A stretch of 64,000 nucleotides of DNA from Methanomassiliicoccales archaeon (GTDB lineage: Archaea > Thermoplasmatota > Thermoplasmata > Methanomassiliicoccales > UBA472), in the NCBI GenBank assembly GCA_040768245.1, contig JAXGNA010000008.1:1812-65811 (forward strand), in the 5' to 3' direction. Position numbers and translations under genes: made by a program. Positions 1 through 64,000 of the stretch are shown one piece after another. The notes below the pieces were generated by a model that was not told the origin of the DNA, searched no databases, and saw nothing but the letters and a program-made list of their open reading frames with translations. Numbering within the stretch: the first letter of the stretch is position 1; each line of letters begins with the position of its first letter.

Positions 1-25
1 TAACGCAAACTGCCCTTGCGGCTGC

Positions 26-283
26 ATGGAGGGCGATCGCTTTCACAACATCTACCGGTTCCCGAACGATTACGGGGCATCGGTGGTCTCCAGCCCCAAG
101 AATGACGTGAGGAACAAGGGAGGCTACCGCATGATGCTCATCTATTACGATTCGCCGGCCCCGGAGCACATGTGGACCCTGGACGATGAGAACCCGGTGG
201 GAGACTCGATAATCGACTGCAAGGACTGGGATACGGTCCTGGAATACCTGAGGAAGCTCTTTTCGTTACCCAGGAGGGGCTGA
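26..283 (+). CDS. hypothetical small protein (85 aa)
   Basis: Intact ORF ending 7 nt before the DUF1638 gene on the same strand. Composition looks coding, but I recognise no motif. Confidence 0.35.
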   Translation: MEGDRFHNIYRFPNDYGASVVSSPKNDVRNKGGYRMMLIYYDSPAPEHMWTLDDENPVGDSIIDCKDWDTVLEYLRKLFSLPRRG

Positions 284-289
284 TCGCGC

Positions 290-940
290 ATGGATAACGG
301 CAATGGAAGACTGGCCATAATCGCCTGCGAGATACTGAAACCGGAACTGGAGAAGCTCACCGAGGGCTGGGACGACGTGGTGCACAAGGACTACCTGGAG
401 TTCGCCCTGCACATCGACGCCGAGAAGCTGAAGGCTACGGTCCAGGACAAGGTCAACGCCCTGGAGGGGCGGGTCGACGCGGTGTTCCTGGGGTACGCCA
501 TCTGCCAGTCCTTGTCCGGGATCACCAATCATCTCAAAGTGCCGACGGTGATGCTGGAAGGGGACGACTGCATCGCTGCCATACTCGGTCCGGTCGAGTA
601 CGCCCGGCAGAAGAGCCTGTGCGGGGGGACCTGGTTCAACACTCCTGGCTGGGCGTTGCGCGGCATCGACGGAGCGGTCAAAGAACTTCATCTGGACGCC
701 TTGGTGGACCAGGGCTACGAACCGAAATACTTCCTGGACATGCTGTTCGAGAACTACGAGCTGTGCGTTTACGTGGACACGAACGTGGGGGATTCCGAGC
801 ATTACGAGGACCTGAGCCGCAAGTTCGCGGACGAGCTCGGACTGCGTCACGAGAACCGGCCATGCGGAACGAACAACCTGTCCAGATTCCTGAACCGGGC
901 CAGGGAGCTAGCCCGGACCAGGGCGGAAAAGGCTCAATAA
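290..940 (+). CDS. DUF1638 domain protein
   Basis: 216 aa. The layout 'LAIIACEILKPELE ... FLGYAICQS ... GDDCIAAILGPVEY' fits the DUF1638 (PF07796) family, which sits near methyltransferase/corrinoid genes in methanogens. Confidence 0.65.
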   Translation: MDNGNGRLAIIACEILKPELEKLTEGWDDVVHKDYLEFALHIDAEKLKATVQDKVNALEGRVDAVFLGYAICQSLSGITNHLKVPTVMLEGDDCIAAILGPVEYARQKSLCGGTWFNTPGWALRGIDGAVKELHLDALVDQGYEPKYFLDMLFENYELCVYVDTNVGDSEHYEDLSRKFADELGLRHENRPCGTNNLSRFLNRARELARTRAEKAQ

Positions 941-980
941 TCCTTTTGAACCAGTAAGCCCTTCCTGGCCACTGGAAACG

Positions 981-2102
981 ATGAACGATGACTTCAAGGT
1001 CACCCCCTGGGAGGTAACCGGGGAGATCGATTACGACCAGCTCATAACCCGCTTCGGGACCAAGAAGATGGACCAGGAGCTCATAGACCGCCTGGCAGGT
1101 TACGGCGAGCTGCATCCGATGCTCCGCCGCGGCGTGGTCTATTCCCACCGGGACTTCGATTGGCTCCTCGATCAGTACGATAAGGGCAACCGCTTCTTCC
1201 TCTACACCGGACGGGGACCGTCCGGGGGAACGCATCTAGGCCATCTGATGCCTTGGATGTTCAACCGCTACCTGCAGGACCTGTTCAAGGTCAACATGTA
1301 CTTCCAGCTCACCGACGACGAGAAGTACCTGTTCAACGAGAACCTCAGCCTGGAGGATACGAAGAAGGCCGCCTACGAGAACGTCCTGGACTTCATCGCC
1401 CTTGGTTTCGAGCCGGAGAACACCAAGGTCATCCTAGACACCGATAACATCAAACTGCTATACCCGCTCGCTTTGAGGGTGGCCAAGCGGGTCACGTTCT
1501 CCACGGCCAAGGCCGTCTTCGGCTTCGAGAACAGCCATAACATCGGGCAGATATTCTATACCAGCATCCAGGCCGCGCCGTGCTTCATCGAGGACGCGCT
1601 GTACGGAAGGAAGACCCCCTGCCTCATCCCGTGTGGCATAGATCAGGACGCCCATTTCCGCGTCGCTCGGGACGTGGCGCCTTTGCTGGGATATCCCAAA
1701 CCAGCTCTCATCTACAACAAGATGTTCCCAGGCCTGACCGGCAATGACAAGATGTCCTCCTCCCAGCCGCAGACCACCATCTTCACCACCGACAAGCCCA
1801 AGGATGTCAAGAAGAAGATCGGCAACGCCTTCACCGGCGGCCAGGTGTCGGTCGAGGAGCAGCGCAAGCTCGGTGGCCGTCCGGAGGTCTGCTCGGTCTT
1901 CAAGTACCAGTACTACCTCTTCGAGAAGGACGACAAGGCCTTGGACGATCTGACCGAAAGATGTCGCAAGGGAGAGATTCTATGCGGAGAGTGCAAGCAG
2001 TTGCTGACCAAGAGGATAAACGAGTTCCTCGAGGAGCACCAGAGGAAGAGGGAGGAGGCCAAGGAGCGCCTCCACGAGTTCCTGATCCCCGATACCTGCT
2101 GA
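981..2102 (+). CDS. trpS: tryptophanyl-tRNA synthetase (archaeal/eukaryotic type)
   Basis: 373 aa. Class I HIGH-type motif 'GGTHLGHL' and KMSKS-type 'KMSSS'. The N-terminal 'VTPWEVTGEIDYDQLITRFGT' is characteristic of archaeal TrpRS. Confidence 0.9.
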   Translation: MNDDFKVTPWEVTGEIDYDQLITRFGTKKMDQELIDRLAGYGELHPMLRRGVVYSHRDFDWLLDQYDKGNRFFLYTGRGPSGGTHLGHLMPWMFNRYLQDLFKVNMYFQLTDDEKYLFNENLSLEDTKKAAYENVLDFIALGFEPENTKVILDTDNIKLLYPLALRVAKRVTFSTAKAVFGFENSHNIGQIFYTSIQAAPCFIEDALYGRKTPCLIPCGIDQDAHFRVARDVAPLLGYPKPALIYNKMFPGLTGNDKMSSSQPQTTIFTTDKPKDVKKKIGNAFTGGQVSVEEQRKLGGRPEVCSVFKYQYYLFEKDDKALDDLTERCRKGEILCGECKQLLTKRINEFLEEHQRKREEAKERLHEFLIPDTC

Positions 2103-2116
2103 CCCCCATCGGCAAA

Positions 2117-2512
2117 GTGATCTCGGTCGAGGGGGACGTCTCGGAGATCGAGGTGTTCCCAGAATACTCCGAAGGACTGCATCGCATTGAGCTGCTGTCC
2201 GAGCTGGACATCCTTTTCATCTTCGACCGCAGCGAGGGATATGACCTCAAGGTCCATCCAAAAGGTGATCCAGCGATACCTTTGACCGGCCTCTTCGGAA
2301 CGCGCAGCCCGCGACGCCCCAGTCCCATCGGGCTCACCCGGGTGAAGCTGCTGGAAAGGAAGGACAACCTTCTGAAGGTCAAGGGACTGGACGCATTTGT
2401 GGACACCCCGGTGGCGGACATCAAGGGGGTCATGGGGAAAGGCTTCTCCTGGGACCCAGAGGAGATGAGGAGGATGGCCCGTCGAAGGTCCGTTCAACGA
2501 GCCCATAAGTAA
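2117..2512 (+). CDS. TsaA/TrmO-like tRNA methyltransferase domain protein (UPF0066/YaeB family); start uncertain
   Basis: 'PIGKVISVEGD..IEVFPEYSEGLHRIE..S.LDILFIFD......VHPKGD......GLFGTRSPRRPSPIGLTRVKLLE' matches the TsaA N-terminal fold. The first canonical in-frame start near the domain is GTG 2117. The conserved 'LLTPIGK' strand begins at ~2096, across the trpS stop. The track's ATG at 1961 would overlap trpS by 142 nt. Confidence 0.7.
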   Translation: MISVEGDVSEIEVFPEYSEGLHRIELLSELDILFIFDRSEGYDLKVHPKGDPAIPLTGLFGTRSPRRPSPIGLTRVKLLERKDNLLKVKGLDAFVDTPVADIKGVMGKGFSWDPEEMRRMARRRSVQRAHK

Positions 2513-2541
2513 CTTATATCGATGACCAAATCTCCCAGGAC

Positions 2542-4062
2542 ATGAACGCCACCGAGGTGTTGGAAGGTCTCAGCCATTCCGAGAAGAAGGTCCTGGTGGC
2601 CCTGCAGAAGCTTGAGGGCAGGGCGTCGCCGGAGAAGGTCTTCGAGGCGGGGGACTTCCAGCAGCTGGTGGAAGTGATGAACGCCGCTTCATGGCTGCAG
2701 TCCAAGGGGGCGGTGGAGATCGAGGAGAGCGCTCGCAAGGCCTACGCGCTGAGGGACCGCTCGCTTTTGGAGAAGGGCGTGCCGGAGAGACGGGCCATCG
2801 TCCTGATCGGGGAGAAGGGCGGCTCGCTGGGCGTCAAGGACCTGGAGGCGTCCATGGGCAAGGAGGAATCCTCCATGGCCATCGGCTGGCTGATGAAGAA
2901 GCGATTGGCCCGCCTTGACAAGTCCGGGGCGGAGCCGATGCTGCACCTCAGCGACGATGGGCGAGCGAACCTTAGCAGAGAGATGCCGGACGAGACGTTG
3001 TTGAAGAAGTTCGGAGAAGGCGACATCTTCGAGGACCAGGCGGACAGGGCCGCCCTGGACCTGTTGAAGGCGAGGAAGGGTGTCCTGCAGGACAAGCTGA
3101 TCGTGTCCAGGGTCCTCCGCCTGAACCGCCTGGGCAATGAGATCGTGGCCCTGGGCGTAGAGATCACCGACGAGGTGGCCCAGCTTACGCCCGAGCTTCT
3201 GCAGACCGGTAAGTGGAAGGGGGCTTCCTTCCGCAAGTACGACATCCGTACCTTCGCCCCCTGCCAATATCCGGCGAAGAAGCATCCCATCACCAGGATT
3301 GCGGATGAAGTGCGACGCATATTCATCGAGATGGGTTTCAACGAGATCGATGACGAGTACGTTCAATCGGCGTTCTGGAACATGGATGCGCTTTTCACTC
3401 CACAGGACCATCCCGCCCGGGAGCTGCAGGACACCTTCTATCTGAAGAGCCCGAGCAGGCTGCCCCTGGAGGACGAGGAGATCGTTCAGAAGGTGAAGGC
3501 GGTCCATGAGAACGGCGGTGATACTGGTTCCCTAGGATGGCGCTACGCCTGGTGCCGCGAGGAGGCGGAGAGGGCGTTGCTGCGAACGCACACCACGGTC
3601 AATACCATAAAGTACCTGGCCAAGCACCCCGACCCGCCGGCCAAGGTGTTCTGCATTTCCCGCGTATTCCGCAACGAGAGCATCGACATGACCCACCTCC
3701 CGGAGTTCCAGCAGATAGAGGGGATCATCATGGAGGAGGGGGCGAACTTCGATATGCTGGTCTGCACCCTGAAGGACTTCTATCACCGCATGGGCTTCGA
3801 TAAGGTGCGCGTGAGGCCGGGGCCCTTCCCATATACCGAACCGTCATTGGAGGTGGACGTCTTCTACAACGGCTCCTGGATGGAGCTGGGAGGAGCGGGC
3901 GTCTTCAGGCCGGAGGTGACCGGTCCGCTGGGCATAAAGCACCCCGTGCTGGCCTGGGGATTGGGCTTCGAGAGACTGGCGATGCTGAAATGGAACCTTA
4001 GGGACGTCAGAGAGCTTTACGTCACCGACCTGGACATGCTCAGGCAGAACCCTATCTTCTGA
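2542..4062 (+). CDS. pheS: phenylalanyl-tRNA synthetase alpha subunit
   Basis: 506 aa. Class II motifs 'FRNESIDMTHLPEFQQIEG', 'GAGVFRPEV' and 'AWGLGFERLAM'. It has the long N-terminal wHTH-type extension seen in archaeal PheRS-alpha. Confidence 0.92.
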   Translation: MNATEVLEGLSHSEKKVLVALQKLEGRASPEKVFEAGDFQQLVEVMNAASWLQSKGAVEIEESARKAYALRDRSLLEKGVPERRAIVLIGEKGGSLGVKDLEASMGKEESSMAIGWLMKKRLARLDKSGAEPMLHLSDDGRANLSREMPDETLLKKFGEGDIFEDQADRAALDLLKARKGVLQDKLIVSRVLRLNRLGNEIVALGVEITDEVAQLTPELLQTGKWKGASFRKYDIRTFAPCQYPAKKHPITRIADEVRRIFIEMGFNEIDDEYVQSAFWNMDALFTPQDHPARELQDTFYLKSPSRLPLEDEEIVQKVKAVHENGGDTGSLGWRYAWCREEAERALLRTHTTVNTIKYLAKHPDPPAKVFCISRVFRNESIDMTHLPEFQQIEGIIMEEGANFDMLVCTLKDFYHRMGFDKVRVRPGPFPYTEPSLEVDVFYNGSWMELGGAGVFRPEVTGPLGIKHPVLAWGLGFERLAMLKWNLRDVRELYVTDLDMLRQNPIF

Positions 4063-5308
4063 GCGCCTTGCGGGAGTACTCGCGGGCCTTGTCCTCCATT
4101 CCCAGTTTCTCGTAGCAGGCTGACATGGCCTTATAGATCTCACGCTTATCGCCCGGTCTCGCTAGACCAAGTGCCTTGCTGAAGTTGGCAATGGCCTCCT
4201 GGGAGCGGCCGATGGAGGCCAGCACCTGCCCTTTGCGGTGGTACACCTCTTCCAGCACGTCCGGGTCCTCTATACCGCCCCGACGGCCGATCGACTCGAC
4301 CAGATGCAGGGCTTCGTCCTTTTTCCCCAGCATCCCGTAGCATTGGGCGATATCGCAGTCCAGGAGCGGGGAGGGCTTGGTCCGCTTGACCTCGGCCAGA
4401 TCGTCCAGTGCCGCCTGGGCCTTGCCTTCTAGAAGGAGCATTCGGCCTTTGAGCTCCAGACCGTCCATGGCCTCGTCCGCATCGCCGGAAAGCATCATCT
4501 CCTGCGCCACCAGGTTACCGAACTTGATGTCCGCGTTAAGCAACGCGGCCTGCCCCTTTATCCGGCGGACCTCCCGGGCGTAACGGGGCAGCACCTCGCC
4601 CATTTCCTTCAATGAGGTCAACAGGTCGGGTCCGGCGACCCGGGCCAACTGCCATCCCCGGTTGGACAGAAGCATCTGGGCCTCCAACGTTCGATTGGCG
4701 AGCAGCAGATGGTGAAGTCGCTCCACATAATCCCCTTCTTTCAGCCAGTAGTCGGCGGCGAAGCTGTGCGCCTCCCGCAAAGCGTTCTTGTCCAGCAGGG
4801 CGGGGATGGATGTTCTTAGCGATCCTGGCATTTCGGTCATCCCCTCCTTGTCCTCCGGGAGCAGGCTCACCGTGGTCTGCGGAAGAGCGGCCCTTTTGAA
4901 AGGCCGGCGGAACACCGCGGCCTTGGCCATCAATGACCTGGAGTCGGGATTTAGCTGCGCCCAAAGGTCCTCGGCCTTGCATTTCTTGAGGTCCAGCAGA
5001 GGCGAGATCTCGATGCCTTGGCGGCTGGCGAAGTCCTTGAGGTTCCTGGCCTTGGTCTCGCCGGCCTCGGTCAGGAAGTACACCTTGCGTTTGACCGGGC
5101 CGGCCCGGATGTGAGCTATGCGCTCGCTGACCGTTCCGACCTCCTTCAGCTTCTTGAGCTCTATGGCGGCGTGGGCGCGGGAGATGCGCAGAGCCTCCCC
5201 GATCCCATCTTGGCTCACCTCGAAGGGAGCGTCAAAATCGTTCAGGTGCTTAGAGTACTGGGCCAGATGCAGCACGATCCTTTCCCCTACCGTGATGGGC
5301 GTAGCCAT
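4052..5308 (-). CDS. winged-helix plus TPR-repeat protein (putative regulator)
   Basis: 418 aa. N-terminal wHTH-like region 'QDGIGEALRISRAHAAIELKKLKEVGTV...KRKVYFLTEAG'. The C-terminal half has TPR-like repeats ('YHRKGQVLASIGRSQEAIANFSKAL', 'YKAMSACYEKLGMEDKAREYSRKAL'). It overlaps pheS convergently by 11 nt. Confidence 0.55.
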   Translation of the reverse strand: MATPITVGERIVLHLAQYSKHLNDFDAPFEVSQDGIGEALRISRAHAAIELKKLKEVGTVSERIAHIRAGPVKRKVYFLTEAGETKARNLKDFASRQGIEISPLLDLKKCKAEDLWAQLNPDSRSLMAKAAVFRRPFKRAALPQTTVSLLPEDKEGMTEMPGSLRTSIPALLDKNALREAHSFAADYWLKEGDYVERLHHLLLANRTLEAQMLLSNRGWQLARVAGPDLLTSLKEMGEVLPRYAREVRRIKGQAALLNADIKFGNLVAQEMMLSGDADEAMDGLELKGRMLLLEGKAQAALDDLAEVKRTKPSPLLDCDIAQCYGMLGKKDEALHLVESIGRRGGIEDPDVLEEVYHRKGQVLASIGRSQEAIANFSKALGLARPGDKREIYKAMSACYEKLGMEDKAREYSRKALRR

Positions 5309-5438
5309 GTCAATCCGGACATCGAAGGGGTGGGGACATTAAACTGCATACGGTTACATGTAGCGTTTTTGATAATCAGGGATCGCCGTCCATGCATTTT
5401 CCGCAACCGTAATATCCCCTGAACCGGTTGGCGGTCCC

Positions 5439-6308
5439 ATGCGTCTGCTTGTGGCGAGCCTCCCTGACCCAGCGAGCGTGAACCTTCGCGATCGCCTTCT
5501 GGAGGCGGCCGGGTGGTCCGAGGAAGGGGAATACCAAGGACGAAGGTGTTTCTGGTTGCGCGACATGCTGATGATCTCCGAGGACCAGCTTCACCTGCAT
5601 CTAGATCATGTCGACCGGACGATAGGGGAGACGCTCGGTGTCCAGATCGATGAGGTCGTCTTCCTCTCCAAGCACCGTGCCGCATCCGGGAAACCTACCT
5701 TGACCGTACATCCTATCGGCAACTTCGGAAAGGCCGATTACGGCGGCCGGGAAGGAGCGCTCGTTCCTGCCTCCCCATCATTCCTGAGCGGGTTGCTCAG
5801 GACGCTTGCATCAACCGCCAGAGGATTGCCGTTCGAGGTCTCTTACGAGGTGACCCACCATGGACCTTACCTGGAGGTCCCGACCACTTACGTGGAGATA
5901 GGCAGCGACGAGACCAAGTGGGGGAACCTGGAGGCGGCCAAGGCGATGGCGGAGGCCCTGCTGAGCTGGGCTCCGGCCGATGGGCCCACGGTGGTCGGCA
6001 TCGGTGGAGGGCATTACGCCCCTCGCTTCACCGAGGTCACCTTGGCCAAGAGAGTTTGTTTCGGCCATATGGTGGCCAAGCACGTTCTGGACGGAAGAAC
6101 GGACCAGGAGGTCCTGGATATCGTGCAGAAGGCCATGATGGCCTCGGGGACCAGGTCCGCGTACGTTCATAAGAAATCGTTCTCGCGACCGGAGGCAAGA
6201 CGCCTCAGCGACCTGCTGACAGCGGCAGGGTACCAAGTGCTGGAGGGTAGTGACCTGGAGGACCTTCAGAGCCTGCCGCGCTCCCTTTCGTCGGAGAGCA
6301 CCGCGTAA
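5439..6308 (+). CDS. dtdA: D-aminoacyl-tRNA deacylase, archaeal DTD2 type
   Basis: 289 aa. 'TLTVHPIGNFGKADYGG' and 'EVTHHGPYLEVPTTYVEIGSDE' match the tRNA_deacylase (PF04414) family. Confidence 0.82.
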   Translation: MRLLVASLPDPASVNLRDRLLEAAGWSEEGEYQGRRCFWLRDMLMISEDQLHLHLDHVDRTIGETLGVQIDEVVFLSKHRAASGKPTLTVHPIGNFGKADYGGREGALVPASPSFLSGLLRTLASTARGLPFEVSYEVTHHGPYLEVPTTYVEIGSDETKWGNLEAAKAMAEALLSWAPADGPTVVGIGGGHYAPRFTEVTLAKRVCFGHMVAKHVLDGRTDQEVLDIVQKAMMASGTRSAYVHKKSFSRPEARRLSDLLTAAGYQVLEGSDLEDLQSLPRSLSSESTA

Positions 6309-6907
6309 CCGCAGTTGGGGCAGGCCTTCCAGCCTGGCCTGAGCTCCTCCCCGCAGGAAGGGCAGGTCGGTGCCTTTACCGAGCTCTCGGGAGGCTTCCA
6401 TTCCTTTCTTCCCGAAGGCTGGCCGCTCCTTTCCGACAGGGCGCTGAACCCGGTGCTGGCCGGTTTCCGGCGGTGCCCGGACATCAGGTGTATCAGCAGG
6501 GACCCGGACATGAGCAGTATGGCGCCGATCACATCGGTGAAGGCCCCGGCCCCGTAGAGGGCGTCCGATCCCTGGTAGTCCCGGCGGACCAGCAGGAACG
6601 TCGCTATGACCAGCAGAGCCCCGGCCATGGAGATGAGCGCCTGCAGCAGGGGCAGCCGGTTCAACGGCTTCCGGGAAATGAAGACCTTGAGCAGGATGAG
6701 GGAGGTCAGGAACACCAGCAGGCCCCCGACCGCCGAGGCCGCCGGGAGCGTTGAGTAGACCACATCAGAGCTGAGAAGGTCCAGGAAGTTGAGCTGCTCT
6801 GCCCCGGAGACGACCCAAGGAAGCAGGGAGGAGACCACCATGAGCATCCCGCCGATGATGGCGAAGACCCCGCCGGCCAGGATGGCGTCGTGCTGGACCT
6901 GGGGCAT
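6266..6907 (-). CDS. membrane protein with C-terminal zinc ribbon
   Basis: 213 aa with about 4 hydrophobic helices, then 'CPSCGEELRPGWKACPNCGY'. It overlaps dtdA convergently by 43 nt. Confidence 0.5.
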   Translation of the reverse strand: MPQVQHDAILAGGVFAIIGGMLMVVSSLLPWVVSGAEQLNFLDLLSSDVVYSTLPAASAVGGLLVFLTSLILLKVFISRKPLNRLPLLQALISMAGALLVIATFLLVRRDYQGSDALYGAGAFTDVIGAILLMSGSLLIHLMSGHRRKPASTGFSALSERSGQPSGRKEWKPPESSVKAPTCPSCGEELRPGWKACPNCGYAVLSDERERGRL

Positions 6908-7013
6908 CTGGGCCTGAGGCTTGGTCCGGGGAGGCGCAGGAGGAGCCTTCCTATCGGCCTTTCTAGGAGCACGCTTCTCCTTCCCTTCCCTGACCTCTCC
7001 CCGGGAGAACAGG

Positions 7014-7703
7014 CTAATCTGAAACCACCGTCCCTTTGATGGGCTTGCCCTCGATGGCCGCCCTCATCTCGTCCAGGTCACGACCGTCCACGATGCATAT
7101 GTCGATGTGGCTGTCCCTAGCGATCTGCGCCCCCAGCCGATCGAAGACATTGGAAGGCCCGGCCCCGTGCAGACCGACGTTCACCAGCTCGTACAGCTGC
7201 TGATGGGTTATCTTTGACAGGCGTTCCGCCTTGGGGTCTTTGCGAGGGTCGGCGGTGTAGGCCGCGTCCACCGAGGTCCCGTTGATGATCCGGGCTGCCC
7301 TGACCTCCTTGGCCAGCATGGCGGATACCGCGTCGGTGGTGTGCCCTGGTACCGTCCCGCCCATGACCACCACCTTGCCCTTCCTCTCCAGCCGGTGCGC
7401 CTCCAGGATGTCGGTGGGCACCTTCCCGATGGTTTTGTCGCCTAGGGAGTACGCCACCAGGGTGGCGTTGATGCGGGTCGATAGGATCCCCATCTCGTCC
7501 AGGTCCGGCTCCGGGATCCTTAGGTTCCTTCCGACCTTGATGTAGTAGCGGGCGATCTTCCCGCCGCCGCAGACCAGGTATATCTGGTATCGGTCGCAGA
7601 GGGTTGAGATCATCTCAGAGAATCGCTTCAGGAACACGTCGTCGTTGTCATCTGGCACGATGACCGATCCACCGAGAGAGACCACTACCTTGTCCATTTG
7701 CAT
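7014..7703 (-). CDS. pyrH: uridylate (UMP) kinase, archaeal type
   Basis: 229 aa. 'VVSLGGSVI', 'VCGGGKIAR' and 'VVVMGGTVPGHTTD' fit the amino-acid-kinase fold at archaeal PyrH length. Confidence 0.88.
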   Translation of the reverse strand: MQMDKVVVSLGGSVIVPDDNDDVFLKRFSEMISTLCDRYQIYLVCGGGKIARYYIKVGRNLRIPEPDLDEMGILSTRINATLVAYSLGDKTIGKVPTDILEAHRLERKGKVVVMGGTVPGHTTDAVSAMLAKEVRAARIINGTSVDAAYTADPRKDPKAERLSKITHQQLYELVNVGLHGAGPSNVFDRLGAQIARDSHIDICIVDGRDLDEMRAAIEGKPIKGTVVSD

Positions 7704-7760
7704 ACCAACAGATATAAGTGAGAACCGTTTTCACCTAAAAAAAGGATAGGTCGTTGGATA

Positions 7761-9008
7761 ATGGAAGGAATAACCGGCGAGACCCTCTCCGATCGTCAGA
7801 AGTACGATTTCAAGAGGTCTCTGGAGGAGATCAAGGACCTGAAGGGTCGGGGCACCGAGCTCATCTCAGTTTACGTGCCCCCGAACAAGCAGATCTCCGA
7901 TGTCGCCGCCTACCTCCGCGAGGAGTTCTCCCAGTCCTCCAACATCAAGTCCCAGGGCACCAGGAAGAACGTGCAGGGCGCGATCCAATCCATCCTGGCC
8001 CGCCTGAAGTATTTCAAGGCACCACCGGCCAACGGGGTGATCTTCTTCGTCGGCGAGGTCTCGTCCACCGGCGACCAGACCAAGATGGTGCAGTACGTCC
8101 TGGAGCCTCCGGACCCCATCACCACTTTCCTTTACCGCTGCGATTCCGATTTCTATCTCGAGCCCCTGCTCGACATGCTGGTGGACAAGAAGGTCTATGG
8201 ACTGGTGGTCATAGATCGAAGCGAGGCGACCATCGGCATCCTGCGCGGAAAGCGTATCTCCGTGATACGGAACCTGCCTTCCCTGGTGCCGTCCAAGCAC
8301 CGAATGGGCGGACAGTCCGCCCAGCGTTTCGAGCGGCTTATCGAGATATCCGCCAATGAGTATTACAAGAAGGTCAGCGACATCATGACCGAGTCTTTCC
8401 TCAACCTGGAGGGGCTGCAGGGCGTACTGGTCGGCGGTCCTGGACCGTCCAAGGAGTTCTTTGTCAAGGAGGGTTACCTGCACCATGAGCTGGCCAAGAG
8501 GGTCATCGAGACCTTCGATACCGGGTACACGGACGAGTACGGGCTGAAGGAGCTGGTGGAGAAGGCCAAGGACAAGCTCTACGACCTGGACCTGATGAAG
8601 GAGAAGCGCTACATACAGCAGTTCCTCAATGAGGTCCGGAAGTCCGAGGGCGGCCTCTCCGTTTACGGCGAGGACCAGATCCGCCACGCCATAATGATCG
8701 GGGCGGTGGACGTTCTGCTGGTATCGGAAGGCCTTCGCAAGCGAAGGCTCACCTTGGACTGCCCGCAGTGCGGGACGCTGGAGCTCACTGTCGACAAGGG
8801 GCCGGATGGAACCAACATGACCTGCCCCAAGTGCGGGACGACCGGAACCGTCACCAAGGACGTGGACCTGGTGGACGACCTGTTCGACCAGGCCGGCCTG
8901 ATGGGCACCAAGGTCGAGCTCATCTCCCCGGAGTCGGAAGAGGGGGAGATGCTCCTGAAGGCCTTCGGGGGCATGGCCGGACTACTCAGATTCAGCATAG
9001 GTGTGTAA
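7761..9008 (+). CDS. prf1: peptide chain release factor aRF1
   Basis: 415 aa. NIKS motif ('SSNIKSQGT'), YxCxxxF ('YRCDSDFY') and GGQ ('MGGQSAQRF'). The C-domain has a Zn-ribbon insert 'CPQCG...CPKCG'. Confidence 0.95.
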   Translation: MEGITGETLSDRQKYDFKRSLEEIKDLKGRGTELISVYVPPNKQISDVAAYLREEFSQSSNIKSQGTRKNVQGAIQSILARLKYFKAPPANGVIFFVGEVSSTGDQTKMVQYVLEPPDPITTFLYRCDSDFYLEPLLDMLVDKKVYGLVVIDRSEATIGILRGKRISVIRNLPSLVPSKHRMGGQSAQRFERLIEISANEYYKKVSDIMTESFLNLEGLQGVLVGGPGPSKEFFVKEGYLHHELAKRVIETFDTGYTDEYGLKELVEKAKDKLYDLDLMKEKRYIQQFLNEVRKSEGGLSVYGEDQIRHAIMIGAVDVLLVSEGLRKRRLTLDCPQCGTLELTVDKGPDGTNMTCPKCGTTGTVTKDVDLVDDLFDQAGLMGTKVELISPESEEGEMLLKAFGGMAGLLRFSIGV

Positions 9009-10721
9009 ATGGACGCCCTAGGTCATTTCGAGGAACATATCAGGTCCAAGTTGACCGCCGAACTTGGCGTTTTGGGATTCTCAGGCGAGGTGGTCCTGGA
9101 AAGGCCGGACCATGAGATGGCCGATCTGGCGCTGCCGTGCTTCCAGTTCGCCAAACAGCTGCGCAAGGCGCCGCCGATGATCGCTCAGGAACTTTCCGCT
9201 CGCATATCTGCGGACGACCACATCGGCAGGGTCTGGGCGGACAAGGGATACATCAACTTCCGGGTGAACGAGTCGTTGCTGAGCGAGCTGGTCATCAGGG
9301 ATGCCTTGCAGCGCCGCGAGGAGTTCGGCAAAGGCGACCCGAGACCGGGGAAGGTGCTCCTGGAGCATACCTCGGTCAACCCCACCGGCCCGATACACGT
9401 CGGCCGGGCCAGGAACCCTTTGATCGGGGACACCCTGGCCAGGTGCCTGCGCATGTGCGGGCACGATGTCAGCACCGAGTATTACGTTAATGACGTCGGC
9501 AAGCAGGTGGTGCTGCTGACCTGGGCCCTGTCGAACCTTACGGAGAAGGACGTTCCGCCCTCGGAGCGCCAGAAGGACGACCACCGGCTGGTCGGCTACT
9601 ATCAGGCGGCCAACAAGATGATGGAATCGTCAACGGACGTCGCCAACGACATCGCGGTCATGACCCAGAGGTTCGAGGCGGGCGACCCGGAGGTGATCGC
9701 CCAGGTGCGCCGGACCGTGGACCTCATGCTCGACGGCATAAAGGAGAGCCTGGGAGGGGTGAACGTCTTCCTGGACCGCTACACCTACGAGTCGCAGTTC
9801 ATTCTGGACGGTTCCGCCCGGGCCATCGTGGAGCGGTTGAAGGCCTCCAGCTACGCCGAGATGGACGATGGCGCCTACTTCCTCAACCTGGAGGAGTTCG
9901 GGGTGCATGGACGCGATACACGTTTCTTCTTCACCCGGAAGGACGGCACCACGCTATACACCACTCGGGACCTGGCCTACCACATGGACAAGTTCCGGCG
10001 GGCCGATGAGCTGCTGAACATCCTGGGAGAGGACCAGAAGCTGGGACAGAAGCAGCTGGCTTCCGCCCTCAAGATCCTGGGCTCGGAGAGGTCCCCGGAA
10101 TGCATCTACTATTCTTTCGTCTCCCTTCCCGAAGGACGAATGTCCACCCGGAAGGGCGTGGTCGTCTATCTGGACGACCTGCTGGAAGAGGCCGTGGAAC
10201 GAGCGTACCAGGAGGTGTGCTCGCGCCGCCCAGACCTGGACGAGGAGAAGAAGCGCAGCATCGCCAGGGAAATCGGCGTTGGTGCCGTGCGCTACAACAT
10301 CATTCGCGTTCAAGCTGAGAAGCAGCTCATATTCAAGTGGGAGGAGGCGCTGAACTTCGAGGGGAACAGCGCTCCCTTCGTGCAGTACGCGCACGCGCGC
10401 TGCTGCTCCATACTTCGTAAGACAGGAGATTTTAATAAAAGCGCCGACGTATCGGTTCTGACAGACCCGTACGAGCGGAAGCTCGTGTGGATACTGGCGC
10501 AGTTCCCGGAAGTGGTTCGGCAGGCGGGGGACAAACGCCGCATAAACATGCTCCCCACCTACGGTCACGAGCTGGCCTCGGCCCTGAACCAGTTCTACGG
10601 CGCGGTGCCGGTGCTCCGGTCGGAGCACCAGGATGCCCGACTGTGCCTGGTGGAAGCGGCCAGGTGGGCATTGCGAAACACCTTGGTGACCATGGGAATA
10701 GCGGCCCCGGAGGAGATGTGA
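9009..10721 (+). CDS. argS: arginyl-tRNA synthetase
   Basis: 570 aa. HIGH-region 'SVNPTGPIHVGRARN' and a DALR-type anticodon-binding C-terminus 'FVQYAHARCCSILRK'. The gene starts 1 nt after the prf1 stop. Confidence 0.94.
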   Translation: MDALGHFEEHIRSKLTAELGVLGFSGEVVLERPDHEMADLALPCFQFAKQLRKAPPMIAQELSARISADDHIGRVWADKGYINFRVNESLLSELVIRDALQRREEFGKGDPRPGKVLLEHTSVNPTGPIHVGRARNPLIGDTLARCLRMCGHDVSTEYYVNDVGKQVVLLTWALSNLTEKDVPPSERQKDDHRLVGYYQAANKMMESSTDVANDIAVMTQRFEAGDPEVIAQVRRTVDLMLDGIKESLGGVNVFLDRYTYESQFILDGSARAIVERLKASSYAEMDDGAYFLNLEEFGVHGRDTRFFFTRKDGTTLYTTRDLAYHMDKFRRADELLNILGEDQKLGQKQLASALKILGSERSPECIYYSFVSLPEGRMSTRKGVVVYLDDLLEEAVERAYQEVCSRRPDLDEEKKRSIAREIGVGAVRYNIIRVQAEKQLIFKWEEALNFEGNSAPFVQYAHARCCSILRKTGDFNKSADVSVLTDPYERKLVWILAQFPEVVRQAGDKRRINMLPTYGHELASALNQFYGAVPVLRSEHQDARLCLVEAARWALRNTLVTMGIAAPEEM

Positions 10722-11212
10722 TGGTGGACATAAGGAAGCTCAAGGACGACGACAAACCGCAAGTGAGGACGCTGGAGCTATTCTGCATCCGCGAATATCT
10801 GGAAGGCTCGCTGCAGAAGAGCTGGGACGACCTGCCGGCCGAGCTCATGGAGCAGTTGGGCGCCTCCACCAAGGATTCCTACGAGTTCTACCGCGACGGG
10901 GGCATGAGCTATGTTGCCGTGGAGAAGGGACAGGTGGTCGGCTTCCTGTTCTCTCAGATCATCCAGCACGTCAATAACATCGAGAGGGTGCTGTGGATCG
11001 AGAACCTTGGAGTTCATCCCGACCACCGCCGCAAGGGCGTGGGCCTGAAGCTGCTTCGCCGTGCCTCTCTGGACGCCAAGAAGAAGGGCGCCAAGGCCGT
11101 GCAGAGCGTGGTGATGCCCGACGCCAAGGACGCGGTCATGCTGCATAAGAAGGTGGGCTTCTTCATCGACGGACGGAAGTTCGCCTTCCTGGACCTGGAA
11201 AACTTCCAGTGA
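10721..11212 (+). CDS. GNAT family N-acetyltransferase
   Basis: 163 aa from ATG 10721, which shares its A with the argS TGA (TGATG junction). Motif A 'LWIENLGVHPDHRRKGVGLKLL'. The track's 10487 start lies inside argS and I rejected it. Confidence 0.8.
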   Translation: MVDIRKLKDDDKPQVRTLELFCIREYLEGSLQKSWDDLPAELMEQLGASTKDSYEFYRDGGMSYVAVEKGQVVGFLFSQIIQHVNNIERVLWIENLGVHPDHRRKGVGLKLLRRASLDAKKKGAKAVQSVVMPDAKDAVMLHKKVGFFIDGRKFAFLDLENFQ

Positions 11213-11947
11213 TCAGAACTGGAGGATGAATTCCTCCTTTCCGTACTTTTCCTCGATGAGGGCACTGACCCTCCCTTTCTCCCTTTCATTTACTGGTATG
11301 CACACCGCCCTCTGCTCCAGCTCCTCCGAGAACGCTCGGACCAGGGCGTCCTTGACCTGGTCCATGTCTGGCGAACGCCCCAATTCATCGCGCAGGCAGG
11401 TCATCTGTTCCCTGGTCCGGGAGTGCTTGTCCTGCCTGGGACGAAGGACCCTCATCATACGGTCAAGGTCGGTGTCGACCAGGAGCGTCCCGTGCACCAT
11501 GAGCATGCCCTTCTTCCGGGTCTGGGCGCTCCCGGATATCTTCCTGCCCTTGACCACGATGTCGTTCGGGGGCTTGTGCTCGGCCTCCACGCCCAGGGAT
11601 CGCAGCATTTTCACGATGACCCCGCAGGTCAGGGCGTAAGCGTCCTCCGGTCGCGGGATCGCCCCCTGGTCCACGGTGAGGGAGAATATCAACTGGCCTT
11701 GATCGGTGAATATCGTGCTTCCTCCCGACATTCGTCGCACCAGGAAGACCTGCTCGTCCAGAAGCGCCTGCGGATCGACCGCGACCTCCACCTTCTCGAA
11801 GTAGCCCAAGGAGACGGTGGGCCGGTCCCTGACGTACAGATGTAACGTAGGGGGCATCAGACCTTTGGAGCACGATTCCAGTATCGCCTCCTCAAGGGCG
11901 ACTGAATAAAGCGGATGGCAGAGACCGGAGTCGACAAGGCGCAGCAT
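11213..11947 (-). CDS. lplA: lipoate-protein ligase A, catalytic domain only
   Basis: 244 aa. 'RRMSGGSTIFTD' and 'KISGSAQTR' correspond to the LplA motifs RRxSGGGAV.HD and KxSGSA. The length matches the Thermoplasma-type split LplA. Confidence 0.8.
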   Translation of the reverse strand: MLRLVDSGLCHPLYSVALEEAILESCSKGLMPPTLHLYVRDRPTVSLGYFEKVEVAVDPQALLDEQVFLVRRMSGGSTIFTDQGQLIFSLTVDQGAIPRPEDAYALTCGVIVKMLRSLGVEAEHKPPNDIVVKGRKISGSAQTRKKGMLMVHGTLLVDTDLDRMMRVLRPRQDKHSRTREQMTCLRDELGRSPDMDQVKDALVRAFSEELEQRAVCIPVNEREKGRVSALIEEKYGKEEFILQF

Positions 11948-11985
11948 TCAAAAATAAAAAGAAAAGGGATGGTAAAAGGTTTTGC

Positions 11986-14883
11986 CTACTTCTTCTTGGC
12001 CGGCGGGGCGGGCTCCTTCTTCTTGCCGGACATCATGGGCAGCTTCTTCCTGAACAGGAAGAGCACGACCACCACGATGATCACGGCGAAGATGCCGCCG
12101 TACAGCAACCAGGACTTCCAGGCAGCCTCCTCCACGGTCAGGGACTTGGTGGCGGAGTTGTCGGTCATCTTGGAGGCGACCTCTTGGGAGGTGCTCACGT
12201 TCACCTGCAGGGTGTAGTCGCCCTTGGAGTCAAAGGAGACCTTGAACCGCAGCTGACCGGTCTCTCCGACCAGAAGCTCGTCGTCCTGGGTGTCGTTGAC
12301 CAGCAGGATGGTGGTCTTGGCGAGCAGCTTCCTGGAACCGTCCAGGTTGACCTTGTACAGCTCACCGGTGACACCGTCAGCGGTCGCGGTTCCCACGTTG
12401 GTCACGTTGACGTAGATGTAGCCATCCTCGCCCTCGATGAACTTGGTGGGATCGAAGGTCACGGCGCCGACCCTGAGGTCAGGGCGGGCCGAGGACTCGA
12501 TCTTCAGGCTGTAGGTGGTGTTGGCCGCGTTCCCGGCGTTGTCGGTAAGGGTCAGCTTGACGGTGTAGGTCTTGATCCCGGTGTATTTGTGGGTGGTGAC
12601 GTTCCCATAGCCGACCGAGCCGTCGCCGAAGTCCCAGGTGTAGTTAGCGATACCGCTGGCGTCGCTAGAAGCCAGAGCGTCGAAGGTCAGGGTCTGGTTC
12701 TCCTTGGCGCTGGTGACCACGGTGCCGTTCAGCTTCACCGAGAACTTCACGGTGGGCTTCACGGTGTCCTTCACGGTGACGGTGACCGGCTTGCTGGTGG
12801 TGTGGTTGGCCACGTCGGTGACGTTCAGGTACATGTTGAAGACGCCGGCCTTGGTCCAGGTGTGGGTCACGTTCTGGTTCTGGCTCATGAGCACCTTGGT
12901 GGTGTTGCCATCGCCCCAGACCCAGTTGTAGCTGTAGATCAGACCGGCCTCGGTCTCGTTCATCATGTCGGCGGACCCGACGCTGTTGAAGGTGTAGGCC
13001 TTGTTCTGATCGACGGTCAGGGTGGACCCGAGCGAGGTCACGTTCTCCTTGGCGACCACGGTGGGGGCGACGCCGTCCACCTTCACGTCGAAGGATTTGT
13101 AGGCGACAAGCCCGGCCTGGTCCTTCACGGTCAGGTTCACGGTGTACTGCTCCGCGCCAGCGTAAGCGTATACGTAGGTCAGATTGGAGATCTCACCGCT
13201 GTTGTTGCCATCGCCAAAGTCCCAAATGTATCTCAGCGGGTTGCCGTTGGGGTCGCTGGAACCGGAGGCGGTGAAGGTCACGTTGACATCCTGAGCCACT
13301 ATGTAGTACAGGACGGTCGAGCCGTTCATCACCTTATAGGCGTCCGCGCCGGTGACTATGGCGGCCGCGGCCGAGGGGGCCACGGACTTCTGCACGGTCA
13401 CGGTGGCGGTGGCCTGTACGGTGCCGGAAGTTACGGTTATCTCAGTGTATCCAGTGACGGTGACTCCAGAGCTGGACGGGCTGATGGTGGCGCTCCCTAC
13501 CTTCTCGTAGAGGGCGGGGAAGGCCACCTTATAGGTGTAGCTCATGTCGGCCAGGGTCTTCTGGGAGGTGACCACTACGCTATAAGAGGCCAGTCCGTTG
13601 GTGACCGCTTCGGTGACGATGGTGGAATACTCAGCGACCATCTCAACCTGGAACCCGCTGGTATCATTGACCAGTCCCAGCAGGCCAGTGATGGTGTAAT
13701 CCGGGTTGACCGCCTCGGACACCATTATCTTGCCGGCAACGGAGAGCATGCCCACGGTGGTGACGTCGATGGCACCGAAGTTCTCCATCTCGGCCACGAA
13801 GTCGGCGAGCTCGGCAGCGGACACGTTGCCATCGCCGTCCCCGAACACCAGGTCGATCTGCATCTTGGCGCTAGGCAGGTAGGCGTAGTCCAGGCCCGGA
13901 ACGGTGTTGTCGTGGTCCAGGACCAGGGTCTTGGTCAGGGTCGCGACGTTCCAATCGCCAGCGGAAAACTCGAAGGCGTTCTCCTCGGTCTGCACGTTCT
14001 GCTTGGACAGGGGAACTGGCTTGACATCGTTGGTCGCTCCGATGTTCACGGTCTGCACTGATGCAAGCGCCCCATCGGCGTCGACCAGCAGGGTGAAGTT
14101 CCCTTCATACGCATCGAAGCTGAAGAACGGCGAGACCCCAGAGGTCTTTATGATCTTCTTCTCGGTGTCGACCTTAGGGTCAGCACCGATAAGGTAAGCG
14201 ACGACGTTAAGGGCGGGGGAACCGTCCACGGTCACATACCCATTATACTTAACGGAAGCGGACAGGGTGATGTTCTTGATCACGGCCGCACCGTTTATGA
14301 CCACATTGTTGGTGACATTGGTGGTGTGATCGGGGTTCGAACACACTATGGTGTAAGTTCCATTCGGGAGCGGCAGGGTTGCCGTTCCCGCGGAGGTGGT
14401 GATCGGCATGGAAGTGGTGACATTGTTCGCACCGACGGTCTTCACGATAACCGAAGCGCCGGTCAAAGCCCCGCTGGTGCCGTTCACGTTGACGGTCAGG
14501 GGATATTTGACGTCGGACATCTTTACCATGGTCACAGCTATCGTCTCTGCTGCAAGGTCGGTGAAGCGGTACACTCCATCGCTCTCATAGGTATAGTATC
14601 CGGACTTGGTCACGACCACTTTGAAATATCCATCGGAAGGGGTGAACACAGCCAGACCGTTATCCCCCGTATCCTTAGAGGGGATGGCGCTCTGCTGGTG
14701 GACGCCTATCAGGGTTACCTTAGCACCGATAACGGGATAGCCATTGTCATTGACGAGTATCGATAGATTGTTACCGGTAGTGGCGGCACTGACGTTGCCA
14801 GGCACGACCGCCAAAAGCGGAACGGCCAAGAGCATCAGGACCATCAATCCGGTCGCTAGCTTCCAGGTTTTGTTCAATTGCAT
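11986..14883 (-). CDS. large secreted, membrane-anchored surface protein with PKD and CARDB-like domains
   Basis: 965 aa. Signal peptide 'LMVLMLLAVPLLAVVPGNVSA'. PKD signatures 'IWDFGDGNNSG', 'WVWGDGNTTK' and 'TWDFGDGSVGYG'. CARDB-like segment 'PDLRVGAVTFDP...VNVTNVGTATA'. C-terminal TM helix plus Lys-rich tail. Many N-x-S/T sequons. A strong SD (GAGGGAGGG) lies 5 nt upstream of the ATG. Confidence 0.85.
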   Translation of the reverse strand: MQLNKTWKLATGLMVLMLLAVPLLAVVPGNVSAATTGNNLSILVNDNGYPVIGAKVTLIGVHQQSAIPSKDTGDNGLAVFTPSDGYFKVVVTKSGYYTYESDGVYRFTDLAAETIAVTMVKMSDVKYPLTVNVNGTSGALTGASVIVKTVGANNVTTSMPITTSAGTATLPLPNGTYTIVCSNPDHTTNVTNNVVINGAAVIKNITLSASVKYNGYVTVDGSPALNVVAYLIGADPKVDTEKKIIKTSGVSPFFSFDAYEGNFTLLVDADGALASVQTVNIGATNDVKPVPLSKQNVQTEENAFEFSAGDWNVATLTKTLVLDHDNTVPGLDYAYLPSAKMQIDLVFGDGDGNVSAAELADFVAEMENFGAIDVTTVGMLSVAGKIMVSEAVNPDYTITGLLGLVNDTSGFQVEMVAEYSTIVTEAVTNGLASYSVVVTSQKTLADMSYTYKVAFPALYEKVGSATISPSSSGVTVTGYTEITVTSGTVQATATVTVQKSVAPSAAAAIVTGADAYKVMNGSTVLYYIVAQDVNVTFTASGSSDPNGNPLRYIWDFGDGNNSGEISNLTYVYAYAGAEQYTVNLTVKDQAGLVAYKSFDVKVDGVAPTVVAKENVTSLGSTLTVDQNKAYTFNSVGSADMMNETEAGLIYSYNWVWGDGNTTKVLMSQNQNVTHTWTKAGVFNMYLNVTDVANHTTSKPVTVTVKDTVKPTVKFSVKLNGTVVTSAKENQTLTFDALASSDASGIANYTWDFGDGSVGYGNVTTHKYTGIKTYTVKLTLTDNAGNAANTTYSLKIESSARPDLRVGAVTFDPTKFIEGEDGYIYVNVTNVGTATADGVTGELYKVNLDGSRKLLAKTTILLVNDTQDDELLVGETGQLRFKVSFDSKGDYTLQVNVSTSQEVASKMTDNSATKSLTVEEAAWKSWLLYGGIFAVIIVVVVLFLFRKKLPMMSGKKKEPAPPAKKK

Positions 14884-15036
14884 TATTTCCCTCCCTCACG
14901 ATAGGCGCACCTATAGTGCTGACTGAGTCTCGGGTTATCTCGGAATAGTGTTGCTCTTAATAAAGGTTATCCAAAGGAAAAAACCATACTGGCCACCGCC
15001 AATATGAGGATGGAAAAGAGGTTTGCGAAGTATCGC

Positions 15037-16194
15037 TCAGGTGACGATCTCCGCCACCCGGTCCTGCTCGATGGCCCGCCGGACCTCCATGGCTAGGCGC
15101 CTGCCGGTGCTCACGCTGCGGCGCCACAGGGAGTTCGCGTAGGGGTGACCGACGGACATGTGGACGTTCGTCCCGCCGCCGATGCGCGGCGCCACGTCGT
15201 ATATGAAGAACTTGAGGTCCTTGTCCACGCAGGTCTGCAGGCAGAACGGTCCGATCATGCCCGGGGCGAAGTGCTTCTCCGCGGCCTTGACGAACTTCTC
15301 GGCCAGCTCGAACGCCCCGTCCAGAAGAGACTCCCGCATGGTGGACGAGTTGTGACCGCATACGGTGTACTCGGGGATGCGCTGCTTGTCGTTCAGGGCA
15401 AGCTGCTGCTCCGCCGGCAGGCGAACGAAGCCGTCCAGGGAGGACTCGAAGCGCCAGTCTATGCCTAGAAGCTCGATCTTGGAGCCTCTCTCCTCCAAGG
15501 GAGAATAGAAAAAGTCCAGATTGAAGACCGGACCGATGATGTACTCCTCCATGCGGGCGTCGGCCAGGGAGTCCTCCTCGATCACGCCGTCGTTGATCAG
15601 CTTCTTGGCCTTCTCCCAGTACTCCTCCGGAGTGGAGGCGGTGAAGAATCCCCGCTCCAGCTTCTTCTGCTTGTGGTGAAGCTTCACTATGGTCAGGGCG
15701 CTGATGTCCTCCGGTTTTTTAACCTTGCGCGGGGAGGGCATACCGGCCTGTTCCAGCACCCAGTAATAGTCCTTCTCCCCGCCGCGGTCCTCGCAGCGGA
15801 GCAGGTTGCGGGAACCGACCAGGGGAACCGCGAAATCGTTCTCCACCGAGTCTATGCCGCAATAGGAGGTGAACGAACGGTTGGGCACGAAAAGGACGTT
15901 CTCCTTGAGCAGACGGTCCACGACCGGCCCTCCGGTGGCGTCCTTGAACTTCTTGAGCATAAGCGCCTCGTCTACTATGCCCCTTCTCAGCTTCCCGTCC
16001 TTCTCGCGGTAGGCCTTGAAGTATTTGGTATAGGCGGAATCGCGTCCTTCCTGGCACACGGCCAGGGTGCGGAAGCCCTCCTCCACCGCGCCATCGCAGA
16101 CGTCGAGCGCGGAGTGCGAGGCGAGCACCCCTATCTTGATCTTTTCCGGATCGTAAGCCTCCAGTTTGCCCAGGATGATGTCCCTGTCGATCAT
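15037..16194 (-). CDS. purP: 5-formaminoimidazole-4-carboxamide ribonucleotide (FAICAR) synthetase
   Basis: 385 aa. 'IKIGVLASHSALDV', 'FVPNRSFTSYCG', 'MEEYIIGPVFNLDFFYSPL' and 'PGMIGPFCLQ' are colinear with archaeal PurP as I recall it for Methanocaldococcus jannaschii. Confidence 0.9.
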   Translation of the reverse strand: MIDRDIILGKLEAYDPEKIKIGVLASHSALDVCDGAVEEGFRTLAVCQEGRDSAYTKYFKAYREKDGKLRRGIVDEALMLKKFKDATGGPVVDRLLKENVLFVPNRSFTSYCGIDSVENDFAVPLVGSRNLLRCEDRGGEKDYYWVLEQAGMPSPRKVKKPEDISALTIVKLHHKQKKLERGFFTASTPEEYWEKAKKLINDGVIEEDSLADARMEEYIIGPVFNLDFFYSPLEERGSKIELLGIDWRFESSLDGFVRLPAEQQLALNDKQRIPEYTVCGHNSSTMRESLLDGAFELAEKFVKAAEKHFAPGMIGPFCLQTCVDKDLKFFIYDVAPRIGGGTNVHMSVGHPYANSLWRRSVSTGRRLAMEVRRAIEQDRVAEIVT

Positions 16195-16250
16195 TCAGCT
16201 CCCTCAGGAATGGTTAGGGAACGTCCCATAGCATATTAAGTTGTGCCAAA

Positions 16251-17483
16251 TCAGAGCGAGAGGCCGAGGACCACGATGATCCCCATCAGCGCCAGCGAGC
16301 CTATGAAATCGATGGCCGAGGACGTGACCGGGATGCTGTGGTCGTCCGGGTCGAGGGAGAACATGAAGGTGGTGACCGCCACATAATAGGCCAGGAAGTT
16401 GAGCACGGTGACCGTCACCAAACCGGCAACCAGACCCAGGGTGATCATGGCCAGCAGACCGGGGGAGGCCAGCCCGAGGGCGAGACAGACGAAGTGGGTG
16501 GCGATGCTGACGAAGGTGAAGACCCACAGGGCGAAGATGTAGATTATGGCGAAGTTCTCATAGCTGACCTTACCAGGCACCTTTCCCGGGAGCATGATAC
16601 CCATGTGCAGGAGGGAGGACATGCGGGAGGTGAGTATGCCCCCAAGGGCGTTGCAGTTCTGCAGGAACAACGGTATCAGCACCAGGAGCGCCGGGTACGC
16701 CACCAGGTGGCTTATCTGGTCCTCGATGGTCAGACCGGCGCCCAGGTCCAGCAGGATGCAGATGATGAGCACAGGGGAGCTCTGAACGAAGATGCGCTTG
16801 GCCTCCTCGTCCCTCCGGTACAACGCCTCGTAGACCAGGTACACCGTGATAACGAAGAAAAGTACCATCATCAGGTCGTAGAAAATCGCGGCCACGTCCC
16901 CGTTCCAGTTCAGCACCAATATGCCGGCCAGGAAGAGCATCGGCAGGGTGACGATATCTCCGGCCGCGGTGAGCAGCGGCGCGCTGATGTTGTCTATGTC
17001 CCAGTTCCGGCGGAAGCCCAGATCGGCCACGACGACGTTGACGACCAACAGTACCAGGCCGGCCATGACCCCGCCGAACACGGAGATGAAGATGAACTGC
17101 TGCATGCTGATGCTGTCCACGCCCAGAGCGGTGGAGACCACCTTGGCCAGGAAGCCCATGAGGAACGAGACCACCATGGTGAGGATGAGAGAGGCCTCCA
17201 TGTTCTGCCGGAGTATGCTTCCCTTGCGTAGGGAGAGCTCGAACGTACCAACGTGCATGGACGTTCCCAGGCGGCTTCCCAACGCCCCGAATATGTTCCC
17301 CCTCATCCCTATGGCCGCCGGGATCAGGATCATCAGGCCGGGGAGTAGCTCCAGGGTATCGGTCATGAAGCCTAGCGTCACGCCGGCCATGATGTCACCC
17401 AGGGATGAGATCAGCAGGGCGGTGAACCCCAGGGTGAAGACCGTTTTATTGTTGGAGAAGAAAGTCTTCACTGTCCCGCTCAT
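16251..17483 (-). CDS. MgtE-type divalent cation channel, tandem TM domains, no cytosolic domain
   Basis: 410 aa with about 10 TM helices. Two MgtE channel motifs: 'PGLMILIPAAIGMRGNIFGALGSRL' and 'PALLVLIPLFLQNCNALGGILTSRM'. There is no N-terminal or CBS region. Confidence 0.78.
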   Translation of the reverse strand: MSGTVKTFFSNNKTVFTLGFTALLISSLGDIMAGVTLGFMTDTLELLPGLMILIPAAIGMRGNIFGALGSRLGTSMHVGTFELSLRKGSILRQNMEASLILTMVVSFLMGFLAKVVSTALGVDSISMQQFIFISVFGGVMAGLVLLVVNVVVADLGFRRNWDIDNISAPLLTAAGDIVTLPMLFLAGILVLNWNGDVAAIFYDLMMVLFFVITVYLVYEALYRRDEEAKRIFVQSSPVLIICILLDLGAGLTIEDQISHLVAYPALLVLIPLFLQNCNALGGILTSRMSSLLHMGIMLPGKVPGKVSYENFAIIYIFALWVFTFVSIATHFVCLALGLASPGLLAMITLGLVAGLVTVTVLNFLAYYVAVTTFMFSLDPDDHSIPVTSSAIDFIGSLALMGIIVVLGLSL

Positions 17484-17756
17484 CCTAGCACCCGCTAGAG
17501 GTAGGATTTGACCCTATTAATAATAAGCCATCTGCCCAACCAGCTGGTCGCGACGAGGGCATCTGGAGCCCTATGCCCCCTAGACTTCGCAACGATGATA
17601 TATGGCTAACCTCATAAGGAAGGAACGGCGGGTTCGCCAGGCCATGACGGGCTGGTGGTCCCGTGAGGCCAACTGAGATGTCACGAGCGATATCCTTGTA
17701 TAACCCCCGCAACAGCTGGAGGCTCATCGCTGTGACCCGGCGCAGGTGTTCTTTTT

Positions 17757-18407
17757 ATGTATGACCTTGGAAGGGAGCAACGTCTGGACAAGTACGACCT
17801 GGCTCACGCCACGGTCAGGGAGATCCTCACCGAGATGAAGGACATCTCGGAGATCATGGTCGACCTGGCCTACGCGTCCATAATGTTCGACAGCGAGGAG
17901 ATCGCCGAGGAGGTCAAGAACCTCGAGGAGGACATGGAGGAGCTCAGCAAGAACATCCGCATCAAGGCCATGCTGTCCGCGCGAACCCACAAGGACGCGA
18001 CCAAGCTCTCGTCCTTGCTGGAGGTGGCAGCCGCCTCCAGACGCATATCCAACGCCGCCGGGGACATCGTCAAGCTCATGGAGTGCGAGGTGGACAAGCG
18101 GCCGTTCCTGACCTTCATCCTGAGGGAGGCCGAGGAGAAGATCAAGCGCCTGGTGTTGGCCGACTCCTCGGACATGGTCGGCCGTCAGATAGGCGACCTG
18201 GGCGTGGAATCGGAGACCGGAATGCGCATCATCGCCATCAAGCGCGGCAAGCGTTGGATCTACGACCCTGAGGAGGAGACCAAGCTCAAGGCCGGGGACA
18301 CCCTGATCGTGCGCGGTACCGATGACGGCTGCGAGATCCTGCGCTCCTTCGCCAATGGCGAGGAGAAGTGGCCGGTGTACCCGGAAGAAGAGGAGGAGGA
18401 AGACTGA
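17757..18407 (+). CDS. PhoU-like plus TrkA_C (RCK_C) domain regulatory protein, paralogue 1
   Basis: 216 aa. Helical PhoU-like N-domain 'EMKDISEIMVDLAYASIMFDSEEIAEEV'. RCK_C domain 'GRQIGDLGVESETGMRIIAIKRGKRWIYDPEEETKLKAGDTLIVRG'. Acidic tail. Confidence 0.7.
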   Translation: MYDLGREQRLDKYDLAHATVREILTEMKDISEIMVDLAYASIMFDSEEIAEEVKNLEEDMEELSKNIRIKAMLSARTHKDATKLSSLLEVAAASRRISNAAGDIVKLMECEVDKRPFLTFILREAEEKIKRLVLADSSDMVGRQIGDLGVESETGMRIIAIKRGKRWIYDPEEETKLKAGDTLIVRGTDDGCEILRSFANGEEKWPVYPEEEEEED

Positions 18408-18985
18408 TGGACCAGCTGGACGAGATGCTTCTGGAGCTCAAGGACTCTTCCGAGCTGATGATCGACCTGGCCTATTCCTCGCTGCTCTACAACAACAAGG
18501 AGATCGCCGAGGAGGTCGTGCTCATGGAGGAGATGCTCGACGAGCTGGCCAACGACATACAACGTCAGGCCATCGCCCGGGTCATGCAGGACCGGGACGA
18601 GGGCAAGGCCTTCACCGCCATCAAGCTTGCCGCGGCGGTGGAGGAGATCTCCGACGCCGCGATGCAGATCGCCATGGTCACCATCCATGACGATGAGCCG
18701 CACCCGGTCATCCGCCTGAGCATTAAGGACGCCGACACCACCATCACCCTGGCTGAGGTCAAGCAAGGATCCGACCTGGTCGGAAAGAGCCTGGGGAAGA
18801 TGAGACTGGCCAGCCAGAGCGGGATGTGGATCGTGGCCATCAAGAGGGACCGCAAGTACCTCTACGGCCCGGACAAGAACGCCGTTCTGGAGGTTGGCGA
18901 CGTGATAATTGCCCGCGGGCCTCCGGACGCCGAGAAGTACTTCCACGAACTGTGCTCAGGCGAGGAACATCTGGAAGAGCCGTAG
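18407..18985 (+). CDS. PhoU-like plus TrkA_C (RCK_C) domain regulatory protein, paralogue 2
   Basis: 192 aa from ATG 18407 (TGATG junction with paralogue 1). 'ELKDSSELMIDLAYSSLLYNNKEIAEEV' and 'GKSLGKMRLASQSGMWIVAIKRDRKYLYGPDKNAVLEVGDVIIARG' are colinear with paralogue 1. Confidence 0.7.
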   Translation: MDQLDEMLLELKDSSELMIDLAYSSLLYNNKEIAEEVVLMEEMLDELANDIQRQAIARVMQDRDEGKAFTAIKLAAAVEEISDAAMQIAMVTIHDDEPHPVIRLSIKDADTTITLAEVKQGSDLVGKSLGKMRLASQSGMWIVAIKRDRKYLYGPDKNAVLEVGDVIIARGPPDAEKYFHELCSGEEHLEEP

Positions 18986-18994
18986 GATAAGGAG

Positions 18995-19067
18995 TAGCCC
19001 CGGGCAGATTCGAACTGCCGTCGCAGGATCCAGAGTCCCGCATGATTGACCGCTACACTACGGGGCT
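18995..19067 (-). tRNA. tRNA-Gln (anticodon CUG)
   Basis: Reverse complement: AGCCCCG-TA-GTGTAGCGGTCAATCAT-G-CGGGA-CTCTGGA-TCCTG-CGAC-GGCAG-TTCGAAT-CTGCC-CGGGGCT-A. Acceptor and T arms pair perfectly. The anticodon loop is C-U-CUG-G-A. CCA is not encoded. Confidence 0.85.
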
Positions 19068-19121
19068 GTGCGGAACGGTGGTAAATGCTCCCTGGTCTTA
19101 ACCTTTTCGCAGGAAGATGGT

Positions 19122-19754
19122 TCAGGCGGCCTTGATGACCGCCGATATCCGCTTGTACACGTCGTCTATCGCGCCCATGCCGTCCACGGACCGGAGCACG
19201 CCTTTCTTTCGGTAATACTCGGTCAGAGGCGCGGTGCGCTCGGTATAGGTGTTGAAGCGTTCCCTTACCACCTTCTCGGTATCGTCGCTCCTCTGGTAGA
19301 GCTCGCCGCCGCACTTGTCGCAGACCCCGCTCTTCTTCGGAGGGTTGAACTCCAGATGGAAGACGGCGTTGCACGCCCGGCAGGACCTCCTCTCGGTGAG
19401 GCGTTTGATCAGAGCTTCCTGGTCCACCTCCAGGTCCACCGCCATCTCCACCTTGAAGAACTGGTCGAGCGCCTGGGCCTGCTCCAGGGAACGGGGGAAC
19501 CCGTCCAGCAGCACGCCGCCCTTGAGCCCTTTCAGCTTTTCCCTGATCAGCCCGACCACCAGGTCGTCGGGCACCAGCTTTCCGGCGTCCATGAAACTCT
19601 TCGCCTTGACTCCCAGTTCCGTCCCGTTGCGGACGGCCTCGCGCAGCAGGTCCCCGGTGGATATCTTGGTGAAACCGAACTCAGCTACCAGCCTCTCGGT
19701 CTGCGTTCCCTTGCCCGATCCCGGAGGCCCCAAAAGCACGATCTTCAGGTCCAT
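19122..19754 (-). CDS. adk: adenylate kinase (bacterial-type with Zn-binding lid)
   Basis: 210 aa from 'MDLKIVLLGPPGSGKGTQ' (P-loop). The lid carries 'CRACNAVFH...CDKCGGEL'. The track's 19-codon N-terminal extension is not needed. Confidence 0.9.
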   Translation of the reverse strand: MDLKIVLLGPPGSGKGTQTERLVAEFGFTKISTGDLLREAVRNGTELGVKAKSFMDAGKLVPDDLVVGLIREKLKGLKGGVLLDGFPRSLEQAQALDQFFKVEMAVDLEVDQEALIKRLTERRSCRACNAVFHLEFNPPKKSGVCDKCGGELYQRSDDTEKVVRERFNTYTERTAPLTEYYRKKGVLRSVDGMGAIDDVYKRISAVIKAA

Positions 19755-19845
19755 GCTCGGCCATGCCACTCCCCATAAATCATCTTTGCGATTTTTCCGT
19801 CCCCGGGACAATAGGATTATGTGCTAGTCTGGCAATCAAATTCGC

Positions 19846-20376
19846 ATGCTAGGTGGGGATTTGGTCGGGCTGGTGCCCCTGCAGACAACCGACGAGCTGG
19901 CTCTCTATAAATGGCTGAACGACCCGCGGGTCCGTCGGGCCGCCGGCCGACCCACCTGGAGACCGGCCTACAGCCTGGAGCAGGTGCAGGACCTGATCAA
20001 GGAGAAGCTGGCCCAGCCGTCCCGCTTCGACCTGATGGTGGTGGACCTGCGTACCGAGACGCCTTTGGGATTGATCGAACTGGCCCACATCCAGCCGATG
20101 AGCGATTCCGCGCAGATATCCTTGATCTGGGGGGAGAAGGGTGACCAGGAACTGATGACGGAGGCCCTGATATTGGCCGCCGGGTATGCCTTCAACTCGC
20201 AGGGACTGCATCGACTGTGGACCAGGGTCCCCGCCCGAGAAGAGCAAGGCCTCGCCCTGTTCCGCAAGGTGGGGTTCAAGGAGGAGGGCGTCCTCAGGGA
20301 GGATCATTTCGGAGATGGCAGTTGGCAGGACTCGGTGCTGCTCTCCTTGCTCTCAGCGGAGGCGCGGCCATGCTGA
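19846..20376 (+). CDS. GNAT N-acetyltransferase (RimJ/RimL-like), copy 1
   Basis: 176 aa. 'LVPLQTTDELALYKWLNDPRV' and 'AAGYAFNSQGLHRLWTRVPAREEQGLALFRKVGFKEEGVLRE' are typical of the Acetyltransf_3 family. Confidence 0.8.
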   Translation: MLGGDLVGLVPLQTTDELALYKWLNDPRVRRAAGRPTWRPAYSLEQVQDLIKEKLAQPSRFDLMVVDLRTETPLGLIELAHIQPMSDSAQISLIWGEKGDQELMTEALILAAGYAFNSQGLHRLWTRVPAREEQGLALFRKVGFKEEGVLREDHFGDGSWQDSVLLSLLSAEARPC

Positions 20377-20912
20377 GCGGAGAGAAGGTCGATCTGGTGG
20401 CGGCGGAACGCGCGTATGTCCCCATGTACATCAAGTGGATCAACGACCCCGAGGTGACGCAATGGCTGAAGGCCGACCCCCCGTTCAGCGTGGAGATGGA
20501 GCACGGCTGGGTGGACCGGCTTCGACGCGAGGGGAAGATGACCTTCACCATCCTCACCAAGGATGGCAGACCGATAGGCAACATCGGCATGGAGGAGGTG
20601 GTCTGGAGATACCGGCGGGTCACCATCGGCATCATGATCGGCGAGAAGGACCACTGGGGGAAAGGCTATGGCAGCGATGCCATCACCACTCTGCTGCGAT
20701 ACCTCTTCGAGGAGCTTGGCATGCGGCGGGTGGACCTCATCACCGATTCCGAGAACCATAGGGCGCAGCGGGCGTACAAGAGATGCGGCTTCCGGGTCGA
20801 AGGGCTGATGCGACAGTACCGGACCAAGAACGGACGCATCATCGACGACCTGATGATGGCCATACTGGCCACCGATTGGTTCGCCATGCATCCACCCAGG
20901 GGAGGGGCATAA
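20370..20912 (+). CDS. GNAT N-acetyltransferase (RimJ/RimL-like), copy 2
   Basis: 180 aa from ATG 20370 (ATGCTGA overlap with copy 1). 'LVAAERAYVPMYIKWINDPEV' and 'LLRYLFEELGMRRVDLITDSENHRAQRAYKRCGFRVEGLMR' are paralogous to copy 1. Confidence 0.8.
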   Translation: MLSGEKVDLVAAERAYVPMYIKWINDPEVTQWLKADPPFSVEMEHGWVDRLRREGKMTFTILTKDGRPIGNIGMEEVVWRYRRVTIGIMIGEKDHWGKGYGSDAITTLLRYLFEELGMRRVDLITDSENHRAQRAYKRCGFRVEGLMRQYRTKNGRIIDDLMMAILATDWFAMHPPRGGA

Positions 20913-20949
20913 GGTATTAGTAGCAAAATATCATTCGCCTTAATCCTAG

Positions 20950-21033
20950 GCAGGGGTAGCCAAGCCTGGCCAACGGCGCTAGATTCAGGGTCTAGTCCTT
21001 AGTGGTCCGAGGGTTCAAATCCCTTCCCCTGCA
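20950..21033 (+). tRNA. tRNA-Leu (anticodon CAG)
   Basis: GCAGGGG-TA-GCCAAGCCTGGCCAACGGC-G-CTAGA-TTCAGGG-TCTAG-(long variable arm)-GAGGG-TTCAAAT-CCCTT-CCCCTGC-A. The long variable arm is typical of a class II tRNA. A T-run (CTTTTT) follows. Confidence 0.85.
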
Positions 21034-21063
21034 CTTTTTCCCCTTCTTGACATCGTGGTCCCA

Positions 21064-22644
21064 TCACCCTCTTTTCATCCTGAGCACCAACAGAACGACC
21101 AGCAGAGCGATCACCGCCACCAGTAGGGCGATGATAACCAGCAGATACGTTTCCGTCCGGTCCTCCTTCTGCGGCGCCACACCGACGTTCGCACCCATCA
21201 GCAGACCATAGTAGGTCGTACCGGGACCGGGGAACTCCGACCCGGCCGGGGCGTGGCCGCGCAGGTCGGACGGGGTGTGAAGTATCCAATCCGTTCCCAC
21301 CTCGATCTGGGCCGAGGAGCCTAAGAAGGTTATGTTCTCCAGCGTCAGGCAGTCGGCGAAGGCGTTGAGCTGGATCACCCTGACACTGGCGGGGATCTCG
21401 ATCGAGCTAAGGAGCTTGCATCCGGTGAAGGCGGACATGCCAATCACCTCCACGCTGTCACCCATCTCCACCGTCCTCAACATGGTGCAGCTGAAGAAGG
21501 ACAAGATCCCTATTATCTCCACACCGTCACCGATCTTCACGCCGGTGATGCTGCATCCGGCCACCGAGAGCATGGCGATCTCGGTCACGCTGTCCGGTAT
21601 GGTCAGGTTTCCCGTCTTTCCGGCCGGGCATTGCATGAGGACTGTGACCGTCTTGTTGTACAGCACCCCGTCGATGCTGCGGAAGAACCCGTTATCGGGA
21701 TCCACGTCGATCCAGGACAGGCTTTCGCATTGGGCGAAGGCGTATGGGCCGATCTCCTCCACGCTGGCCGGGACGGTCAGGTTGGCCAGGGAGGTGCAGC
21801 CGGCGAAAGCACCATTACCTATTCTCTCGAGCCCAGAAGGAAGGTCGAACGCGGTCATGGATACACAGCTCTGGAAGGCGCCATCGCCGATGGTCCTCAA
21901 ACCGGTCGGAACTTCGAACGACTCCAGCTTTTCGCAATCGGCGAACGCCCTCCTGCCGATGGTGTCCAGATGGCTGTCCTGGGCGAAGGTCACGGTCTTG
22001 AGCTCGTCAACGCTCTCGAACATGTAATCGCCGATCTCGGTGATTCCGCGACCGATGACCAGGTTCTCCAAGAACCGGCAATCGTCAAAGCAGCCATCAC
22101 GGAGAGAGCTCACAGTATCCGGTATGGTCACGTCCCCGGCCAGGGCTGAAGGGCATTTGATCAGAGCGGTGAAAGCCTCATCGTACAGCACCCCGCCCAT
22201 GCTGGTATAGTACGGGTTGTTGATGTGTACCGATATGGCCTCCAGGTGATAGCAGTTGTAGAACACCGCGTCCCCTAGTGACGAGACGCCGCTGCCGATG
22301 TATGCCGTGACCAGCTGGTCGCAGTTGGCGAAGGCGTAGTTCTGGATGGTGTGCACGCTGTTGGGGACCAAAACCGAGGTGACATGATAACCGGCCGCCC
22401 TGTTGAACGCCTCGTAGCGGATGATGGCGGTCGGGTACCCGCCCAGTGTGGAGGGGATGCTGATGTCGCCTCCGGCCCCGGTGTAAGCGGTTATCATGGC
22501 CACCTGGGGATCGCCGGTCAGCTCATATTCGTAGTCCCCGTCCACCAGGGCAGTGGCCTCCTGCGGGACCAGCACGAAGGCGGACATCAGCAGTGCGAGC
22601 ACGATCACCATCGGCAATACCACCTTCTTCGGATGCGCGTCCAT
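21064..22644 (-). CDS. BspA-type leucine-rich-repeat surface protein
   Basis: 526 aa with an N-terminal signal/TM segment. About 23-residue LRR_5-type units recur ('IQNYAFANCDQLVTAYIGSGVSSLGDAVFYNCYHLEAISV', 'IGDGAFQSCVSMTAFDLPSGLERIGNGAFAGCTSLANLTVP' and others). C-terminal TM anchor plus basic tail. Confidence 0.8.
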   Translation of the reverse strand: MDAHPKKVVLPMVIVLALLMSAFVLVPQEATALVDGDYEYELTGDPQVAMITAYTGAGGDISIPSTLGGYPTAIIRYEAFNRAAGYHVTSVLVPNSVHTIQNYAFANCDQLVTAYIGSGVSSLGDAVFYNCYHLEAISVHINNPYYTSMGGVLYDEAFTALIKCPSALAGDVTIPDTVSSLRDGCFDDCRFLENLVIGRGITEIGDYMFESVDELKTVTFAQDSHLDTIGRRAFADCEKLESFEVPTGLRTIGDGAFQSCVSMTAFDLPSGLERIGNGAFAGCTSLANLTVPASVEEIGPYAFAQCESLSWIDVDPDNGFFRSIDGVLYNKTVTVLMQCPAGKTGNLTIPDSVTEIAMLSVAGCSITGVKIGDGVEIIGILSFFSCTMLRTVEMGDSVEVIGMSAFTGCKLLSSIEIPASVRVIQLNAFADCLTLENITFLGSSAQIEVGTDWILHTPSDLRGHAPAGSEFPGPGTTYYGLLMGANVGVAPQKEDRTETYLLVIIALLVAVIALLVVLLVLRMKRG

Positions 22645-22772
22645 AACGACCAGCCACCTTGTCCTGAGAATGATTACGCCCTTGCCAGGGATTTAAGCAG
22701 TTCGCACTCCGTTCGTCTCCTCAAATAAATACAAATACTACATGTATTCATATGGTGATTATGGTGACATAG

Positions 22773-23081
22773 GTGAGAATAACACCAGCGAAGTGGGACG
22801 CGGAGTACGCGTGGCTGCGGAACGAGGAAGGGGTACGGGCATGGCAGTTCGAGCCCAAGGTCAAGGTCCGCAAGGAGGCGCGGAGAAAGATACTACAAGG
22901 GATCGGTCGCCCCTCGATGACCGGATTGGCCCTCCAGGGACTGGGGGCGGTCCTCCTTGGCCTTCTGGCCATTGACGGGCAGCTGCTCACGCTGCTGCCC
23001 CTGGCCGCGCTCATCAGCGGAGAGGTCATTTTTATTTCCTCCCTGGGCCATAAGGGAGAGCGTTCAACGGGAGACAAGTGA
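22773..23081 (+). CDS. small hypothetical membrane protein (102 aa, GTG start)
   Basis: Hydrophobic core 'GLALQGLGAVLLGLLAIDGQLLTLLPLAALISGEVIFI'. The stop lies 1 nt before the next ATG (TGAGATG), which suggests co-translation. No family recognised. Confidence 0.35.
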   Translation: MRITPAKWDAEYAWLRNEEGVRAWQFEPKVKVRKEARRKILQGIGRPSMTGLALQGLGAVLLGLLAIDGQLLTLLPLAALISGEVIFISSLGHKGERSTGDK

Positions 23082-23082
23082 G

Positions 23083-23463
23083 ATGACCAACGTTACCATC
23101 AGGGGGATCGACGACCAGACCTACCTCAAGTTCTCGGCGCGGGCCACCCTGGAAGGCGTGGCCGTCGGCGAGCTCACCACCAGAGCCATGAACGAGTACC
23201 TGGAGAAGGACCAGGGGAAGATATACCGGATAGGTAACCTGGAGGACATCTCCATAAACCGTAAGGACCTGGAGTCGCTGGATGGGGTGGTGATACTCCA
23301 GAACATCGAGCGCCTCACCTTGGAGGACGATCTGGACTGGCCGCTGGTCAACGAGCGGATCAGGTCCATCGAGAACGTGGAGACCCTGGTCCTGTCGAAG
23401 GGGGTCTCCAAGTTCCAGATCCTGACCAAGGCCAGGAACGTCGAGAAGTTCCGGTCCGTCTGA
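23083..23463 (+). CDS. ribbon-helix-helix (antitoxin/Arc-like) N-domain fused to an uncharacterised repeat-like C-domain
   Basis: 126 aa. 'VTIRGIDDQTYLKFSARATLEGVAVGELTTRAMNEYL' has the beta-alpha-alpha pattern of FitA/VapB-type RHH domains. The C-terminal ~80 aa shows L/I periodicity ('LESLDGVVILQNIERLTLEDD', 'IRSIENVETLVLSKG'). Confidence 0.5.
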   Translation: MTNVTIRGIDDQTYLKFSARATLEGVAVGELTTRAMNEYLEKDQGKIYRIGNLEDISINRKDLESLDGVVILQNIERLTLEDDLDWPLVNERIRSIENVETLVLSKGVSKFQILTKARNVEKFRSV

Positions 23464-23505
23464 ACGGTCCGACACCGTTAATATCATTCACGGCCATGGT
23501 CAGGC

Positions 23506-23910
23506 ATGGTCGCGCTCACTCCCGAGATGCAGGATCTTTTCAAGGGAACCAAGTACTTCGCCATGGCCACCGCCTCCAAGGACGGCGAGCCGAACGTGGC
23601 GCCGATCGGAATGGCCATACTGATGGACCCGGAGACCATCTGGATCGGAAACCAGTTCTTTCGCCAGACCTTGGCGAACCTGAAGGAGAACCCCCGGGTG
23701 GCCTTGCAGGTCTGGACCTTCGGCGTTCCTGGCTGTTTGAAGATCAAGGGCGATGTTCAGATAGTGGAAAAAGGTCCGGACTATAACAAGATGTACAACA
23801 TGGTCAAGGAGAGAAAGCCGAACCTGGAGTGCAAGGGCCTGGTCATCATGAAGATCACCGAGGTCTTCGATTGCCGTTCCGGGGCGGAGGCGGGAAAGCG
23901 CCTGCTCTGA
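23506..23910 (+). CDS. pyridoxamine 5'-phosphate oxidase family (FMN-binding split-barrel) protein
   Basis: 134 aa. 'KYFAMATASKDGEPNVAPIG...NQFFRQTLANLKENPRVALQVW' is typical of the PNPOx-like family. Confidence 0.78.
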   Translation: MVALTPEMQDLFKGTKYFAMATASKDGEPNVAPIGMAILMDPETIWIGNQFFRQTLANLKENPRVALQVWTFGVPGCLKIKGDVQIVEKGPDYNKMYNMVKERKPNLECKGLVIMKITEVFDCRSGAEAGKRLL

Positions 23911-23911
23911 A

Positions 23912-25108
23912 TCAAGCCTTGTCGGTGAAGGCCGGCTGCTTCATGGCCAGACGTACCGCGTCAATGAACATGATGAGGCCGATCAGGGCCAGGAAGAAGC
24001 CCAGGAGCCAGCTGCCGTAGAACTCCACCGGGGGGGCTTTCGTCTCGCCTTGGGCGAACATGGTGGCCAGAATCATCGGCACGAAGGCGAAGAAGGTTCT
24101 GGCCCAGATCCGTTTGTCCTGCACCGCCCAGACCGACAGCATAGCGACCAGCATTATCCAGTAGCCCCCGTGCACCTTGGGATAGAAGGTGAAGAAGGCC
24201 ATGAGCATCAGGGTGACGCTCTGCCATACCGGCCATTTCTTGTGGTACGGGTAGAGATAGGCGAAGGCCATGGCCCCGCCCAGGATGGCCAGCTGTACGA
24301 CGCTGGGCGGGTTCCATCCGCCCATGTACAGGAAGTGCCAGATGGAGTGTCCGCCGGTCGGTCTTCCCTCCTCCCCCAGGAAGTAGAAGTTCAGGAAGAA
24401 GGAGAAGTCGTCCCAGCACATGATCACGAAAGGCAGCGCAATGAGGCCAGTGGCCAACCCCAGGAATAGGAGGGAGGTCATCCGCCCTTTCCAATCCCGC
24501 TGCTGGAGGAAATGGACCGGGAACAGGAGAATGGGGAACATCTTGGTCCAGATACCCACGCCGATGGCGGCGGAGGCGGAATTATGACGCTTCAACAGCA
24601 TGAGCACCACGGCCAGCATGAAGATGAAGGCCACGATCGACTCGTCCTCGCCGGTGCCGGATTCCACGATGGTGTAAGGCGACAGCAGCACCAGCATGCC
24701 GGCGAAGTAGGCCTTGTTCTCATCCAGATGGCGAAGGCCCAGGTAGAGCATGGCCGAGAGCAGGAAGGCGAACAGCGAGAAGTAAGCGCTCCAGACCCAG
24801 TCGTGCTCCGCCCCGCCCAGAAGCTGCGCGGGGACCAGCAGGTAATTGATGATCGGCGGGGTCTCGGTGTGCACATCACGATAGAGAAGCCCGCCGTCCA
24901 GGATGGTCTGGGTCCTCGCCCGGTAGACGTCCATGTCCGGATGGCTCAGGTCGGGGTCGATGGCCGCCATCAGGAAGGCGTTGTCGGCCACGATCATCGT
25001 GCCGTAGACCAGCAGGGCGATCGCCGCGTAAAGGAAAAGCTTGCGCCCGGGCGACAGGGCGGCGATCCTGGTGAGGACCGCATCAAATCTCTTCGCCAGG
25101 CTGTACAT
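23912..25108 (-). CDS. GT-C fold membrane glycosyltransferase (DUF2029/GT87-like)
   Basis: 398 aa with at least 9 TM helices. The first loop, 'DMDVYRARTQTILDGGLLYRDVHTETPPIINYL', resembles the DUF2029 mannosyltransferase loop. It is the last gene of the minus-strand glycosylation operon. Confidence 0.6.
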   Translation of the reverse strand: MYSLAKRFDAVLTRIAALSPGRKLFLYAAIALLVYGTMIVADNAFLMAAIDPDLSHPDMDVYRARTQTILDGGLLYRDVHTETPPIINYLLVPAQLLGGAEHDWVWSAYFSLFAFLLSAMLYLGLRHLDENKAYFAGMLVLLSPYTIVESGTGEDESIVAFIFMLAVVLMLLKRHNSASAAIGVGIWTKMFPILLFPVHFLQQRDWKGRMTSLLFLGLATGLIALPFVIMCWDDFSFFLNFYFLGEEGRPTGGHSIWHFLYMGGWNPPSVVQLAILGGAMAFAYLYPYHKKWPVWQSVTLMLMAFFTFYPKVHGGYWIMLVAMLSVWAVQDKRIWARTFFAFVPMILATMFAQGETKAPPVEFYGSWLLGFFLALIGLIMFIDAVRLAMKQPAFTDKA

Positions 25109-25117
25109 GCGTAACCC

Positions 25118-25822
25118 CTAACCCTTCTGGCGGAGGGCGGCGATCTCCTCCTTATGGTCCTTCTTGAACTTGGAGAAATCCCGCAGGGTTATGAAGGGGA
25201 CGGTGTAGAACTTGATGTATGATTTTCCGGACGGACGGTCGTAGTGAACGATGGGCACCTCGGCGATCTTCATGCCCTTGAGCGCGGCCAGCGGCAGGAT
25301 GAAACGGTGCAGTCCCTGGTAGCCCTCTGGATCGAATCCCATGGCCACCGCCTTCTCCCTCCGGAAGGCCTTGAACCCGCTGTTCTGGTCCTTGATCTGC
25401 AGCTTGAACTTGCGGCGGATGATGAAACGGTTATACGTCCGGGAGATGAAACGGCGGATGAAGGTATCGGTACGCTCCCGCCTCCAGCCGGTGACCACGT
25501 CGAACCCTTCGTCCATCTTCGAGAGGAAGAGCGGTATCTGCTTGGGCTCGTACTGCCGGTCGGCGTCCATGATGATGACGACCTCGCCCTTGGCCTGCTG
25601 GAAACCGGTACGGATGGCGTACGACCGACCCAGGTTCTTCTCGTGATGGACCGCCCGTACGTTGGGATGGTCCTTGGCCAGCTGGTCGCATATCTCTCCC
25701 GAGCGGTCGGTGCTGCCATCGTCGATCAGTAGGACCTCCCCGTCGATGTTCTTCTCAGCATAGACCGCCAGGATGTCCTCGGTGAGCGGTCCCACGTTCC
25801 CTTCCTCGTTCTTGAGCATCAA
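25118..25822 (-). CDS. family 2 glycosyltransferase (dolichyl-phosphate sugar synthase-like); start problematic
   Basis: 'NEEGNV', 'LLIDDGSTDRS' and 'VIIMDADRQYEP' (DxD) are GT2 hallmarks. The track start is TTG 25822, but the first beta-strand ('IKLKCTTVLML') is encoded upstream of it with no ATG, GTG or TTG. Confidence 0.85.
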   Translation of the reverse strand: MMLKNEEGNVGPLTEDILAVYAEKNIDGEVLLIDDGSTDRSGEICDQLAKDHPNVRAVHHEKNLGRSYAIRTGFQQAKGEVVIIMDADRQYEPKQIPLFLSKMDEGFDVVTGWRRERTDTFIRRFISRTYNRFIIRRKFKLQIKDQNSGFKAFRREKAVAMGFDPEGYQGLHRFILPLAALKGMKIAEVPIVHYDRPSGKSYIKFYTVPFITLRDFSKFKKDHKEEIAALRQKG

Positions 25823-25836
25823 GACGGTGGTGCACT

Positions 25837-26856
25837 TCAGTTTAATCCCCTCTGGTTATTGTCGGCCTCCTTGGCAGAGGAGGACCGGGCGCGCTGATCT
25901 ATGACCATGGCTAACAGGCTGACCGGCACGGACAGCCAGATAGAGGTTATCGCACTTAAAAGCCCTGCGGTCGCCGCCACGTGGGGATCTAGCCCGCTAG
26001 CGGTGAAGACCGCGGAGGACATCAACACGTTGCCGCTTCCCGCGGTGAGCACCACGGCGCTCAGGGACGCCAGGCTGGCCGAGGCTATGACCGCCACTAA
26101 CGAAACGTCCACCCCCAGGGCCTCGATGATCAGGTAGAGCCGCACGATCTCATTGGCCCAGATGACCGCGGTCAGAAAGGATGGCCAGACCAGCCGCTTC
26201 CAGTTGCCCTTGAAGTTCAGGGCCTCGTTGAATGAAACCACGGTGCCCATCAGCTTGCCGGAGAGCTTGGCGCCTCTTTCCCCCTTAAGGACCTTGGAGG
26301 CCATCCGGGCGCCCCAGCCCCCCATCCTCAGCAGCAGCTTGGGCCGCGCCAGGACGTAGATGAAGAGCAGGTTGGCCAACACCATCAGGGCGACCAGGAA
26401 CATCAGGTAACCGCGGAACTCCTCCACGATGTGCGCAAGCAGCAGGAAAAGACTGGTGACGGTGAGGATGGTCAGGAAGGCGAAGTCCATTATGCGCTCG
26501 GTAACCACCGAGGCCAGCCCCTTTCCGACCGCCACCCCTTTCCGGGTGTTCATCTCGATGATCCGGGAGGTCTCGCCGACCACCCTTCCCGGGATGAGGT
26601 TGTTGATGGCCTGGGAAAGCGAGAAGGCAGCGAAGATGGTACGGAAGGATATCTCGTACCCGGCGTGGCTCATCAGCACACCCCATCGGTAGGCCTTGAA
26701 GACCAGGTTTATCAGATAGAGGACGACCACCAGGGAGATCAGCTCATACCTGATGCCCTTGAGGGCTATCCAGACCTCCTCCGGGTTCGAGGCTAGCACT
26801 ACCAGTATAATGAGGGCAAAGGAAATGCCCAACCTGACCTTGGTACCAAGGCTCAT
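25837..26856 (-). CDS. flippase-like / LPG-synthase-TM (UPF0104) membrane protein
   Basis: 339 aa, polytopic. 'LISLVVVLYLINLVFKAYRWGVLM' and '...LSQAINNLIPGRVGE' are typical of the UPF0104 family, which commonly sits beside GT2 genes. Confidence 0.68.
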   Translation of the reverse strand: MSLGTKVRLGISFALIILVVLASNPEEVWIALKGIRYELISLVVVLYLINLVFKAYRWGVLMSHAGYEISFRTIFAAFSLSQAINNLIPGRVVGETSRIIEMNTRKGVAVGKGLASVVTERIMDFAFLTILTVTSLFLLLAHIVEEFRGYLMFLVALMVLANLLFIYVLARPKLLLRMGGWGARMASKVLKGERGAKLSGKLMGTVVSFNEALNFKGNWKRLVWPSFLTAVIWANEIVRLYLIIEALGVDVSLVAVIASASLASLSAVVLTAGSGNVLMSSAVFTASGLDPHVAATAGLLSAITSIWLSVPVSLLAMVIDQRARSSSAKEADNNQRGLN

Positions 26857-27036
26857 TCTTCCCGTGGTCCATCCCCTTCCCCGACCAGAACGGACCTGTC
26901 TGTCTCCGTGACGATCGGACCCGTTGGCTGGTTGATGACTAGGATGGGCTTATATGAAATTTTGGTAAGTGTTCCATTGTCCAGGGCATGAACAGCAAGT
27001 AATGTAATGGAGGGGGTGCATGACCCATGGGATAGA

Positions 27037-27474
27037 ATGCGCGTACTGGTCATCTATGACACCGTCTCCGGGAACACGGAGAGGATCGCCCAGCTGATCG
27101 CCGAGGAGCTGGCGGCGTCCGGTAACGAGGTCTCCTGCCGAATGCAGTCCGTTTCCGGGGAGGAGGATTTCGTCGGAGTTCCACTATGGGTGATCGGCTC
27201 GCCGACCCACTGGGGCCGGGCACGGTTCCGTTTCAGCACGCTCCTTCGCAACGCCTTGAAGGACGCCGGGAAGGACCATGATTTTGTTACCTTCGATACG
27301 CGATACGAGAAGGTGCATTCGGGGGCCGCCGACCGGGTTCACCGCTTGCTGGTCAAAGAAGGACTGCGACCTTTGATGGGGCCTCAATTCTTTGTGGTGG
27401 AAGGGAGCGAGCTGCGTAAGGGAGAAGAGGAGAAGGCGCGTGATCTAGGGCGCACCATCGCCTCACTGCTCTGA
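27037..27474 (+). CDS. flavodoxin-family protein
   Basis: 145 aa from 'MRVLVIYDTVSGNTERIAQLIAEEL' (flavodoxin FMN-phosphate loop T/S-x-T-G-x-T) and 'VIGSPTHWG'. Confidence 0.72.
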   Translation: MRVLVIYDTVSGNTERIAQLIAEELAASGNEVSCRMQSVSGEEDFVGVPLWVIGSPTHWGRARFRFSTLLRNALKDAGKDHDFVTFDTRYEKVHSGAADRVHRLLVKEGLRPLMGPQFFVVEGSELRKGEEEKARDLGRTIASLL

Positions 27475-28800
27475 GGTCCCTTCCGAAGATGTATCCTCCA
27501 TCATCCCTTCCACGTTAGTGGAGAGCAGCAGGAGGATAGCGCAGATTATGAACAGCGAGGCTATCAGGAAGAGCGCCTCGTAGCCGAAGTATTGGGCCAC
27601 CAGACCGCCGAACAGCGAGCCGATTATCGTGGATATCCCGCGGACGGAGGAGTACATGCCCATGGACTGGCTTCGGAACGACCGGTAGGACATCCTGGCC
27701 ACCAGGGAGTCGCCGGCCACGGCCAGCAGGGCCCAGCACATACCGGCCAGACCGCTCAGGACGCACATCAGGACGAAGACGCCGCCCAGCCCCAGGGGCA
27801 GAAGGGTCACCAGGAAGAAGGAGGGGAATATCAGCACGCGCAGCCCGAACGCCAGGGCCTGGACCTTTCTTCCGCCGTACCTCTCCACCAGCTTGCCGGC
27901 CTTGGAGTACAGAAGCGCGGAGACGAAGGAGCTGGACAGGTAGACCGTGAAGACCTCGGCGCTGCTCATCCCGACCTGGCGGGCGAGGTAGGTCGGCAAT
28001 GCCACGTAAAAGCACAGGAAACCGGTGAAGGCCAGGAACACCACCGCGTAGTACCGCTTGAGATTGGAGGGGAAGTTGCGGAGGCGGAGGTTCTTCTGGG
28101 ACATCTCCACCACGTAGAGCAGGCGCTGCGGCATGAACCGCAGCTTTTCCATCAGGTAGGAAGGGATCTTCAGAAGCTCCATCGGGGGCAGCTGTTGGCG
28201 GCTGAGCTTCTCCAGAGGCTCCTTCATGTAGCGCCAGCCCAGGAACACCGAGAGGAACCCCAGTGCGCCGGCCAATATGAACAGCCCCCGCATCGGGTTG
28301 GCGTCCCCGTCGGAGGGGAAGGCCATCAGCCAGAGCGTCCCCAGCAACAAGCCGATGACCCAGCCTATACCTCCCACCTTGCTGAAATCGCCCAGCCTCT
28401 TCGGCCATTCGTCCTTTCGGAAGCATTCCAGCACCATCACCGTTCCGACGGGAGCGATGGCCGCCCCCAGGAAGCCGAAGATGAAGTTGGCGATGTAATA
28501 TTCGGAGATGCTCTGTGACAGACCCATAAGGATGAGGGAGAAGGCCACCCCTAAGAAGCCGGCCAGTACGAACGGCACGCGACGCTTGGAGGTGTCCGAG
28601 AGGTTGCCCCAGAGGATCCCGGCAGGTACCGAGGCCAAGGAGGTAGCTGCGCTGACTATGCCCACCTGGGCCACCGTGCCCTTCAGCCCCTCAGTTATGA
28701 AGAGGGGGATAAGGGCGTTGGTGCTTCCTCCCGAAATGTTGTAGGGAAGGAACGAATAGTACCAGCGGTCGTCCTTGAGCCCGTCCTTGACCATGTCCAC
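27463..28800 (-). CDS. MFS transporter
   Basis: 445 aa with about 12 TM helices. 'GNLSDTSKRRVPF' matches the MFS loop 2-3 motif (G-x-L-x-D-R/K-x-G-R-R). Confidence 0.78.
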   Translation of the reverse strand: MDMVKDGLKDDRWYYSFLPYNISGGSTNALIPLFITEGLKGTVAQVGIVSAATSLASVPAGILWGNLSDTSKRRVPFVLAGFLGVAFSLILMGLSQSISEYYIANFIFGFLGAAIAPVGTVMVLECFRKDEWPKRLGDFSKVGGIGWVIGLLLGTLWLMAFPSDGDANPMRGLFILAGALGFLSVFLGWRYMKEPLEKLSRQQLPPMELLKIPSYLMEKLRFMPQRLLYVVEMSQKNLRLRNFPSNLKRYYAVVFLAFTGFLCFYVALPTYLARQVGMSSAEVFTVYLSSSFVSALLYSKAGKLVERYGGRKVQALAFGLRVLIFPSFFLVTLLPLGLGGVFVLMCVLSGLAGMCWALLAVAGDSLVARMSYRSFRSQSMGMYSSVRGISTIIGSLFGGLVAQYFGYEALFLIASLFIICAILLLLSTNVEGMMEDTSSEGTSEQ

Positions 28801-28853
28801 AGGGGATTGTTGGCCCAGGTGGATAAACTATGCGGTTCCACAAATGACGATGC

Positions 28854-29192
28854 TCAGGCCGCTCCCAGCAGAACGGCTGACGCCACGGAGAGCAATACCG
28901 CCAGGGAGACCAGGACGAACCTGCGGTCGCCTTCCCTGATGAACACACAGAGCGCCCCGATGACCCGGGCCAGGGGGGTGGCGATCAGCAGGACTATGCC
29001 CAGGGTCAGGAACGCCGCCGGGTCCAGCTCCAAAATGCGGGACGGGACCTTCTCCAGGGCGACCACCGAGGCTTCCTGGATCCCGGTGACGATTCCCAGC
29101 GCCAGGCCGAAGAGCATTAGCGCCAGGCTCAGGACCATCCCCCAGCGAAGGATCGGCTGTACCACGCCGCACAGGGCGGACTGGGAAGGCAT
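28854..29192 (-). CDS. DUF1634 membrane protein (TauE partner)
   Basis: 112 aa from 'MPSQSAL'. 'ILRWGMVLSLALMLFGLALG' and 'LGIVLLIATPLARVIGALCVFIREGDRRFVLVSLAVL' fit DUF1634. TGATG junction with the upstream TauE gene. The rest of track ORF 28854..30002 is an out-of-frame artefact. Confidence 0.65.
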   Translation of the reverse strand: MPSQSALCGVVQPILRWGMVLSLALMLFGLALGIVTGIQEASVVALEKVPSRILELDPAAFLTLGIVLLIATPLARVIGALCVFIREGDRRFVLVSLAVLLSVASAVLLGAA

Positions 29193-30037
29193 CAGGCACC
29201 CCCCCACAGGCCGAAGGCCTTCAGGACCATGGTGATGGCCACGATGAAGAGCAGTCCGGAGAACCACCTGCGCAGATCGCTCGAGGAGTACCTGGCCATG
29301 AGCATTGTTCCTATGTACGCGCCCCCGAACGTTCCTAGGGCCACCGCCGCGCAGAGGTAGGCGTCCAGAAGTCCATGGCCGTAGAAGATTATCGCCCCGG
29401 TGAGGGCGGTCACCCCGATCATGAAATTGCTGGTGGCCGTGGCCGCCTTCAACGGCACGCACATGCACACGTTCATCACTGGTACCTTGACCAGCCCGCC
29501 GCCCACCCCCAGCAGACCGGAGAGCATCCCGGCCACGCTGCTGTAGGCCAGCCCCTTCCTGAGCCCCTTGACCCCATAGCTTACCTGGCAGCTGCTCTTG
29601 GGATCCACGTACTGGCAGGACAGGTCCACCATCTGCCCCTCCGCCGCCGCCTGCTCCGGGGTGAACAGGACCTCGGTGCGGCGGAGCATGGTGAATCCAG
29701 CGTACACCAGGAGCATGGAGAAGAGAAGGAAAAGCAGGGTCTGGTTGGTATATACGGCGATGAGCGCCCCGACGATCGAACCGACGGTGGTGGACATCTC
29801 CAGGAAAAGGGCCAGACGTACGTTGGTCAGTCCTTGCTTCACGTACTTGCTGGCCGCCCCGGTGGAGGTGGCGATCACCCCGATCAGGCTGGCGCCTATG
29901 GCCTCCTGCATCGGTACGCCGAAGCCGAGGGTCAGCAGCGGGATGATGATAAGTCCGCCGCCGATGCCCATCAGCGCCCCGATGGTGCCAGCGCTCATGC
30001 ACAGTAGGGCGATGAGCAGCAGCACCAGGGGGTCCAT
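29192..30037 (-). CDS. sulfite/anion exporter TauE/SafE family protein
   Basis: About 281 aa from 'MDPLVLLLIALLCMSAGTIGALMGIGGGLIIIPLL', with a second half-repeat 'GLLGVGGGLVKVPVM'. An alternative ATG lies at 30064. Confidence 0.8.
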   Translation of the reverse strand: MDPLVLLLIALLCMSAGTIGALMGIGGGLIIIPLLTLGFGVPMQEAIGASLIGVIATSTGAASKYVKQGLTNVRLALFLEMSTTVGSIVGALIAVYTNQTLLFLLFSMLLVYAGFTMLRRTEVLFTPEQAAAEGQMVDLSCQYVDPKSSCQVSYGVKGLRKGLAYSSVAGMLSGLLGVGGGLVKVPVMNVCMCVPLKAATATSNFMIGVTALTGAIIFYGHGLLDAYLCAAVALGTFGGAYIGTMLMARYSSSDLRRWFSGLLFIVAITMVLKAFGLWGGA

Positions 30038-30112
30038 CGTGCGGCGATGACCTGACGAGGACATAATGCTAGCGGGAGAATGGTTTATAACCCCGCGGGA
30101 CATGAAAGGGGC

Positions 30113-30964
30113 ATGGGCCTGCTGCTGGTCAGGTACGCGGAGATGGGTCTCAAGAGCCCGGGGGTGCGCCGTTACTTCGAGAAGGTGCTCACCCATAACA
30201 TGATGGCCGCCCTGGCCCGGGAGAGGTTGGAAGCCTTCGTGGAGAGCCAGTACGGTCGTCTATTTGTGACCACCGACCGGCCGGAAGAGACCGCCGCGAC
30301 GCTCAGGCGGGTCTTCGGCATATCGTCCCTGAGCCATGTCCGGGAATGCTCTTCGGAGGTCAAGGACATCAGGAGGTTGGCGCTTGAGGTGGCCACCCCA
30401 CTGCTGAAGGACGGCTCGACATTCAGGGTGGAGGCCCGCCGTAACGGTGTGCATCCGTACACCAGCATGCAGCTGGCCGCCCAGGCTGGCGAGGAGATCT
30501 ACGAGGCCCATAAGCATCGCGGGGTGCGGGTGGACCTGCATCATCCCGACCTGGTCGTCTACGTGGAGGTTCGCGACCGCCGGGCGTACGTTTTCAGCGA
30601 GTACCTGGATGGCCCTGGAGGGCTTCCCATGGGCAGCCAGGGGAAGGTGGTGGCCTTGATCCGCGACGAGAGGGACGCCCTGGCCGCCTGGATGATGATG
30701 AAGAGGGGCTGCCGAGCCCTGTTCGTGGTGGAGAACGAGGAGACCATGCGTATCCTGGAGCGCTGGGACCCCGAACCCCGCAAGGTCAGCGGCCCGGCGG
30801 GCAAGGCCGTGCAGGCCAACAAGGCCTTCGGCCTGGTGGTGGGCTGGTCCCTGGATGAGCTTCAGGATAACATAACGTTGAACACCGATGTCCCGGTGTA
30901 CCATCCGCTGGTCGGGATGGGAAATGAAGAAGTGGAAAGGCGTTTGAAAGAGATCAAAGGGTAG
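30113..30964 (+). CDS. ThiI-like THUMP-domain protein with degenerate, truncated PP-loop domain
   Basis: 283 aa. 'LLLVRYAEMGLKSPGVRRYFEKVL' is a ThiI N-terminus, and a THUMP region follows ('FRVEARRNG...PDLVVYVEVRDRRAYV'). Where ThiI has 'LLSGGIDS', this protein reads 'ALIRDERDA', and it ends about 85 aa later. Confidence 0.68.
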   Translation: MGLLLVRYAEMGLKSPGVRRYFEKVLTHNMMAALARERLEAFVESQYGRLFVTTDRPEETAATLRRVFGISSLSHVRECSSEVKDIRRLALEVATPLLKDGSTFRVEARRNGVHPYTSMQLAAQAGEEIYEAHKHRGVRVDLHHPDLVVYVEVRDRRAYVFSEYLDGPGGLPMGSQGKVVALIRDERDALAAWMMMKRGCRALFVVENEETMRILERWDPEPRKVSGPAGKAVQANKAFGLVVGWSLDELQDNITLNTDVPVYHPLVGMGNEEVERRLKEIKG

Positions 30965-30973
30965 GCGTTGCGC

Positions 30974-31612
30974 CTACTTTATCTGCCTGTCGTGGGCCTT
31001 GACGGACGGGCGCGCCTTCTCCGCACCCTTGCCCTTCCAGTGCAGCCCGCGTCCCTTGCGCCCGGCGGAGGTCTTGCCGCGGAAGACCCTGTTCTTGTTG
31101 GCGTTGTCGCACAGCCAGTTCAGGTTCTTGTCCGCCTTGATGGAGGGGTGGTGCTTGTCCACCAGGATGACCTCGTACCAGACGTTCTTGCCGTCCTCGC
31201 CGACCCAGTAGGAGTTGAGCACCTCGAGGTTGGGGTAGCGCTTGGCGGCCCTCTCCTCGGCGATCCGCTTCAGGCTCTTGCCCATGGTGATCTTCTTCAT
31301 ACCCTCGCGCTTGGCACGGCGTCCCTTGTATCCCATGCGCTTCTGCAGTCCGCCCTTGCGGACGTGGCCGCGGACCACGATGATCCCCTGCTTGGCCTTG
31401 TAGCCCAGAGCGCGGGCGCGGTCCAGACGGGTGGGCCTCTCCAGGCGGCAGAAGTTGGGCTCCCGCCTCCAGAGTATGAGCCTCTCCCACATCAGTCCCT
31501 TAACGTAAGAAGCATCGGGCCGGTCCCAGGCGTCGGAGATGTAGGAGTACATGCTCTTTCCGTTCACTGGCCTGGGCCCTTCCTCGTTATCGTCGACCTT
31601 TTTGTCTACCAT
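30974..31612 (-). CDS. rpl15e: 50S ribosomal protein L15e
   Basis: 'YSYISDAW', '[33 protein letters not shown]' and '[11 protein letters not shown]' are colinear with archaeal L15e. ATG 31612 is preceded by GGTGAT (anti-SD match) at 4 nt. Alternatives are GTG 31621 and ATG 31552 ('MYSYISD'). Confidence 0.9.
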
Positions 31613-31701
31613 TTGTATCACCAGTGCCGCCGTTGGCGGCGCTTCGGGATTCGCCCCTTGCGGGGTACAACTCCGGCGAGACTTGTCTCGCTACGAAGCC
31701 C
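31613..31701 (-). ncRNA. structured 5' leader or small RNA upstream of rpl15e (4 helices)
   Basis: Minus-strand sequence: GGGCTTCG-TA-GCGAGA(CAAG)TCTCGC-CGGAGTTGTA-CCCC(GCAA)GGGG-CGAATC-CGAAGC-GCCGCC(AAC)GGCGGC. A 6-bp closing helix encloses two hairpins, one with a GNRA loop. A fourth 6-bp hairpin abuts the SD. It begins about 20-25 nt downstream of a TTTAAATA box. Confidence 0.35.
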
Positions 31702-31717
31702 ACAGATAATGTAGCCC

Positions 31718-31725
31718 TATTTAAA
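31718..31725 (-). promoter_or_regulatory. putative TATA box (TTTAAATA) for the rpl15e transcript
   Basis: A consensus-like archaeal TATA element on the minus strand, about 20-25 nt upstream of the first base of the structured leader. Confidence 0.4.
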
Positions 31726-31872
31726 CGATATGATTTACGAATGGGATGGATGATGATTTAATTAATGAGTTTCGATTACGGCCATCCGATAGATATATAT
31801 TCTTTGTAATGTTTTGAAGAATTGGATTCGGTCCCTCACCAGGCATCGTTTCCGCATGTATCGCACTATGGT

Positions 31873-33054
31873 TTATTTGTCTTGTAAACTTTTTATTTTC
31901 TTCCTTAGATCTTTAGCCTTGATCATTTCGATATCGAAACCATCGGCCAAGGTCTGAGCGACCTTCTTGGAATTGTCACCCATATAGACCAACACGTCTC
32001 CATCTCGCACCTTATCACTGTCCGAGAAACGATCGTAGAACTGAACGCAACCTCCCAGCCTCTCAGCGTATATTAGAGCCGCATGGAACGGATCTTGGTA
32101 TTGGACCGTTTTGGAAAACTTTTTCGATATTGGCACGGAAGGGGCTGGCGACGGTCCGTCCATGACATGAGGTTCAGCGATGGGGATCTTTTCAAGCTGA
32201 TCAACCAGGAAGAAGACGATCGGCCTTGCCATGAAGGACGTGGTATCAATCAACTGGTCATCATACCATGTGAATTTTGTAAGGACCTTGTGGTCCAAGA
32301 ATCGACAATCGGTCTTGAAGCTACAGTCCTCCCACACCTCGTGAACATTGTCTGGTCGCAATCCTCTGTAGAGCATTGGATCTGTGGCCGGCCCTGGTTT
32401 CCTATGATAGAGCCTTGTATCGGTAAGGAAGGCGATCATGTCGGAGATGGATATGAATGGATTGCACTCATCACCATGAGAAAAAATGGTGGGCGAGCAT
32501 TTTGATGAAAGCTCATCCCAGGCGATGGTGTTCTTGGACCTGAAACCATCTATCATGAGCTCATATTCCTCTCCGTCCTTTCTCCTCATATAGTTCCAAG
32601 CGGAGATGTACGAGAACATCGGTCCTAGAGATCGCACGAATTCCTCCGTCCTCAGATTGACGAGCGGACATCTGGAACCGCCGACCTTGACCTCAGGCCT
32701 ATCTTTTGGAGGAAGAACGACATAGGAGACATGGATGGATTCGATCTGATCTTGGATCGCATCGATCAGCTTATTAGAATAAGCGATCGCTTTACTCATG
32801 TTCAGATCTTTCTTTAATTGATTAGAGGATAGGAATCGTAGTTCGTTCGAGATTTCGAACTCTTTTTTCAACACCCCATTGGTGGATAAAAATTCCTCCT
32901 GGAACCCATCAGCGTCCTTGAAGGTCACCCCGACACCTAATGGAGAGAAGAAACCCCTGTATCTCTTCTCGACCGAGCTAGGATCTGACCGATCGACCCT
33001 TTGTTCAACTCTGGACCTGTTGAAGTCCTTGGCATCGAAGGCCACTACCTTCAT
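31873..33054 (-). CDS. orphan hypothetical protein (393 aa) in an AT-rich island; weak DUF3800-like motif layout
   Basis: Long intact ORF whose G+C is clearly lower than its neighbours. Start is 'MKVVAFDAKDF' at ATG 33054; the track uses GTG 33069. The motif order 'VVAFDAKD' ... 'IHVSYVVLP' ... 'ELMIDGFRS' ... 'SHGDECNPFISISDMIAFL' resembles DUF3800. That comparison is from memory, not a search. Confidence 0.7.
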   Translation of the reverse strand: MKVVAFDAKDFNRSRVEQRVDRSDPSSVEKRYRGFFSPLGVGVTFKDADGFQEEFLSTNGVLKKEFEISNELRFLSSNQLKKDLNMSKAIAYSNKLIDAIQDQIESIHVSYVVLPPKDRPEVKVGGSRCPLVNLRTEEFVRSLGPMFSYISAWNYMRRKDGEEYELMIDGFRSKNTIAWDELSSKCSPTIFSHGDECNPFISISDMIAFLTDTRLYHRKPGPATDPMLYRGLRPDNVHEVWEDCSFKTDCRFLDHKVLTKFTWYDDQLIDTTSFMARPIVFFLVDQLEKIPIAEPHVMDGPSPAPSVPISKKFSKTVQYQDPFHAALIYAERLGGCVQFYDRFSDSDKVRDGDVLVYMGDNSKKVAQTLADGFDIEMIKAKDLRKKIKSLQDK

Positions 33055-33075
33055 GGCGTTTTGATGCACATCAAG

Positions 33076-33086
33076 ATATATTATTT
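33076..33086 (-). promoter_or_regulatory. putative TATA box (AAATAATATAT) for the orphan gene, leaderless geometry
   Basis: Centred about 27 nt upstream of ATG 33054, in the 55-nt gap after the polB stop. The spacing fits transcription starting at or next to the start codon. Confidence 0.4.
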
Positions 33087-33109
33087 CATCTCATAGAATT
33101 AATCGGGGC

Positions 33110-35545
33110 TCACATGAAGTCATCAAGTGACAGCTTCTTGTCGGTCTTCCTGACCTGCTCCAGATTGATCTTCGGCCTATCCTCCTCAGGACCATAATCG
33201 AACAGGTTGGCCTGCTGGTTGCCGTTCAGCAGGTCCTTCTCCCCCCAGCCGAAGACCTCCGTGGCCCGGGAGAGCGTCTGCGCCAGGCGCTCCGCGTAAT
33301 ATCGGTAATCGGGAGCATAGGTGAACTCCTGCCCGGAGATGTACGGCTGAACCTCCTGCGGCTTCCTACGGAAGTTGGTGACTATCCAAGAAACCTTCAT
33401 CCCCGGCACGAACTCGTAGCCCATCTCCATCAGCTTCTTGGCCGTCTGCACCGTGGCCTGGGCGTCCGGGTTGGCGTATTCGTTGAACTTGCGGCAGCCC
33501 TTGGAGATTACCAGCTTTTCCAATGGGACCTTGCCGGCCAGGGTGTCCTGGACGTAGCTGCGGGCGGCCTTCACCGCCTCGTCGGTCTTGCCGTCCATGA
33601 TGAACTCGAAGACGGTCATGAGCGACTCGGACTGCAGGTCGAAGGAATCGGTGCGGCGCACCTCGTAGCCGCGGATGATCAGCTCCTCCTTGGGCCAGAC
33701 CATTCGGCCCACGTAACGCTTCTTCTTGCCGTGCGAGAACAGTGGCTCCATGATCTTCTCGAACTCCAGGGAGCCGCCCTCCTTGGAGAAGCGTGTGGCC
33801 AGCTCCTTTCCGAAGCTCAGGGAACCCTCCAGGTTCTCATGGGGCGATTGGACGAAGACCGAGTCGGTGTCCGAATAGATCACGTTCACCCCTTCGTCCG
33901 ACAGCGATTTGATGATGCCCTTGGTGGTCTCCCTGGCGAAGGCGGTTATGCTTCCCCCGATGGAGCGGTCGGTGAAGCGGTAGAAGGAGGAGGCGAACAC
34001 CCCGTAGAAGGAGTTCATGAGGATCTTGATGGCCCCCTGCAATCCGTCGTAATAGTGCGCCTCCTCGGGGTCCTTGGCCTTCTTGGCCAAGGCCTTGGTC
34101 TCATCCCTCCGACGCATCAGGTCGGACAGGATGGAGGGCAGTATTCCAGGCTGCTGTTCCTTGCTCAGGAAGTGCACCCCCAGCGGGGACACGATGGTGC
34201 CGCGATCATCGCGGGTGGTGAAGCAGATGTTCCTGGATATGATCAGGCTGGGGTACATGGACTTGAAGTCCAGGACGCAGACCCAGTGGTACACGCCCGG
34301 GGATATCTCGTGGACGTAACCACCCTCGATGGCGTTCTCCTCATCATCGTCATAGTTGCCGGTGAGCGGAACGGCGACCTGCGGCGCGTGGCGATCGGCG
34401 GCGCGGATCATGATGGCGTCAATTAGCTGAGAGGAACCGGAGTTCAGCACATCGTCCACCGGCATGCGGGACACCGCGGCCAGGTCCATCCCCTTCCGGA
34501 TGCGACCGACCTTGCCCAGTATCTTTAGTGCCAGCTCGGCGTCGCGCGTGCAGTAGGCCAGCACCTTGTCGCGGTTGTTGAGCCATTCCTTGTCTATGGC
34601 CCGGGGATCGTAATCCTCCCCGACCTTCATCTTCATGTCCACGTCCAGCTTCTCCTCGCCCAGGAGCGATTTGGAGACGGCGTTCAACGTTTCCTGTTTT
34701 GGCTTGATCTCGATCTTGACCGCCCACCAGGCGTCCGCTATCAATCGACCGGTGCAGCGCCAGAACTTGTTCATGACCCGGCGGGGATTGGAGCGGTCGC
34801 GGCCCCACTTCAGCTCGTCGATGCCGTACTTTTTGGCACGCTCCATGATGAACGGGATGTCGTAACCGTCGATGTTGTAGCCGGTGATGACGTCGGGGTC
34901 CTCCATCTGGATGACCTCGGTGAACCTTTCGATCATCTCCTTCTCCGTACCGACCACGGGCTCGCCGGCCCTCACCCCCGATTCGTCCTTGATCACGTAG
35001 CAGATGGTGTAGATCGTCTCGTCGGTGATGGAGTTCTCGATGTCGAAGCTCAGGATCTTGAGCTTGGGGGTGAAAGGAGGTATCTCGGTGAAGCCACGAA
35101 GGTTCACGACCAGATCGGTGGTGTAGTCGCCCTTTATCTCCTCACCGCGGGCGGTGAAGCAGGCCGGCAGGTCGTTGTCGTAAATGAAGCGGTGGTGGAA
35201 CGGTATGTCGGCGGCGAAGACCTCCATCCCCTGGCGCTTGAGCTCGCTGCGGTACTGCGGCACGGCCCAGGGGAACTTGATGATGACCTTGGAGCATTTC
35301 TGGACCCGGCCCTTGTTGATCAGGAAGAGGTCCACCGGCTCGATGCCCAGGAAATCATCCTTGCCCTGGACGTAAGGCAGCACGTCCTCCGGAGGGGCGG
35401 CCACGTGGAAATATGGACGGAAGCCGGTCTTGCGCAGGGTGATCGATCTGCCGTCACGGGTCTTGCCGAACAGCTCGACCACTATGCCATCATTATCTCC
35501 CCTCGAATAGGAGGCGGTCAGAAGCCGAACGTCCCATTCACCCAT
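33110..35545 (-). CDS. polB: family B DNA polymerase (replicative PolB)
   Basis: 811 aa. Exo I 'LSFDIEN', Pol motif A 'DFKSMYPSLII', motif B 'KILMNSFYGV', motif C 'YSDTDSVFV'. Confidence 0.95.
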   Translation of the reverse strand: MGEWDVRLLTASYSRGDNDGIVVELFGKTRDGRSITLRKTGFRPYFHVAAPPEDVLPYVQGKDDFLGIEPVDLFLINKGRVQKCSKVIIKFPWAVPQYRSELKRQGMEVFAADIPFHHRFIYDNDLPACFTARGEEIKGDYTTDLVVNLRGFTEIPPFTPKLKILSFDIENSITDETIYTICYVIKDESGVRAGEPVVGTEKEMIERFTEVIQMEDPDVITGYNIDGYDIPFIMERAKKYGIDELKWGRDRSNPRRVMNKFWRCTGRLIADAWWAVKIEIKPKQETLNAVSKSLLGEEKLDVDMKMKVGEDYDPRAIDKEWLNNRDKVLAYCTRDAELALKILGKVGRIRKGMDLAAVSRMPVDDVLNSGSSQLIDAIMIRAADRHAPQVAVPLTGNYDDDEENAIEGGYVHEISPGVYHWVCVLDFKSMYPSLIISRNICFTTRDDRGTIVSPLGVHFLSKEQQPGILPSILSDLMRRRDETKALAKKAKDPEEAHYYDGLQGAIKILMNSFYGVFASSFYRFTDRSIGGSITAFARETTKGIIKSLSDEGVNVIYSDTDSVFVQSPHENLEGSLSFGKELATRFSKEGGSLEFEKIMEPLFSHGKKKRYVGRMVWPKEELIIRGYEVRRTDSFDLQSESLMTVFEFIMDGKTDEAVKAARSYVQDTLAGKVPLEKLVISKGCRKFNEYANPDAQATVQTAKKLMEMGYEFVPGMKVSWIVTNFRRKPQEVQPYISGQEFTYAPDYRYYAERLAQTLSRATEVFGWGEKDLLNGNQQANLFDYGPEEDRPKINLEQVRKTDKKLSLDDFM

Positions 35546-35547
35546 GT

Positions 35548-36771
35548 CTACCTCTTCGCCACTATGGTCATCACGTCCTCGTTCTCCAGCAGGTGGTCGT
35601 GGCCGACCACGCGGTGGGTGCGGGCGTTGATGGCCCGGATGAAATTGTCGCCCAGGTCGGTATGCACCTTGTAGGCCAGGTCCTTGGCGTTGCTCCCCTT
35701 TTTCAGGAGGAAGGCATCCGGGAGCACCCGGCCGTCATGATCGGTGAGGTGGGTCTCATCCTCCACCGGATAGACCACGATCTGGTCGAGCAGACGATAG
35801 GTCACCGTCTCCAGGCACTTCTGGACCCCGGTACCGTCGTACCTGGCCATGATCTGGGCCATGAAGTCCAGGGCCTTCCTCTGATTGGGGTTCAGCTTGC
35901 CGGGGTCGTTGACCTTGAAGTCCTTGTCGCCCGGCACGTAGGTCACCAGTCCGGCCTTGGCCGCCCGGCGCAACGCCAGTTCCGTCTCCGCGCAGGTCGG
36001 TACGGTCAGGTATCCCTCCAGCTCACTTAACCTTTTCATGATCCCGGGGTCCGCCGCGTCCGCCTTGTTGAGGGCGATGATCATGGGCTTGCTGAGCATC
36101 CGGATGTTCGCCGCCAGACGGTAGAGGTCCTCGTCCTTCCAGTCTATGATCTTGTGCGGCATCTCCGATGAACGGAGGGCGGCGGACACCTGGGCCTCGG
36201 TCACTCCAAGCCCGGTGAGCCGGTCATGGATGACCAGCTCGATCTTCTGCCCCTCCAGGTGCGCTCCCCGGGCCAGCTTGTCGAACCCCTTCATCATGAT
36301 GCCTTTGATCCACTGGTTGATCTCCCTCTCCAGGAACCTCAGGTCCTCCGCCGGGTCGTGGCTTCCCGGTTTGACGGCGTTCCCCTCGGCGTCGGTGGAG
36401 CCGCTGGCGTCCACGACGTGGATGAACGCGTCCGCCTGGCGCAGGTCGTCCAGGAACTGGTTTCCCAGACCCTTGCCCTGGCAGGCGTCCGGCACCAGCC
36501 CGGCCACGTCCAGAAGCTCGATGGGCACCAGCCGCACCCCGTTCTCGCAGGCCGAGTTTCGGGGGTTGCACTTGACATTGAAGTCCAGGTGCGGGCACTT
36601 GGAGCGGACGTAACCCATGCCCTTGTTCGGCTTTATGGTGGTGAACGGGTAGTTCGCTATCTCCGCGGTGGCCATGGTGGCCGCGGAGAAGAAGGTTGAC
36701 TTCCCGACATTGGGCTTGCCGACGATTCCGATCAACATTGTATTCCCTACTCCATGCAGTTCCTTGGACAA
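35548..36771 (-). CDS. ychF: Obg-family P-loop NTPase, YchF/OLA1-like with C-terminal TGS domain
   Basis: 407 aa. G1 'IGIVGKPNVGKSTFFSA', G3 'LLDVAGLV', G4 'ALNKAD'. TGS-like C-terminus '...RVVGHDHLLENEDVMTIV'. The stop lies 2 nt before the polB start. Confidence 0.85.
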   Translation of the reverse strand: MSKELHGVGNTMLIGIVGKPNVGKSTFFSAATMATAEIANYPFTTIKPNKGMGYVRSKCPHLDFNVKCNPRNSACENGVRLVPIELLDVAGLVPDACQGKGLGNQFLDDLRQADAFIHVVDASGSTDAEGNAVKPGSHDPAEDLRFLEREINQWIKGIMMKGFDKLARGAHLEGQKIELVIHDRLTGLGVTEAQVSAALRSSEMPHKIIDWKDEDLYRLAANIRMLSKPMIIALNKADAADPGIMKRLSELEGYLTVPTCAETELALRRAAKAGLVTYVPGDKDFKVNDPGKLNPNQRKALDFMAQIMARYDGTGVQKCLETVTYRLLDQIVVYPVEDETHLTDHDGRVLPDAFLLKKGSNAKDLAYKVHTDLGDNFIRAINARTHRVVGHDHLLENEDVMTIVAKR

Positions 36772-36862
36772 TAGCGTTTCCCATTATTACGTTTCGATAG
36801 ACCTACCATAATCATTAAGGACGAAATTTCGGGATACCCTTAACGAGGTATCCCGGTCGACC

Positions 36863-38305
36863 ATGCCCGAAGAAACCGCCAGGGACGAATCTACCGATGG
36901 CGAGGGGACGATGCTTGATATCACCAGCGAGTCCACGCTCCGTTCCCTTTCCAAAGCGGTGGAGAACAGCCCGGTGACCATAGTCATAACCGACACCCAG
37001 GGAAGGATAGAGTACGTCAATCCGAAGTTCACCTCCCTGACCGGGTATACCAGGGAAGAGGTGATAGGTAAGAACCCCAGCATCCTCTCTTCCGGGCAGA
37101 ACCCTCGGGAGCTTTATGCTGAGCTGTGGAGCACCATCACCTCTGGGCGGACCTGGAGGGGAGAGTTCTCCAACCGCAAGAAGAACGGTGAGCTGTACTG
37201 GGAGTCCGCGTCCATCTCCCCCATCGCTGACGATGACGGCGAGATAGTGAAGTTCGTGGCGGTCAAGGAGGACATCACCAAGGCCAAGGCCCTGGCCGAG
37301 CTGAACACCTCCCTCTCGGACATGGTGACCATGGCCACCAACGAGATCTACTCGTTCGATTACCACACCCTCAAGTTCATCTATGTCAACCGTTCCGCCC
37401 TGCGGAACCTGGGATACAGCATGGCAGAGATGCGTGAGATGACCCCGCTGGACCTGAAGGACGCCATGCCCCGCGAGGCCTTCGATGCTTTGCTGGAAAA
37501 GCTGAGGTCGGGAGGGGAGCTGGTGCAGTTCGAGACCGAGCACCGCCGGAAGGACGGTACCCGGTATCCGGTCGAGGTGCACCTTCAGGTGGTGGGCCCC
37601 AACGAGGAAAAACGCTTTTTGGCGATCATCATAGACATCACCTACCGGCGGCGGATGGAGGCCGACCTGCGGCGCCTGAACGAGAAGGCGAAGGTGCTCG
37701 GCGCCCTGACCAGGCACGACATAATGAACCAGATAACCGTGCTGCTGGGCAACCTTGACCTCATGAGGGGGAAGGTGTCCGGGAACGAGGAGAGGAGGGT
37801 GGCCACCATGAGGAGCGCCGCCCGGAAGATCGAGGTGTACCTGGAGTTCACCGCGGCCTTCGAGAGGACCGGCAGCGTATCACCGGAATGGCAGGACCTG
37901 ACCGAGGTGGTCAAGGGATCCTGGGGAGGATACGGAGGAGGCCCTATCGAAGTGGAGATGGACCTGCCGAGGGTGAAGGTACTGGCCGATTCCATGTTCC
38001 CCAAGGTCTTCGATAATCTTTTCGCCAACTCCCTGGAGCACGCCCCGGGACTGAAGAGGATCGGGGTGACCTGTGAGGACAGGGGTGGCGATGGTCTTAT
38101 CATCTACACCGACGACGGCCCGGGGATACCGGACGATGTGCGCGCCAGCCTCTTCACCAAGCGGGAGGGGAGCACCCGCGGCCTCGGACTGTTCCTGATC
38201 AGCGAGGTGCTGAAGGCCACCGGGATGCGGATAGCCGAGAGGGGAGAGGCGGGGAAGGGGGTAAGGTTCGAGATCTCTGTCCCTTCGGGTAACTGGAAAC
38301 TTTGA
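36863..38305 (+). CDS. PAS-domain sensor histidine kinase
   Basis: 480 aa. Two PAS domains ('ITDTQGRIEYVNPKFTSLTGYTREEVIGKNP', 'YRRKDGTRYPVEVH'), H-box 'LTRHDIMNQITVL', and ATPase motifs 'DDGPGIP' and 'GLGLFLISEV'. No response regulator is adjacent. Confidence 0.85.
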   Translation: MPEETARDESTDGEGTMLDITSESTLRSLSKAVENSPVTIVITDTQGRIEYVNPKFTSLTGYTREEVIGKNPSILSSGQNPRELYAELWSTITSGRTWRGEFSNRKKNGELYWESASISPIADDDGEIVKFVAVKEDITKAKALAELNTSLSDMVTMATNEIYSFDYHTLKFIYVNRSALRNLGYSMAEMREMTPLDLKDAMPREAFDALLEKLRSGGELVQFETEHRRKDGTRYPVEVHLQVVGPNEEKRFLAIIIDITYRRRMEADLRRLNEKAKVLGALTRHDIMNQITVLLGNLDLMRGKVSGNEERRVATMRSAARKIEVYLEFTAAFERTGSVSPEWQDLTEVVKGSWGGYGGGPIEVEMDLPRVKVLADSMFPKVFDNLFANSLEHAPGLKRIGVTCEDRGGDGLIIYTDDGPGIPDDVRASLFTKREGSTRGLGLFLISEVLKATGMRIAERGEAGKGVRFEISVPSGNWKL

Positions 38306-38502
38306 GCTCAGCGCTCGGGGAAGGCCACCGAGGCCAGGCAACGATCGACCTGGCCGAAGGGTTGGCTTGCCGAAGGGACCGAGACGCTTTTAAGGACATA
38401 CAAGGGGCGGGTATCGAGACAAGCTGTCTCTTTCAACCTCTGACCTATATCGACCACAGACACCCGCGCGCGGTCAGCCATGCATACGAGGATGGCAGGG
38501 CA

Positions 38503-39297
38503 TCAATCGTTATATCGGTCCACCAGGGCATCGGAGAGCTCGGCTATCTGGGCCGGGGTCAGCCGCTCCACCCTCTCGTCCAGGTAGGGAATTCCCTCCC
38601 GGTCCTCGGGAACCATCCGCTTCTGCTTGAGCACCGTTCCGATCTTCTTCCTCCTCTGCTGGAAGAGGACGTCCACCAGTCTCAGGAAATGCTTTTCGTC
38701 CCTCAGGGGGAACGGGGCCGGTCGGGGGGTGAGCAGGACCACGGTGGAGTCCACCTCCGGTTCCGGCCAGAACCTGGACCGGGGGACGTTCTCCAGCAGC
38801 TTGCACTCGGCCCGGTAGAAGACGTTCACGGAAAGGCGGGAGTACTCGCTATCACCGGCCGGGGCGGCCATGCGCTCGGCGAACTCCCTCTGGACCATGA
38901 TCACCGCCCGCTTGAAATCCATCTCCAGAAGGTGGAAGAGGAGCGGGGAGGAGATGCTGTACGGAACGTTGGAGATGAACAGGTCGAACTTGGGTGGATC
39001 GATCTCCAGGAAGTCCCCCTGGACCACCTCCATCTGCGGGTATGAGTCGCGGAGGTAGCGCACCGCCCCCTCCTCAATCTCGATGGCGGTGACCTTGGAC
39101 GTCCTATCCAGTAGCGCCGAGGTGAGTATGCCGAAGCCAGGACCCACCTCCAGGACACGGTCCTTATCGGTTATGCCTAGATATTCCACCTCGCGCTCGG
39201 CCACCCGTCGGTCGATGAGATAGTTCTGCCCCTTGGACTTGGAGGGACGCACGCCATATCGTTCCAGGAGGGAGCGCAGCTCCCCGATGCTTATCAT
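38503..39297 (-). CDS. rsmA: 16S rRNA (adenine1518/1519-N6)-dimethyltransferase KsgA/Dim1
   Basis: 264 aa. 'KSKGQNYLID', SAM motif 'VLEVGPGFGILT', 'ISNVPYSISSPLL'. Confidence 0.92.
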   Translation of the reverse strand: MISIGELRSLLERYGVRPSKSKGQNYLIDRRVAEREVEYLGITDKDRVLEVGPGFGILTSALLDRTSKVTAIEIEEGAVRYLRDSYPQMEVVQGDFLEIDPPKFDLFISNVPYSISSPLLFHLLEMDFKRAVIMVQREFAERMAAPAGDSEYSRLSVNVFYRAECKLLENVPRSRFWPEPEVDSTVVLLTPRPAPFPLRDEKHFLRLVDVLFQQRRKKIGTVLKQKRMVPEDREGIPYLDERVERLTPAQIAELSDALVDRYND

Positions 39298-39298
39298 C

Positions 39299-39847
39299 TC
39301 AGCGGGAGACGAAGACCCGGTACTTCTGGGTGGGATCGGCCAGCTCGACCTCTATGCGCTTGGCCACGACCTTCTCGGGATGCTTGAAGGTAGGCAACCG
39401 GGTGGCGATGTCGGCGAAGGACTTGAAGGGGCCCTTCTTCCGCTCGTCCAGAATGGCCAGCATGGTCTTCTTGCCCAGGCCGGGCAGGAGCTCGAGCACG
39501 TGGTAGCGAGTGGTTATCGCCTCCGACTCGTTGAAGAACTTGACGTAGTGTTCCTCGTTCTCCCTGACCACCTCCAAAATGACGAAGGGGAGCTCGTTCT
39601 GGGAACCGGCGTTCAGCTCCTCGAAGCCCACGCGACGCTTGACGTGCAGGATCTTGTCGCGCTTGTCCATGTCCTTGCCGATGTAGACGACCTCGCCGGG
39701 CGAGATGATGACCCCGGGCTTGGGCACAAGCTCGAACAGCTTCAGCTCGGTGCTGCCAAGGGCGTACGCTACTGGTTCCTTCCTGAAGCCTCTCTCCGTA
39801 GGCAGTCCCTGCGGTAGATAATCTAGAATGTGGGCGAAGTCCTCCAA
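39299..39847 (-). CDS. DUF655 RNA/nucleotide-binding protein (HhH)
   Basis: 182 aa. 'AHILDYLPQG...ELKLFELVPKPG' and a C-terminal HhH 'LELLPGLGKKTMLAILDER'. It occupies the conserved archaeal position between rpoF and ksgA. Confidence 0.8.
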   Translation of the reverse strand: MEDFAHILDYLPQGLPTERGFRKEPVAYALGSTELKLFELVPKPGVIISPGEVVYIGKDMDKRDKILHVKRRVGFEELNAGSQNELPFVILEVVRENEEHYVKFFNESEAITTRYHVLELLPGLGKKTMLAILDERKKGPFKSFADIATRLPTFKHPEKVVAKRIEVELADPTQKYRVFVSR

Positions 39848-39859
39848 AGCAACACCAGC

Positions 39860-40201
39860 CTAAAGGTATTCGTTCACCAATTTAATAATCTGCTCGCCCT
39901 GCTTCTTGTCGAGCACCCGCCGCTCCTTCTGGAAAATCAGGCGGACATCGTCGAAGTGGGTGGGCAACAGATCGGTGATCTTGACCGCCACAGCCTCAGC
40001 GTTGTTAAGGTCGGCCACGAACTCCAGTTCGAGCAGCTTTCCCTTCAGCTCCCTGGCCTGCTCGGCGCTCATCTTGGCGCCTTTGGCGTGCTCCAAGGCC
40101 AGCCTCTGCTCGGGGGTGAACTCCCGGGACCCGGCTTCGGCCTCCAGCATCTCCTTTACCTCGGCCAGGGTGACGTAGCGATCCTTGGACATTATCATCA
40201 C
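39860..40201 (-). CDS. rpo4: DNA-directed RNA polymerase subunit Rpo4 (RpoF)
   Basis: 113 aa. 'RYVTLAEVKEMLE...EQRLALEHAK...AVKITDLLPTHFDDVRLIF' is colinear with archaeal Rpo4/F. It sits in the conserved L21e-RpoF-DUF655-KsgA cluster. Confidence 0.82.
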   Translation of the reverse strand: MMIMSKDRYVTLAEVKEMLEAEAGSREFTPEQRLALEHAKGAKMSAEQARELKGKLLELEFVADLNNAEAVAVKITDLLPTHFDDVRLIFQKERRVLDKKQGEQIIKLVNEYL

Positions 40202-40203
40202 CG

Positions 40204-40500
40204 TCAGTTCTTGACCTTGCGCATGTGCTCAGGCCGGGACACGACGGTCTTGTATTTGTCGCCGTCCCTTACGGACAGCACGTAGGCGCGTCCCTGGGCG
40301 GCCTTGACCGTCCCGGTCTTGCCGTGGAAGCGGATGTGCGGCGCGCCCTTTACAATGCTAGGGTCCAGGTGTATGTGGGCCTGCTCCCCTACGTCGAACT
40401 GAACGAACTCGTGAGTGATGGGGGAAAGTCCGCGGGCCCTGGGGCTCTTCTTGAGGATGTTCCTGCCTTTCCGCCTCAAACCGTGCGATGCTTTGACCAT
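40204..40500 (-). CDS. rpl21e: 50S ribosomal protein L21e
   Basis: 98 aa. 'SHGLRRKGRN...FHGKTGTV...YKTVVSRPEHM' is typical of L21e. Confidence 0.92.
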   Translation of the reverse strand: MVKASHGLRRKGRNILKKSPRARGLSPITHEFVQFDVGEQAHIHLDPSIVKGAPHIRFHGKTGTVKAAQGRAYVLSVRDGDKYKTVVSRPEHMRKVKN

Positions 40501-40502
40501 AT

Positions 40503-41738
40503 CTATACCTCGTTGCTGTCGATGACCCCGATGACGTCCAGGGCGTCCACGGTGCAGGGCGCTCCCAGCATCTCCGAGAGATTGGGTTGCGTTCTTCCCT
40601 GGTCGCCGTGCACGAACTCCTTCACGTAGGTGCCTGACTCGGTGCGCAGGCGCAGCGTCATTCGTTCCTCCTGGAAATCCTCCAGGACCACGTAGACGAT
40701 GTACCGCTCGCGTTTCAGGTCCGCGCGTCGGTGGGACACCCTAACGGGCGTCCGCTGGACTATACGGGTTCTGTTGAACGTGCGAAGGACCTCATTGACT
40801 CTCTCCTTATTAACTTTGCCGTGAATGGACACCTGCACGCGATACTCCTTGTCGTGCGCTGAATCCTTGACCAGGCGCACCTCCTCCCGGTCCGAGGGAC
40901 GAAGCTGTTCCACCTCCACCAGTCCTTTCGCCCTCTCGTTGATCTCCTGCTGGATGGCGGTGAGGTCCAGACCGCGCACCACTGGCGAAGATATCTCGAT
41001 GACGAAAGGGCGTCCAGTGCCCAGCATCAGCGCGTCGATGTCCTCCCTGCCCATCCCGTGGAAGAAGTGCTCCTTGGCCTTGGCGTAGGGCAGGATGACA
41101 TCCCCGATCTGCTCCTGCACGCTGGTCTGGTACATCTTGCCGGTGTTCCCACAGCGAGGGCATCCCTTGCCCTGGCAGACCCGGCAGGGCCACTTGGTCT
41201 GCGGGATCTCCCGGGACAGCTTGCGATACCGTCCATATATGAACAGCGGCGCCACGTCCAGCTCCACATGGGCGAAGCGGGTGTCGACCAGGGCCACCAC
41301 CTGCGGGTTCTTGAACTCCACGTCCTTGCCGTTGAGCGAAAAGACCGCCTTTCCGATCTCCCGGTTCAGCTCGGACTTGATGGGCTCGGCGTGCTCCTGC
41401 CCTACCAAGGACCAGAGCTCCTCCTCCCTCGCCTGCACGACCGGGTCAACCCTGGTCCCGACCAAGAAGTTGTCGTACTGGACCTCCTGCAGCTTAAGCT
41501 CCACGGCCTCCGCGAAGCGGGGGACCTGGTCGAATATCTCATCGCAGAGCCAGCACCTCTCGTGCTTCATCTTATCAAGTCCGCGGGACGCCCGGTCCTG
41601 GTCGATGAGCGCCCTCAGCTCCTCTCCTCTTTTCAGATTGGTGGTGCCGGTGCCCACGTGTGCGAACAACCGCCCCAGGCAGTGGTCGCAGAGGTCGTGG
41701 TCCTGTGCTTTCAGGGCCTGCTCGAGAACTTCCTTCAT
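40503..41738 (-). CDS. pus10: tRNA pseudouridine(54/55) synthase Pus10
   Basis: 411 aa. N-terminal Zn motifs 'CDHCLGRLF' and 'CWLCDEIF', a second pair 'CRVCQGKGCPRCG', a THUMP-like segment, then the catalytic 'GREDIDALMLGTGRPFVIE'. Confidence 0.88.
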   Translation of the reverse strand: MKEVLEQALKAQDHDLCDHCLGRLFAHVGTGTTNLKRGEELRALIDQDRASRGLDKMKHERCWLCDEIFDQVPRFAEAVELKLQEVQYDNFLVGTRVDPVVQAREEELWSLVGQEHAEPIKSELNREIGKAVFSLNGKDVEFKNPQVVALVDTRFAHVELDVAPLFIYGRYRKLSREIPQTKWPCRVCQGKGCPRCGNTGKMYQTSVQEQIGDVILPYAKAKEHFFHGMGREDIDALMLGTGRPFVIEISSPVVRGLDLTAIQQEINERAKGLVEVEQLRPSDREEVRLVKDSAHDKEYRVQVSIHGKVNKERVNEVLRTFNRTRIVQRTPVRVSHRRADLKRERYIVYVVLEDFQEERMTLRLRTESGTYVKEFVHGDQGRTQPNLSEMLGAPCTVDALDVIGVIDSNEV

Positions 41739-41794
41739 GGTCGTCCGGCCTACCGTTTTCCCCTAATTAAATTATCGCGTGTTAACAGGGCAAA

Positions 41795-42751
41795 GTGCTT
41801 AATCCCATGCGAGGCATGCCGTTGCGAACGAAGCTCATGGCCGAGAAAGGTGACATGCTCGGGCTCCTCAGGGAGCAGGGATACGGCGCCAGGTCCATGT
41901 CCGTCTCTCATCTGGACCAGGTGCGGGAGGATGTGGAGGGCCTGTACAGGAAAGGGATGTTGGCCGAGGAGCTCTACAAGGAATACCTCTTCCGTTTCAA
42001 GTACTTCGTTCCCGTGTCATTCCCGGAAGCGAAGAGCCTGATTGTGGTCTCGGTGCCTCAGCCGACCTGCGAGATCAGCTTCAATGTAAAGGGACGCAAG
42101 GTCCGCACCATAGTGCCGCCAACCTACGCCAAGGCGGTGGACGTGGACATGGAGATAGTGGACCTGCTGGAGAAGGGCGATGGCAACGGCGTTCAGCTGA
42201 TGAGGGCCATACTCCCGCACAAGACCCTCGCGGCACGAACTGGCCTGGCGGAGTATGGCCGGAACAACATAACCTACGTTCCTGGATACGGCTCGTTCCA
42301 CCGCTTGACCAGCTTCTTCACGAACCGGGAGCTGCCGGACGATTGGCAGGAGAAGAAGGTCATGGACCGCTGCGCGGAGTGCGGTGCCTGCGTCAGAGCC
42401 TGTCCGACGAAGGCGATAGATGACGACCGCTTCCTTCTCCATGCTGAAAGATGCCTCACCTTCCACAACGAGATGCCCAACGAGAAGGCCTTCCCCGATT
42501 ACGTTCTGGAAGGAGTACATAACGCCGTCGTCGGCTGCATGATCTGCCAGAAGGTGTGCCCGGTGAACGCTCAAGTTCGCAATTGGATGGTCCACTGCAC
42601 CGAGTTCGATGAGGACGATACCTCATATCTTCTAAAGGGCGATTTCTCCGGACCCCGGGCCAAGAAGCTTACCGAACGTTTGGAGCCGCTGGGCCTGGAG
42701 CTGCAGCTCTTCCCCCGGAACTTGCTGGCGTTGCTCAACAACGGGAAATGA
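41795..42751 (+). CDS. 4Fe-4S dicluster protein, QueG/reductive-dehalogenase-like
   Basis: 318 aa. 'CAECGACVRACP' and 'CMICQKVCPVN' ferredoxin motifs sit in a QueG-like context. The physiological substrate cannot be inferred. Confidence 0.6.
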   Translation: MLNPMRGMPLRTKLMAEKGDMLGLLREQGYGARSMSVSHLDQVREDVEGLYRKGMLAEELYKEYLFRFKYFVPVSFPEAKSLIVVSVPQPTCEISFNVKGRKVRTIVPPTYAKAVDVDMEIVDLLEKGDGNGVQLMRAILPHKTLAARTGLAEYGRNNITYVPGYGSFHRLTSFFTNRELPDDWQEKKVMDRCAECGACVRACPTKAIDDDRFLLHAERCLTFHNEMPNEKAFPDYVLEGVHNAVVGCMICQKVCPVNAQVRNWMVHCTEFDEDDTSYLLKGDFSGPRAKKLTERLEPLGLELQLFPRNLLALLNNGK

Positions 42752-43297
42752 TCAGAGCTCGAAGCCCATCTCGGCGATGTGCAGCTCGGCCCGCTTGCGC
42801 TCCAGGAACTTGTAGACCGTGGCGTGCTCGCTTCCGCTGAGCAGCATATCGACGGCGTTCCGCGCCACCGGCATTTGAACGGAATTCCCGATGATGCCCA
42901 CGGTGTCGCCGTACACGGAGAGGTGAACGCCGACCAGGTCCTCGATGATGCGGCGGGTCTTGCCTCCCGCGCCGATGACCCGGGCGCGCATGCGCACCAG
43001 CTGGTTGGTTCCCTTGCCGACATAGTCGTCGATGTTCATTATCTCCAGATATTCATCGTCATCCAGCAGCCGAAACGCTTTGTGCGGCGCGAACCCCCGG
43101 CCGATGGCCTTCACGATGTCCATGACCTTCAACGGAAGCAGCGGATCCTCGGTCTTCGTCTCGTCGAATGACACCTCGCCCTCCTCGGTGTCGATGGTGA
43201 TCTTGAGGCCGGTCTTCTCCTCCAGGAATCTCTTGGTCTCTCCGCCCTGGCCGATGAGCACGCCCACGCGCTCCTTGGGAACTTTAACGATCTTCAT
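42752..43297 (-). CDS. KH-domain RNA-binding protein (aDim2/Pno1-like)
   Basis: 181 aa from 'MKIVKVPKERVGVLIGQGGETKRFLE' (KH GxxG), with a second KH 'RVIGAGGKTRRIIE'. ATGA overlap with the rio1 stop. The track's 324-aa version runs into rio1 and I rejected it. Confidence 0.85.
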   Translation of the reverse strand: MKIVKVPKERVGVLIGQGGETKRFLEEKTGLKITIDTEEGEVSFDETKTEDPLLPLKVMDIVKAIGRGFAPHKAFRLLDDDEYLEIMNIDDYVGKGTNQLVRMRARVIGAGGKTRRIIEDLVGVHLSVYGDTVGIIGNSVQMPVARNAVDMLLSGSEHATVYKFLERKRAELHIAEMGFEL

Positions 43298-44085
43298 TTC
43301 TCTCTGACCCCCTGTACGTATTTCAGGACGGTCTCGTCGCTCCACACCTTTATGTCGAGGTTGCGGAAGTAGCGGTTGATGTTCTTGACGTCCCTCTTCA
43401 GGAACTCGATGGCGTTGGGATGGTCGGTGAGCATGGCCTGGCCGCAGTCGATGATGTAGGGCATGCCATCGTGCATCAGGATGTTGTACTCGCTGAGGTC
43501 GCCGTGCACCAGCTTGGCCTTCTGGAACGCCCTCTTCATGAACCGGATGATCTCCCGGTAGACCTTCTGCGGTTCGTCCAATCGCACCGAGCGCAGCTGC
43601 GGGGCGGCCATTACCTGGTCCCCGAGATAATCCATGACGATGACGTTCTTCATGAACCGTTTGGGATGAGGTACCCGGACGCCAGCCTGCTCCAGCCGGT
43701 TGAGGTTCTTGAACTCCTTGGTGCACCAGGCATAGATCAGCTTGCGCGGGTTGCCGGTGAGGCCCTTGAACCGGGTGTCGCCCTCGATGTACTTGGCGAT
43801 GTTCTTGAAGGTGGCGTTAGAGGTTCGGTATATCTTTAGCGCTACGAACGTCCCGTCCGGGGCCGTGGCCCTGAAGACGTTGCCTTCCTTGCCGGTAGAG
43901 ACCGGGAAATCCACGCTGGCTATGCGCTTCTCGCAGGTGAGCTTGAAAATAACGCCAAGGGTGAGGTTGTCGAAGACCTCCTCCATGACCTTGCGGCCCT
44001 CCTGCGAGCTTTCGAACGAACGGGTGAGACGGAGCTCCTCCACCTTCCGGTCCAGCTTGAGGATTTGCTTGTCCTCTTTTGGCAT
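43294..44085 (-). CDS. rio1: RIO-type serine/threonine protein kinase Rio1
   Basis: 263 aa. 'STGKEGNVF', 'ALKIYR', 'LVHGDLSEYNIL' and 'IIDCGQA' are RIO kinase signatures. Confidence 0.9.
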   Translation of the reverse strand: MPKEDKQILKLDRKVEELRLTRSFESSQEGRKVMEEVFDNLTLGVIFKLTCEKRIASVDFPVSTGKEGNVFRATAPDGTFVALKIYRTSNATFKNIAKYIEGDTRFKGLTGNPRKLIYAWCTKEFKNLNRLEQAGVRVPHPKRFMKNVIVMDYLGDQVMAAPQLRSVRLDEPQKVYREIIRFMKRAFQKAKLVHGDLSEYNILMHDGMPYIIDCGQAMLTDHPNAIEFLKRDVKNINRYFRNLDIKVWSDETVLKYVQGVREK

Positions 44086-44092
44086 ATCTCCC

Positions 44093-44434
44093 TCAGAATA
44101 TGTCCAAGTTCTTCGGCAGAACCTTCTTGCGGCTCAGATGGCTCGCTTGGGTTTTGGTATAACGGTAGAGGACGTCGCACTTGTCCTCCTGGAAGTCCCA
44201 GGGGCGGACTATGACGAGGTCACCCTCGCGTATCCACATCCTCTTCTTGATCTTCCCGGGAATACGGCCCATGCGGGACTTTCCATCGGCGCACATGATC
44301 TTGATGCGGGATGCGCCCAGCAGCTGGTCCGCTATCCCGAACATCTCGCCCTCCTTCTTGTTCGGGTACGGGAGGCGAAGTATCTCCTCGCTCTCAGCGC
44401 CTTGGTCCCCCTGGGTGTAAGGTTCGTTGCTCAA
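44093..44434 (-). CDS. eif1a: translation initiation factor aIF-1A
   Basis: 'EGEMFGIADQLLGASRIKIMCADGKSRMGRIPGKIKKRMWIREGDLVIV' is the S1-like OB fold of aIF1A. TTG 44434 is preceded by GGAGG at 6 nt and gives 113 aa. The track's ATG at 44485 would add 17 aa. Confidence 0.88.
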   Translation of the reverse strand: MSNEPYTQGDQGAESEEILRLPYPNKKEGEMFGIADQLLGASRIKIMCADGKSRMGRIPGKIKKRMWIREGDLVIVRPWDFQEDKCDVLYRYTKTQASHLSRKKVLPKNLDIF

Positions 44435-44534
44435 TGGAAGCCTCCAATGGTAAGTTTCCTTTAAACCCGTTCCTCTATATAACATTGGTGTAACGGGGTC
44501 AAGGCCTTGGCCTTGCTGGAATGATACGGCCGGT

Positions 44535-45365
44535 TCACTCCAGGGCGTGCTGGATTATCTTGGTCATGTCGTCGATGTTGTAGGCCGTTCCGCAGTAGGA
44601 GCAGAACTTGAGACCTTCCTTCTTGGAGTCCTTGTCTATGGTGATGCTGGCCCCGCAGGAGGAGCACTTGTAGGGGATGGCCAGACCTTTGGTGCCCACC
44701 TGGTCTATCAGGGTGTTCATGTCCACGGTGATGTGCTTTATCACCTGCTGGTCATCCAGGCGGCGCATGCGTCCCGCCTCTTCCCAGAAACGGTACTTCT
44801 CCAGGAGGACCGCGGCCTTCTCGTAGTTGCCCGCTTTCTCCATGTTGCGGGCCATGATCAGCTCGTCGATCATGGACTCCTCGGGCAGCTGGTTGGGGTT
44901 GTCCTGCTTCCAGGACCGTATGAGCTTACCGAGCCAGGGATCGTTCTTCTCCAGGCCCTCGATCTTGGCCTGGTAGGCGTATGCCTGCGCCTCCTGCTTG
45001 GCCCGGGCCATTTCGGCCGCGTCGGCCTGCTCTCGGGCGATGATGCCTTGGCATTCCTTGCATGCCAGTCCGTTGCCGGTCCGGTGCCTCTTCTCGATAG
45101 CGGGAACGATCCCGGCCATTATGATGGGCATGCCGATGATCAGGGCGATGAAGGCGAGGGGTATGTACTCCCAGCTGAAGGGCATGATAGGCTTCATGAA
45201 GGACAGCTGTTCCCTTAACCAATCGTCGCCCGTGACCAGGAGGTTGAAGAAGAACATGGCGAAGAAATAGATCGCGAAAAAGGCCGCGAAGGCCTTGGTG
45301 GTCATAAGACCGACGAACGGCTTTCCGCACTTGGAGCAGGAGCTTTTACCCTTGTTTGCTGCCAC
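44535..45365 (-). CDS. membrane-anchored protein with N- and C-terminal zinc ribbons
   Basis: 276 aa. 'CSKCGKPF', then 2 TM helices, then 'CKECQG', then a coiled or TPR-like segment, then 'YKCSSCGASI...FCSYCGTAY'. No family recognised. Confidence 0.5.
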   Translation of the reverse strand: MAANKGKSSCSKCGKPFVGLMTTKAFAAFFAIYFFAMFFFNLLVTGDDWLREQLSFMKPIMPFSWEYIPLAFIALIIGMPIIMAGIVPAIEKRHRTGNGLACKECQGIIAREQADAAEMARAKQEAQAYAYQAKIEGLEKNDPWLGKLIRSWKQDNPNQLPEESMIDELIMARNMEKAGNYEKAAVLLEKYRFWEEAGRMRRLDDQQVIKHITVDMNTLIDQVGTKGLAIPYKCSSCGASITIDKDSKKEGLKFCSYCGTAYNIDDMTKIIQHALE

Positions 45366-45498
45366 GGACTCCGGAAAGCGATATGGTGATTATTAAAGAC
45401 TATCTAAATTCCCAAGATGACCACAAAATATCTTTGATGGGATGATGACGTTCAGTGGATATGACCGTTGATGGCTGGTTTACCCCACTTCGCCAATC

Positions 45499-45510
45499 TT
45501 TAAGTAATTA
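45499..45510 (+). promoter_or_regulatory. putative TATA box (TTTAAGTAATTA) for tRNA-Glu
   Basis: AT-rich element centred about 27 nt upstream of tRNA position 1 (45532). Confidence 0.45.
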
Positions 45511-45531
45511 GTCAAATATCAAGCGCCACCC

Positions 45532-45634
45532 GCTCCCGTAGTGTAGTCCGGCCAATCATTCCGCCCTTTCGACATCGCTGAAAGGCGGTGGAAGGTAGGC
45601 GAAGACCCGGGTTCGAATCCCGGCGGGAGCACCA
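45532..45634 (+). tRNA. tRNA-Glu (anticodon UUC) with ~25-nt intron in the anticodon loop; CCA encoded
   Basis: GCTCCCG-TA-GTGTAGTCCGGCCAATCAT-T-CCGCC-CTTTCG[intron]A-GGCGA-AGAC-CCGGG-TTCGAAT-CCCGG-CGGGAGC-A-CCA. The 5' half matches my memory of archaeal tRNA-Glu. The spliced length is 78 nt including CCA. A TTTTT run follows. Confidence 0.8.
45572..45596 (+). other. predicted tRNA intron (position 37/38)
   Basis: The insert ACATCGCTGAAAGGCGGTGGAAGGT lies between G37 and A38. The junction is ambiguous by 1 nt because an A flanks both sides. The insert contains GAAAGGCGG, complementary to exon CCGCC-CTTTC. Confidence 0.6.
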
Positions 45635-45661
45635 TTTTTGTCCATTCCGTACCGACGAGGT

Positions 45662-46444
45662 TCAATCGCACTCCTTGGCCTCCATTATCGTGAGGTCCAT
45701 CATCCGGTTTATGAAGTAGTCCACCACGGTACCGCTGCTAATGATCGCCCGGTGGCCGCTCCCTTCCTTGGACAAAATAACAGACACCTCCCGATCGCAG
45801 ACCATTATCAGCTCGACATCGTACTCCATGCTCTTGTCCACATCCTCCATGGCGTTGGTGATGAAGGGCTCAGGTGGACTGAGCTTACCCTTGGTGATGC
45901 TCAATAACCTGGTCTTGCCGAGCGACCCGATGAAGTCCCTGGACCCCTCGAGCATGACCACGGTAACCGTCTTCTTCTCGGAGGCGGAAGCCACTATCCT
46001 GGCGTACCTCCGTAGATAGTCGTTATGGATGCTGATCATGACCACTTCTCTTTTGGCGGAATCGATCATCTCCGCCACCTTGTGGTCGATGGCCCACTCC
46101 CCCTTTATCGTCCAGATGGGGTTGTTCTTGCGCTCGGCGGTGCTCCCTATCTCCTCAAGCGCCTTGACCACCTCATCCCTGGCCTTCTCCAGGTCCTCGA
46201 TGAGATGCCCGAACACCTCGGCCGGGTCGTTCGCCCGGTAACAGCGGGGATTGGTGTTCCCGACCTCCACGAAGCCTTTCTCCAGAAGTCGTTCCATGAC
46301 ATCGTACGCCCGGGACCGCGGCACCTTGCTCTCGTCGCTGATCTCCTTTATGGTCCCTTCACCCAATACCACGGTGGCGATGTACGCCTTGGCCTCGTAC
46401 TCGCTCATCCCTAGGCTCATCAGGTGCTCGGTGATGCCGGACAT
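45662..46444 (-). CDS. TrmB-family transcriptional regulator
   Basis: 260 aa. 'LGMSEYEAKAYIATVVLGEGTIKEISDESKVPRSRAYDVMERLLEKGFV' is the TrmB wHTH, followed by a C-terminal effector-type domain. Confidence 0.85.
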   Translation of the reverse strand: MSGITEHLMSLGMSEYEAKAYIATVVLGEGTIKEISDESKVPRSRAYDVMERLLEKGFVEVGNTNPRCYRANDPAEVFGHLIEDLEKARDEVVKALEEIGSTAERKNNPIWTIKGEWAIDHKVAEMIDSAKREVVMISIHNDYLRRYARIVASASEKKTVTVVMLEGSRDFIGSLGKTRLLSITKGKLSPPEPFITNAMEDVDKSMEYDVELIMVCDREVSVILSKEGSGHRAIISSGTVVDYFINRMMDLTIMEAKECD

Positions 46445-46461
46445 GTCACTCTCGTAGTGAC
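46445..46461. promoter_or_regulatory. inverted repeat GTCAC-N7-GTGAC (candidate TrmB operator)
   Basis: A palindrome with perfect 5-bp arms directly abutting the trmB ATG (46444) and 9 nt from the shared TATAAATAT box. Its half-sites resemble the TGM half-site (TATCAC/GTGATA). Confidence 0.4.
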
Positions 46462-46469
46462 AACAACTC

Positions 46470-46478
46470 TATAAATAT
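46470..46478. promoter_or_regulatory. TATAAATAT box in the divergent trmB / MMPL intergenic region
   Basis: The only strong TATA-like element in the 75-nt spacer. It lies about 26-34 nt from the trmB ATG (leaderless geometry) and about 42-50 nt upstream of MMPL ATG 46520. Confidence 0.45.
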
Positions 46479-46519
46479 CTTCAATGTTGCCCGACCCAAC
46501 CAATTTAAGAGGCGTGTCC

Positions 46520-49495
46520 ATGGTATTCGATAGGTTAGCGAACACAGTCACAAAGCATTACAAGCTCATCATAGTCATATGGCTGGCACTACTGCTGCTC
46601 AGTGTTCCGGCCATGATGAGCCTGGACAGCGTGGTCAGCTACGATTCGGAGATGACCTCCGAGGATGAGAACGAGTCGACCATCGCTGCTGAGATCATTG
46701 CCGAAAACTTCCAAGGTTCGGTGGCCAACAGCACCCTGATAATCGTTCTGCAGTCAGATGATATGACCACTGCGGAAGCCAGGGATTTCGTTCTGAAATT
46801 GCAGAACGACCTGAAATCCGCTGACCTTGCCTATATGGAGAGCATCGGATCCATCTATGCCTACTCCGGAAGCGTCCTGTACATGGCGGTCAACGAGCTT
46901 GGCCCCCAGATGTACATGGCCGAGGAGCAGGTCAACCAGAGCGCCTTCCTGTTCTGGGGCGTGCCGGCCATGCATGTTCAGGCCTGGGCGGGCTACTTCG
47001 CCTCGGACGCTAACGAGACCAACGCCTCGGCTTACGCCTACTCGGCGACCATGGCCGCCCTGAACACCTACACATCACAGATGGACGCCAACATGAGCGC
47101 CATGGTGTTCGGGTACTACGGGGCGTTCGTCAACGCTTGGAACGCCAGCTCAGTGAACCCGGACCTGGTCAACAACTCCGTGTTGCGGGGGAACTCCTGC
47201 GTGGGTGCGGTCGCTCCCACCTTCATCTCCAACCTTCATCTGGGCGTCGCCTACCAGCAGGTGATGCTGGCCGTGGTCGGTGGGTTCAACATGACCACCT
47301 TCAACAGCCAGCCGGCGGTGCATGCGTTCACTTTGAACATGATCTCCAGCATGGCCGGGATCTCCAACGTCACCTTCCTGCAGGACGTCTACGACCTGGG
47401 GCCGAACTATTCCAATCTCACCACCCAGATCGGGATCGCCTCGCTGATCGCCGAGATCATAACCACCAACACCCTGGACACCTATCCCATACCTCTGCCG
47501 GACCAGCTCATCACCGGCTTCATCTCGCCGGACAATAACACCATGATGATGACCATCTCGTTCTCGGTCAGCGCCGGCTACATGACCGATGAGGGCGTGA
47601 CGCCCATGACCGCCATGGTGGACGACATCCGGGAGATCGTCGCGGACGTCAAGGACGACACCGGCTTCGAGGTCAAGACCTACGTCACCGGCGCGGCGGC
47701 CATCTCCAAGGACATGGAGGAGCAGTCCGCCACCGATATGATGCTCATCGAGCCCATAACCATCATCGTCATCCTGGTGTTGATGGGCTATCTCTTCCGC
47801 ACCCTGATCGGCCAGTTCCTTCCCCTAGGCGCGGTCGGGGTGGCCATCGGCATAAGCCAGGCCATGGTGTTCGTGCTAGCGTCCACGATCATGGACGTCA
47901 ACTACATGATCTCCACCCTGTTGTTCGCCCTGCTTATGGGGGTCGGTACGGACTACTCCATCTTCATCGTCACCCGCTACCGGGAGGAGAGGATGCGGGG
48001 AGCGGACCGCGAGAAGGCCGTGCATACCGCCTTGACCTGGGCTGGCGAGTCCGTCGCTACCAGCGCCTCGACGGTGATCATCGCCTTCCTGGCCATGGCC
48101 ACCGCCGACTTCTCGTTCGTGAAGTCCCTGGGGATCATCATCGCCATCGCCATAATCATCGCTCTGATGGTGGCCCTGACGCTCATCCCCTCCATCCTGA
48201 TGCTGGTCGGGAACAGGATATTCTGGCCCACCACTGGCAAGCGCTGGGAGAACTATCGTGACAAGTTCATGGCCAAGAAGGCCGCCGGCAACCATGGTTA
48301 CTTCCATCAGGCGGCCACCTTCTCGGTCAACCACGCCAAGGTCGTTCTGGTCGTGGCGGTGCTGGTCACCGTGCCCACCACCTACATGTTCCTGACCGCC
48401 GAGACCAGCTTCGATTTCATCGGGGCCATGGGTGATTCGGAGAGCATCGATGGGATCAAGGCCATGACCGATGACTTCGGCGCCGGCAGCATCCAGCCCA
48501 CGCAGATCGTCATCACCGCAGGCATCGACGTTTATAACGAGACGGGCTTCAACTACGCCTATCTGGATGCCATCGACAACATCACCGCTGCGGTGGCGTC
48601 GCAATCAGAGGTGCAAAAGGTCACTGGGATAACCCGTCCCTACGGCGAACCCATAGATTACCGGAACCTGGACGCCCTTAACGACGAGGAACGCAATCAG
48701 GTCATGTCTGCAATGCTCTCCGGCCTGGGAACGGACAACCGCAGCGTGCTGCTGACCGTGATCCTCTCGGACCAGCCGCAGAGCGCAGGTTCGGTCTCGT
48801 TCATAAACGACCTGCGCGGAGACCTCGCGGACATCAAGGCCCAGGATCCCCAGCTAGAAAGCTCTGAGATATATGTGGGCGGGGTCACCGCCGCGCTCTA
48901 CGACACCGCGGAGTTCACCGACGCCGAGTTCAGGAACGTCGAGATCCTGGTGATCATCGGCATATTCATCGTGCTGATGGTCGTCCTCGGCTCGGTGCTG
49001 CTCCCGGTGTTCGCGGTGATCACCATCGCCATGAGCATCAGCTGGGCCTTCGCCCTCACCTACCTGGTTTTCGGAACCATACTCAGCCTGCCGGTGCTGT
49101 GGTTGATCCCGCTCATATTGTTCGTCATGCTGATGGGCATAGGGATCGACTACAACATCTTCATCCTGACCAGGATACGAGAGGAGATCCACAAGGGCAA
49201 GGAGACCAAGGAGGCGGTGGTCGACGCGGTGGATTGGACCGGGGGCATCATTACCGCCTTGGCCTTGATCATGGCCGGCGCGTTCGGCGCCATGATGCTC
49301 TCCAGTAACGCCATGCTGCAGGAGTTCGGGTTCGCTCTCACCGTGGCCATCCTACTGGACGCCATGGTCGTGCGAACCTACATCGTGCCCGCCGGCCTTA
49401 CCGTGATGGGCAAGAAGGCCTGGTGGGCCCCTGGCCGCCTCCAGCGGGAGGGGCGCGAGGAGAAGATGCGCAAGAAGAACGAGAAGAAGGAATAA
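46520..49495 (+). CDS. MMPL-family (RND superfamily) membrane transporter
   Basis: About 991 aa from 'MVFDRLANTVTKHYKLIIVIWLALLLL'. Two 6-TM bundles each carry 'GVGTDYSIFIVTRYREE' / 'GIGIDYNIFILTRIREE' and are separated by large extracytoplasmic domains. ATG 46484 lies only 6 nt past the TATA box, so 46520 is preferred. Confidence 0.85.
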   Translation: MVFDRLANTVTKHYKLIIVIWLALLLLSVPAMMSLDSVVSYDSEMTSEDENESTIAAEIIAENFQGSVANSTLIIVLQSDDMTTAEARDFVLKLQNDLKSADLAYMESIGSIYAYSGSVLYMAVNELGPQMYMAEEQVNQSAFLFWGVPAMHVQAWAGYFASDANETNASAYAYSATMAALNTYTSQMDANMSAMVFGYYGAFVNAWNASSVNPDLVNNSVLRGNSCVGAVAPTFISNLHLGVAYQQVMLAVVGGFNMTTFNSQPAVHAFTLNMISSMAGISNVTFLQDVYDLGPNYSNLTTQIGIASLIAEIITTNTLDTYPIPLPDQLITGFISPDNNTMMMTISFSVSAGYMTDEGVTPMTAMVDDIREIVADVKDDTGFEVKTYVTGAAAISKDMEEQSATDMMLIEPITIIVILVLMGYLFRTLIGQFLPLGAVGVAIGISQAMVFVLASTIMDVNYMISTLLFALLMGVGTDYSIFIVTRYREERMRGADREKAVHTALTWAGESVATSASTVIIAFLAMATADFSFVKSLGIIIAIAIIIALMVALTLIPSILMLVGNRIFWPTTGKRWENYRDKFMAKKAAGNHGYFHQAATFSVNHAKVVLVVAVLVTVPTTYMFLTAETSFDFIGAMGDSESIDGIKAMTDDFGAGSIQPTQIVITAGIDVYNETGFNYAYLDAIDNITAAVASQSEVQKVTGITRPYGEPIDYRNLDALNDEERNQVMSAMLSGLGTDNRSVLLTVILSDQPQSAGSVSFINDLRGDLADIKAQDPQLESSEIYVGGVTAALYDTAEFTDAEFRNVEILVIIGIFIVLMVVLGSVLLPVFAVITIAMSISWAFALTYLVFGTILSLPVLWLIPLILFVMLMGIGIDYNIFILTRIREEIHKGKETKEAVVDAVDWTGGIITALALIMAGAFGAMMLSSNAMLQEFGFALTVAILLDAMVVRTYIVPAGLTVMGKKAWWAPGRLQREGREEKMRKKNEKKE

Positions 49496-49503
49496 ACGCC
49501 ATC

Positions 49504-49540
49504 AAGGGCGGCCGCACTGGCCGCCCTTTCCCTTTTTTGT
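49504..49540 (+). terminator. hairpin plus T-run terminator after the MMPL gene
   Basis: AAGGGCGGCC-gcact-GGCCGCCCTT is a perfect 10-bp stem. It is followed by TCCCTTTTTTGT, 9 nt after the stop codon. Confidence 0.55.
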
Positions 49541-49615
49541 GTGCCAAGCCTTGTCATTCCATGATTTATATTCTCAGCAGGCGTTCCCGGAGCGTTCGTC
49601 AACAAAGGTGTTCCC

Positions 49616-50578
49616 TTGAGCAAGAAGATCATGGTCCTGGGCGCAACTGGCCAGATAGGCTCGGAGCTTATTCTGGAGCTAAGGAAGCGGTTCGGCGGTA
49701 AGAACGTCATCGGCGTCGGGCATAGCCGGACGCCTTCCAAGGACATCCTGGAGTCCGGCCCTTACGAGACCGGGAACGTCCTGGACGCAAAGCGCGTGGA
49801 GGAGCTTTGCGAGAAGCATGAGGTGGGGACGATATATCACCTGGCGGCGGTCCTTTCCGGCGTTGGGGAAAAGGACCCCCAGTTCGCCTGGGACCTCAAC
49901 ATGAACGGGCTGATCAACGTGCTGGAGGTGGCCAGGAAGAACAAGATCAAGGTGTTCTGGCCCTCCTCCATCGCCGTCTTCGGCAACAACTGCCCCCGTC
50001 TGAACACGCCGCAGGACACCGTGCTGCAGCCGACCACCATGTACGGGGTGACCAAGGTCTCCGGCGAGCTGCTGTGCGATTACTATCACCGCAAGTACGG
50101 GGTGGACGTGAGGAGCGTACGCTACGCGGGCATCATCAGCGCGGAGACGTTGCCCGGCGGGGGGACCACCGATTACGCCGTGGCCATATTCTACGAGGCG
50201 GTGCGCAGCAACCGCTACACCTGCTTCGTCAACCAGCGCACGGTGCTCCCGATGATGTACATGCCTGATTGCATAAATGCCGCCATCGGGATCATGGAAG
50301 CCCCCGCGGAAAAGCTCACCACCAGACTGGGGTACAACCTGAACGGGCTGAACTTCTCGGCGGCCGAACTTGCCGATATCGTGAGGGCACGCAGTCCTGG
50401 ATTCGCCATCAGCTACGAACCGGACTTCCGCCAGGCGATCGCCGATTCCTGGCCGGACTCCATGGACGACTCCCGTGCCGCACAAGACTGGGGCTGGAAG
50501 GCGGAGTGGAGCCTGGAACGCCTGGCCGACGACATGATCGCCAAGCTGCGCAAGCGCAAGGCCGAGGGAAAGCTCTGA
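49616..50578 (+). CDS. tdh: L-threonine 3-dehydrogenase, short-chain (UDP-glucose-4-epimerase-like) type
   Basis: 320 aa from TTG 49616; ATG 49631 gives 'MVLGATGQIGSEL'. 'GATGQIG' Rossmann motif, catalytic 'YGVTKVSGE' (YxxxK) and 'LPGGGTTDYAV', with a kbl gene immediately downstream. Confidence 0.78.
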   Translation: MSKKIMVLGATGQIGSELILELRKRFGGKNVIGVGHSRTPSKDILESGPYETGNVLDAKRVEELCEKHEVGTIYHLAAVLSGVGEKDPQFAWDLNMNGLINVLEVARKNKIKVFWPSSIAVFGNNCPRLNTPQDTVLQPTTMYGVTKVSGELLCDYYHRKYGVDVRSVRYAGIISAETLPGGGTTDYAVAIFYEAVRSNRYTCFVNQRTVLPMMYMPDCINAAIGIMEAPAEKLTTRLGYNLNGLNFSAAELADIVRARSPGFAISYEPDFRQAIADSWPDSMDDSRAAQDWGWKAEWSLERLADDMIAKLRKRKAEGKL

Positions 50579-50622
50579 GGATAAGTTAATCCCTCAGCTA
50601 CGCGCTCCTGGACCGGGATAAC

Positions 50623-51816
50623 ATGAGAGACCCTACCTCGTTCCTCAGGAAGGAGTATCAGGACCTTGTCGACCAGTCATTGGATTGGCGTATCGCCAAA
50701 CTGCAGGGGGCGAGCACCCCCTGGTGCAACGTCGATGGTAAAAGGGTGCTCATGTTCTGCTCCAACAATTACCTGAGCTTGAGCAACCACCCGCACATGA
50801 AGGAGCTGGCCAAGCGAGCGGTGGACACGCATGGGGTCGGTTCCGGTTCGGTACGGCCGATAGCCGGAACGATGGACCTGCACCTGGAGCTGGAGGAACG
50901 TTTGGCCAGGTTCAAGGGGCGACCCGCCTCCCTGGTCTACCAGACCGGGTTCGCCGCCAATTCCGGCCTCATCCCTCAGCTGGCCGGCAAGGGTGACCTG
51001 ATAATCTCCGACGAGCTGAACCATGGCAGCATAATAGACGGGGTTAGGCTCACCTCGGCCGAACGGGCCATCTACAAGCACTGCGACACGGACGACCTGG
51101 CATCCAAGCTGGAAGAGGCCGAGAAGCGTGACCCGGCCTATCGCCGGATGCTGATCATCACCGACGGGGTGTTCTCCATGGACGGGGACATGGCCCCTCT
51201 GGACCGGATCGCCAGATTGGCCAAGGACCACGGGGCGATGCTTTACGTGGACGATGCGCACGGGGAGGGGGTGCTGGGAGAAGGTGGACGGGGAATAGTC
51301 TCGCACTTCGGCCTGGACCATAACGACGTGCAGGTGGAGATGGGCACCTTCTCCAAGGCCTTCGGCGTCGTCGGCGGTCACGTCTCCGGGTCGCAGGACC
51401 TCAAGAACTTCGCTCTGAACAGGTCGCGGACCTGGCTGCTCAGCGGTTCGCACCCTCCGGCGGTGGCCGCCGCCTGCATCGGAGCGATCGACGTGCTGGA
51501 AAATGAACCGCAGCATGTGCGGAACCTTTGGAAAAGAACGGACCGCTTCCGCAAGGCCATGAGGGACCTGGGCTTTGACACTGGACGTTCGGTAACGCCG
51601 ATCATCCCGGTGATGGTGGGGGACAGCGCCAAAGCGAAACGCCTGAGCGAGAGGCTGTACCAGGAGGGCATATTCGCCCTGCCGATAGTCTTCCCCATGG
51701 TGGCCAAGGACAAGGCGAGGATACGCACCATAATGAACGCCGCCCTGACCGAGGAGGACCTGGACTTCGCCGTCAGCAAGTTCGAGCTGATAGGCAGGGA
51801 GCTGGGGATAATCTGA
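50623..51816 (+). CDS. kbl: glycine C-acetyltransferase (2-amino-3-ketobutyrate CoA ligase)
   Basis: 397 aa of the alpha-oxoamine synthase family. 'NNYLSLSNHP', 'DELNHGSIIDG', 'DDAHGEG' and PLP-lysine context 'GTFSKAFG'. The Kbl assignment rests on pairing with tdh. Confidence 0.83.
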   Translation: MRDPTSFLRKEYQDLVDQSLDWRIAKLQGASTPWCNVDGKRVLMFCSNNYLSLSNHPHMKELAKRAVDTHGVGSGSVRPIAGTMDLHLELEERLARFKGRPASLVYQTGFAANSGLIPQLAGKGDLIISDELNHGSIIDGVRLTSAERAIYKHCDTDDLASKLEEAEKRDPAYRRMLIITDGVFSMDGDMAPLDRIARLAKDHGAMLYVDDAHGEGVLGEGGRGIVSHFGLDHNDVQVEMGTFSKAFGVVGGHVSGSQDLKNFALNRSRTWLLSGSHPPAVAAACIGAIDVLENEPQHVRNLWKRTDRFRKAMRDLGFDTGRSVTPIIPVMVGDSAKAKRLSERLYQEGIFALPIVFPMVAKDKARIRTIMNAALTEEDLDFAVSKFELIGRELGII

Positions 51817-51878
51817 GCCCTGACGAAGGACCGCTGGACCGGCTGCTTTTCGAGCACCTCAGCCCCACGCAGGCGGCG

Positions 51879-52517
51879 GTGGAGTTCTTCTACGGGCTGC
51901 TGATGGCCATGACCCTCAGCAACACCCTGCGCTTGGCCTTGCTGGGCAGTCCCACGGTTGATGTGGTGTTCATCGTCTCCGTGGCCATCATCGGCTGCAA
52001 CACCGCCTGGGGCATTGCCGATGGCGCGGTCAGCATGCTCACCTCGCATTTCCAGAACATTTACTATTACCGCCGGATCAAGGAGATCAAGGACGGGACC
52101 GACCAAGAGGCGGCCAGGGAGATGGCCTCCGATATCCTGTCAGAGGCGCTGACCGAGATCCACGAGGACATTCTGGATGAGGAGACCCGCCGTCGGATGG
52201 CCGATGTGGCCATCCAGGCGATAAAGCGCAAGGAGATCCCCCAGCCCACGCTGGGCCGCTCGCAATGGATGGCCGCGATGTGGTGCATCGTGCTGAACGT
52301 CGCCGCCGCCCTTCCCCTCATAGCCATCTACCAACTCACGCCACTCCTCGACCTCAACCTGGTCACCCTTCTATCCAACATCGCCGGGGCGATCATGCTG
52401 TTCTTCCTGGGCCGTTTCCTCGACCGGCGCCTGGGGGATGGTAGCGGCCGCACCGGACTGGTGATGGTCGGCCTGGGCATGCTGATGCTGGTGATGATCG
52501 TCGCCCTGGGCGGTTGA
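51879..52517 (+). CDS. integral membrane protein, possibly VIT1/CCC1-like
   Basis: 212 aa (GTG start). Two TM helices, a charged helical loop of about 70 aa ('EAAREMASDILSEALTEIHEDILDEETRRRM'), then three TM helices. The topology resembles VIT family proteins, but the signature motifs are weak. Confidence 0.4.
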   Translation: MEFFYGLLMAMTLSNTLRLALLGSPTVDVVFIVSVAIIGCNTAWGIADGAVSMLTSHFQNIYYYRRIKEIKDGTDQEAAREMASDILSEALTEIHEDILDEETRRRMADVAIQAIKRKEIPQPTLGRSQWMAAMWCIVLNVAAALPLIAIYQLTPLLDLNLVTLLSNIAGAIMLFFLGRFLDRRLGDGSGRTGLVMVGLGMLMLVMIVALGG

Positions 52518-52566
52518 GGGCAAGTTATTTGTGCGCGCACGCTAAAGTGATAACTAGGTGTGCAAC

Positions 52567-53109
52567 ATGTTCGCCTACAACCTCCTGGTGACCTTTCACG
52601 GCAACCAGAAAGGCCACTCCGAGCTGGAAGTGCGGGAGCGGATGAAGGAACTGGGGGCATACGTGGAGCGGCTGGAGACCTGCGAGGTGGAAGGGGTGTT
52701 CCTGATCCTGGTCGGAGGGGACGCCAAGGTTCTGGTCTCCCAGCTCAAACGGCTGTGCCACGAGGACCCGGTGGGTTTCCAGTACACCCACCATTGGGTC
52801 CCGATCGAGAGATGGGTCCCCTCGAACAAGGATGAGATCAGGAAGAACGCGGTGGAGATCGGCAAGGGCATCGGTGCCGAGGAGAGCTGGATGATGCACC
52901 TGCATAAGCGCCACATGGCGGAGCATTACGACGACCTGATCTCCTACCTCACGGAGCCGCTGAACCGCGGCCATGTGGACCTCTCCGATCCGGACCGGAT
53001 ACTGGCCGTGGAGATCCTGGGAAAGAACACCGGCTTGTCGCTGCTGACCAGGCATGAGCTGCTGGACGTCAACAAGGTCAGGGTGGAGTCCGGGCACGGC
53101 AAGGTGTGA
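52567..53109 (+). CDS. stand-alone THUMP-domain protein (Tan1-like)
   Basis: 180 aa from 'MFAYNLLVTFHGNQKGHSELEV...'. The pattern of 'NLLVT..G.E', 'FQYTHHWVPIE' and 'ILAVEILGKNTGLSLL' is typical of small archaeal THUMP proteins. Confidence 0.62.
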   Translation: MFAYNLLVTFHGNQKGHSELEVRERMKELGAYVERLETCEVEGVFLILVGGDAKVLVSQLKRLCHEDPVGFQYTHHWVPIERWVPSNKDEIRKNAVEIGKGIGAEESWMMHLHKRHMAEHYDDLISYLTEPLNRGHVDLSDPDRILAVEILGKNTGLSLLTRHELLDVNKVRVESGHGKV

Positions 53110-53329
53110 GAACCCTATGTACCTAGAGGCTGAACAGCGGGAGCTTTGTTCCGCCGCGCAGAGCATTTGAGCTTTCTTTCCTCATTCCGCGAGACGTTTG
53201 CGCACAAGTATTATTATTCTTTAGACAAAATCTCTGAGACCTTTGGCCATGATATTAATTTTCAAGGATTATAATTATTGAGCGAGGGACCGCAATCTAT
53301 AATAAATAAAAAAAATTCTCCCGCTTCTC

Positions 53330-53548
53330 ATGGTATCCCCACAAGTAGAGAAGCTGTTCACCGCCATGGTGAAGGCCGGAGCGACCGCCGAGGACAAGGC
53401 AATCAGCGCCGAGAAGGCCACCTCCCTGTCCAAGCTGCCCAAGGCGCAGTGCATGAACGCCATTCAGGAACTGAAGAAGCTTGGCGCGCTCAAGGACAAG
53501 AAGAACAACAATTCCGTATACTATTATCTGGTGAAAACTTCGCTGTGA
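53330..53548 (+). CDS. small winged-helix-like DNA-binding protein (72 aa)
   Basis: 'ISAEKATSLSKLPKAQCMNAIQELKKLGALKDKKNNNSVYYYLV' has helix-turn-helix plus wing character. It is preceded by about 130 nt of AT-rich sequence. The overlapping track ORF 53278..53619 has implausible composition. Confidence 0.45.
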   Translation: MVSPQVEKLFTAMVKAGATAEDKAISAEKATSLSKLPKAQCMNAIQELKKLGALKDKKNNNSVYYYLVKTSL

Positions 53549-53557
53549 GCATGCCCG

Positions 53558-53584
53558 GGGATGCCTGGCATCCCTCGGGATGCC
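53558..53584. promoter_or_regulatory. GGGATGCC-T-GGCATCCC perfect palindrome plus a third GGGATGCC half-site
   Basis: A 17-nt perfect inverted repeat (53558..53574) starts 10 nt after the small wHTH gene stop. A direct copy of the half-site lies at 53577..53584. The element is about 100 nt upstream of the preferred proA start. Confidence 0.4.
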
Positions 53585-53681
53585 CCCGATCAAACCTCTT
53601 CATCACCTGTCTGTTCTAGACCAATCTCAGCATGAGTTGTCGAAAGGTTCATCAAATCCACCTGCCATGCCATGCTCCGTC

Positions 53682-54971
53682 ATGGACGCTGTGGAGAATG
53701 CCGCAAGGAACGCCAAGGACGCCTCATACTGCTTGCAGAGCCTGACCCAGGCGGTCAGGAACGAGGCTCTGCAGGAGATCGCCGCGGCCCTGCAGGAGCA
53801 TGCTGATGAAATAACCAGGGCCAACCAGGCCGATGTCAGGGAGGCGGAGAAGGCCGGATTGCCCAAGGTGCTCATCAAACGCCTGGGTTACGATCGCTCC
53901 AAGATACTGGAGTCCGTGGAGTCGCTGCGCTCCCTGATCAAGCAGGAGGACCCCATCGGAAAACTGGTGTCCAGCACCGAGCTGGATTCCGGGCTCGTCC
54001 TAGAAAGGGTCACCTGCCCCATAGGCGTGATCGGGGTGATCTTCGAGGCGCGGCCGGAGGCGTTGGTGCAGATATCGTCCTTATGCCTGAAGTCCGGCAA
54101 CGCCGTCATCCTCAAAGGCGGATCGGAAGCGCATCGGACGAACGAGATTTTGGCCCAGGTCATCGTGAAGGCCGTGACCGACCTGGACGAGAGGTTCGCC
54201 TCCGCGGTCCAGCTGCTATCCACCAGGGAGGAGATCAACCGGCTTCTGGCCATGGACCAGTTCGTCGATCTCATAATTCCCCGCGGCTCAAATCAGCTGG
54301 TGCGTTTCATCAAGGAGCACACCAAGATACCGGTGCTGGGGCATGCCGATGGCATTTGCCATACCTACGTGGACGAGTCGGCCGACCTGGAGATGGCCCT
54401 GCGGATCTGCTTCGACGCCAAGGTCCAGTATCCCGCGGTGTGCAACGCCATGGAGACGCTGCTGGTCCATGAGAATGTCGCCCTGACGTTCATTCCGGCC
54501 ATGGCCGAGCGGTTCCATCAGGCGGGCGTCGAGCTCCGCGGCGACGAGGGCGCCTGCTCCTTGGCCGAGATGAACCCGGCCAGCGAGGAGGACTGGAGCA
54601 CCGAGTACAACGATCTGGTCCTGTCGGTCAAGATCGTCTCCTCTTTGGAGGAGGCGGTGGCCCACGTCAACCGGTACGGGTCGCATCACAGCGACGCGAT
54701 AATCGCTTCCGACGAGAGGGCGGCGCAGCGCTTCATGGACGAGGTGGACTCCTCCTCGGTGATGTGGAACTGCTCCACCCGCTTCGCGGACGGCTTCCGC
54801 TACGGCCTGGGGGCGGAGGTGGGGATAAGCACCAACAAGACCCACGCCCGCGGACCGGTGGGACTGGAAGGCCTGACAATCTACAAATACCGGCTGAGGG
54901 GCTCAGGCCATATCGTCTCCGAATATGTGGGCGAGAACGCCAGACGGTTCACCCACAGGAAGTTGCTATGA
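53682..54971 (+). CDS. proA: gamma-glutamyl phosphate reductase
   Basis: 429 aa from 'MDAVENAARNAKDAS'. 'IGVIFEARPEA', 'ILKGGSEA', 'IPRGSNQLV' and catalytic Cys context 'YPAVCNAMETLLVH'. The track start at 53580 adds 34 non-conserved residues. Confidence 0.9.
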   Translation: MDAVENAARNAKDASYCLQSLTQAVRNEALQEIAAALQEHADEITRANQADVREAEKAGLPKVLIKRLGYDRSKILESVESLRSLIKQEDPIGKLVSSTELDSGLVLERVTCPIGVIGVIFEARPEALVQISSLCLKSGNAVILKGGSEAHRTNEILAQVIVKAVTDLDERFASAVQLLSTREEINRLLAMDQFVDLIIPRGSNQLVRFIKEHTKIPVLGHADGICHTYVDESADLEMALRICFDAKVQYPAVCNAMETLLVHENVALTFIPAMAERFHQAGVELRGDEGACSLAEMNPASEEDWSTEYNDLVLSVKIVSSLEEAVAHVNRYGSHHSDAIIASDERAAQRFMDEVDSSSVMWNCSTRFADGFRYGLGAEVGISTNKTHARGPVGLEGLTIYKYRLRGSGHIVSEYVGENARRFTHRKLL

Positions 54972-56068
54972 GGGATCTCAGCGTCACCCGGGCGGTCATC
55001 AAGATCGGCACCAACACCATCTGCGACGAGGAGGGCAATGTAGACTCGGTCTATCTGGACGGCATCGCCCGCCAGGTGCTCGAACTGGAAAGGATGGGCA
55101 TACAGTCCATCATCGTCACCTCCGGGGCCATTGGTTCCGGGAGCAGCGAGCTCGGTCTCGACGATGTGCAGAAGGACATCCCGCACAAGCAGGCCTGCGC
55201 CGCGGTCGGGCAGGCGGCCCTCATGCTCACCTACAGGGAGGTCTTCGCCCGCCACAACAAGTCGGTGGGGCAGCTGCTGCTTACCTATGACGCCTTCTCG
55301 GACCGCAAGGTGTATCTGAACCTCCGGAAGACGGTGGACGCCCTGTTCGAGCTTGGGGTGATCCCCATCGTCAACGAGAACGACGTCATATCCACCGACG
55401 AGATCGGGGCCACCTTCGGCGACAACGACAAGTTGTCCGCCCTCGTCGCCAGCAAGGTGGACGCCGACCTGCTCATATTGCTGACGGACGTAGATGGCCT
55501 CTACGACCGCAACCCGGAGACGGACCAGGACGCCCGTTTCATCGACACGGTCGACGAGATAACCAAGGACATCGAGATGATGGCCGGGGGAGGGACCAGC
55601 GGCCGTTCCAGGGGCGGGATGAAGACCAAGATAAACGCCGCCCGCATAGCTATGGGCGCCGGGTGCAACACTGTCATCGCCAACGGACGCGTGAAGGACG
55701 TCATCGTCCGCATCGTTAGAGGGGAGAGCGTGGGCACGTTCTTCTCGGCCAAGGCGCTGTACAGCAACCGGGAGCGCTGGATCCTTTACGCAAGCCCGAG
55801 AGGCAAGATTATGGTGGACGCGGGAGCTGAGGAGGCCCTGCGCGACGGGGGGAGCCTTCTTCCGTGCGGCATCACCTCCGTGGAAGGACGCTTCAAGGAG
55901 GGCGACGTCGTTCGTCTGGGTACCTTCGCCAAGGGAGTGGTGAACTTCCCGTCGGGCGAGATAATGCAGCTCAAGGCGGAGTGCGAGAAGGAGAAGAGGA
56001 AAGGTAAGCACAAGGTCCACAACGGCTCGGTGGTGATGGACCACTGCAACATAGTGTTCCACGAATGA
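54968..56068 (+). CDS. proB: glutamate 5-kinase with PUA domain
   Basis: 366 aa from 'MRDLSVTRAVIKIGTNTI' (ATGA overlap with the proA stop). 'IVTSGAIGSG', 'IVNENDVISTDEI..FGDNDKLSA', 'GGMKTKINAA' and a C-terminal PUA 'KIMVDAGAEEAL'. Confidence 0.92.
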   Translation: MRDLSVTRAVIKIGTNTICDEEGNVDSVYLDGIARQVLELERMGIQSIIVTSGAIGSGSSELGLDDVQKDIPHKQACAAVGQAALMLTYREVFARHNKSVGQLLLTYDAFSDRKVYLNLRKTVDALFELGVIPIVNENDVISTDEIGATFGDNDKLSALVASKVDADLLILLTDVDGLYDRNPETDQDARFIDTVDEITKDIEMMAGGGTSGRSRGGMKTKINAARIAMGAGCNTVIANGRVKDVIVRIVRGESVGTFFSAKALYSNRERWILYASPRGKIMVDAGAEEALRDGGSLLPCGITSVEGRFKEGDVVRLGTFAKGVVNFPSGEIMQLKAECEKEKRKGKHKVHNGSVVMDHCNIVFHE

Positions 56069-56124
56069 GCTGACTCACCGCCAAGGAGTAAGCTTTACTG
56101 GTCGTTCTGTTCATATCCCAGCTC

Positions 56125-57306
56125 ATGGAAGTGGGGAAGCTTCTGTCCAAGTGGTGGTTCATCGCCCTGATCTCCTTGGCCATAGGGATGGGATCGGCCT
56201 ATCTGGCCTTTGATGTCGTTTTCCGGGAAATGGTGAACCTGGACGGGGAGATGATCTCCACCAGCCCATTGATGGCCGCATTTCTCTACCTCTCCCTGAG
56301 CGGCTACCTGGTCCTGTTCATCTGCTCGCTGCTGACCGTGGCTCCCCGACATGCGATGGTCGGTAAGGGATTCCCAGGACCGGATGCCCTGGCCAGAGAG
56401 GGCCGGGAGGTCAAAGTCGGGAAGGGCTCGTACGATATCAGGGTGGCCAAGTACTCCCTGGTCAGGGTATACCCGGAGGACGGGAAGTTCCGATGCCTGC
56501 CCACATCTACCGGATTTTGGGGGATCGCCCTGCTGTCCCTGGGGCCACAGTTCGTGATGTTCGCCTTTCCCTTCCTTCTCTACATAAACGACAGATGCTG
56601 GAGATCGGTGAACGAACTGGCCTTGAAGGAGAAGGAGGCCCCGGCGGAAGCCGAGATAGGTACCGACGAACTGGTCCAGGACAGCCTGTTGAGGACCTAT
56701 GTGCTGGCCAGGGAGGCCGCGGACATCCGGAGGTCGTCCTTTCAGGACCAGGCCCTCATCCTGGCCGCCCTTTCCTTGCTGGCTTGGGCGGTCCTGGTAA
56801 TGCTAAACGCCCCCACCATCACGGAGGATGGTTGGCTCGGGTGGTTCACCCTGGGGACCGTGGTCATCGTCGTCGCGACCGTCTCCGGCCTTCTGGTCCT
56901 CCGAAGGCGGAGCAGGGAGAAGGAGGCCCAGGAGGAGGAATGGGCCAGAAGGCTCTATTCGGCCATGGGCGGGACGGGTACGACCTCCTCGATCGAGGTC
57001 CTCCTGGACGCCTGCCTGGAGGTGCCGAGGTGGCTCACCCTACATAGGAAAGGAATCTGGACCAGGGAGCCGGGGAAGACCTTTCTGACCTTCGTCCTGC
57101 TGGTGGCCGGATCGAACGGACTGATGCAACACGATTCAATCTGGTGGGGCTACCTACTGTTGTCGATCGCCTTCCTGGCCCTGGGAGCTTCCTTGTTCTC
57201 CTGGATGGCCATCGCATCCTGGAGGGAAACGCGGGACCTAAGGCGCCAATGGGATGAACGGATGAAGGAGATGGGCTCTCTCCTGGAACCCGAGGGGAGG
57301 GACTGA
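56125..57306 (+). CDS. hypothetical polytopic membrane protein
   Basis: 393 aa with about 8 hydrophobic helices and charged loops. No family recognised. It ends 5 nt before the next gene. Confidence 0.5.
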   Translation: MEVGKLLSKWWFIALISLAIGMGSAYLAFDVVFREMVNLDGEMISTSPLMAAFLYLSLSGYLVLFICSLLTVAPRHAMVGKGFPGPDALAREGREVKVGKGSYDIRVAKYSLVRVYPEDGKFRCLPTSTGFWGIALLSLGPQFVMFAFPFLLYINDRCWRSVNELALKEKEAPAEAEIGTDELVQDSLLRTYVLAREAADIRRSSFQDQALILAALSLLAWAVLVMLNAPTITEDGWLGWFTLGTVVIVVATVSGLLVLRRRSREKEAQEEEWARRLYSAMGGTGTTSSIEVLLDACLEVPRWLTLHRKGIWTREPGKTFLTFVLLVAGSNGLMQHDSIWWGYLLLSIAFLALGASLFSWMAIASWRETRDLRRQWDERMKEMGSLLEPEGRD

Positions 57307-57311
57307 ACCCC

Positions 57312-57581
57312 ATGGACCGGCCGGACCTCTACGTGGTGGCCAGGATCCTCGAGCGCCTCTGGCGGGAGACGGAACCGATGCTCAGGACCCGTCTGCAGGT
57401 GGCGGTGGGCACCAACTTCGACGTTCTCACCAAATATCTCCATTGGATGCAGGAGAGGGGATTGGTGGTCTTCGTGGAGAACGATGGGCACCAGAAGGTC
57501 CTGCTCACCGAAGAGGGCAGGGACTCATATCGAAAACTGGTCGGCTGGATCAACGAAACGGTCCATGGTAAGTTCAGATGA
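57312..57581 (+). CDS. small winged-helix protein (89 aa)
   Basis: 'RTRLQVAVGTNFDVLTKYLHWMQERGLVVFVENDGHQKVLLTEEGRDSYRKL' fits a wHTH with a beta-wing. Confidence 0.58.
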   Translation: MDRPDLYVVARILERLWRETEPMLRTRLQVAVGTNFDVLTKYLHWMQERGLVVFVENDGHQKVLLTEEGRDSYRKLVGWINETVHGKFR

Positions 57582-57587
57582 CCCGCC

Positions 57588-58652
57588 TCAGGCCGACCGG
57601 AAGGTCAGCTCGAAGCGCGCCCCGCCCCGGGGGTCGTTCCTGGCGTCGATGCTTCCACCGTACCGTTGCATGGTCCTCATGACCAGGTAAAGTCCCAGAC
57701 CGGTGCCGCGGGATTCGCCGAAGGCCACCCCTTCCATGAACACCCTGGAAAGATACTCTTCCTTGATGCCGGTGCCATCGTCGCGGACCGTGAGCACGGT
57801 CCGGTCCCCGGATGGCGCTATCGTGAACTCCATCCTTTCCGCCCTCCCGTGGCGCTTGGCGTTCCTGGCCAGATTCTCGATTATCGCGGCCAGCGTGGGA
57901 TCGGCCAGTACCTTTCCCTCCCCGGCCACGGAGTAAGGCATGTCCAGACCTCCCATCACCTTGTCGATGGACTCATGGAGATCGGTGGAGGCCATCTCCG
58001 TCCGGGAGAACAGGAAGTGGTCCAGCTCTCTCATCTGGGTGATGATGTTCTGCATGCGCTGCAAGGATGCCTGGGCACGGAGCAGGTCCTTCTCCCGGCT
58101 GTTCAGCTTGTAGAGGTCCAGGGAGGAGCTGATCACCAGCAGCTCGTTCGCTATATCGTGCCGCAGTATCTTGTTGGCCACGCCCAGGGACTCCGAGAGC
58201 CTGGCCAGCCTGTCCTGGGAGTCTCGCAGCTCCTGCAGCAGGCGGATGCTGGAGAAGGCTATCTCCAGGGCGTCCGGTATGATCAGCAGCACGGAGAGCT
58301 TCTCATCCAGGGAGCGGGGGTTGTCCACGCCGTCGGCGCCCAGTATCCCGACCCGAACCCCCTTCTCCTTTATGGCCAGGGCGAAGCCTTTCTTGGACGG
58401 GAGCAGCTTTACTATCTGATTGGGCAGAAGGTGCATTCCGGCGGTCCACTGGCCGCAGTCGCCCATGGGGCGCCCCCCGTCCTCGGGAAGATAGCAGATA
58501 GAGACCGGCTGGAAAACCCCGGCCACCATGTCCATGACCGCCCTTAGGGCCGATTCGCGGTCCTCGCATCCCTGCAAGGTGTGCATGAGGTCCAGTAACT
58601 GCGAGCGGCTGCGGTCGAGGTCTTGATTATCGTTCATGATAAGCTGGTCCAA
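57588..58652 (-). CDS. sensor histidine kinase (GAF/PAS-like N-domain)
   Basis: 354 aa. H-box 'ILRHDIANELLVI', N-box 'IIENLARNAKRHG', 'VRDDGTGI' and 'GTGLGLYLV'. No cognate response regulator is present in the window. Confidence 0.8.
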   Translation of the reverse strand: MDQLIMNDNQDLDRSRSQLLDLMHTLQGCEDRESALRAVMDMVAGVFQPVSICYLPEDGGRPMGDCGQWTAGMHLLPNQIVKLLPSKKGFALAIKEKGVRVGILGADGVDNPRSLDEKLSVLLIIPDALEIAFSSIRLLQELRDSQDRLARLSESLGVANKILRHDIANELLVISSSLDLYKLNSREKDLLRAQASLQRMQNIITQMRELDHFLFSRTEMASTDLHESIDKVMGGLDMPYSVAGEGKVLADPTLAAIIENLARNAKRHGRAERMEFTIAPSGDRTVLTVRDDGTGIKEEYLSRVFMEGVAFGESRGTGLGLYLVMRTMQRYGGSIDARNDPRGGARFELTFRSA

Positions 58653-58684
58653 CTATCCCTTCAGGCTATAAAATCGTTACATGT

Positions 58685-59029
58685 TCATTTAGGCTTTTGA
58701 TATTCACTAGGAACAGAGAGGACGCTTTCCGATATCCAATCCAGATAGGGTTGGTGGCCTTCGGCGATATCGTAGCGGACCATGCACGGGACCTCGTAGG
58801 GATGGACCTTGAGGATCTCCGACCGCAGGGCCTCGAACCCCTCGGTAGGCACCTTGAAGAGCATGGCCGCCTCCGGCTCACGCTTGACATTTCCCTGCCA
58901 GCGGTAGATCGAGAGGACCTCCCAGATGTTCACGCAGGCCGCCAAACCCCGCTCGACCATCAACTGGCCGATCTCGTTCGCCGCCCTAAGGTCGGGTGCG
59001 GTCACCAGCACCGAGGAGTACATGAGCAA
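58685..59029 (-). CDS. cutA: divalent-cation tolerance protein CutA
   Basis: 114 aa. 'LAACVNI...SIYRWQGNV...E..MLFKV....F..L...I...HPYEVP' is the CutA1 signature. Confidence 0.87.
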   Translation of the reverse strand: MLMYSSVLVTAPDLRAANEIGQLMVERGLAACVNIWEVLSIYRWQGNVKREPEAAMLFKVPTEGFEALRSEILKVHPYEVPCMVRYDIAEGHQPYLDWISESVLSVPSEYQKPK

Positions 59030-59062
59030 TGATCAACGGCCGACATGATGAAGGATGCCCTC

Positions 59063-59329
59063 TCATCTCATCAGGTCGTTGAGAAGGTCGTGCACCAGCC
59101 AGACGTCCATCGGACCGACCAGGCCGTCCTGCTTCTTGGGGCCTTCCGTACCAAGCGGAAGCCTCTGGCTGACCCCGTTTATCGGGATGTCCGAACGTAT
59201 CAGGGAGCGGGTGACGCTGCCCAGCTGATACTCCTCGAAGAAGTAGTCCAGCATCTCAGGGTCGGGGATTATGGCCTGGCCGACACGGGGATGGCGGGGC
59301 CGCAATAATCTGACCAGCAGAGAAGACAT
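59063..59329 (-). CDS. hypothetical protein (88 aa)
   Basis: Intact ORF co-oriented with cutA and the HAD-like gene. No recognisable motif. Confidence 0.35.
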   Translation of the reverse strand: MSSLLVRLLRPRHPRVGQAIIPDPEMLDYFFEEYQLGSVTRSLIRSDIPINGVSQRLPLGTEGPKKQDGLVGPMDVWLVHDLLNDLMR

Positions 59330-59398
59330 GTCCCTAGGGACAATGCCGAGCGTATTTTAACGTATCGTCCCTGTTGCGACAGAAGCGGTCAATGACGA

Positions 59399-60496
59399 TC
59401 ACAGGTCCGGGTAGCCGCGGACCACCTCGCGCACGCCAAGGCTCTCCTGATGGATGGAGGGTAAAGAACCCTTGTCCAGGCGGCGGACCGTCGGCATGCC
59501 CGAGGGGAAGGTGCGGGCGAACTCCCGTAGCAGGTACTCGTGCACCCCCCCGTTACCTCGAAGCCCTTCCAGGGACCAGTCCTCCAGGGCTTCCAGCACC
59601 CCGTCCCGGCCGCCGCGGTAGAACAGCTCGGCCAGTATGGAGGTCACGATGGCGTTCTCGGAGACCACGCCGACCTCCGCCTCCCTTAGAGCGGGAAGGT
59701 TGCCGTTGAAGGCCACGGACAGACCGCCGCTCCTCTTGACCACCTGCAGCACCCGGGCGTCCGTCTCCCCGTCGCCGACGTACATGCAGTCCTCCAGGGG
59801 GACGCTCATCCGCTTGCATATCTCCACCACCGATGTCGCTTTCTCATCCCCGCCCACGGGGTTCACCTGGCTGACCAGCTGGTACGAGGACAGGTCGGTC
59901 ATCTCGGTCCAGAATATCTCATCCAGCCGGCGGAGCACCAGCCGGTCGTCCGGGCCCAGGTCCCTGACGTTGCTGACCCTCTCCGGGACCTCCAGGAGCG
60001 GCAAGCGCACGATCTCCCTGGCCAGGTTGCGCAGCGTCTCCGTCTCCCAGTCCTCCATGTCCAGCATGTCCATGCTCAGACGGGTGCAGAAGGTGTTCTC
60101 GAATGGGAAACCTATCTGATCGCAGGCCGCACCCACGTAATGCTCGTAGCTGGTGCTGACGATGAAGCTGGACATCAGCTCCTGCGAGAAGCGCATGGCC
60201 TTGTCCGCCCCGGGAACGATGCGCATGCTCTCCCTGGAAAAACGGAGAAGCGAGGAATCCGTGGCCCCGTAGGCCTTGAGGAAAGGCAGTATCAGGCGCA
60301 GGGAGTCCCCGGGCTTGACCCCTTCCTTGCGAGACACGTTGGAAAGGACCTTCTCGTACCTCCGGACGGCCTGGAAGAGACGGTCGCCGTTCTCCACCAC
60401 GGCCGCGATGAGCTCGCGGGCGTTGTCGTTGGCGGTTATAGGTCCCTGCAGGTCGGAGACCAGGATCTTCCCTTCGAAAGGGAAGGCCTCGTCCAT
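59399..60496 (-). CDS. HAD-superfamily-like protein (resembles proteins annotated 'EhaR' in methanogens)
   Basis: 365 aa. Motif IV-like 'MYVGDGETDARVL'. The N-terminal 'ILVSDLQGPIT' sits where HAD motif I (DxDxT) belongs, but the second Asp is Gln. The EhaR resemblance is from memory, not a search. Confidence 0.5.
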   Translation of the reverse strand: MDEAFPFEGKILVSDLQGPITANDNARELIAAVVENGDRLFQAVRRYEKVLSNVSRKEGVKPGDSLRLILPFLKAYGATDSSLLRFSRESMRIVPGADKAMRFSQELMSSFIVSTSYEHYVGAACDQIGFPFENTFCTRLSMDMLDMEDWETETLRNLAREIVRLPLLEVPERVSNVRDLGPDDRLVLRRLDEIFWTEMTDLSSYQLVSQVNPVGGDEKATSVVEICKRMSVPLEDCMYVGDGETDARVLQVVKRSGGLSVAFNGNLPALREAEVGVVSENAIVTSILAELFYRGGRDGVLEALEDWSLEGLRGNGGVHEYLLREFARTFPSGMPTVRRLDKGSLPSIHQESLGVREVVRGYPDL

Positions 60497-60572
60497 TATG
60501 TCGAACTCCGTTCAGCTCACCTCCATCAGCGTGCGTAAAGGAGGGTCCCCTTATCTAGGTAACGATTCCTCC

Positions 60573-60977
60573 TCAGATATCGAAAACCACCCGGACCAGG
60601 GGCCGCACCGGATCGACCGACATCATGTGGTAGGTTATGGCCTTGATCTCCTTCTTGGGGTCATGCCTCTGCGCATCGTACTTCTCGCCCCAGGCCTGGC
60701 AATGCACCTCGCCGCCGAAGAAGGTCACCGAGAACTTGGAGAAGACCATGCCCGTGACATCGAACACGAAGAGCATCTCCGACAGGAAGTTGTAGAGCAT
60801 CGACTCGTGGTCGTGCCCCTCCACCACGATCTGCCGCTCCTCCCTCGCCCGCACCTTCGAGGCGTCCACCATCTGGTCCGTCAGGGCGTAGGCGGCGTTG
60901 GCGAAGCATTCCTCCAGGGAGTCGCCGAAGGCCTCCACCATCACGTCCGCGGTGTGGTCCAGGGTGCGGTACTTCAT
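60573..60977 (-). CDS. archease (RtcB tRNA-ligase activator)
   Basis: 134 aa from 'MKYRTLDHTADVMVEAFGDSLEECF', with a C-terminal 'IKAITYHMMSV'. The track's 26-codon N-terminal extension is rejected. Confidence 0.87.
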   Translation of the reverse strand: MKYRTLDHTADVMVEAFGDSLEECFANAAYALTDQMVDASKVRAREERQIVVEGHDHESMLYNFLSEMLFVFDVTGMVFSKFSVTFFGGEVHCQAWGEKYDAQRHDPKKEIKAITYHMMSVDPVRPLVRVVFDI

Positions 60978-61086
60978 GGCTTCGTGATGGTGGGCGTTGT
61001 TTAAAATAGCACGCCTGCCACCCGGGTCCGACCATATGCTGGGACCGGGGGACAAGGTTATATCAGGGTTTGGCGATTAAGCGCCG

Positions 61087-61905
61087 ATGCGACTCCTCAT
61101 CATCGGTAGCGGGGCCATCGGGACCACTCTGGCCGAGGCCATCCAGGAAATGGAAGAGTTCGATATATTCTACATAACCGACAAGAACGAGGACCGGGCG
61201 AGGAAGATCGCCGCCCGGTGCAAGAAGGCCAAGTTCATCTCCCCCACCGACGAGAGCATCAAGGCCCACCTGAAGAACGTCGACCTGGTGGTGGAGGCCG
61301 CCTCGCAGGAGGCCGTTCAACATTACGTGCCGATAGTTCTGGGCATGGGCGTGGACGTCCTGGTCATGAGCGTCGGCGCCTTCGCTGACGATGACACCAG
61401 GGAGAGGTGCTTCAACGTGGCCAAGCGCAAGGGCGGTCGCCTTTACGTTCCCTCCGGCGCCATCTGCGGCACGGACGGGCTGCATTCCGCCTCCGCCGAC
61501 GTGATCCACAGCGTCGAGCTGACCTCCACCAAGGGGCCCAAGAGCTTCCATGACAACGAATATCTGAGGTCCAAGGGCATCGACGTCAACGCGCTCAAGA
61601 AGAAGACCGTGCTCTTCGAGGGGCCGGCCCGGGAGGCCGTTCAGCACTTCCCGAAGAACGTGAACGTCTCCGCCACCATATCCCTCATCGGCATGGGCCT
61701 GGACAAGACCATGGTCAAGCTGGTCTGCGACCCCATGTGCGACTGCAACACCCACCGCCTGGAGGTCAAGGGGGAGTTCGGGCACATAGTCTGCGAGACG
61801 GACAACCTGCCGTTCCCGTCCAATCCGGCCACCAGCTATCTCGCCGCGCTCTCGGCCATCGCCGCCATAAGGCGCATCGCCGGCAACGTTTGGATAGGCA
61901 TCTAG
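61087..61905 (+). CDS. nadX: L-aspartate dehydrogenase
   Basis: 272 aa. 'LLIIGSGAIGTTLA' Rossmann motif, 'LVVEAASQEAV', 'SGAICGTDGL' and 'HRLEVKGEFG' are colinear with the NadX/DUF108 family. Confidence 0.83.
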   Translation: MRLLIIGSGAIGTTLAEAIQEMEEFDIFYITDKNEDRARKIAARCKKAKFISPTDESIKAHLKNVDLVVEAASQEAVQHYVPIVLGMGVDVLVMSVGAFADDDTRERCFNVAKRKGGRLYVPSGAICGTDGLHSASADVIHSVELTSTKGPKSFHDNEYLRSKGIDVNALKKKTVLFEGPAREAVQHFPKNVNVSATISLIGMGLDKTMVKLVCDPMCDCNTHRLEVKGEFGHIVCETDNLPFPSNPATSYLAALSAIAAIRRIAGNVWIGI

Positions 61906-61942
61906 GGATTTCCTAAATACCGCCAATTCCCTTCCGGGCCTC

Positions 61943-63043
61943 GTGATAGGGATGAAGGAGCGAGTGAAGTGGATATTCTCCAATTGCCCGGACGACCTGG
62001 ATGCCATCGTGATAATGAACGGCGAGGAACCGCTCCTGGACGTCGCGTTCCCGTACGTCACCGGCACCCGGGCCGGACTTTTCGAGGGATGCCTGGGCGT
62101 CATCACGCCTGATGGACGCTCGACCATCATAACCTCCGCACTGGAGGAGACCTCCGCCCGCGGCGGCAAGGCCGAGGTGCTGACCTACCGGACGGCGCAG
62201 GACCGCAAGGACCTCGCCACTGGACTGATGAAGGGGTTCCGCAAGATCGGGGTGAACGGGCAGGGCATCGTGCACTCCAACTATCTGGAGGTCCAGAAGC
62301 TGGCCGCCAACGCCGAGCTGGTGGATGTCAGCAAGGGACTTGAGGCATCCCGACTGATCAAGGACGCTGAGGAGGTCCGCAGGATACGCAAGGCCTGCGC
62401 CATAGCTTCCCGGGTGGCTGACGAGATCCCCTCGATGCTCCGCAAGGGCATGAAGGAGTACGAGGCGGCGGCCGAGCTCGATTATCGCATGACCAAGATG
62501 GGCGCCTCCGGGGCGGCCTTCGGCACCAACGCCTCGTTCGGGGCGAGCTCCGCCGAACCGCATCACGGGGCGGAGGACATCTCCCTCAGCGCCGGCGATA
62601 CCACCCTCTTCGATTTCGGATGCAAGGTGGAGGGATATTGCTCGGACATCACCCGTACCTTCTTCTTCGGGGAGCCGAAGGACTGGCAGAGGAGGATGTA
62701 CCAGGTGGTCACCGAGGCGCAGCAGGCCGCTCTGAAGGTCATTAGAGCGGGGGTCAACGGAATGGCCGTGGACGCCGCGGCGCGCGCGGTCATCGACGCC
62801 AGCGAGTTCAAGGGGCTCATGGTCCATTCCACCGGGCACGGTCTCGGTCTTTCGGTCCACGACGGCGGCCGGATGGCGCCGAACCACGATTTCCTGCTGA
62901 AGGCGGGGATGGTGCTGACGGTCGAACCGGGCGTCTACATTCGCGGGCAGGGCGGGGTGCGCATCGAGGACGATGTGTTGATCACCGAGGACGGGTACGA
63001 GATGCTGACCGACGCGGACAAGGAACTGAGGGTGGTCCAGTGA
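61943..63043 (+). CDS. M24B family Xaa-Pro aminopeptidase/dipeptidase
   Basis: 366 aa. Pita-bread metal ligands in 'FDFGCKVEGYCSDITRT', 'HSTGHGLGLSVHD', 'LTVEPGVY' and 'GGVRIEDDVLIT'. Confidence 0.87.
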   Translation: MIGMKERVKWIFSNCPDDLDAIVIMNGEEPLLDVAFPYVTGTRAGLFEGCLGVITPDGRSTIITSALEETSARGGKAEVLTYRTAQDRKDLATGLMKGFRKIGVNGQGIVHSNYLEVQKLAANAELVDVSKGLEASRLIKDAEEVRRIRKACAIASRVADEIPSMLRKGMKEYEAAAELDYRMTKMGASGAAFGTNASFGASSAEPHHGAEDISLSAGDTTLFDFGCKVEGYCSDITRTFFFGEPKDWQRRMYQVVTEAQQAALKVIRAGVNGMAVDAAARAVIDASEFKGLMVHSTGHGLGLSVHDGGRMAPNHDFLLKAGMVLTVEPGVYIRGQGGVRIEDDVLITEDGYEMLTDADKELRVVQ

Positions 63044-64000
63044 TGGACGATCTGCAGTTTGCCGTTGAGCGCATGCGGGCGGAAGGGGCGGACTTCTGCG
63101 ACGCCCGGTATCAGACGATCACGACCAACGGCATCGCGGTGGTGGACGCAGCGGTCCGACGCATATCGGAGGACCGGATCAGAGGGGTCTGCCTGAGAGC
63201 CCGGAAGAAGGGCTCCTGGGGCTACGCCACCACGGTCGACGCGTCCAAGGACATGGTCCTGGAGGCGGCGGTTAAGGCGGCCCGGAACGCCCTGGCCGGC
63301 AACGCGCTGGGAAAACCGATACCGGACACCGGCGAGGACAAGGTCGAACTGAAAGCGCAGGTCAAGCTCCATCCCAGCCAGGTCCCCATGGAGGAGAAGG
63401 TGCAGGCCGTCCTCGACATGGACAGGGCGCAGAAGATCGATCCCCGCATAGTCAACACCAACTCCGTGCTGAGGGAGGAGGTCCGCCAGAACTCCCTGGT
63501 CAACAGCCACGGGCGGCAGCTCAGCTGGGAGGAGGTTCGTACGACGATCATGGTCCAGGCCGTGGCCTCCGAGGCCGGCCGAACCGAGTTCTTCTACGAC
63601 ATAAGAGGCGGCGGTCTTGGTTACGAGGTGGTGAAGGAGACCGACCTCGAGGCGTTCGGACGGGAGGTGGGCAAGGAATCGCTGAAGATGCTCAGCGCCG
63701 AGAAGGCCCCTTCCGGGCTGCTCACCTGCATAACCGACCCGGCCATCTCCGGGCTTTTGGCCCATGAGGTCATGGGGCATGCGTCGGAAGCGGACGAGAT
63801 AGTGAAGAGACGCTCGTTCCTGACGAACATGGTGGGAAAGCAGGTGGGGTCGCCGCTCATCACCATGGTCGACGACGGCACCGTTCCACTGGCCAGGGGG
63901 AGCGTTCCCTTCGACGATGAAGGTACGCCGTCATCTCGGACGTTGATCATCAAGGACGGGGTCTACCAGGGCTACATGCAATCCCTGGAGACCGCGGCGG
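63043..64000 (+). CDS. tldD: TldD/PmbA-family metalloprotease (3'-truncated by the window end)
   Basis: Not in the ORF track because it has no stop. Hand translation from ATG 63043 (TGATG junction) gives 'MDDLQFAVERMRAEGADFCDARY...LLAHEVMGHASEADE...GSVPFDDEGTP'. It carries the TldD HExxxH motif and stays open to position 64000. Confidence 0.85.
   Translation, partial: MDDLQFAVERMRAEGADFCDARYQTITTNGIAVVDAAVRRISEDRIRGVCLRARKKGSWGYATTVDASKDMVLEAAVKAARNALAGNALGKPIPDTGEDKVELKAQVKLHPSQVPMEEKVQAVLDMDRAQKIDPRIVNTNSVLREEVRQNSLVNSHGRQLSWEEVRTTIMVQAVASEAGRTEFFYDIRGGGLGYEVVKETDLEAFGREVGKESLKMLSAEKAPSGLLTCITDPAISGLLAHEVMGHASEADEIVKRRSFLTNMVGKQVGSPLITMVDDGTVPLARGSVPFDDEGTPSSRTLIIKDGVYQGYMQSLETAA

Follow-up and report, generated by a model that had tools for sequence, protein, structure and literature searches.

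Organization of the polB–rpl15e junction

The 64-kb stretch of DNA analysed here (the window) contains a 1384 bp low-GC cassette (31726–33109) inserted between the genes for a family B DNA polymerase and ribosomal protein L15e. The cassette includes a single leftwards-transcribed protein gene (31873–33054, − strand), coding for a 393-residue DUF8203 protein, and a predicted small RNA of ~70 nt that is transcribed rightwards (31824–31895, + strand) and converges with it. The left flank is polB (33110–35545, − strand), a host gene recognized by NCBIfam matches whose stop codon (33110–33112) directly adjoins the cassette. The right border is formed by the rpl15e TATA box TTTAAATA (31718–31725, − strand), which is host sequence conserved in the relatives L007, L124, and L129, directly preceding the rpl15e leader in all three.

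The first-pass annotation had proposed an AT-rich insertion here, and the sliding-window analysis it suggested identifies this as the only strongly low-GC stretch in the window. A windowed profile shows a dip to 0.41–0.51 across ~31650–33150 compared with 0.58–0.67 in the flanks. In windows of 1182 nt the 64 kb has a mean GC content of 0.600 (sd 0.026), with a minimum of 0.453 at ~31700 in the sole region below 0.52. The DUF8203 gene has a GC content of 0.472 and a GC3 of 0.571, whereas GC3 in neighbouring genes is between 0.82 and 0.92 (polB 0.86, rpl15e 0.92, YchF-like GTPase 0.88, ThiI 0.82).

The proposed coordinates of the insertion correspond exactly to its borders, as relative L129 has an empty site where a spacer of just 18 nt links the polB stop codon to the rpl15e TATA box; nucleotide identity between the window and L007 is 0.85–1.0 in the flanks and 0.63–0.88 inside the cassette. 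There is no integrase within the unit, no tRNA in or beside it, no known RNA between the DUF8203 gene and rpl15e, and no prominent flanking direct or inverted repeat in a repeat search, in agreement with the initial reading that neither direct repeats nor a tRNA mark the insertion.

Variation at the junction in related genomes

Synteny comparison of the junction, also suggested at the outset, shows that the site is empty in L129 and L130/131, carries an AbiL system instead of DUF8203 in L124–128, and contains a syntenic DUF8203 copy in L007. The polB proteins of L007 and L124 are 96–97% identical to that of the window, and that of L129 is 85.5% identical. The two DUF8203 genes have diverged to saturation at synonymous sites (pS 0.81 between the window and L007), whereas dS values for the flanking genes in the same comparison are 0.51 (polB), 0.42 (YchF), and 0.19 (rpl15e). 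With a dN of 0.146 against saturated synonymous divergence, the protein appears to be under purifying selection. Three lineages with 96–97% identical polB thus have two deeply diverged DUF8203 alleles and one AbiL system at the same position, which makes the junction a cargo hotspot. The segment 31726–33109 is a horizontally acquired cassette of foreign composition, as had been supposed from its GC content.

The DUF8203 gene and its distribution

The DUF8203 gene is intact, as first described, with an ATG start at 33054 and a stop codon at 31873–31875. A TATA-like box, AAATAATATAT (33076–33086, − strand), is centred 27 nt upstream of the ATG, where a promoter had been proposed. Its function is predicted from the sequence, it is conserved in L007, and TATA-like boxes are present ~25–35 nt before the start codon in many homologous loci; this geometry suggests that the mRNA is leaderless or has a very short leader.

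The predicted product is identical to P0001, a hypothetical protein of a Methanomassiliicoccales archaeon, and P0001 and all 44+ homologues carry the precomputed label PF26630 (DUF8203). The gene is therefore not the orphan that it was taken for, belonging to a family of at least 412 homologue clusters at 50% identity, although the observation that it fits no characterised family holds, as the only label is that of an uncharacterised domain. The protein has no match in NCBIfam, PADLOC, PHROGs, or a local copy of Pfam that lacks the DUF8203 model, none in the PDB by sequence or profile search, and none among the defence families of PADLOC-DB 2.0 at E≤10. A scan of IMG/VR viral contigs revealed no DUF8203 copy, a Foldseek search of viral predicted structures with the DUF8203 model returned nothing, and profile searching with a broad alignment added no marginal families.

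DUF8203 is almost entirely archaeal and is distributed patchily across archaeal phyla, with carriers that include Methanoperedens, Bathyarchaeia, Thermoplasmata, Nitrosopumilaceae, Methanomethylicota, and Thorarchaeota. The closest GTDB match to the window protein is in Methanoperedens (46% identity), and a pattern scan of 185,579 GTDB species found only 30 loci, scattered over phyla. The contexts are unrelated, and no neighbouring gene is conserved across 37 loci. Two resemble defence or mobile-element islands (L001, with a methyltransferase, a toxin–antitoxin system, and AbiEii; L010, with SLFN_AlbA, DUF1156, and an MmeI-like methyltransferase), but four of the six contexts examined in detail are made up of housekeeping genes and do not resemble defence islands. 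The gene is lower in GC content than its host in five of six homologue loci examined, as well as in the window, and disrupted copies (pseudogenes) occur.

Predicted structure of the DUF8203 protein

An AF2 model of the protein (pLDDT 90.7, pTM 0.88) contains an N-terminal domain with an RNase H fold resembling RNase HII (residues ~1–230; 32365–33054, − strand). The top Foldseek matches in the PDB, and the best structural matches to this domain, are A. fulgidus RNase HII (3P83/1I39; probability 0.98), although the TM score is modest (0.46 over ~209 columns) and the E value only 0.01. Four aspartates (D7, D169, D195, and D205) are near-invariant among 110 sequences with identities down to 19%, and hhalign pairs the DUF8203 segment HGDECNPFISISDMIAFLTD with a motif of E. 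coli RNase HII. Because of the RNase HII-like fold and the conserved aspartates, DUF8203 is probably an active metal-dependent nuclease of the RNase H2/DUF3800 fold type.

Three motif positions are shared with RNase HII, namely hhhhD at strand 1 (D7), hhIDG (D169), and GD-x3-P-x-IS-x-A-x-I-x-A (D195). At the level of motifs, these occupy three of the four DEDD carboxylate positions of RNase HII, but the Glu of the DE motif is replaced by Ala or Ser (D-[AS]-K), and catalysis could be altered or lost. DUF8203 further differs in its additional conserved E196 and D205, a long N-terminal beta hairpin and added C-terminal domains, as well as in having no sequence-family match to RNase HII (Pfam RNase_HII, NCBIfam, or PDB by sequence and profile); it is also accessory, mobile, and patchily distributed, whereas RNase HII is a universal housekeeping enzyme. 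A tblastn search with E. coli RNase HII found no canonical rnhB in the DNA compared, a result that is uninformative as to the RNase HII of the carriers.

The extra C-terminal region noticed in the first reading is present and spans ~160 residues (232–393; 31876–32361, − strand). It is modelled as a small beta unit, a disordered linker (residues 293–310), and an alpha/beta domain with a conserved DGDVxVYxG motif; D345 and D353 are conserved. No conserved Cys pairs are found among the conserved columns of DUF8203. Modelled alone, the C-terminal 162 residues (pLDDT 82) have only non-significant Rossmann-like matches in the PDB (RecR, BRCT, Ago MID, and receiver domains; E>0.3).

A predicted small RNA antisense to the 3′ end of the gene

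The 147 nt following the DUF8203 gene were originally described as ~150 nt of non-coding sequence but contain a predicted small-RNA gene and its promoter. The RNA (31824–31895) is predicted by a covariance model, promoter spacing, and a T-run; its 5′ end is placed by the promoter spacing and its 3′ end by a T5 run at 31890–31894. It would be antisense to the 3′ UTR, the stop codon, and the last 6–7 codons of the DUF8203 gene. The covariance model, R1, matches at 31816–31881 (+ strand; 50.4 bits, E 1.2e-10), which is the sole match in the 64 kb; no match is present in empty or AbiL-containing sites. The model has 104 matches in total; each locus has a single match, which in every case is found shortly after the stop codon of the gene and on the opposite strand, and the RNA is present beside almost every DUF8203 gene examined.

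A putative BRE/TATA promoter, CGATAG-ATATATAT (31787–31800, + strand), is predicted from an A/T-rich signal at a fixed spacing from the hairpin at the 5′ end of the RNA. Among 77 distinct loci, positions −31 to −25 relative to the hairpin are 92–100% A/T with a TTTAWATA-like consensus, A-rich sequence occupies −36 to −33, and a reverse-oriented TATA is situated 21–24 nt from the hairpin in loci of different phyla.

The RNA is predicted to fold into a 5′ hairpin and a 3′ hairpin followed by a U run. The 5′ hairpin (GGAUUCG-GUCCC-UCACCA-GGCAU-CGUUUCC; 31824–31853, + strand) is conserved, and RNAalifold predicts the same helix. In an alignment of 77 distinct sequences (A5), 95.9% of cells are paired, with compensatory changes in 8 of 11 pairs and a covariation score matched by none of 500 shuffles, whereas slid controls are at most 45% paired; these counts, like the asymmetry of non-canonical pairs that follows, are uncorrected for phylogenetic relatedness. 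G-U cells (102) greatly exceed A-C/C-A cells (~21), and because of this the RNA is assigned to the strand opposite the DUF8203 gene. The alternative of a 3′ UTR structure or terminator formed by the DUF8203 transcript itself was rejected, since on that strand A-C cells exceed G-U by ~3–5:1 and the BRE/TATA points in the opposite direction. The core (CC...GGCAU) and loop nucleotides are invariant across phyla, which is more than antisense pairing alone would require.

Two other features considered for the hairpin were set aside. Inspection shows no tandem G-A pairs of the kind expected for a K-turn or L7Ae site, and a complementarity between the hairpin core and codons 7–10 of the gene (GAUGCC..GGAC) is not conserved in relatives of the FDSKD type and was judged to be coincidental.

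The segment following the hairpin is fairly conserved and includes GUA and UAAU motifs. Transcription in archaea terminates at oligo-T, and the T5 run (31890–31894, + strand), which lies within the Lys-rich C-terminal codons of the DUF8203 gene, is a candidate terminator; 56 of the 77 loci have a run of T5 or longer downstream of the hairpin segment, the median distance being 25 nt. Between the window and L007, no part of the cassette is better conserved than the small-RNA region (identity 0.85–0.87). Searches of this region of the window with Rfam 15 gave only sub-threshold matches (13–18 bits compared with gathering thresholds of 43–80; E 3–7), none of which overlaps the hairpin at 31824–31853, and there were no Rfam matches at E≤1 in 20 other DUF8203 loci. 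The small RNA is a previously unnoticed one that is absent from Rfam.

Proposed function of the cassette and alternative explanations

The interpretation we favour is that the cassette is a mobile nuclease and antisense-RNA module acting like a toxin–antitoxin or defence system, although we regard the case for it as evenly balanced. This self-contained mobile two-gene cassette occupies a hotspot bounded by the polB stop codon and the rpl15e promoter, with DUF8203 as a putative nuclease effector bearing an added C-terminal alpha/beta region. The ~70-nt RNA, expressed from its own BRE/TATA promoter, would be complementary to the end of the nuclease mRNA, from its last codons through the stop codon into the 3′ UTR. 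Present in abundance, it would restrain the nuclease in one or both of two ways, pairing with that mRNA and using its invariant hairpin core to bind the protein. Were the RNA to disappear, for instance because an infecting virus arrests host transcription, the nuclease would be set free, and the same logic would make the cassette addictive and aid its persistence after transfer. A role in defence or abortive infection had been guessed at the start; it gains circumstantial support from the presence of AbiL at this hotspot in a sister lineage. Against the module stand the lack of PADLOC and PHROG matches and of copies in IMG/VR viral contigs, the housekeeping character of four of the six contexts examined in detail, the missing Glu of the DE motif, the modest fold match, and the poor fit to classical type I and III systems.

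Several alternatives can be considered. DUF8203 may be a stand-alone defence or accessory nuclease, the RNA then being no more than a cis-acting antisense regulator, or arising incidentally from convergent transcription, and having no protein-binding or antitoxin role. Antisense geometry alone would explain the complementarity, the hotspot and island contexts suit a defence gene, and the purifying selection on the protein agrees with such a role. However, this seems unlikely: the invariance of the hairpin core and loop across phyla combined with a covarying stem favours a structure that is recognised over a simple overlap, and the position of the RNA promoter is as conserved as the gene itself. 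It is very improbable that DUF8203 is a housekeeping RNase H paralogue that removes primers or ribonucleotides in replication and adjoins polB for this reason; its RNase HII-like fold and its proximity to polB here and to MCM in L004 would suit this, but the junction lacks the gene in close relatives, the pattern scan shows few and patchy loci, composition is foreign, contexts vary, pseudogenes occur, and no sequence match to RNase HII families is found, such that this explanation is largely refuted and has very little remaining probability.

Two further alternatives give the hairpin a different role. If the cassette is a selfish element, DUF8203 would be an RNase H-fold transposase or homing-type nuclease and the hairpin a DNA recognition site or element end. 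This is consistent with a single-gene unit occurring at many sites, often adjoining conserved genes (polB, MCM, rps15), with the lack of an integrase and the position of the hairpin near one end of the unit, and with the exchange of alleles at one site. Repeats flanking the unit, inverted (28 nt) in L023 and direct (275 nt) in L015, are also in its favour, but being confined to these two loci they were rejected as transposon ends; terminal inverted repeats and target duplications are absent from the window, L007, L004, L010, L005, and most loci. In addition, loci or genomes usually carry a single copy, the closest fold is that of RNase HII rather than of DDE transposases or integrases, and the excess of G-U over A-C together with the fixed-spacing promoter indicates an RNA rather than a DNA site, making a selfish element unlikely. 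Alternatively, DUF8203 may be a nuclease that takes the small RNA as guide or cofactor, the RNA being loaded through its 5′ hairpin and directing the protein to nucleic-acid targets in the manner of OMEGA/TnpB or Argonaute. The strict linkage of an RNase H-fold protein to a structured RNA with a hairpin at its extreme predicted 5′ end is in keeping with this, and the associations of DUF3800 with ncRNAs likewise remain unexplained (PMC5737381). But the RNA beyond the hairpin is constrained because it overlaps the 3′ end of the gene, and is fairly conserved with no obvious variable guide, there are no arrays or transposon ends, and the weak fold match to Ago MID is not significant (E 3.1); we consider this explanation decidedly unlikely.

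Returning to the nuclease and antisense-RNA module, a broader proposal is that it represents a hitherto unrecognised, pan-archaeal class of RNA-controlled nucleases, in which a structured antisense RNA serves as antitoxin or sensor of an RNase H2-fold effector, with mixed type I/III toxin–antitoxin logic, abortive-infection-type immunity, and a position as counterpart of the bacterial DUF3800–ncRNA pairs. This is more speculative than the module itself, and we judge it less likely than not. Archaeal defence and toxin–antitoxin repertoires are far less charted than those of bacteria, and to our knowledge RNA-antitoxin systems are essentially undescribed in archaea. The ~1.4-kb locus offers a two-part candidate with testable features (the 70-nt RNA, its 5′ hairpin, four candidate catalytic aspartates, and the promoter) and a handle on the puzzle of why RNase H2-like proteins of the DUF3800 type travel with structured RNAs. 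The polB–rpl15e spacer of this Methanomassiliicoccales lineage is a cargo hotspot useful for locating further archaeal defence genes, and a small nuclease–RNA pair could have biotechnological potential if the RNA controls or directs the nuclease.

Comparison with known systems

The AbiL system (AbiLi ATPase and AbiLii) occupies exactly the same polB–rpl15e hotspot in a sister lineage and is also low-GC cargo (0.45), but its proteins are unrelated to DUF8203 and the small-RNA model has no match in the AbiL cargo.

The DUF8203–RNA pair falls outside the classical definitions of both type I systems, whose toxins are small membrane peptides, and type III systems, whose antitoxins consist of tandem repeats. 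Type I systems of the TxpA/RatA and BsrG/SR4 type have a convergent antisense RNA overlapping the 3′ end of the toxin gene, and the cassette has a similar arrangement of convergent protein and small-RNA genes with overlapping 3′ ends (the antisense overlap here being predicted from the promoter, strand, and T-run) in a compact, horizontally mobile two-gene unit found in many contexts. It differs from type I systems, as generally defined (PMC6563280), in that the toxin would be a soluble-looking 393-residue nuclease and not a small hydrophobic peptide, the RNA has a sequence-invariant structured core suggesting protein recognition, and the system is archaeal. The cassette also differs from type III systems, having no tandem-repeat RNA array upstream of the candidate toxin (the only direct repeats in the cassette are short two-copy matches at chance level), one RNA copy per locus, another nuclease fold, and an RNA on the strand opposite the gene. 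In type III systems such as ToxIN an RNA neutralises a nuclease by direct binding with a role in abortive infection, and the small RNA would act likewise if it binds DUF8203 directly.

In OMEGA systems (TnpB/IscB) the omega RNA is on the same strand as the nuclease gene and ends at the transposon end with a guide, and TnpB carries a RuvC domain that includes a zinc finger. The cassette similarly has a putative RNase H-fold nuclease of ~400 residues and an ncRNA that overlaps its gene at the 3′ end, but the RNA is on the opposite strand, there is no transposon end or guide, the conserved columns include no Cys pairs, and the fold match is to RNase HII.

The DUF3800 proteins (PF12686) are described as RNase H2-like (PMC7736814, PMC10910872), with an N-terminal DE and a C-terminal QxxD motif (PMC7736814). 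The first-pass annotation had noted a loose similarity to them, which holds at the level of fold through the RNase HII match but not as sequence membership: the PF12686 profile has no match to the window protein at E≤10 and matches only one of 110 relatives (E 0.047). DUF8203 has an N-terminal F-D-[AS]-K-[DE] in place of DE, a C-terminal IS-x-A-D-I-I-A without Gln at the QxxD position, the additional ~160-residue C-terminal region, and an almost entirely archaeal distribution, and its small RNA matches no DUF3800 motif in Rfam, as far as Rfam holds DUF3800-I to -XI. The resemblance is thus at the pattern and fold level only. It includes an RNase H2-like fold with a rearranged catalytic set, seen for DUF8203 in the Foldseek matches to RNase HII, and a helix motif (hydrophobic-x-x-A-D-hydrophobic) after a conserved acidic residue. 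Associations of DUF3800 proteins with 11 distinct ncRNA motifs and with retron and CRISPR defence systems have been described (PMC5737381, PMC7736814, PMC10910872, PMC13594972), and both families occur in mobile and defence contexts and are tightly linked to structured ncRNAs that need not share the strand of the gene; the recurrent UAA trinucleotides of the DUF3800 RNAs (PMC5737381) are also found in the small RNA, following its hairpin.

Composition of the cassette and its gene

The GC content falls from 0.58–0.67 in the surroundings to 0.41–0.51 over approximately 31650–33150, and in gene-sized windows the cassette between polB and rpl15e (31726–33109) is the sole region below 0.52 within the 64 kb, with a minimum of 0.453 against a mean of 0.600 (sd 0.026). 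The compositional anomaly reported in the first-pass annotation is therefore real. The cassette contains an intact leftwards-transcribed gene for a protein of 393 aa (31873–33054, − strand), as that annotation had it, with a GC3 of 0.57 compared to 0.82–0.92 in polB, rpl15e, the YchF-like GTPase gene and ThiI. The promoter box proposed ~27 nt before the ATG corresponds to a TATA-like AAATAATATAT (33076–33086, 27 nt upstream), and the cassette is likewise without tRNA genes or notable flanking repeats. Elsewhere in the window, GC dips a second time, more mildly (to 0.52; 36600–37050), where the YchF-like GTPase gene has its upstream end. A tRNA-Gln(CTG) (18994–19067, −) is called by both ARAGORN and Rfam, a tRNA-Leu(CAG) (20950–21034, +) by ARAGORN only, and a 100-nt Rfam tRNA match (45532–45631, +), not called by ARAGORN, probably contains an intron.

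The polB–rpl15e junction

Mapping the empty junctions of relatives onto the window delimits the foreign DNA to 31726–33109, exactly the borders first assigned to the insert. In one relative (L129; polB 85.5% identical) just 18 nt lie between the stop codon of polB and the TATA box of rpl15e, and the junction is similarly empty in L130/131 (polB 67% identical). Among relatives with polB 96–97% identical to that of the window, L007 has a DUF8203 gene at the same junction; in L124–L128 (polB 96% identical) its place is taken (5937–7960; GC 0.45) by the two genes of an AbiL abortive-infection system (AbiLi, 421 aa, E = 2e-94; AbiLii, 211 aa, E = 1.9e-22). AbiL cargo occupies the polB–rpl15e spacer in 23 contigs, including GCA_035340195.1. 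The DUF8203 proteins of the window and L007 share 77% identity with saturated synonymous sites (pS 0.81), whereas dS is 0.19–0.51 in the flanking genes; nucleotide identity is 0.85–1.0 in the flanks and ~0.63–0.88 inside the cassette, which thus was not simply inherited with its flanks. This comparison bears out the suggestion of horizontally acquired cargo, and the site exchanges cargo in the manner of defence hotspots.

Several further features were observed at or near these loci. An uncultured archaeon (L015) has a 275-nt direct repeat (91% identical; 5629–5903 and 7424–7698) around the DUF8203 gene, RNA and promoter, which could be a trace of the cassette's integration route. A Bathyarchaeota genome (L023) has a 28-nt inverted repeat (96% complementary; 5882–5909 and 7326–7353) around the cassette; the left arm of this repeat, CTGTTAAGTTATTTGACCC, is found again ahead of the gene at several further Bathyarchaeia loci that have no right-hand copy. 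Inteins are present in the MCM gene adjoining DUF8203 in L004 (2196–5858) and in polB of several Methanomassiliicoccales relatives (P0252, P0267, P0280 and others; 1200–1230 aa, Intein_splicing domain); the window polB has none. Downstream of its own TATA box, TTTAAATA (31718–31725, −), rpl15e has a GC-rich leader of ~100 nt that contains three hairpins (region 31553–31725); a GGGG run in it can pair alternatively with an upstream CCCC or with a CCC further downstream, around CGAAUCCC. In L007 and L124 this leader is 97–100% identical, and in L129 and L130 it is conserved and shows a few compensatory changes. It has no match in Rfam and could represent a ribosomal-protein leader not yet described for archaea.

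Distribution of DUF8203

The gene is not the orphan it was first taken for: an exhaustive profile search yields 412 homologue clusters (50% identity level), of which 326 have E<1e-10, with most proteins 335–395 aa long. Every homologue carries Pfam PF26630 (DUF8203); the family is already catalogued, albeit as a DUF only. A Methanomassiliicoccales archaeon from anaerobic digesters encodes a hypothetical protein identical to that of the window, and the nearest match of the window protein among GTDB species representatives is in Methanoperedens (46% identity). Carriers among these representatives include Methanoperedens, Bathyarchaeia, Thermoplasmata, Methanomassiliicoccaceae, Methanomethylophilaceae, the DHVE2 group, Nitrosopumilaceae, Methanomethylicota, Thorarchaeota and one bacterial Zixibacteria MAG. 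The Zixibacteria copy (L041, 5992–7086; 28% identical) has a recognisable downstream motif and reflects either inter-domain transfer or binning contamination. No copies were found in IMG/VR viral contigs.

Genomic contexts vary (e.g. MCM to DUF424/NMD3, fibrillarin to rps15, ParA-like) and include two islands, one with an MTase, a TA system and AbiEii, the other with SLFN_AlbA, DUF1156 and an MmeI-like MTase; an all-against-all ORF comparison of 37 loci revealed no conserved partner gene. In five of six homologue loci, and likewise in the window, the GC content of the DUF8203 gene is below that of its host. Copies are disrupted by a frame break, N-terminal truncation or internal stop in L030 (3460–4622), L012 (5666–6948) and L039 (5363–6467), and the small-RNA motif described below is kept beside those of L030 (36.6 bits) and L012 (48.7 bits). 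DUF8203 is an accessory, horizontally moving, stand-alone gene.

Predicted fold and putative active site

An AlphaFold2 model of the window protein (44-sequence alignment; pLDDT 90.7, pTM 0.88) has as its top PDB matches Archaeoglobus fulgidus RNase HII, alone and in complex with PCNA (E ~0.01, probability 0.98, target-length-normalised TM 0.46, ~209 columns), followed by a weak match to mouse RNase H2A. The loose resemblance to DUF3800 noted in the first-pass annotation holds for the RNase H2-like fold, but profile searches place DUF8203 in neither DUF3800 nor RNase HII. D205 is invariant over 110 members (down to 19% identity), and D7, D169, D195, G194, F171, W179, P278, D345 and D353 are nearly so. 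The segment IFSHGDECNPFISISDMIAFLTD is aligned by hhalign to E. coli RNase HII, and by inspection VVAFDAKD corresponds to VAGVDEVG and LMIDGFRS to VLIDGNRC of RNase HII, suggesting that its carboxylates are retained at three of four positions. The DE pair has lost its Glu, and further candidate carboxylates are E196 and D205; this altered set agrees with the "RNase H fold with catalytic rearrangement" described for DUF3800 (PMC10910872, PMC7736814). The extra C-terminal domain, put at ~130 aa in the first-pass annotation, corresponds to 160 residues comprising a beta unit, a disordered linker and an alpha/beta domain with DGDVxVYxG, for which there is no significant structural match in the PDB.

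A predicted, conserved small-RNA gene convergent with DUF8203

The first 40–110 nt past the DUF8203 stop codon are conserved across phyla where all other flanking sequence differs. The motif, which occurs in 97 of the 111 loci whose downstream sequence is long enough (77 distinct sequences), is a covarying 7-bp stem around an invariant core, ATGCC-N5-6-GGRAC on the gene strand. On the opposite strand an 11-pair helix, also predicted by RNAalifold, is paired in 95.9% of cells, with compensatory changes in eight pairs (186 cells); none of 500 shuffles reaches its covariation score and register-shifted controls pair at no more than 45%. Non-Watson-Crick cells on that strand comprise 102 G-U and ~21 A-C/C-A, indicating that the RNA is read opposite to the gene. 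A covariance model finds 104 copies in ~0.95 Mb searched, one per DUF8203 locus, always antisense and immediately past the stop, and none in AbiL or empty junctions; the single hit in the window is at 31816–31881 (+; 50.4 bits). Nitrosopumilaceae loci (L032, L033, L036 and L038) have a shortened hairpin missed by the model (GGUGCC-loop-GGCAUC, antisense strand), within the first ~70 nt after or overlapping the stop, with the TAG stop codon overlapped and TTTATATA ~24 nt upstream.

Across the 77 loci an A/T block (92–100% A/T, consensus like TTTAWATA) lies at −31 to −25 from the first stem nucleotide, with an A-rich block before it at −36 to −33. The arrangement has the geometry of an archaeal BRE/TATA promoter, and transcription is predicted to start at, or 1–2 nt before, the conserved G opening the stem. 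A run of at least five Ts follows the aligned segment in 56 of the 77 loci (median 25 nt beyond it). In the window, the predicted promoter (~31787–31800), the 5′ hairpin (31824–31853, +) and a T run (31890–31894, +) together predict an RNA of ~70 nt that would overlap, in antisense, the 3′ UTR, the stop codon and the final 6–7 codons of the DUF8203 mRNA and would fold into a 5′ and a 3′ hairpin followed by U residues. No other part of the cassette is as well conserved between the window and L007, and the RNA has no match in Rfam. The AT-rich tail described as non-coding is thus a predicted small-RNA gene, new and widely conserved, which makes the finding more interesting than first stated.

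Proposed function

The cassette is a mobile unit of two genes, one for a protein with a nuclease fold and the other for a convergent structured RNA that is strictly linked to it; the hotspot where the unit sits is otherwise occupied by an abortive-infection system. We propose that the RNA restrains the putative nuclease DUF8203 and that the pair would act as a toxin–antitoxin or defence module. The invariance of the hairpin core favours its recognition by a protein, for which DUF8203 would be the simplest candidate, since antisense pairing needs no sequence conservation; the 3′ overlap would additionally permit control at the mRNA level. Alternatively, the RNA could be a regulator only, or a guide, or the unit could be a selfish element that homes or transposes, its hairpin being a DNA structure. 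That DUF8203 is a housekeeping RNase H paralogue is largely excluded, the distribution data being against it. The overall reading of an acquired cargo with a candidate defence function is supported, its functional part by inference.

The predicted small-RNA gene behind the DUF8203 gene is new; DUF8203 was already catalogued, and both the fold type and the association of such proteins with ncRNAs are known from DUF3800. DUF3800 proteins have an RNase H2-like fold, are accompanied by 11 unrelated ncRNA motifs that lie on either strand, and are linked to type VII retrons and to Cas12a2/a3 and Cas13 loci (PMC5737381, PMC7736814, PMC10910872, PMC13594972, 10.64898/2026.08.25.746378), an analogy that supports an RNA-linked, conflict-related role for DUF8203.
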